A stretch of 64,000 nucleotides of DNA from Elainellaceae cyanobacterium. GTDB lineage: Bacteria; Cyanobacteriota; Cyanobacteriia; CAKZMO01. Below the pieces are notes generated by a model. It saw only the letters and a list, made by a program, of their open reading frames with translations, was not told the DNA's origin and ran no database searches. Numbering within the stretch: position 1 is the stretch's first letter; every line of letters begins with the position of its first letter. The stretch lies in contig JBHJHJ010000024.1 in assembly GCA_050330955.1 (NCBI GenBank), positions 1,217 through 65,216 on the forward strand. Direction: 5' to 3'. The translations under genes and the position numbers were made by a program. This document shows positions 1-64,000 of this stretch, piece by piece.

Positions 1-10489: not shown

Positions 10490-12043
10490 CTAAGGGAGCC
10501 ACTGCGGATAAAAACCAGCGGTAGGCAGCTCATTGGGTTCCGCCTGTAAGGGAATACCGCTATCGTCAAACAGGATCGGGAAAAACCAGAGCGTGCTGTC
10601 GGTAATTACGTTTCCGTCAGCGCTGCGCAGGCCCGAAGGATCCGCGCTGACGGCAGTCGTGACCTGGTCAAATAGGAGCCCCAAACCGTCTGGTGCAAGG
10701 CTCATTTTAATGTCTGGCTGCATTGGCAGCAGGAGCAGGTCGCTGCGATCGCCCGTTTCAAGATTAATGGCTACGAGATAGGGCTGCTCTGCATACACAT
10801 CTCCCGGCAGACGCTCGGTGACGATGCCATACACGTAGTCTCCGGCAGGGGAAAATTTGGCATCAAGGATCGACCCTGGTACGGAGAGGAGGTTGCGCTC
10901 TTGTCCCTGGTTGGTGACCCAAAATAGCGACTGGGTTGGCTCGGTCGGGTCAGCATTAAACCTTACTAGGGCAGCCGCGGTGCCGTCTGACGCAAAATCC
11001 AGCACGAGACCATACTGGGGCAAGAAATCGATAGGTTCCGCCGAGTCCTCCTCGCTGAGGGAGAGCAGCGCCATTCCCTGCCCCTGCAGGTAGGCGATGG
11101 CTTGGCTGTCAGGGGTGATTAGGAAATCTCCCCCGGGCTCAGCAGGCAGTGGGGCCAAGGCTTGATTGCCCTCTGGATCTATGCGCAAGGTCCACAGGCC
11201 AAACTCACTGGGTTTTTGCCGGTTAACGCGATAGACGACGATGGTTTGGCCGTCAGGGGATAAATCGAACTTTAGGTTTTGATAGTCGTCGCTACTGAGC
11301 AGGAGCTGGACATCGCTGTTGAGGGGAAAGGCTGGTTCCGCCGCTTTTGCGCCGGGAGTCGTGGCCGGGGGGGGCGCGGTAATCCCCGTAGCGGCGACGT
11401 AAATCTGCTGGTTCAGCAATCCCTGGTCGCGGGAGGCGCGCTCCACCGCCGAAAATAGGACGCGATCGCCATTGGGATAGGGCTCGTAATCCATCACCAC
11501 CAGCGTCTCCGGGGTCAGAATTCGCTTCTCCTGGCGCGTCAGGTTGTAGAGAATCAGGCGTCCCTCCTCAGCCTCGCTGGCCCCGAGGTAGAGGAAGGCG
11601 CGATCGCGAGTGCGGAAGCTACCCTCGAATGGAACGAGGACGTGGCTAGCATCGTCCTGGCCCGTGCTGAAGCGGTCCCAGGCGCGGTCTACCGTGAGCT
11701 TGTAGTCGTAGCCATAGGGAGCAGGGGCCAGCAGCGTATAGGCCATGCGGCGACCGGCCCAGCTGACTTTGCCTGGGATGGGCTGCCGATCTGATTCAGA
11801 AATTAGCGCCTGCAGCGCCAGATTTTCCTCAACGGCCCTATGGTCCATCGGACGGCTAAATGTGAGGAAAAAGGCCTGGTCTTCAGCCCCAACCAGCCTG
11901 CCTTGCCAGCTAAACTCTCTGACGGTGGGGGCAGGCTGCTTGACCCAAAAAATGGTAAAGACCAAGACGACGGCGAGCGCCGCGCTGACGACCGTCGCAG
12001 CGCGGTCGAGGGGATACGAAAATAGCTTAGGGATTCGCATCAT
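10490..12043 (-). CDS. Membrane-anchored beta-propeller (TolB/WD40-like) protein, hypothetical
   Basis: 517 aa. N-terminal TM helix (AATVVSAALAVVLVFTIFWV) followed by repeated beta-strand-rich segments typical of periplasmic propellers. Confidence 0.45.
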   Translation of the reverse strand: MMRIPKLFSYPLDRAATVVSAALAVVLVFTIFWVKQPAPTVREFSWQGRLVGAEDQAFFLTFSRPMDHRAVEENLALQALISESDRQPIPGKVSWAGRRMAYTLLAPAPYGYDYKLTVDRAWDRFSTGQDDASHVLVPFEGSFRTRDRAFLYLGASEAEEGRLILYNLTRQEKRILTPETLVVMDYEPYPNGDRVLFSAVERASRDQGLLNQQIYVAATGITAPPPATTPGAKAAEPAFPLNSDVQLLLSSDDYQNLKFDLSPDGQTIVVYRVNRQKPSEFGLWTLRIDPEGNQALAPLPAEPGGDFLITPDSQAIAYLQGQGMALLSLSEEDSAEPIDFLPQYGLVLDFASDGTAAALVRFNADPTEPTQSLFWVTNQGQERNLLSVPGSILDAKFSPAGDYVYGIVTERLPGDVYAEQPYLVAINLETGDRSDLLLLPMQPDIKMSLAPDGLGLLFDQVTTAVSADPSGLRSADGNVITDSTLWFFPILFDDSGIPLQAEPNELPTAGFYPQWLP

Positions 12044-12121
12044 TCGATTTTACCGCGTCTGAATTTGACTGGCTAAGCGGGAGCTATTACGCGCGTCAGG
12101 CCATCCCGCTGACGCGGGCGC

Positions 12122-13249
12122 TTAATTTGCTCGGCGGCGCAGGATTTTGAACCGCTGGCTCAGCCGCCAGAGCCGGCTGCGATTCAAGTCAGTGAGCTTT
12201 GAGACTGCCCTACGGAGCTGGCGCTGCGTCCGGGCCTGAAGCGCTTCGAGAGCTTCAGCCCGCTGCGTCATTTGGGCCAGTTGAGCTTTGACTTGATCGA
12301 GCTCGCCAGAGAGGACGCCAGAGGGGATGCCAGAGGGGGCGCTTGGCAGTGAACCCGGAGACAGTTCGATCTGGTCGCCGTCCTGTAGGGCTCTCCCGTA
12401 GCGAAGATTGTTTTGTTGAAAGGCCTCGAGCGCCTGCTGAAAGGCGCTGCCCTGAGCGGCAATTTGCTGCTGCAGCCGCGCCTGTACGTGGTGATAAAGC
12501 TCCAGGTCCAGCGCGTTGTAGCGCTCAATCAGGGCGATCGCTCGGGGGGAAAGCTGCTCGCGTTTCGGACGCTGTGGGTTGACGTTGAGCCGGGGATAGG
12601 GGGACGGTGACCAACCGAGGCGCTGCCCTAGCAGCAGCAGCGTCGCGTCGAACTGCTCTGAGGTTCCTGCCACCACAAAGGCGGCGTCGAGGTTATGCTT
12701 GGCTTGCTGCAAGTGTTTTGAGGTGCACTCGTCGAAGCCAACGGTGCCGCTTACACCAGAGAGGTGACGGGTTTGGACATTGTTGGTCTGCTTTTGCAGC
12801 CCGCAGCCAACATACTCCGCAACGCTGCGGGCTGCCTGGGCCACCGGATAGCCGGGGTGGCTTGGACTCTTGAGCACGAAGTAATAGTGGGAGACCACCC
12901 GCTCGATGGGGTGGCGCAGCAGCGTCACATAGGCTGAGGGCTGGGGCAAATATTGGTGGATGCCAAAGGGCATATGCCCATATATCAGTCGAAGCTGCCG
13001 CCGCTGAGCCTCAGGCATAGTCTGTATGTTCTTAAATGCGTGCTTTTTAGTGCGATAGCTGGCCTCACTGCCGTAGTGGTCCGTGAGAATGTTGGCCATC
13101 GTGGTGCCTGCCGCCTTGGGAATGTGCAAAAAGATGATGGTTTTAGGACGAGACAGGCTGATAGCGGACCCCGAATCGGCGCCACAATCATTGGGCTCAA
13201 AAGCGTCGGGCTCAAAAGCGGTAGTCATGGAGCTCAATTTCCTTAGCAA
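12122..13249 (-). CDS. Sulfotransferase-fold protein with C-terminal coiled coil
   Basis: IIFLHIPKAAGTTMANIL matches the 5'-PSB PAPS-binding loop (hydrophobic strand, P-K-x-G/A-G-T-T) of carbohydrate-type sulfotransferases. The C-terminal ~80 aa have heptad character (QLAQMTQRAEALEALQARTQRQLRR). Confidence 0.6.
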   Translation of the reverse strand: MLRKLSSMTTAFEPDAFEPNDCGADSGSAISLSRPKTIIFLHIPKAAGTTMANILTDHYGSEASYRTKKHAFKNIQTMPEAQRRQLRLIYGHMPFGIHQYLPQPSAYVTLLRHPIERVVSHYYFVLKSPSHPGYPVAQAARSVAEYVGCGLQKQTNNVQTRHLSGVSGTVGFDECTSKHLQQAKHNLDAAFVVAGTSEQFDATLLLLGQRLGWSPSPYPRLNVNPQRPKREQLSPRAIALIERYNALDLELYHHVQARLQQQIAAQGSAFQQALEAFQQNNLRYGRALQDGDQIELSPGSLPSAPSGIPSGVLSGELDQVKAQLAQMTQRAEALEALQARTQRQLRRAVSKLTDLNRSRLWRLSQRFKILRRRAN

Positions 13250-13907
13250 AGACCGTCTCGATTAGCTGGCGCTGAGCGGGGGTGTAAATGTCTTGATAGG
13301 GGCGGTAATCGTTGCGGCGATCGGCCTTAGCCCAGATGTCTAGGGTCCCGCTGAATGGAATATCTAAGCGCTGGCACACGTCACTCAGGCCTTGGGATAG
13401 GGCTTCGTAGTGAATCACCCGGTCGACAATAATGCGATCGCCTCCCAGGTCGGTGTAGTAAGGATAGTTGAGGCAAAAATCACCGTGGCTCAGGTACGCC
13501 TTGAAGCTGAGGGGCTGCTTACTGTCGTAGCGCCGCATGTGGTAGTAGGACAGGGTCTTATCCCAGGGGTTACGCTCGACGCAAAATTTGAAATAGGTTC
13601 GCCAAATTTGGCGGGGCACCCGCGCCCTGATGGCGTAGGCCGGCAGGTGATTATAAAATCGGTTGCAGGTCCGGTAGTCCTTCAGGGTGGACTGGAGGGG
13701 CTGCCGGTGTCTTGCCCGGAGCCACAGCTCGGGGAGGGGATTAAACCCTGATTGGTAGTTTTGGGCGTGGTGGGGTTTGACAGGAGGATAGATGGGGGTA
13801 ATGACGCCGCGATCGCCACAGTGCTGGGAGAGGAAAACCTCAAGGCTGGTGCTGGCTGTCTTCATCGTTTTGATGAAGATAAAGCGGTGCTTGTGGGAGA
13901 TGATCAT
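13212..13907 (-). CDS. Sulfotransferase-fold protein (short)
   Basis: FIFIKTMKTASTSLEVFL is a variant 5'-PSB loop. 231 aa. The 3' end overlaps the start of the next sulfotransferase gene by 38 bp. Confidence 0.5.
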   Translation of the reverse strand: MIISHKHRFIFIKTMKTASTSLEVFLSQHCGDRGVITPIYPPVKPHHAQNYQSGFNPLPELWLRARHRQPLQSTLKDYRTCNRFYNHLPAYAIRARVPRQIWRTYFKFCVERNPWDKTLSYYHMRRYDSKQPLSFKAYLSHGDFCLNYPYYTDLGGDRIIVDRVIHYEALSQGLSDVCQRLDIPFSGTLDIWAKADRRNDYRPYQDIYTPAQRQLIETVFAKEIELHDYRF

Positions 13908-14172
13908 GGGCTATGTCTTAAGCACTAGAGCGCACCCAAGCTGTTCACTACAAACTGTTTCGCCCTTAATGTACCAGAGGGAAGGACGCTTCTGGTGAAT
14001 GGCTTCAAAATGGATTGCCCCCCACGATTAAGGGGAAGCGCAGCCAAGGCGATCGCCTCATAGGCCACCACCCAAGCAACTTCCGTAAATGAAGCAGCTT
14101 GGGTGAACAACCAGAGTCATTATCCCCTCCATCGATTGGGAGGGACCTGTCTAATGGAATTTGAGCGTTCCT

Positions 14173-15732
14173 CTAACCGAAGATGAAGCTCTCGGCGCCG
14201 ACGTCTGAGACACTGACATTGGCCAAAGCCACCAGCCGCAGCGGATCTCTGCCGCCGTCAAGGCCATCGCGATCAAAGAGCACAACCGTCCGACTCTCGC
14301 TGCCGCTGAGCCGAATGCTATCGCCCAAAGCGCTGGCGTCGGTGGCAAGACCGGCACGCTGCAGCAAGCTGCTCACGTCAATCAAGTCGCTACCCACTTC
14401 AAAATCGGTAATCGTGTCTAGCACATCTCTAACCCCGCGGTAGATAAAGGTATCGCTGCCGCTGCCGCCGGTAATTCGGTCGTTGCCAAAGCCACCCGTG
14501 ATCTGATCGTCGCCGCTGCCGCCGATAATTCGGTCCCGGCCCCGGTTACCCAGGATCTCGTCGTCGCCAGCACCACCAACGATCCTGTCGTTGCCAACGC
14601 CGCCACTGATAAAGTCGTCACCGCCGCCGCCAAAAACGAGATCGTCCCCAAAGCCCCCGATTAGCCTGTCATCGCCATTGTTGCCTGAGAGTCTGTCGTC
14701 ACCGCCGTTGCCAAAGACAACGTCGTTATCGGCCCCACCCGCAATTCTATCCTCGCCGAGACCGCCAAAGATGCAGTCATTACCGCCACTGCCGGTGATA
14801 TTGTCGTCGCCGGCCAAGCCGCGAAAATCCTCGGCGGCGCTGCTGCCAGCTAAGTTATCAGACTGGGCCGTTCCAGCAATTAGAATTTTGTCATCATCGT
14901 CGTCGGAGGGGAGCGTGACTTCCTCCGGCGCTCCTGTCCCAAAAATAGTTGTTGTCGTGTAGGTTACCGTCTCCCCTGGCGCAAGCTCAAAGCCGTTTCT
15001 GAAGGCTAGGGTGACGTCAAAAGCACCGCCGCTATCTACAAAACTATCTGCGTCAGCACCGTCACCAGTAATCACGTCATCGAGGTCGACGCCATCGATG
15101 ATGCGATCTAAAAGACCAGAAAAAGAATCTAGCTCGAAGCGTCCTGGACCGCTGACGTCTCCCCCTTCGGCGGTAATTCCTAAAAAGGTCGTTGATGTGG
15201 AGGGGTTATCGTCTGCATCGGTCTCAAACAGAATCTCCTGATCGCCATTATCTATCAGTCCACCCCCATCACTAATGCTGCCATCGAACAGTAAATCGCC
15301 GTCGATATATCGAAATAGCTCGAAGCTGATGGTTTCCGAGGTCGGGTTTGTGATCAGGTAGGTTTGGGTTAACAGGCTACCGGTGCGAGTCCCTTCATCC
15401 AGCAGGTCCGTGGTCGTTTGATCGAGCTGAAACTCTAAATCGCTAAAGCTGAAGACGCTCGCTGCTTCATCGTCATCTGACGAAGTAAAACCAGGGTCCT
15501 CCAGGCTTCCCGAGCTTCCAATACTCCCAATCGTTAGAAATGTGCGAGAGCCAGCGTTATTGATCTCAATCGCAACACCAGATTCGAAGGTGGTTCCTGC
15601 CGCATCCCCGTCGCCGATGGGATCATAAAGCGCGTCGCTTACTCCACCACCAACAGCACTACCAAAAGAACCGTAAGCATCAACCTCAACACTCACACTG
15701 CCGTCGCCGGCAGCAGTACTCAGTAACACCAT
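14173..15732 (-). CDS. RTX (hemolysin-type calcium-binding nonapeptide repeat) protein
   Basis: More than ten tandem GGxGxDxUx repeats (GGLGEDRIAGGADNDVVFGNGGDDRLSGNNGDDRLIGGFGDDLVFGGGGDDFISGGVGNDRIVGGAGDDEIL...). No N-terminal signal peptide. Acidic C-terminus, consistent with a T1SS substrate. Confidence 0.8.
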   Translation of the reverse strand: MVLLSTAAGDGSVSVEVDAYGSFGSAVGGGVSDALYDPIGDGDAAGTTFESGVAIEINNAGSRTFLTIGSIGSSGSLEDPGFTSSDDDEAASVFSFSDLEFQLDQTTTDLLDEGTRTGSLLTQTYLITNPTSETISFELFRYIDGDLLFDGSISDGGGLIDNGDQEILFETDADDNPSTSTTFLGITAEGGDVSGPGRFELDSFSGLLDRIIDGVDLDDVITGDGADADSFVDSGGAFDVTLAFRNGFELAPGETVTYTTTTIFGTGAPEEVTLPSDDDDDKILIAGTAQSDNLAGSSAAEDFRGLAGDDNITGSGGNDCIFGGLGEDRIAGGADNDVVFGNGGDDRLSGNNGDDRLIGGFGDDLVFGGGGDDFISGGVGNDRIVGGAGDDEILGNRGRDRIIGGSGDDQITGGFGNDRITGGSGSDTFIYRGVRDVLDTITDFEVGSDLIDVSSLLQRAGLATDASALGDSIRLSGSESRTVVLFDRDGLDGGRDPLRLVALANVSVSDVGAESFIFG

Positions 15733-15871
15733 GACAAGACGTCCACGTAATTATCGTTTTACTTTAGAGGAGAAAAACCCTCTATGGGCAACGATAGCAT
15801 TCCGAAAGGTTTTTATCTGATTGTATTAAAGATGTTTAACACCGTAGCGCCGCGCTTAGTCACCTTTGCAG

Positions 15872-17788
15872 CTACCTTTTGATGCGATCGAAAATTTGTC
15901 GGCCGAGCACAGAGACCCGCAGAGGCCGAATTACCCGCTTGCCGAATTGGACGGTGCGGTCCGCTAGAGCGGCTGTCCATTGCGCGACGCGGTGTTTGAT
16001 GTAGCCCGTGTATGCGTAGCGCACGTGAGGTGAGGTATAGGGTAGCTTAGGAAGCCGATTCTGGTTCGAAAAGACAATAAATACGGCGTTGGCCAGGACA
16101 GGTCTGAACGGCGATGCCAGAAGCTTGAGGAAAATCGGCCCGATTTCATTCTGCATCCCCTTGTGGAGGACGGCCCACTGGTAGCGCTTTGGGTCAACCC
16201 GCGAGTCGCCGTAGTTGGCGATTCGTCCAGAGGGAATGGAGGTTTCGCTGGGCATCATGCTGCCAAACGAGAAGCGAAATAGGTTGGGGGCAAAGATCTT
16301 TTCACCGGGGTGGACGTGCTGCCGCAAGAATGTCTCGACCTCCTGCCAGGGCTGGGGGACATCTTTAAATAGAAAGGCGGTGGCGTCGATGGTTGGGCGA
16401 TCGCCCACAGGACAAATCTGCACAAGGTCGATAGCGACCCCCACCCGTCGCTTGTCGGCCACAGCGGGCATGGCGGACTGCAGCGACTGGGTGTGCCCCA
16501 CCTGAAACGTCAGCCGCGTGAAGGGAACACCTTGGGTCGCGGACTTTGGGATAGTGCCGCGCAGGATGGCGGTATCTTCGTCGCAGTAGAGGGTAAACAA
16601 ATGCAGCATCGTCTGATTGACGCGCAGCTGCAAGCTGCTGAGCACCTCAGGCGTTACGGCATTGATCACCCGAATCTCAACGGCGTAGTCATTGGGAAGT
16701 AGGGCCGGGAAGTCGAGGGTAGAAGTTGGTCCTGGCCCCGTCCAGCGAAAAGGCAGGTGGCGCTCCTCTCCTTCCCACCCGTGCCACCCCGATCCAGAGA
16801 ACCCCTGCTTGAAGGTGAAGGTGAGCTGAGAAATTGGGGGCGGCAGCGTCTGAATGAAGCAGGCCTCATAGTGCTGCTCAAGCTGCCGTTGGTGGACGTC
16901 CTGCGCTGACGCGCTATCGCTCTGAAGGTGACTGAGCATCGCCTGATGACGGCGCTCAAATAGGGCCTTGGCATAGTCATACAGCGCCACGTCAAGCTGG
17001 TTGTGCTCCAAAATAATCTCCAGCTCTTCAGCGCTGAGCTGCTCCCGCTTCAGCTTTTTGTTGCCCACCATCAGCCGCTGCACCTGCTGCAGGGGCGACC
17101 AGCCAAAGGTGTAGTTCAGCAGGGCCATGGAGTCGTCGAACTGTTCTGTGAGTCCGACGAAGGCAAAGTCTTCTAGGTGGGCCCGGGCAGCGTCGAGCCA
17201 GTCGCGGTGGGCGGAACGGGCCGCACCCCGCCAGGCCCGCCCTGCAAGCTGGCGGGCTTGGGCGTTGACCACGCCGGACACGTTTGGGTCACAGATGTAG
17301 TCTTTGAGCGGCAGGGTGCGAGCTTTGTGCTGGGTGGCAGCCGCTTGAGGATGGATAATGATGCAGGTTTTCATGAACTCGTAGGCCGAGATCACCCGCT
17401 CTACCGGATCTCGCAGCATGGTGACGAGGTGGGGCGATCGCGGCAGAATGAGGCCGATGTCGTAGGAGAAGTGGCCCCGAAAGAGGCGGTAGCCCGCAAT
17501 TTGTTCGGCAGAATACTCGTGCAGCTCAATCAAGCGATGTTCCGGACAGATTTTATCCCGATCAAACTTCGAGTCTAGAATAGAGGTCAGCGTCGTCCCC
17601 GCCGTCTTGGGAATGTGAATAAAGCACAGCTGGTCATCAGGCCCCAGGCGACAGATCGGTTGGCCGTAGGCAGGCTGACCGCTTGCTGCGCTGTCGCCTA
17701 GACTGTCGCCCAAACTACCGCCTACGCTGCCGCCTTGGTTTACTCCACTATTGCTCTGTTTCACTGCGCCGCCGTATCCTAGCTCCAA
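15872..17788 (-). CDS. Sulfotransferase-domain protein with Gly/Ser-rich N-terminus and ~330-aa C-terminal domain of unknown function
   Basis: LCFIHIPKTAGTTLTSIL is the 5'-PSB loop. The rest of the sulfotransferase fold runs to about aa 290, followed by a non-repetitive ~340-aa extension. Confidence 0.6.
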   Translation of the reverse strand: MELGYGGAVKQSNSGVNQGGSVGGSLGDSLGDSAASGQPAYGQPICRLGPDDQLCFIHIPKTAGTTLTSILDSKFDRDKICPEHRLIELHEYSAEQIAGYRLFRGHFSYDIGLILPRSPHLVTMLRDPVERVISAYEFMKTCIIIHPQAAATQHKARTLPLKDYICDPNVSGVVNAQARQLAGRAWRGAARSAHRDWLDAARAHLEDFAFVGLTEQFDDSMALLNYTFGWSPLQQVQRLMVGNKKLKREQLSAEELEIILEHNQLDVALYDYAKALFERRHQAMLSHLQSDSASAQDVHQRQLEQHYEACFIQTLPPPISQLTFTFKQGFSGSGWHGWEGEERHLPFRWTGPGPTSTLDFPALLPNDYAVEIRVINAVTPEVLSSLQLRVNQTMLHLFTLYCDEDTAILRGTIPKSATQGVPFTRLTFQVGHTQSLQSAMPAVADKRRVGVAIDLVQICPVGDRPTIDATAFLFKDVPQPWQEVETFLRQHVHPGEKIFAPNLFRFSFGSMMPSETSIPSGRIANYGDSRVDPKRYQWAVLHKGMQNEIGPIFLKLLASPFRPVLANAVFIVFSNQNRLPKLPYTSPHVRYAYTGYIKHRVAQWTAALADRTVQFGKRVIRPLRVSVLGRQIFDRIKR

Positions 17789-17827
17789 TCACACCAAGCG
17801 TGTTGGTCGAGCCCAATCGTAGCACAA

Positions 17828-17950
17828 ATGCCTAATTCTAATCCTCCCGATCCGCCGCCCACGGTCAACCTCGACCCGGTGACGGTGGTTGCTATTGTCG
17901 TTATACTCCTGTTCGTGCCGCTGGTGCTGTCCGGGTTTCTGTTTCAGTGA
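17828..17950 (+). CDS. Candidate small single-TM membrane peptide (40 aa), not in ORF track
   Basis: ATG...TGA ORF encoding [40 protein letters not shown]. It has a Pro-rich head and one hydrophobic helix. It sits in the 180-bp gap directly upstream of proA on the same strand. Confidence 0.3.
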
Positions 17951-17969
17951 TGTGTTCTTCCCCCTGCCC

Positions 17970-19274
17970 ATGACTTCTCTCTCCAATCCCCCCTCCCTCC
18001 AGGCGATCGCCCGCCGCACCCGTCAGGCGGCCCAGACCCTGGCGACCCTCTCCACCCAGCAGAAAAACGACGCCATTGAGGCGATCGCCCAGGCCCTAGC
18101 GCGTCACGCAGATCAGATTACCCAGGCCAACGCCGCCGACCTAGATGCGGCGCTGGCGGACGGGCTGGCAAAACCCCTCTATAGCCGGCTGAAGCTAGAC
18201 GGGGAGAAGCTGACGGGGGCGATCGCCGGGGTGCGCAACGTGGGCCGGCTGGCTGACCCTATCGGCCAGGTGCAGATTCATCGGGAGCTAGACGCGGGGC
18301 TGGTGCTGACGCGGGTGAGCTGCCCTTTGGGGGTGGTGGGAGTAATTTTTGAGTCTCGCCCCGACGCGGTGATGCAGATCAGCTCCCTGGCCATCAAGTC
18401 CGGCAACGGCGTCATTCTTAAAGGGGGACGAGAGGCGGTGCGCTCCTGCCAGGCAATTGTAGCGGCGATTCGAGACGGGCTGTCGGCGACGGCGGTGCCG
18501 CCCGAGGTGGTGCAGCTTCTGACCACGCGGGAAGAGACCCTAGGGATGCTGGCTTTGGACCAGGAGATTGACCTGATTATTCCTCGGGGCTCCAATGCCT
18601 TTGTACGCTTTGTGCAGGAGAACACGGCGATTCCGGTGTTGGGACACGCCGAGGGCATCTGCCACCTCTACCTAGATAGGGCAGCGGCTCCAGATAAGGC
18701 GATCGCCATCGCCCTAGACGCCAAGGTGGGCTACCCCTCAGCCTGCAACGCCATCGAAACCCTGCTGGTTCACGAGGCGATCGCCCCAACGCTGCTGCCC
18801 CAGGTAGCGGCGGCGCTGCAGGAAAAAGGGGTGGCGCTGCGGGGTGACGCCGCCGCCCAGGCCATTGTCGTCATGGATGCGGCTGGGGAGCAGGACTGGT
18901 CTACCGAGTACAGCGACTTAATGTTGTCGATTCGGGTGGTGCCGGACGTGGATGGGGCGATCCACCACATCAACCGCTACGGCTCACGCCATACGGAGGC
19001 GATCGTTACCGAGGACGACGCGGTGGCCCGTCAGTTCCTCAGCCGGGTGAACGCGGCGGGGGTGTTTCGCAACTGCTCCACCCGGTTTGCCGACGGCTTC
19101 CGCTATGGCTTTGGGGCAGAGGTGGGCATCAGTACCCAGACCATGCCGCCCCGGGGGCCGGTGGGCTTAGAGGGCCTGGTGACTTATCGGTATGAGCTGG
19201 TGGGGGAGGGGCATGTGGTAGCCAGCTATTCGGGCGCTGCGGCCAAGGCGTTTACGCATCGGGATTTGGTGTAG
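17970..19274 (+). CDS. proA: Gamma-glutamyl phosphate reductase
   Basis: MTSLSN... with [35 protein letters not shown] and the C-terminal [18 protein letters not shown]. The start was moved to the ATG at 17970. The track start at 17889 is a TTG with a Cys-rich, non-conserved extension. Confidence 0.9.
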
Positions 19275-19291
19275 TCGCTATGATTGCTGGG

Positions 19292-19316
19292 CCTAGGGGC
19301 GATCGCCTAGCGCCCC
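19292..19316 (+). terminator. GC hairpin downstream of proA (GGGGCG-loop-CGCCCC around a HIP1 site)
   Basis: GGGGCGATCGCCTAGCGCCCC lies 18 nt after the proA stop. There is no clear U-tract. Confidence 0.3.
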
Positions 19317-19851
19317 AAGCAGACTTAGATTGGGAAGCCACCCAAGACATGAAGTACGCCTGCGTTGATGGCGAAGTCTTTGTAATGATGGGCTAATTCA
19401 GGATCCCTGTCTGATTGCGGAGGTGCTATTGCCTAGCACTGCCGACTATGACCGTGGCGACAAGTTTACCCATCACCGCCGCATTCCGACGTTGCATATG
19501 CCATCTGTATTGCCGCGCCTACAGCTTCACTAATTGACTTGCCCTGAGCCTCCGCCAAAGCCCTGGCGCATTCGGCAACAAATCTAGGCACACGAACCGA
19601 TATAACGACCAGTTTCTCTTCTTTCGAAGTTTTCATCAGTAGAAAACGCAGCTAAAAACATGTGACTTGGGCTTGATTTTAGATGTGATTGTAATCACTT
19701 GCCCAGTCATGTCAGGTAACTTGTCTTAAGCTTTATATGCCCCTGCATTTACTTCGTATTGCCGCCTCAAGTTTGCCAGTAAGCTGTTGAAAAGGCCTAT
19801 TAAATTTACTAAGAAAATTAACAGGCTATTGAAATGATTAGGTCGGTATAA

Positions 19852-20070
19852 ATGATTCGGAAAATGGTAAAGACTGCCAGAATCCTCCAAGCCCGTTTTC
19901 ACTTCGGTCAAAAGGTAAAAATTTCCTCTAACAAAGAAGCCTACATCTGTGGGGCTATCTACTATTCTGATGTGCGGCAATGGCACTATGCATTGAGCTT
20001 CAGCGCTCAGAACTACCTGCCTGAAGAGACCTGGTATTGGGAGAGCGAGCTATGCCTACCAGATGACTAA
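19852..20070 (+). CDS. Hypothetical small aromatic-rich protein (72 aa)
   Basis: It is the only plausible ORF inside a 1.2-kb AT-richer, ORF-poor interval. No motif recognised. Confidence 0.2.
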   Translation: MIRKMVKTARILQARFHFGQKVKISSNKEAYICGAIYYSDVRQWHYALSFSAQNYLPEETWYWESELCLPDD

Positions 20071-50378: not shown

Positions 50379-51491
50379 GTGAGTTTTCTCTCTAATCTAT
50401 TTCAGAAGAAGTCAAAAGGCATTGGTGTCGAATTGACCCCTGAGCGAGTCAACGTTGCGCAAATTCGGCGCAAAGGTCAGGCCTTTCACTTATCTCAATT
50501 TGCCTCTGCCGATGTTCCCGAGGGCGTTTTTCGTGAGGGGCAAATTCTCGATCCTCCGGCTATGGCTGATATCCTTCAGGGGCTATTTGCCGAGCATAAG
50601 CTTAAGACTAACGTCGTCGCTACAGCGATTTCTGGGGGGCGAGATACGGTAACGCGGATTATCCCAGTTCCCGCCGAATTAGACGACAATGAGCTACGGG
50701 ATATGGTTCTCAACCAAGAGGCGGGACTCTATCTGCCCTTCCCCCGTGAGGAAGCGGACGTCGATTATCAGAAGCTCGGATTTTTTGTCGACGAGGACGG
50801 CATTGAGAAAGTCCAGGTGTTGCTTGTTGCTACCCGCAAAGAGGTGACCGACAATTATCTGATGACGTTTCAGCAGGCCGGCTTAGATATCGATATCCTC
50901 GAGATATCAAGCTTCTCACTGATTCGCACCATTCGAGAGCAGCTCCGGCAGTTCACACCCCAAGAGGCGGTGGCTATTGTCGATACTGAGTTCGAAAATA
51001 CTGAGATCTCTATTGTTGTTGACGGCGTTCCCCACTTTTCTAGAACAGTGCCCATCGGAACGTACCAAGTCCAGTCCGCTCTGAGCCGCGCCATGAATCT
51101 GCCGCCATCGCGCAACACCGATTTGCTGCAGGGCATGACCATTCCGGTGACGCCCATGGACAGCGTAGGCGTGCCTCAAATGGGGGCAGGCACCAACCCT
51201 GGCACAGCCGCAATGATTCGCGTTCTCGGCGAACTGGCCGACGAGTTACGGCGCTCCATCGATTTTTATCTCAATCAGGGGGAGGAACTGGAGGTGGCTC
51301 AGCTTTTACTGTCGGGGCCTGGTGCAGCCATCGGCCAGCTTGATGAGTTTTTCTCCCAGCGCCTGAGTTTGCCTGCCACCCAAATTGACCCCATCTCGGC
51401 ACTCTCTTTGGATGTCGAGGGCGATATTTCGGAGATACAGCGGTCTGGTCTGGGCGTTGTGATTGGCTTAGGGTTAAGGGAGGCTTGGTAG
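50379..51491 (+). CDS. pilM: Type IV pilus assembly protein PilM
   Basis: Actin-like ATPase fold. N-terminus KSKGIGVELTPERVNVAQI. Position at the head of the pilMNOQ operon. Confidence 0.8.
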   Translation: MSFLSNLFQKKSKGIGVELTPERVNVAQIRRKGQAFHLSQFASADVPEGVFREGQILDPPAMADILQGLFAEHKLKTNVVATAISGGRDTVTRIIPVPAELDDNELRDMVLNQEAGLYLPFPREEADVDYQKLGFFVDEDGIEKVQVLLVATRKEVTDNYLMTFQQAGLDIDILEISSFSLIRTIREQLRQFTPQEAVAIVDTEFENTEISIVVDGVPHFSRTVPIGTYQVQSALSRAMNLPPSRNTDLLQGMTIPVTPMDSVGVPQMGAGTNPGTAAMIRVLGELADELRRSIDFYLNQGEELEVAQLLLSGPGAAIGQLDEFFSQRLSLPATQIDPISALSLDVEGDISEIQRSGLGVVIGLGLREAW

Positions 51492-51492
51492 G

Positions 51493-52239
51493 ATGTACGG
51501 TCTCGATATCAACTTTCTGAACGATCGCAGGGCCGTAGTTGAGGAAAGCCCGACGGCAGCGCCCACAATTCGCGAAGAATCGAATTGGCGGCCTACAATC
51601 GTGGGTGCTGCCGTCGGGCTGGTGCCGCTGATTCTGGTTCTGCTGTCTTGGTTCTGGGTCAGATCATCTACCAGTAATCTGGAGGCTCGGCAGGCAGAGG
51701 TCAACCGACAGCTGGCGGCGCGGGAGGCTGAACAGGCTGAGCTTGATAATGCTCGGGCCCGGGCACAGCAGGCTGAGGAAGAGGCTAGGGCGCTTGTAAC
51801 CGTGTTCGACCAAATTAAACCTTGGTCGGCGCTGCTCCAGAGCATTCAAGACAGCGTTCCCAGTGGGGTTCAGATTGCTGGAGTGGAGCAGGGCGACAGG
51901 GCAGAAGAGGCTCAGAGCATTACGATTTCGGGGTTTGCAGTTTCATTTGATGATGTCAACGACTTTTTGCTGGTGCTGAAGCGATCGCCTTTTATTGAGT
52001 CAGAGGGAACTGGGCTGGAGAGCGCGAACGTCACCGATTATCCTGCTGTTGACTACGAGCTACCCGAGGATGCCACCCCCGGAACCAACGTTCAAGTGCC
52101 TGAGGTGATTGAATTTACCATCGCAGCAGATTTGACTGACCTACCAGCATCTCAACTGCTCGCCGAGCTCGAGAGCACGCTCGCGGTTGGGTTGACCTCA
52201 AGAATTCAGACCTTACGAGACAGAGGAGCGTTTGAATAA
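51493..52239 (+). CDS. pilN: Type IV pilus assembly protein PilN
   Basis: MYGLDINFLNDRR..., single TM helix, coiled-coil. The gene abuts pilM with a 1-bp gap. Confidence 0.75.
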   Translation: MYGLDINFLNDRRAVVEESPTAAPTIREESNWRPTIVGAAVGLVPLILVLLSWFWVRSSTSNLEARQAEVNRQLAAREAEQAELDNARARAQQAEEEARALVTVFDQIKPWSALLQSIQDSVPSGVQIAGVEQGDRAEEAQSITISGFAVSFDDVNDFLLVLKRSPFIESEGTGLESANVTDYPAVDYELPEDATPGTNVQVPEVIEFTIAADLTDLPASQLLAELESTLAVGLTSRIQTLRDRGAFE

Positions 52240-53078
52240 TGACCGTAAGTGACTATCCCGACGATAATCAGTATTACGAGGCTGAACCGGTCTACCCCAC
52301 AGCGTTTGGCGTCGAGCTGACCCCCAATGTTTTGGGGATCGTTGCGGCTGTCGTGGGCGTCGGCCTTTCAATGTACCTGCTGTTTAGATTCGTAATACCG
52401 GCATTTTCGCGGCAGCAGCAGCTTCAGCAAGAGGTGGAAGTCCAGGAAGAGCGCGTCGCAAATTTGGAAGATACCCAGCGAGAAATTGAAGCGGCGCGAG
52501 CTGAGCAGGCGCGAGCTGAGCAGCTCCAGGCCGACGTGCTGGCGCTTTTCGCTAACGAAGAAAATCTAGAAACGCTGCTGTACGACCTGAATCAGCGGGT
52601 TCAGTCAGTCAATGCGGGCATTGTGGATGAGGATCGTAGGGCCGAGCTTGTGCGCTTTGAGGTGGATGAGGCCGCCTCTGGCCTCGTTCAGGACAGCTCT
52701 TTAGGCGAGAGCGTCAACGGTCGCCTAGAGCGGCGCGTTTACAACGTCGAGCTTGAGGGCAGCTTCGCTCAAACGCAGTCAATCTTGCGCAACGTCGAGC
52801 GTCTACAGCCGCTTTTGATTGTTCAGGAATTTGACAGCGATCTAGATACGTCCGATCAAACCGTCCAGCTTGACGCGCAGGGCAATGTGGATTCAGCGGC
52901 TGTGTTGCCTCAAGCGCGGCTTAACACGGCATTTCGGCTGGATGCTTTGCTGCCTGCCTCACCTGAAGCCACCGCCGAGACGAATGGTAATGCTGCGGGA
53001 GCAGAGGCGGCAGCAGGCGCTGCTGAGGGTGGCGAGGCTGCTGGTTCATCTGCGGCGGGAGCCGAGGCATCAGAATAG
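52239..53078 (+). CDS. pilO: Type IV pilus assembly protein PilO
   Basis: Start overlaps the pilN stop. TM helix plus coiled-coil. Position is between pilN and pilQ. Confidence 0.7.
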   Translation: MTVSDYPDDNQYYEAEPVYPTAFGVELTPNVLGIVAAVVGVGLSMYLLFRFVIPAFSRQQQLQQEVEVQEERVANLEDTQREIEAARAEQARAEQLQADVLALFANEENLETLLYDLNQRVQSVNAGIVDEDRRAELVRFEVDEAASGLVQDSSLGESVNGRLERRVYNVELEGSFAQTQSILRNVERLQPLLIVQEFDSDLDTSDQTVQLDAQGNVDSAAVLPQARLNTAFRLDALLPASPEATAETNGNAAGAEAAAGAAEGGEAAGSSAAGAEASE

Positions 53079-53145
53079 CGTAGGCGATAGTTTTGACTCG
53101 TCAGTCCATGTCCATATATAAAATTTCTATCCGGAGGAGAGAACG

Positions 53146-55311
53146 TTGAAACGGCATCTCAGAACAGGCAGCCTTGGGCTCGGTCTATTTGCGGGGAGTG
53201 CTACAGCTGTCTTGGTCGCCACTGCGGCGGCTGCGCAGTCGGTGGCGGTGATCACCGATGTCACCATTCGTCAAGCAACGGAGGGGATTGAGGTCATCTT
53301 GACTTCCGACAGCGGCACGCGCCCTCAGATTTTCACCGTGAGCCGCGACAATACGCTGGTAGCGGATTTAATCAACACTGAGCTCAGCTTGGATGGCAGC
53401 AGCGACTTTGTCAGCAATAACCCTGCGCCGGGCATCGCTTCAGTGACAGTGTCTCAGCTCGATGCCAACAGCATTCGCGTCATTGTGGCGGGTGAAACGG
53501 AGCTTCCTGTCGGACAGGTCCGCCAAACTGACGAAGCCATCATATTTGACTTTGCCACGGCGGCGATCGCTACGTCAGATGATGAGCCTGTCCCGGTGGT
53601 CGTAGATCCTGTTCAGCCTTCAGCCCCCCTCCCCGAACCGCCGGTGGTGGCCCAAGAGCCAGAGCCCGTTGAGGCCGATATTGAAACGCCTAATGTATTG
53701 GTTCCCGATCCAGAGGTGCGCATTGATGGGGTAGAGGTGGAGCCAGGCCCCATTGCCAGTACGCCACCCACCCTCCCGCGAGCGATCGCCCCGCCTGTGG
53801 GTGATATCGCTGTAACCAGCATCGATCCCTCCCCCTCCACCATTGCTTTGGGCACGTCCGAAGTGCTGCCCCGTCTGGTGCTCCGCGACGCCCCGGTGCG
53901 CGAGGTGCTCTCTCTGCTGGCGCGGGCGGCGGGACTCAACCTAGCTTTTACAGGTGACCCTGAAGCCGAACTTGAAGCCGATGAAATTACCATTTCCCTA
54001 GACATCGAGAACGAGCCCATTCAGGATGTGTTTAACTACGTGCTGCGGCTCTCTAACCTAGACGCCAGCCGGTTTGGACGCACAATTTTTGCGGGACCAC
54101 GGCTACCCAACTCGGCCCGACAGCTTGTGGTGCGTAATCTGCGCCTCAACCAGATAGACGTGCCGTCGGCGCTCAACTTCTTGGTGGGCCTAGGTGCAGA
54201 GACCGCCGTGAGTCGTCAGCGCCTGGTTACGGCGGTCAACGCAGTTACGGTGGGTGAGGGTGCCGACACCGCCCTCACCCAGACTGAAACTTTTGAGCGA
54301 ATAGATATTGAAACCCAGCGCATCGATTACGAAGATTCTGTTCCCATCCTGCGGGGCCTCCAGGTTATTGGCGATGAGCGCACCAATTCAGTAACGTTGG
54401 TGGGCTCGCCAAGGCAGATCGAAATTGCCGTGGCCCAGCTCATTCCCCTCGACATTCGCCGCCGGCAGGTGGCGGTCAACGTTAAGGTCATCGACGTAGA
54501 CCTCGATGCCATTGACCGGGCCTCGAGCAGCTTCTCGTTTGGCGTCGACGATGCCACTTTTATTCAGGAAGGGGGCATTGGGGTAATTAACTTTGGTGAC
54601 AGTATCCCTGGCAGCGCGCCGGACGATATCTTAACCGACAACTTCGGGGACGTGACCGGCATCGTTCCGTCGTTCGAGTTCGGATTTAATAACGACTTCT
54701 TCGGCCAGCTCCAGCTTGCGATCACCAACAGCAACGCCAAAATCCTTACGGATCCAACCCTGGTGGTGCAAGAGGGCCAGACTGCGCAGCTGGTTCTAGC
54801 CGATGAAGTGATTACTAACGTTGAGATTGAGACAGACGGTACGGGCGACGATCAGACGCAGACGGTTACAGTTGAAACGGAGCCCGCAGGCGTGCTCTTA
54901 AATGTGGAGGTCGATCGGATTGACGATAACGGCTTTGTCAGCCTATCGGTGGCGCCGACGGTTTCAGAGCCCAGTTCCACTGAAGTCGTTACTGTGGAAG
55001 GGGCCAGCATTGAGCTGACGCTGCTGTCTGAGCGTCAGCTGACCTCTGGACAGCTGCGGCTGCGAGATGGCCAAACCATCGTGCTGTCTGGAATTATTCA
55101 AGACACCGACCAGGTATCCTCGACCAAGATTCCGATTTTGGGCGATCTTCCTATCATCGGGGCGCTGTTCCGCCGTACTGAGCGGACAAATGAGCGGAGT
55201 GAGGTAATCATTGTGATGACCGTCAATATCTTAGATGATTCTGAAGGCTCAACGTTTGGCTATAGCTACACCCCAGGGAGTGCTGACTCCCAGGAGCTAC
55301 TCCAGCGCTAA
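53146..55311 (+). CDS. pilQ: Type IV pilus secretin PilQ
   Basis: C-terminal secretin signature KIPILGDLPIIGALFRRTERTNERSEVIIVMTVNIL. Signal peptide. N-terminal AMIN-like region. Confidence 0.85.
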   Translation: MKRHLRTGSLGLGLFAGSATAVLVATAAAAQSVAVITDVTIRQATEGIEVILTSDSGTRPQIFTVSRDNTLVADLINTELSLDGSSDFVSNNPAPGIASVTVSQLDANSIRVIVAGETELPVGQVRQTDEAIIFDFATAAIATSDDEPVPVVVDPVQPSAPLPEPPVVAQEPEPVEADIETPNVLVPDPEVRIDGVEVEPGPIASTPPTLPRAIAPPVGDIAVTSIDPSPSTIALGTSEVLPRLVLRDAPVREVLSLLARAAGLNLAFTGDPEAELEADEITISLDIENEPIQDVFNYVLRLSNLDASRFGRTIFAGPRLPNSARQLVVRNLRLNQIDVPSALNFLVGLGAETAVSRQRLVTAVNAVTVGEGADTALTQTETFERIDIETQRIDYEDSVPILRGLQVIGDERTNSVTLVGSPRQIEIAVAQLIPLDIRRRQVAVNVKVIDVDLDAIDRASSSFSFGVDDATFIQEGGIGVINFGDSIPGSAPDDILTDNFGDVTGIVPSFEFGFNNDFFGQLQLAITNSNAKILTDPTLVVQEGQTAQLVLADEVITNVEIETDGTGDDQTQTVTVETEPAGVLLNVEVDRIDDNGFVSLSVAPTVSEPSSTEVVTVEGASIELTLLSERQLTSGQLRLRDGQTIVLSGIIQDTDQVSSTKIPILGDLPIIGALFRRTERTNERSEVIIVMTVNILDDSEGSTFGYSYTPGSADSQELLQR

Positions 55312-55338
55312 TGTCTTAGACTGCTATCCGTAATTCCG

Positions 55339-55381
55339 TAAGCGTGTTTATCCAACTCGGGTAAACACGCTTATGTTTTTA
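55339..55381 (+). terminator. Rho-independent terminator after pilQ
   Basis: TAAGCGTGTTTAT-CCAACTCGGG-TAAACACGCTTAT followed by GTTTTT. Confidence 0.6.
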
Positions 55382-55731
55382 GACTGCTGTCAATTATGCC
55401 GTTTTTTACGCTTTTACTCCGAGTCAAATGTGCTCGATAAAATGAAGCGATCGCACCCCTGCGGTGTGCTTTTGTTTATCCTAGTGGATCTAACTTTTAA
55501 TAATCGAGAGGTCGGACCTGTTGATTGGGGAGTAAAAATGGTTAGTTTATTCAGAAATCTGAAAAAAAATTCCTAAATTGCTCAAAATTGAGCCTCTGGT
55601 TATTCCAAATTATCTAACTTCCCTTTAGAATAGGGCATTGAAACTCAGCTTTTACTAGAGTTTCGGAAGTCGTAAAGCTTTATCCTATTCTCGTCCACTC
55701 AATTATCTCGAGTTAATTTCAGGAGATTCGT

Positions 55732-56010
55732 ATGAACAAAGGTGAATTAGTTGACAAAATTGCTGAAAAAGCGAGTGTCACAAAGAAGGAAGCGGACGCA
55801 GTCTTGACGGCTGCTTTAGAGGCAATTATGGACGCCGTTTCAGATAATGACAAAGTCACGTTAGTGGGCTTTGGCTCATTTGAACCCCGCGAGCGCAAGG
55901 CTCGCGAAGGCCGCAACCCTAAGACCGGTGAAGCGATGACAATTCCAGCAACGCGAGTGCCTGCGTTCTCGGCAGGCAAACTGTTTAAGGAAAAGGTCGC
56001 GCCTAAGTAG
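55732..56010 (+). CDS. hup: DNA-binding protein HU
   Basis: MNKGELVDKIAEKASVTKKEADAVLTAALEAI...GFGSFEPRERKAREGRNPKTGEAMTIPATRVPAFSAGK is canonical HU. AGGAG lies upstream. Confidence 0.9.
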   Translation: MNKGELVDKIAEKASVTKKEADAVLTAALEAIMDAVSDNDKVTLVGFGSFEPRERKAREGRNPKTGEAMTIPATRVPAFSAGKLFKEKVAPK

Positions 56011-56015
56011 CTCTG

Positions 56016-57098
56016 ATGTCGTCACCCAATCACGGGGGAAACTTAGCTTGGGCAGCTCAGCTCGCAGGCTGTTTTCCCCATGATATTCTTGATTTCTCGG
56101 CCAGCATCAATCCGCTCGGCCCGCCGGCTTCGGCGATCGCCGCCATTCAGTCCAGCCTTGACCAGCTGCGGGCCTATCCCGATCCGGCCTACAGCCATCT
56201 GCGGCGCGTTCTGGCCGATCTGCATCAGCTCCATCCCGATTGGGTCTGTCCGGGCAATGGCTCTGCTGAGCTGTTGACCTGGGCAAGCCGGGAGCTAGCG
56301 CAAACTAAGGCGGCTTATCTCTTCGCTCCTGCATTCGGGGACTACCGGCGATCGCTAGCAGCATTTGGGGCTCGCGTAATGCCTCAACAGCTTTTGGAGC
56401 AATGGCCGCAGTCAGGGGAGCATCGTATTTCTCTTGCCCCGCCGCCGGGCTGCGGGCTGCTGATCAACAATCCCCACAACCCTACAGGTCTGCTGTTCGA
56501 CTACTCCGACCTATGCGACTGCCTCGACGCGTTTGAACTGGTTGTGGTTGATGAGGCCTTCATTGACTTTCTGCCGCCGGGTCAGCAACCAAGCCTGGTG
56601 CCGCTGGTGACTCAATATCCCAACCTGGTGGTGCTGCGATCGCTGACAAAGTTCTACAGCCTGCCAGGGCTGCGCATCGGCTATGCGGTGGCCCACCCCG
56701 AGCGGCTGCAGCGCTGGCAGCGCTGGCGTGACCCCTGGTCCGTCAATACGCTTGCGGCTGTGGCTGCTGAAGCTGCTGTCCGCGACGCTGAATTTCAAGC
56801 TAAAACTTGGCGCTGGCTCCCCCCGGCTCGCCAGAATCTGATCGCTGGCCTAGCCCAAAAGCCAGGCTTGACGCCCTACCGCAGTGCCGCAAATTATGTG
56901 CTGGTCCACTGCGTAGATTCTGCGACTCGGCTCCAGCGTCAGCTTCTGCAGCGGCACCGCATCCTTATCCGCGACTGCAACAGCTTCCCCGAACTGGGGG
57001 ATAGCTACTTCCGCATCGCCGTCCGAACTCTAGAGGAGAATCAGCGCTTACTTGAGGCGCTCTCAGACGTTTTGGCCAGTGAGGTCATAGCAGGGTAG
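56016..57098 (+). CDS. cobD: L-threonine-O-3-phosphate decarboxylase (cobalamin biosynthesis)
   Basis: HGGNLAW...DFSASINPLGPP...NNPHNPTGLL...LRSLTKFYSLPGLRIGYAVA...WSVNTLA...ANYVLVHC...YFRIAVRTLEENQRLLEAL closely parallels Salmonella CobD. Confidence 0.8.
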   Translation: MSSPNHGGNLAWAAQLAGCFPHDILDFSASINPLGPPASAIAAIQSSLDQLRAYPDPAYSHLRRVLADLHQLHPDWVCPGNGSAELLTWASRELAQTKAAYLFAPAFGDYRRSLAAFGARVMPQQLLEQWPQSGEHRISLAPPPGCGLLINNPHNPTGLLFDYSDLCDCLDAFELVVVDEAFIDFLPPGQQPSLVPLVTQYPNLVVLRSLTKFYSLPGLRIGYAVAHPERLQRWQRWRDPWSVNTLAAVAAEAAVRDAEFQAKTWRWLPPARQNLIAGLAQKPGLTPYRSAANYVLVHCVDSATRLQRQLLQRHRILIRDCNSFPELGDSYFRIAVRTLEENQRLLEALSDVLASEVIAG

Positions 57099-57145
57099 AT
57101 GAACTTGTTTACTTCTGCAGGGCAGAACTATATCCAAGCCGAGCT

Positions 57146-58579
57146 ATGGCCGTTGACTATAACTTAGTAATCTTGGGCGGCAGCCTGGTTGCCCACCACG
57201 CGGCGGTGCGTGCGGCAGAGTGGGGCGCAAGGGTAGCGCTAGTAGAGCCCCCCCGAAGCCCCGCAGACTGGGAGCGTGAGCAGCTGCAGCTCGCCTATCT
57301 TCAGGCTGGCCAAGAGCCCTGGGATAGCACTCGCCCTAGCGATCGCCAGACTATGACAATGGGGAGTAGGGTGCTGCCTCTAGATTGGGACGGCAAGATT
57401 GGGCACCGGCTCGCTGAGGCCAACACATTTGCTGCCTGGCAGCTCGATCAATCGGACCCAGCGAGCCTAGCGTTTAAGGGAATAGACGTGGTCACAGGCA
57501 GCGGCGCTTTTGTGGATGGGCCGACCCTGGCCGTACAGGTGGGGGAAAGGGTGCTGCGGGGCCATCACTATCTAATCGCAGGCGCCGCCGTTCCCCACAT
57601 TCCTCCCGCGCTAGAGCAATCTCATATCACGTCGCTGCAGCATTTAGGGCAAGTTCAGCCCCAGTCCGTAGCCGTTTGGGGAGAACACCCCCAGACCCTA
57701 GTCCTGGCTCAGGCCCTACAGCGACTGGGGTTACTGGTGGTCTTGGCAACGCCGGCTAATCGCCTGCTGCCGCAAGAAGACCTAGAAGTGGTTAATTTGA
57801 TCCAGGCGCAGCTAGAGGCTGACGGCGTTAGCGTTATCACATCTGCATCTCTAGCGGACGCTGGAGCACAGCGTGGAGAGGCCCCAGACTCAATCGAAAT
57901 TCGCTCTGGGTCTCTTATCCTCAGGGTCGATCGGGTCATGTCCCCTTCGACCTACGCCCCCAATTTCTCTACCCTGGTGCTGCCGGCGGCGATAAAAACC
58001 ACGCCCTCTGCCGTTATCGTCAACCGGCAACTCCAGACGGGCCACCCCAGAATCTACGCCTGCGGGTATACCCTAGATGCCAACTGCACCACTGCAGTAG
58101 CGATCGCTGAAGCTGAGGTTGCCGTTGACAACGCGCTGTCCCTGCCCTATCGACACGTTCCCTATACAAGAATTCCGCAAACGCTGCTCACAGATCCTCC
58201 CGCAGTGCGGATTGGCCTAACCGCTCGTCAGGCGCTGCAGAGGCATCGCGGCGCGGTGGTACTGCGACAGATTCTAGCACCGCTGAAGCGAACCCAGCTC
58301 GAAGGATCCCCACCTGGGCTGTGCCAACTGGTGGTCTCGAAGCAGGGCCGAATTTTGGGGGCCTGCGCCATCGGTCCCGCTGCCCAAGAGTGGTGCAGCC
58401 TTCTGGTGTGGGCGATCGCCCGTCGTATGACGCTTCAGTCTCTAAACCTCACCTGGCCTGGTTCTGCCTACGGAGAAGTGATTTTGAGTTTGGCAAACCA
58501 GTGGCGATGGCAGCGGCGACGGTGGCTGGTTAAGCGGCTTGAGCCCCTATGGAACTGGCGGCGGGACTGGACGCGATAG
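57146..58579 (+). CDS. Pyridine-nucleotide-disulfide-oxidoreductase-family homologue lacking canonical cofactor and redox motifs
   Basis: Overall architecture matches dihydrolipoamide-dehydrogenase-like enzymes (N-terminal VILGGSLVAHHAAVRAA; C-terminal dimerisation-type GLCQLVVSKQGRILGACAIGP). There is no GxGxxG in either Rossmann segment and no CxxxxC redox pair. Confidence 0.5.
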   Translation: MAVDYNLVILGGSLVAHHAAVRAAEWGARVALVEPPRSPADWEREQLQLAYLQAGQEPWDSTRPSDRQTMTMGSRVLPLDWDGKIGHRLAEANTFAAWQLDQSDPASLAFKGIDVVTGSGAFVDGPTLAVQVGERVLRGHHYLIAGAAVPHIPPALEQSHITSLQHLGQVQPQSVAVWGEHPQTLVLAQALQRLGLLVVLATPANRLLPQEDLEVVNLIQAQLEADGVSVITSASLADAGAQRGEAPDSIEIRSGSLILRVDRVMSPSTYAPNFSTLVLPAAIKTTPSAVIVNRQLQTGHPRIYACGYTLDANCTTAVAIAEAEVAVDNALSLPYRHVPYTRIPQTLLTDPPAVRIGLTARQALQRHRGAVVLRQILAPLKRTQLEGSPPGLCQLVVSKQGRILGACAIGPAAQEWCSLLVWAIARRMTLQSLNLTWPGSAYGEVILSLANQWRWQRRRWLVKRLEPLWNWRRDWTR

Positions 58580-58594
58580 GCCAGCGTCAATCCG

Positions 58595-58807
58595 CTATGA
58601 TTCGTCGTAGGCTTCTAGGTCCAGCAGATGCATATAGGTCTCTACCATGTCAGGGCGCTGAAAGGCGATCGCCCGCAGCAGGTGCCAGTCCTGTAGGCCA
58701 TCAAACGGGCTGCTGTATTCGTCTTGCTCTAATCGTTTAGCAAGCTGAGCAACGTCGAGCTCAGTGATATTGTCTACGTCGTGCTTCGAAATCGTTAATG
58801 TAGTCAT
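58595..58807 (-). CDS. Hypothetical small acidic protein (70 aa)
   Basis: ATG at 58807 (MTTLTISKHD...). It follows the esterase gene on the same strand. Confidence 0.3.
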   Translation of the reverse strand: MTTLTISKHDVDNITELDVAQLAKRLEQDEYSSPFDGLQDWHLLRAIAFQRPDMVETYMHLLDLEAYDES

Positions 58808-58909
58808 GGCGAGGATCTCCAGAGCGGACACAGCGGTTGAGCGACTGACGGAACACAGCTCGTTTGGATGATTCGCCAGCCGGCGTACTTGACTCTTATC
58901 CTATTCGGT

Positions 58910-59581
58910 CTAATCTATCATTGGTTGGGTGGATTCGATAAAACTTTGCATTAAATTAAGAACTTTTGATGAAATTTCATGGCCCATGGGGAGCTCGTGG
59001 TAATCCACCGAGGCGGAGAGGGCCGTGAGCTGCTGATGCGCCTGATGGGCCGCTTGAACCGGCACCACGGCGTCTTGGGTGCCGTGCACCAGCAGGGTTG
59101 GGGCAGGGCGATCGCCATTGCCCAAAGACCGGTGGAGATAGCCACTTAGGGACATCAGCCGCGCCAGGGGCATTTGCGGCCCTATATCCAGAGTCATGGC
59201 CCCGCCCTGGGAAAAGCCCCCCAAAATGGTGCGCGAGAGCGGAACCTCAAGCTGAGCGCAGAGCGCGTTTAGCCAAGCCCTGAGGCGCTGACGGCTTTCC
59301 TGTAGATCGCCTTGTTCCAGGCCAATAAGCTGATCTAGCTTAGTTTCATCGTCAAGACTAGCTTCAGGAAAGGAATACCACATAAACCCTCCCGGCGAGT
59401 AGGGATGGCGAAACGGTGCGTCAGGAAAGGCTAAGGCGTAGCCCGGCAGCCGTAAATCGTCCGCAACAGTGGCCACGTCCTGGGCGTTTGCGCCCCAGCC
59501 ATGCAGCAGCACGAGTAGATTTCGGGGTTGGGACTGGGCATTGCGCACGATGCTGGTAAGGGTGTCGGGGCTGTCAACCAT
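58910..59581 (-). CDS. Phospholipase/carboxylesterase-family alpha/beta hydrolase
   Basis: LLVLLHGWGANAQD, ILGGFSQGGAM (GxSxG) and LLVHGTQDAVVP are typical of the PF02230 esterase family. The ATG at 59581 was chosen. Confidence 0.7.
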   Translation of the reverse strand: MVDSPDTLTSIVRNAQSQPRNLLVLLHGWGANAQDVATVADDLRLPGYALAFPDAPFRHPYSPGGFMWYSFPEASLDDETKLDQLIGLEQGDLQESRQRLRAWLNALCAQLEVPLSRTILGGFSQGGAMTLDIGPQMPLARLMSLSGYLHRSLGNGDRPAPTLLVHGTQDAVVPVQAAHQAHQQLTALSASVDYHELPMGHEISSKVLNLMQSFIESTQPMID

Positions 59582-59688
59582 GGCCAATAACTGGATTAGA
59601 AAACCGGAGCGAATTGGGCGTTGCCGTTCTCGTCGATAATAGAAGCACCCAAGGGCGGCGTCCATCAAGTTTTAAAAAAGAGGAGCAT

Positions 59689-61239
59689 ATGGCACCACTG
59701 GCATTGCTGAGCGTATCAGATAAAACGGGACTGGTAGAGCTTGCCCGCGCCCTAGTCAGTGAATTTGGCTTTGACCTGGTGAGCAGCGGCGGCACGGCCA
59801 AAGCACTACAGCAGGCCAATATCGCCGTAACTAAGGTCTCAGACTACACGGGCTCCCCGGAAATCTTGGGTGGCCGGGTTAAGACCCTACACCCCCGCAT
59901 CCATGGCGGTATTCTGGCGCGCCGAGAGGTTCCTGAAGACCAGGGCGACTTAGACGACAACCAAATTCGCCCCATCGATTTAGTTGTTGTTAACCTCTAT
60001 CCCTTTGAGCGCACCATCGCCACCGCTGGGGTCAGCCTACCCGAAGCCATCGAGCAGATCGACATCGGTGGCCCGACCCTGATTCGCGCTGCCGCTAAGA
60101 ACTTCGCCCACGTTACGGTGCTCTGTCAGCCCGACCAGTACGACGCCTACCTAGAGGAAATCCGGAGCCAAGGCTCCCCATCTTTAGACTTTCGCCGCCG
60201 CTGCGCCCAGCAGGCGTTTTGGCAGACGGCCTGCTACGACCAGGCGATCGCCACCTACCTCACCCAATCTGAGGACGACGCCAGTGAATCGCCCAGCTTG
60301 CCCCAGCGCTTCACCGTCGTGGGCCAGCAGCGCCAGCCCCTCCGCTATGGCGAAAACCCACACCAGTCTGCTGTCTGGTATCAAACTGGGACAATTGCCT
60401 CAGGTTGGGCCGCAGCCCATAAGCTGCAGGGGAAAGACCTCAGCTACAACAATCTGGTGGATTTAGAAGCGGCACGGCGTATCATCGCTGAGTTTCCAGT
60501 CCATCAGCCTGCCGCAGCGGTGCTAAAACACACCAATCCCTGCGGAGTGGCGGTGGCCGACAGCCTAGCTGACGCCTATCGGGCCGCTTTTGACGCCGAC
60601 GACGTTTCGGCCTTTGGCGGCATTGTGGCATTGAATCAGCCCATCGACACCGCAACGGCCACGGCGCTGACCCAAACGTTTTTAGAATGCGTCGTGGCTC
60701 CCGGCTGCGAGGCCGAAGCAGAAGCGATCTTAGCTAAAAAGTCGAAGCTGCGGGTGCTGACCCTGAGCGACACCGCCGGACCCGATCAGCTCGTACGCCC
60801 TATTGCTGGGGGCTTTTTGGTGCAGCAGAGTGACGACCGGCCTATTGACCCCGCCACCTGGACTGTCGCCACCCAAGCCCAGCCTAGTGATGAGCAAATG
60901 GCAGAGCTTGCTTTTGCTTGGCGGGTGGTGAAGCATGTCAAATCCAACGCCATCGTGGTGAGCCGCGATCGCACCACGCGGGGCATCGGCGCAGGCCAAA
61001 TGAACCGGGTGGGGGCAGTGGCGATCGCCCTAGCGCAAGCGGGAGAGCTTGCCCAAGGCGCCGTGCTGGCTAGCGACGGCTTTTTCCCTTTTGATGATTC
61101 AGTGCGAACTGCAGCAGCGGCGGGGGTGAGCGCCATTATTCAGCCCGGCGGCAGCATGCGCGATCAAGACTCTATCGACGCCGCGGACGAGCTGGGTCTA
61201 GTGATGGTGCTGACTGGAATGCGACATTTTCTTCACTGA
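59689..61239 (+). CDS. purH: Bifunctional AICAR transformylase / IMP cyclohydrolase
   Basis: MAPLALLSVSDKTGLVELARAL...LVSSGGTAKAL...GGRVKTLHPRIHGGILARR, and the C-terminal AICARFT domain. AGGAG SD before the ATG at 59689. Confidence 0.9.
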   Translation: MAPLALLSVSDKTGLVELARALVSEFGFDLVSSGGTAKALQQANIAVTKVSDYTGSPEILGGRVKTLHPRIHGGILARREVPEDQGDLDDNQIRPIDLVVVNLYPFERTIATAGVSLPEAIEQIDIGGPTLIRAAAKNFAHVTVLCQPDQYDAYLEEIRSQGSPSLDFRRRCAQQAFWQTACYDQAIATYLTQSEDDASESPSLPQRFTVVGQQRQPLRYGENPHQSAVWYQTGTIASGWAAAHKLQGKDLSYNNLVDLEAARRIIAEFPVHQPAAAVLKHTNPCGVAVADSLADAYRAAFDADDVSAFGGIVALNQPIDTATATALTQTFLECVVAPGCEAEAEAILAKKSKLRVLTLSDTAGPDQLVRPIAGGFLVQQSDDRPIDPATWTVATQAQPSDEQMAELAFAWRVVKHVKSNAIVVSRDRTTRGIGAGQMNRVGAVAIALAQAGELAQGAVLASDGFFPFDDSVRTAAAAGVSAIIQPGGSMRDQDSIDAADELGLVMVLTGMRHFLH

Positions 61240-61299
61240 GGAATGTAAAGAAGATTAAAATTAACAACATGTCGCTTTCCCAGAAATTCCGTAGAATCC

Positions 61300-61776
61300 A
61301 TGGACTTTATTCCTGACGCAATCAAACCCTGGCTAAATTTTATCCACCCCATTTTGATGTGGGTGCTGCTTGTTGTCACGCTATATGCGCTCTATTTGGG
61401 CTGGCAGGTGCGCCAAATTCGTTCGGCTGACCCCGAAACGCGCAAAGAACTCGTCAAGAAAAAGGTCAACGTCAAGCACTACCAAGTGGGCTCTGCTCTG
61501 CTGGCCTTTATGGTGATTGGCTCCATCAGCGCCATGGCGGTAACCTACATCAACAACGGTAAGCTGTTCCTTGGACCGCACCTATTGGCTGGGCTAGGGA
61601 TGACGGGGCTGATTGCCACCTCAGCTTCGCTGTCCCCCTTCATGCAGAAGGGTCAAGACTGGGCGCGCTACACGCACATTACGCTGAATATTGTGCTAGT
61701 GGCGCTGTTTGGCTGGCAGGCGGTGACTGGCATGCAGATCGTGCAGAAGATCATCACTAGCATGATGAACGCTTAA
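61300..61776 (+). CDS. DUF4079-like integral membrane protein
   Basis: 158 aa, 4 TM helices. NFIHPILMWVLLVVTLYALYLGWQVR is reminiscent of cyanobacterial/plastid DUF4079 proteins. Confidence 0.45.
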   Translation: MDFIPDAIKPWLNFIHPILMWVLLVVTLYALYLGWQVRQIRSADPETRKELVKKKVNVKHYQVGSALLAFMVIGSISAMAVTYINNGKLFLGPHLLAGLGMTGLIATSASLSPFMQKGQDWARYTHITLNIVLVALFGWQAVTGMQIVQKIITSMMNA

Positions 61777-61803
61777 GCAGATTATTCTGAGCGATCGCGT
61801 CCC

Positions 61804-61982
61804 GTAGCGAATGTCCTCAGTATGTGTTTAGCGACTTTGATAAAAAGGCCATGCATTTTCGTCTTACCCCCCTCAATCCCCCCTTGCAAAGGGGGGAAGC
61901 TGAGTTATCCCCCATTACAAGGGGGAGCTAGGGGGGGTAATCCTATACGCTAAACACGTACTGTCCTCACGACATTCGCTAC
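61804..61982. repeat. Nested-palindrome element with ~30-bp imperfect terminal inverted repeats (MITE-like or bidirectional terminator)
   Basis: Left arm GTAGCGAATGTCCTCAGTATGTGTTTAGCG against right arm CGCTAAACACGTACTGTCCTCACGACATTCGCTAC. Inside are TTACCCCCC...GGGGGGGTAA enclosing CCCCCCTT-GCA-AAGGGGGG and CCCCC-ATTACAA-GGGGG hairpins. It lies exactly between convergent gene ends. Confidence 0.5.
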
Positions 61983-61985
61983 AGA

Positions 61986-62375
61986 TTACAATTTGACCGC
62001 CTGATTCCCAATGCCCTTAATCACTAGCGTCGTGGCATTCAGTCGGCCCGTGATTTGGACCAAATCTCCCGGCTGAACCATCAGCGGCTGCTCAGAGCAA
62101 GCAAACCATTCTGTTGCCTGATAGCGGACCCGCAAGCGGCGATCGCTGGCGGAGATGCTGGTGACCGTACCGGATTTCGGCGGCTCGACGGTCGCTGCGG
62201 CCTTGCTAAAAACTCCCCACATAAACTCCTCCTGCACCCACGCTGGGTGGTTTAGATCGTTATGTAAGCGTTTTTCAAGCGGCGCCGTGGAAACACGGAC
62301 AGGTTTGTCAACCCTACACAAAACGGAAGTTTTCCGGGCAATTGGGTTAGGGGGATACCGCATCTGCGGCGTCAT
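61986..62375 (-). CDS. Hypothetical protein, possible NfeD-like C-terminal OB-fold
   Basis: 129 aa. C-terminal VQPGDLVQITGRLNATTLVIKGI resembles the NfeD short-form beta-barrel. Weak call. Confidence 0.3.
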   Translation of the reverse strand: MTPQMRYPPNPIARKTSVLCRVDKPVRVSTAPLEKRLHNDLNHPAWVQEEFMWGVFSKAAATVEPPKSGTVTSISASDRRLRVRYQATEWFACSEQPLMVQPGDLVQITGRLNATTLVIKGIGNQAVKL

Positions 62376-64000
62376 TGCTTACTTCAGTCTCTTCTTCCCC
62401 AGCGCCTAGGTCGAGCAAGAACTGCAGCGCCTTGGCAATATACTCCGCGCAGGTCCAGGGAGACAGCTCGTAAAACCGTCGCCAGGCCTGAGCCGCATGG
62501 TCATCGTAGTGGGCTTCACCGAGGTTTTGTTCCACAATGTGATCTACCCAGAAGAGACGGACCGCATGACCAATCAGCACGTCTAAAATAATATTGCTTT
62601 CAATCTCCAGATCGGGGTTGCGCTTGGCGATCGCCGCGAGTTCGGTCAGCGCTTCCACGGTGATCTGCCGGTATTCAGGGGCCTGCAGCTTGTTGAGCAG
62701 GTGCTCCACCCGTAGGGCGAAGTTTTGCTCCTCGGGCGTCATTTCCGAAAGCACCAGTTCACTGTCTAAGCGGTTGCGGCGCTCTAGCTTATCGCCAATG
62801 ACGAGGCCTTTGCAGTGCTTGAGCACTTGGCGCACGTCGCTGTAAAAGTCCTCCGGGATACGATTGAGGGCGCCCTCCCGCTGCCGGTGTCGCCACCAGC
62901 TGCCGCTGAACGGCTCGTGATCGACCGTATCTAGCACAATTTTCTCCGGCAGCACCCACTGAATGTCCTGCCGCCGCTTCACCTGCAGCAGCTCGTGGCG
63001 CATCCGATTTTGCCCCAAAGTGCTGTAGCCTTCAAGCACGTGCTGCAGCCGCTGCTTCACCTCGAACGGGCTCATCTGCACCAGCAGCTCAAACGCCTCG
63101 TCCTGAGATACCCCTTCCTTTTGGGCCACCTCGTCTGTGAGCAGCAAAATTAGGTATCCCGTCCGCAGGGTCAAGAGCCCATTGAATAACTCAGGGTCGG
63201 TCTTGATCAAGATGCTCAAGTAGATCAAAATTTCCTGGGTCAGCGGGCGCTCTCGCACGTCTTCGCCGCAGCAGGCTTCAATCTTCTCCACAATCTCCCC
63301 ATGGGACATGGGCTCTTGAATCAGGCAGTCCTCGCTGTAGACCTCCCCAATGGCGATTTGCTTTTGCCGCACGAGGATATCCGTCACAGCGTCCGACAGA
63401 CCGATGTCGATTTTGACCAGTAAACCCGCCGCGCGGCGAATAATCGACCAAAGCTCCAGCTCACTGGCCTTGGTGTAGACCTCCACCAGCAGGTCCGTGA
63501 CGGTGATGACCTCATCCTCCTGGCCAAATCCGGTGTCGAAGGCCAATCCCTCCAGCCGCGTCAGCAGGTCCAACAGCTCAATCTGCTCATAGAGGTTTTG
63601 GGACTCCCTGAGGGACTGCAGCAGCACACCGCGATCGCGCTCCCCTTCAATCATGAACTCCTGGGTATAGCTCAGCGGGCCGCTGAGATCGGGGGAGAAC
63701 TCCAGCCACCGCGACAGGACAATGCTGTCCTTCATGGATGCGCGGGCGAGCTCGAAGTCGGGCAGATGGTCGATGCGCTCGATGTTGGCGGTGAGGCTGA
63801 ACTGGTTGAGATGCCCCAGGGTGACCGGCGTTCCGTCGCAGTCGCCGTCTCGAAGCTGCTTAATCAGCGCCAGCAGCGGCGATCGCTCGATGCTGCCAAA
63901 CCGATGGATTTCGAACATGGAGTTGGTGAGCAGCAGGGTGACGGTGGGCCGGCCCAGCTCGTGCCAGTGGCGATGAATATAGGCCAGCTCACCGCGAATC
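62347..64000 (-). CDS. Large hypothetical protein, 5' end beyond window
   Basis: The reading frame stays open upstream of the track's Met at 63918 to the window edge. More than 550 aa, no motif recognised. Confidence 0.4.
   Translation of the reverse strand, partial: IRGELAYIHRHWHELGRPTVTLLLTNSMFEIHRFGSIERSPLLALIKQLRDGDCDGTPVTLGHLNQFSLTANIERIDHLPDFELARASMKDSIVLSRWLEFSPDLSGPLSYTQEFMIEGERDRGVLLQSLRESQNLYEQIELLDLLTRLEGLAFDTGFGQEDEVITVTDLLVEVYTKASELELWSIIRRAAGLLVKIDIGLSDAVTDILVRQKQIAIGEVYSEDCLIQEPMSHGEIVEKIEACCGEDVRERPLTQEILIYLSILIKTDPELFNGLLTLRTGYLILLLTDEVAQKEGVSQDEAFELLVQMSPFEVKQRLQHVLEGYSTLGQNRMRHELLQVKRRQDIQWVLPEKIVLDTVDHEPFSGSWWRHRQREGALNRIPEDFYSDVRQVLKHCKGLVIGDKLERRNRLDSELVLSEMTPEEQNFALRVEHLLNKLQAPEYRQITVEALTELAAIAKRNPDLEIESNIILDVLIGHAVRLFWVDHIVEQNLGEAHYDDHAAQAWRRFYELSPWTCAEYIAKALQFLLDLGAGEEETEVSNDAADAVSP

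Follow-up and report, generated by a model that had tools for sequence, protein, structure and literature searches.

A two-layer palindromic repeat of probable mobile-DNA origin between convergent genes of an Elainellaceae cyanobacterium

The small dispersed repeats (SDRs) of the Nostocaceae are reportedly hairpin repeats of 21−27 nt, which are nested in copies of themselves and inside mini-transposons and are reported to have been mobile recently (Elhai et al. 2008, Genome Res 18:1484). The REP and REPIN systems are also composed of short, GC-rich palindromic repeats, which are found downstream of genes and often form inverted dimers that fold into a long hairpin. In cyanobacteria, REP dimers may be "inserted within long palindromic sequences" (PMC3733652). 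The cyanobacterial MITE Nezha is described as ∼130−170 bp long with a 10-bp direct repeat (PMC3184786, PMC6042816). In HIP1-rich genomes no SDR-like repeat was reported outside the Nostocaceae (PMC5861425).

Here, we describe a locus found in 64 kb of DNA from an Elainellaceae cyanobacterium (this whole stretch of 64,000 nucleotides is referred to as the window), the cyanobacterial character of which is seen in 86 HIP1 octamers and a GC content of 56.7%. Positions 61804−61982 form one long imperfect palindrome of 179 bp, which we consider, with a probability of roughly 60%, to be a two-layer palindromic repeat of mobile-DNA origin and not a purpose-built terminator. Each of its two inner hairpins has the size reported for an SDR (21−27 nt). 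The locus differs from the SDRs in that it belongs to the Elainellaceae and in that its central repeat family is found also outside the cyanobacteria. What may be mildly new is a nested repeat in a HIP1-rich, non-Nostocacean cyanobacterium and a core family that spans many phyla. Nothing in these data overturns current ideas on MITEs, REPs or the small dispersed repeats of Elhai; rather, they are extended to a non-Nostocacean, HIP1-rich cyanobacterium. The observations may be of use in studies of bacterial repeats, in genome assembly and in strain typing.

Architecture and folding of the palindrome

The components of the locus are, in order of position:

61300..61776, plus strand: gene of a DUF4079 membrane protein (Pfam PF13301, E = 2.7e-55), the upstream convergent flank
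61804..61833: left outer arm of the shell, GTAGCGAATGTC-CT-CAGTATGTGTTTAGCG, pairing with 61948−61982
61834..61863: left linker, AT-rich (37% GC), unpaired or in a small side hairpin in the folds
61864..61940: core, one "dimer" copy of a C-run/G-run double-hairpin repeat family, with the outer stem TTACCCCCC/GGGGGGGTAA
61907..61946: strain-variable zone, i.e., the loop of hairpin 2, the closing G-run and the right linker
61941..61947: right linker, TCCTATA, unpaired in the folds
61948..61982: right outer arm of the shell, CGCTAAACACGTACTG-TCCTCAC-GACATTCGCTAC, pairing with the left arm
61986..62222, minus strand: gene of a 78-aa product without a Pfam family, the downstream convergent flank

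The product of the DUF4079 gene has a counterpart of 100% identity in an NCBI Elainellaceae MAG. On the minus strand, two Logan samples contain exactly the 78-aa product, a 129-aa version of the open reading frame is not on record, and syntenic genes of 78−79 aa are present in relatives; most probably, the minus-strand gene has the 78-aa form, 62222..61986. The gap between the two genes comprises 209 nt (61777−61985), of which the element fills 179, in agreement with the initial annotation. It starts 27 nt past the stop codon of the DUF4079 gene and ends 3 nt short of the stop codon of the minus-strand gene.

The same annotation described the arms as near-complementary inverted repeats of ∼30 bp enclosing bracketed G/C hairpins, and both descriptions hold. 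In the outer termini, 61804−61815 (GTAGCGAATGTC) and 61971−61982 (GACATTCGCTAC), 12 of 12 positions are paired. These termini are followed by an indel, with 2 nt in the left arm against 7 nt in the right arm, and then by an inner portion in which 61818−61833 (CAGTATGTGTTTAGCG) and 61948−61963 (CGCTAAACACGTACTG) are paired at 15 of 16 positions. The outer stem of the core is formed by TTACCCCCC (61864−61872) and GGGGGGGTAA (61931−61940), and it encloses both inner hairpins. Hairpin 1 (61877−61897) has a perfect 9-bp stem, TCCCCCCTT/AAGGGGGGA, and a 3-nt loop, while hairpin 2, CCCCC-ATTACAA-GGGGG, has a 5-bp stem and is found at 61909−61925 (61907−61927 at the widest extent given).

When folded as RNA, a 198-nt region containing the element is predicted to form a single extended hairpin on either strand, with −91.8 kcal/mol (z −9.6) for the plus strand and −99.4 kcal/mol (z −9.4) for the minus strand; none of 200 shuffled sequences was as stable. 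As DNA, the shell with the core deleted yields −25.2 kcal/mol (z −7.6), and for the core by itself the value is −24 kcal/mol (z −3.7). Each outer arm taken by itself is without self-structure (0 and −1.7 kcal/mol, z = +0.7 and +0.1).

Within the window this arrangement is found only here. The 12-mer terminus is present in the two arms only, where 0.24 matches per window are expected by chance. The inner hairpins 1 and 2 are the only hairpins of the type C5+..G5+ in the 64 kb, and the element is the sole site at which two adjacent inverted-repeat segments together pair ∼28 positions over a distance of more than 100 nt. The GC content of the shell is 44%, compared to 57% for the window. The coding capacity of the element is limited to four open reading frames, all of 32−43 aa; exact look-ups of a 35-aa frame on the minus strand and of a 43-aa frame on the plus strand found neither on record as a gene.

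The core repeat family and its shells in other genomes

The core is identified by its sequence as a member of a widespread dispersed repeat family that is present in numerous genera of cyanobacteria and in many bacterial phyla. Members of this family follow the pattern TTACCCCCC-TYAA-TCCCCCC-loop-GGGGGGA ... CCCCC-loop-GGGGG-AG-YTAG-GGGGGGGTAA. The signature, i.e., (T/A)(T/A)AC6-TYAA-TC6-TT-loop-G6 followed by a second C/G hairpin and a closing G-run arm, is seen at 61864−61940, and this segment could be aligned end to end with copies of 11 other taxa (an alignment of 12 taxa). Three nhmmer profiles, built from copies of Nostoc, of Coleofasciculus and of Pseudanabaena/Aulosira/Tolypothrix, matched the window only within 61855−61946, with E values of 2.6e-16, 2.4e-10 and 6.3e-15, respectively. 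In a blastn search of the element against the plasmids of PLSDB, only query positions 61−138 were matched, at 30 places in 15 plasmids; 14 of these plasmids are cyanobacterial (Pseudanabaena, Planktothrix, Nostoc, Leptolyngbya and Microcystis) and the remaining one, a Moraxella plasmid, gave a weak match.

In the collection of species genomes, the signature 18-mer CCCCCTYAATCCCCCCTT was found at no fewer than 120 loci. Among the matches listed, hairpin 1 is closed in 68 of the 86 from cyanobacteria and in 41 of the 49 from other phyla, and the non-cyanobacterial carriers among them include Geobacter, Desulfuromonadales, Nitrospirota, Nitrospinota, Gallionella, Gammaproteobacteria and Planctomycetota. 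Because the full architecture is present in 109 of the 135 matches listed, an origin of the signature from chance composition is unlikely. The core is found as monomers, as dimers like the copy in the window and in tandem arrays; for example, loci L139 and L140 share the same flanks and carry two core units and one, respectively. Its contexts vary as well: copies are naked, inside open reading frames, in tandem arrays or within shells of terminal inverted repeats (TIRs). About 17% of the core matches listed are located in stretches of 300 aa or more without a stop, e.g., in an annotated PKS and a DNA methylase. In 45% of the dimers the loops of the two hairpins are exact reverse complements of each other, compared to 16% of permuted pairs, and the core thus tends toward one long palindrome. 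In the core of the window the two loops match at 5 of 7 positions. From the source organism one core copy was seen, within the 64-kb window.

The family has no counterpart in Rfam: with Rfam 15 the window gave only generic hairpin noise far below the gathering threshold, and six other core-bearing loci gave no matches. A search of full-text literature returned no match to sequence strings or to SDR names. A likeness of the core to the boxC-type repeat of E. coli was considered and dropped, as a blastn search with a Geobacter-type core gave no match in 5,426 E. coli genomes.

Flanking sequences of closed cores are inverted repeats more often than expected from permuted pairs (median Smith-Waterman score 12.75 vs 7.0). 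In the Nostocales and their relatives, at least three recurrent families of shells of about 130−200 bp are found with the core at the center; the shell of family i starts with GGCTACGGTGTACACAC..., that of family ii with GGTGTCAACTTAAGC... and that of family iii with AGAGGTTGTTTGAAAAGT... Family i is flanked by target-site duplications (TSDs) of ∼9 bp, and its targets are the loops of C/G hairpins of the core family. At least this one core-carrying shell is, therefore, a bona fide MITE. Because the shell of family i can hold other cargo (e.g., at locus L113) and the core is found in varied contexts, shell and core are separable modules. Families i−iii may overlap with published cyanobacterial MITEs, e.g., Nezha or the Anabaena MITEs of Wolk et al.

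The element of the window resembles families i−iii in that an inverted-repeat shell of ∼18−30 bp surrounds a central C/G core with asymmetric linkers, in the folding into a long hairpin and in size (179 bp, compared to about 130−200 bp); the shells of these families are mostly intergenic. The difference is that families i−iii recur across many genomes and genera, whereas the arms in the window match none of them, had no second copy in any search and are without a TSD. The initial view of the inner hairpins as the mere interior of a MITE had to be abandoned, as the core is a truly repeated, cross-phylum module. This module, without an Rfam family of its own, is found within several unrelated MITE shells, and the loops of its hairpins are targets for MITE insertion and small indels. 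Its hairpin nature, the lack of TIRs and TSDs and its nesting suggest that the core may spread by a single-strand mechanism that recognizes hairpins.

Outer arms, relatives and strains

No further copy of the arms was found in the 64 kb by exact, 3-mismatch or blastn-short searches, nor in PLSDB plasmids or INPHARED phages by blastn. The same outcome was obtained with blastn-short in 0.93 Mb of core-bearing loci and in seven loci with sister cores. A 22-base pattern that fits either arm, GTAGCGAATGTC-N{2,20}-GTGTTTAGCG, was absent from 185,579 GTDB species genomes and from JGI metagenomes. The source locus is likewise absent from these collections, which implies that the source genome lies outside them; consequently, the absence of copies is weak evidence in either direction. 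A 58-aa stop-free frame composed of the left arm and the core gave no candidates in a word-indexed protein search. An exhaustive phmmer search of 1.84 billion proteins with this frame returned one spurious match to a repeat protein and one open reading frame that covers the core only.

The flanks of the 179-bp segment, which had been proposed to be searched for a duplication, read ...gcgtccc/GTAGCG and CGCTAC/agattac..., and no TSD is found at any offset. No parent IS was seen in the 64-kb window, where the 12-nt terminus is without any other match. The possibility that the shell is a diverged member of families i−iii was discarded, as shell-only nhmmer profiles gave no match at the arms; a weak likeness of ATGTGTTTAGCG to GTGTGTTTGAG of family iii was also dropped.

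Relatives with DUF4079 proteins that are 89−92% identical do not harbor the element. In two of these loci (L007 and L008) the spacer is 77 nt long and contains a plain 13-bp hairpin, in four others (L003−L006) it holds 269 nt of unrelated sequence, and L002 displays a different synteny with another downstream gene. At this level of protein identity (89−92%) the intergenic DNA of the relatives cannot be aligned with the spacer of the window, and no exact empty site can be defined.

A more direct comparison is offered by two Logan short-read contigs of the same organism, L134 and L135, which show no differences over 6124 nt of the left flank and ∼2.05 kb of the right flank. Within the element they differ from the window by substitutions at 61907, 61914, 61920, 61932 and 61946 and by 24 nt inserted in the loop of hairpin 2. 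None of the 29 differing alignment columns lies outside 61907−61946, and the right outer arm is identical in both contigs. The core is thus a mutational hotspot between otherwise identical strains. Similar inserts in the loop of hairpin 2 are present at L024, L097 and L102. The 24−32-nt insert of L134 was considered as a repeat in its own right and rejected, as it was not found elsewhere; a 12-mer that it shares with Leptolyngbya PCC 6406 is part of a repeat of another kind.

Short-read contigs end at 61786, 61863 and 61922, and the left linker (61834−61863) is part of the stretch that is absent from the short-read assemblies, where contigs stop at 61786 and 61863. These three breaks were not accepted as proof of multiple copies, as they fit polymorphism or k-mers shared among cores at least equally well. 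The structure of the locus explains both the assembly breaks and the differences in the spacer between near-identical strains.

Origin of the element and its effect on the flanking transcripts

From the above observations, the element is best described as two layers. The first layer is the core (61864−61940), which is a copy of the dispersed repeat, and the second is the shell (61804−61863 and 61941−61982), an inverted repeat of ∼30 bp that lengthens the hairpin. Together, shell and core may constitute a non-autonomous transposon, mobilized in trans by a transposase that would recognize the GTAGCGAATGTC... termini, and any TSD would since have decayed. The proposal that the segment is a MITE with ∼30-bp TIRs is thereby retained in part: its mobile-repeat ancestry is indicated by the absence from the spacer of relatives, by the lack of a T-tract and by a build and size like those of the core-carrying MITEs of Nostocales, while the designation of its arms as ∼30-bp TIRs is weakened by the lack of a second copy in the searches and of a TSD. 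That shell and core arrived jointly, as a core-carrying MITE of a family unsampled elsewhere, is a tentative conclusion to which we assign slightly less than even odds.

An alternative that we regard as unlikely, yet as one that deserves serious attention, is that a palindrome of the host was invaded by the core. Here, the arms would be a native, lineage-specific 3'-end hairpin, not transposon ends, and the core would have been inserted later in its loop. This scenario agrees with the arms being single in all searches and without a TSD, and with the plain hairpin that occupies the corresponding spacer of this gene pair in the relative L007. Hairpin loops are also known insertion targets in this system, both for the family i MITEs and for the extra inserts of L134, L024, L097 and L102, and REP dimers are found inside long palindromes of Anabaena variabilis (PMC3733652). 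On the other hand, the canonical terminator of this genome (a 15-bp stem and TGTTTTT) does not resemble an AT-leaning stem of 28 bp that lacks a T-tract, and the arms are dissimilar to the hairpin of the relatives. In addition, the 30-nt asymmetric linker between the left arm and the core is typical of MITE shells, and the classified shells of cyanobacterial copies fall into recurrent, and hence mobile, families.

It is rather doubtful that the element is an active or recently active, multi-copy MITE of 179 bp with 30-bp TIRs, of which the inner hairpins would form a mere interior. The TIR-like arms with termini paired at 12 of 12 positions, a size and build like those of families i−iii and the absence of the element in relatives would all be accounted for, and the contig breaks at 61786, 61863 and 61922 are those expected of repeats, as they are also of polymorphism. 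However, a TSD is lacking, and neither the 64 kb nor the collections yielded a second copy. Furthermore, the breaks are found at the boundaries of the core and at the polymorphic junction of hairpin 2 rather than at the ends of the arms, the right arm is crossed unbroken, and the interior is an independent module with a far wider distribution.

A broader and equally doubtful proposition concerns the core itself. The C/G double hairpin may be a self-standing mobile module of at most 80 nt, present across a dozen phyla, that would need neither TIRs nor TSDs for its spread and would use a single-strand (DNA or RNA) mechanism specific to hairpins. It would also serve as a preferred landing pad for TIR-type MITEs and seed larger palindromes and arrays, and the orphan shell would then be a palindrome built or captured around the core instead of a transposon end. 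If this were the case, the 24-nt loop insertion between otherwise identical strains would represent the module caught in action.

The idea of a bidirectional terminator, also put forward initially, finds a likeness to intrinsic terminators in the stable hairpin just 3' of two convergent stop codons. In contrast to intrinsic terminators, which have a U-tract and a stem of 5−15 bp, the element has no U-tract, its paired system spans 179 nt and its sequence is not shared by relatives. A T-tract is missing 3' of the hairpin on both strands, where the flanks read AGATTACAATTTG (plus) and GGGACGCGATCGC (minus), and no terminator-like site was detected in 61777−61985. As a positive control, a canonical terminator with a 15-bp stem and TGTTTTT was found at 55339−55373 of the same window. 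A plain terminator conserved at this position in relatives, part of the outcome that would have spoken against a mobile element, is not what is seen: the sequence of their spacers is unlike and the element is absent. A selected bidirectional intrinsic terminator or RNA element, for which repeat ancestry would be irrelevant, is improbable, because the spacer sequence is not conserved in relatives and otherwise identical strains vary, including by the 24-nt loop insertion. The lack of a U-tract on either strand and of an Rfam family match also speaks against it, even though the hairpin is the only strong one in the convergent spacer and the spacer of relatives holds a hairpin too (L007).

A REPIN-type origin, in which the GTAG...CTAC ends would be two inverted REP units mobilized by a RAYT (REP-associated tyrosine transposase), is suggested by the GTAG with which the element opens and the CTAC with which it closes, as well as by the GTAG-tagged REP families, REP dimers and REPINs known in cyanobacteria (PMC3733652, PMC3116915), but it is highly improbable because the arms are not palindromic units of 20−40 nt (0 and −1.7 kcal/mol), and they are moreover without a further copy in the window or the collections and 145 nt apart rather than adjacent, while the core lacks a GTAG tag.

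Of the terminator idea, what survives is a more modest role for the two-layer repeat of mobile-DNA origin. Both convergent transcripts would either have their ends within a very stable hairpin or pass through it. This hairpin could impede RNA polymerase or 3' exonucleases and so serve in both directions as a 3'-end structure that lacks a canonical U-tract. We infer that such a 3'-end role for both transcripts is probably incidental. In practical terms, the element should be annotated neither as a terminator nor as a gene; spurious open reading frames over such cores are on record elsewhere.

Shell and core as separate modules

Family-i MITEs (GGCTACGGTGTACACAC...), members of one of at least three recurrent shell families that carry the C-run/G-run double-hairpin core in Nostocales, are flanked by target-site duplications of ~9 bp in Nostoc and relatives (L018, L021, L037, L065, L069, L095). 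They have inserted into hairpin loops, and the C/G hairpins concerned themselves belong to this core family (e.g., CCCCCCTTAAAAAG|...|CTTAAAAAGGGGGG in L037), so that the elements are nested. In Nostoc sp. WHI (L113 904-1116), family-i terminal inverted repeats (TIRs) surround a different palindromic cargo of ~170 bp, without the C/G core. Therefore, the TIR shell and the core are modules independent of each other.

The double-hairpin architecture is also found outside cyanobacteria (L026, L034, L036, L040, L047, L094, L101, L103, L121 and others), in carriers that include Geobacter, Trichlorobacter, Geomobilimonas, Desulfuromonadaceae, Gallionella, Sulfurimicrobium and Gammaproteobacteria, where the hairpins display a CCGG linker and the characteristic loop pair TTGTCA/TGACAA. 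Because these genomes carry the same architecture, the data suggest that the core family is either ancient or has spread horizontally.

Copy number, coding context and strain variation

Complete core dimers occur in tandem arrays with a period of 111-114 nt (L139 1117-1260 vs L140 3361-3390; L137 2335-2586). L139 and L140 are metagenome contigs that are identical on either side of the repeat, yet one has a unit more than the other, a VNTR-like copy-number polymorphism. Core copies are also found in frame within long annotated or stop-free ORFs (L013, L012, L045, L049), two of which are:

L013 401-489, Nostoc C052: core copy in a PKS ORF
L012 401-473, Planktothrix: core copy in the ORF of a DNA-modification enzyme

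A 2093-aa stretch in L045 holds four copies and, among the matches listed, 25 of 150 hits to the core-family signature lie in stretches of at least 300 aa. The core repeat thus seems to be tolerated, or translated, inside large proteins.

Short-read assemblies of the organism that the window comes from stop at or within the 179-bp element (L134 2801-2832, the ends of L135 and L001; window 61786, 61863, 61922). One allele among them has a net insertion of 24 nt in the loop of the second inner hairpin, where the 7-nt direct repeat GGCGTAG flanks CCTGCCCGCAG; no copy of this insert was found elsewhere.

Neighboring gene, terminator and other repeats

Window 61986-62375 (-): mechanical 129-aa ORF, overlapping the upstream GH15/KPBB_C gene
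Window 55339-55373: intrinsic terminator of textbook form, 3' of a 721-aa ORF
Window 51547-51620: inverted repeat AGCCCGACGGCAGCGCCCACAATT / AATCGTGGGTGCTGCCGTCGGGCT, within ORF 51493-52239 (+)
Window 36342-36359 / 36522-36539: inverted repeat, 18-nt arms, 89% complementary, 162 nt apart

The 129-aa product is absent from the records, whereas a 78-aa version, starting at 62222 with GGAGGAG upstream, is recorded in two samples. This shorter product, for which Pfam holds no family, is the counterpart of 78-79-aa genes in relatives.

The 721-aa ORF spans 53146-55311, and 28 nt separate its stop codon from the terminator, AAGCGTGTTTATCC-aactc-GGGTAAACACGCTT followed by TGTTTTT. This terminator serves as a useful positive control, showing that T-tract terminators are used by this genome.

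The inverted repeat at 51547-51620 (24-nt arms, 92% complementarity, 26-nt spacing) is unusual for a coding region. A separate, unrelated repeat (...GGGGACCGGAAAA.GTTGGGC..GCGACAATAGTGGGCTGATTTACGCCCTGCGGTACT...) is present in two copies within 8 kb in Leptolyngbya sp. PCC 6406 (L128 819-830 and 4328-4339).
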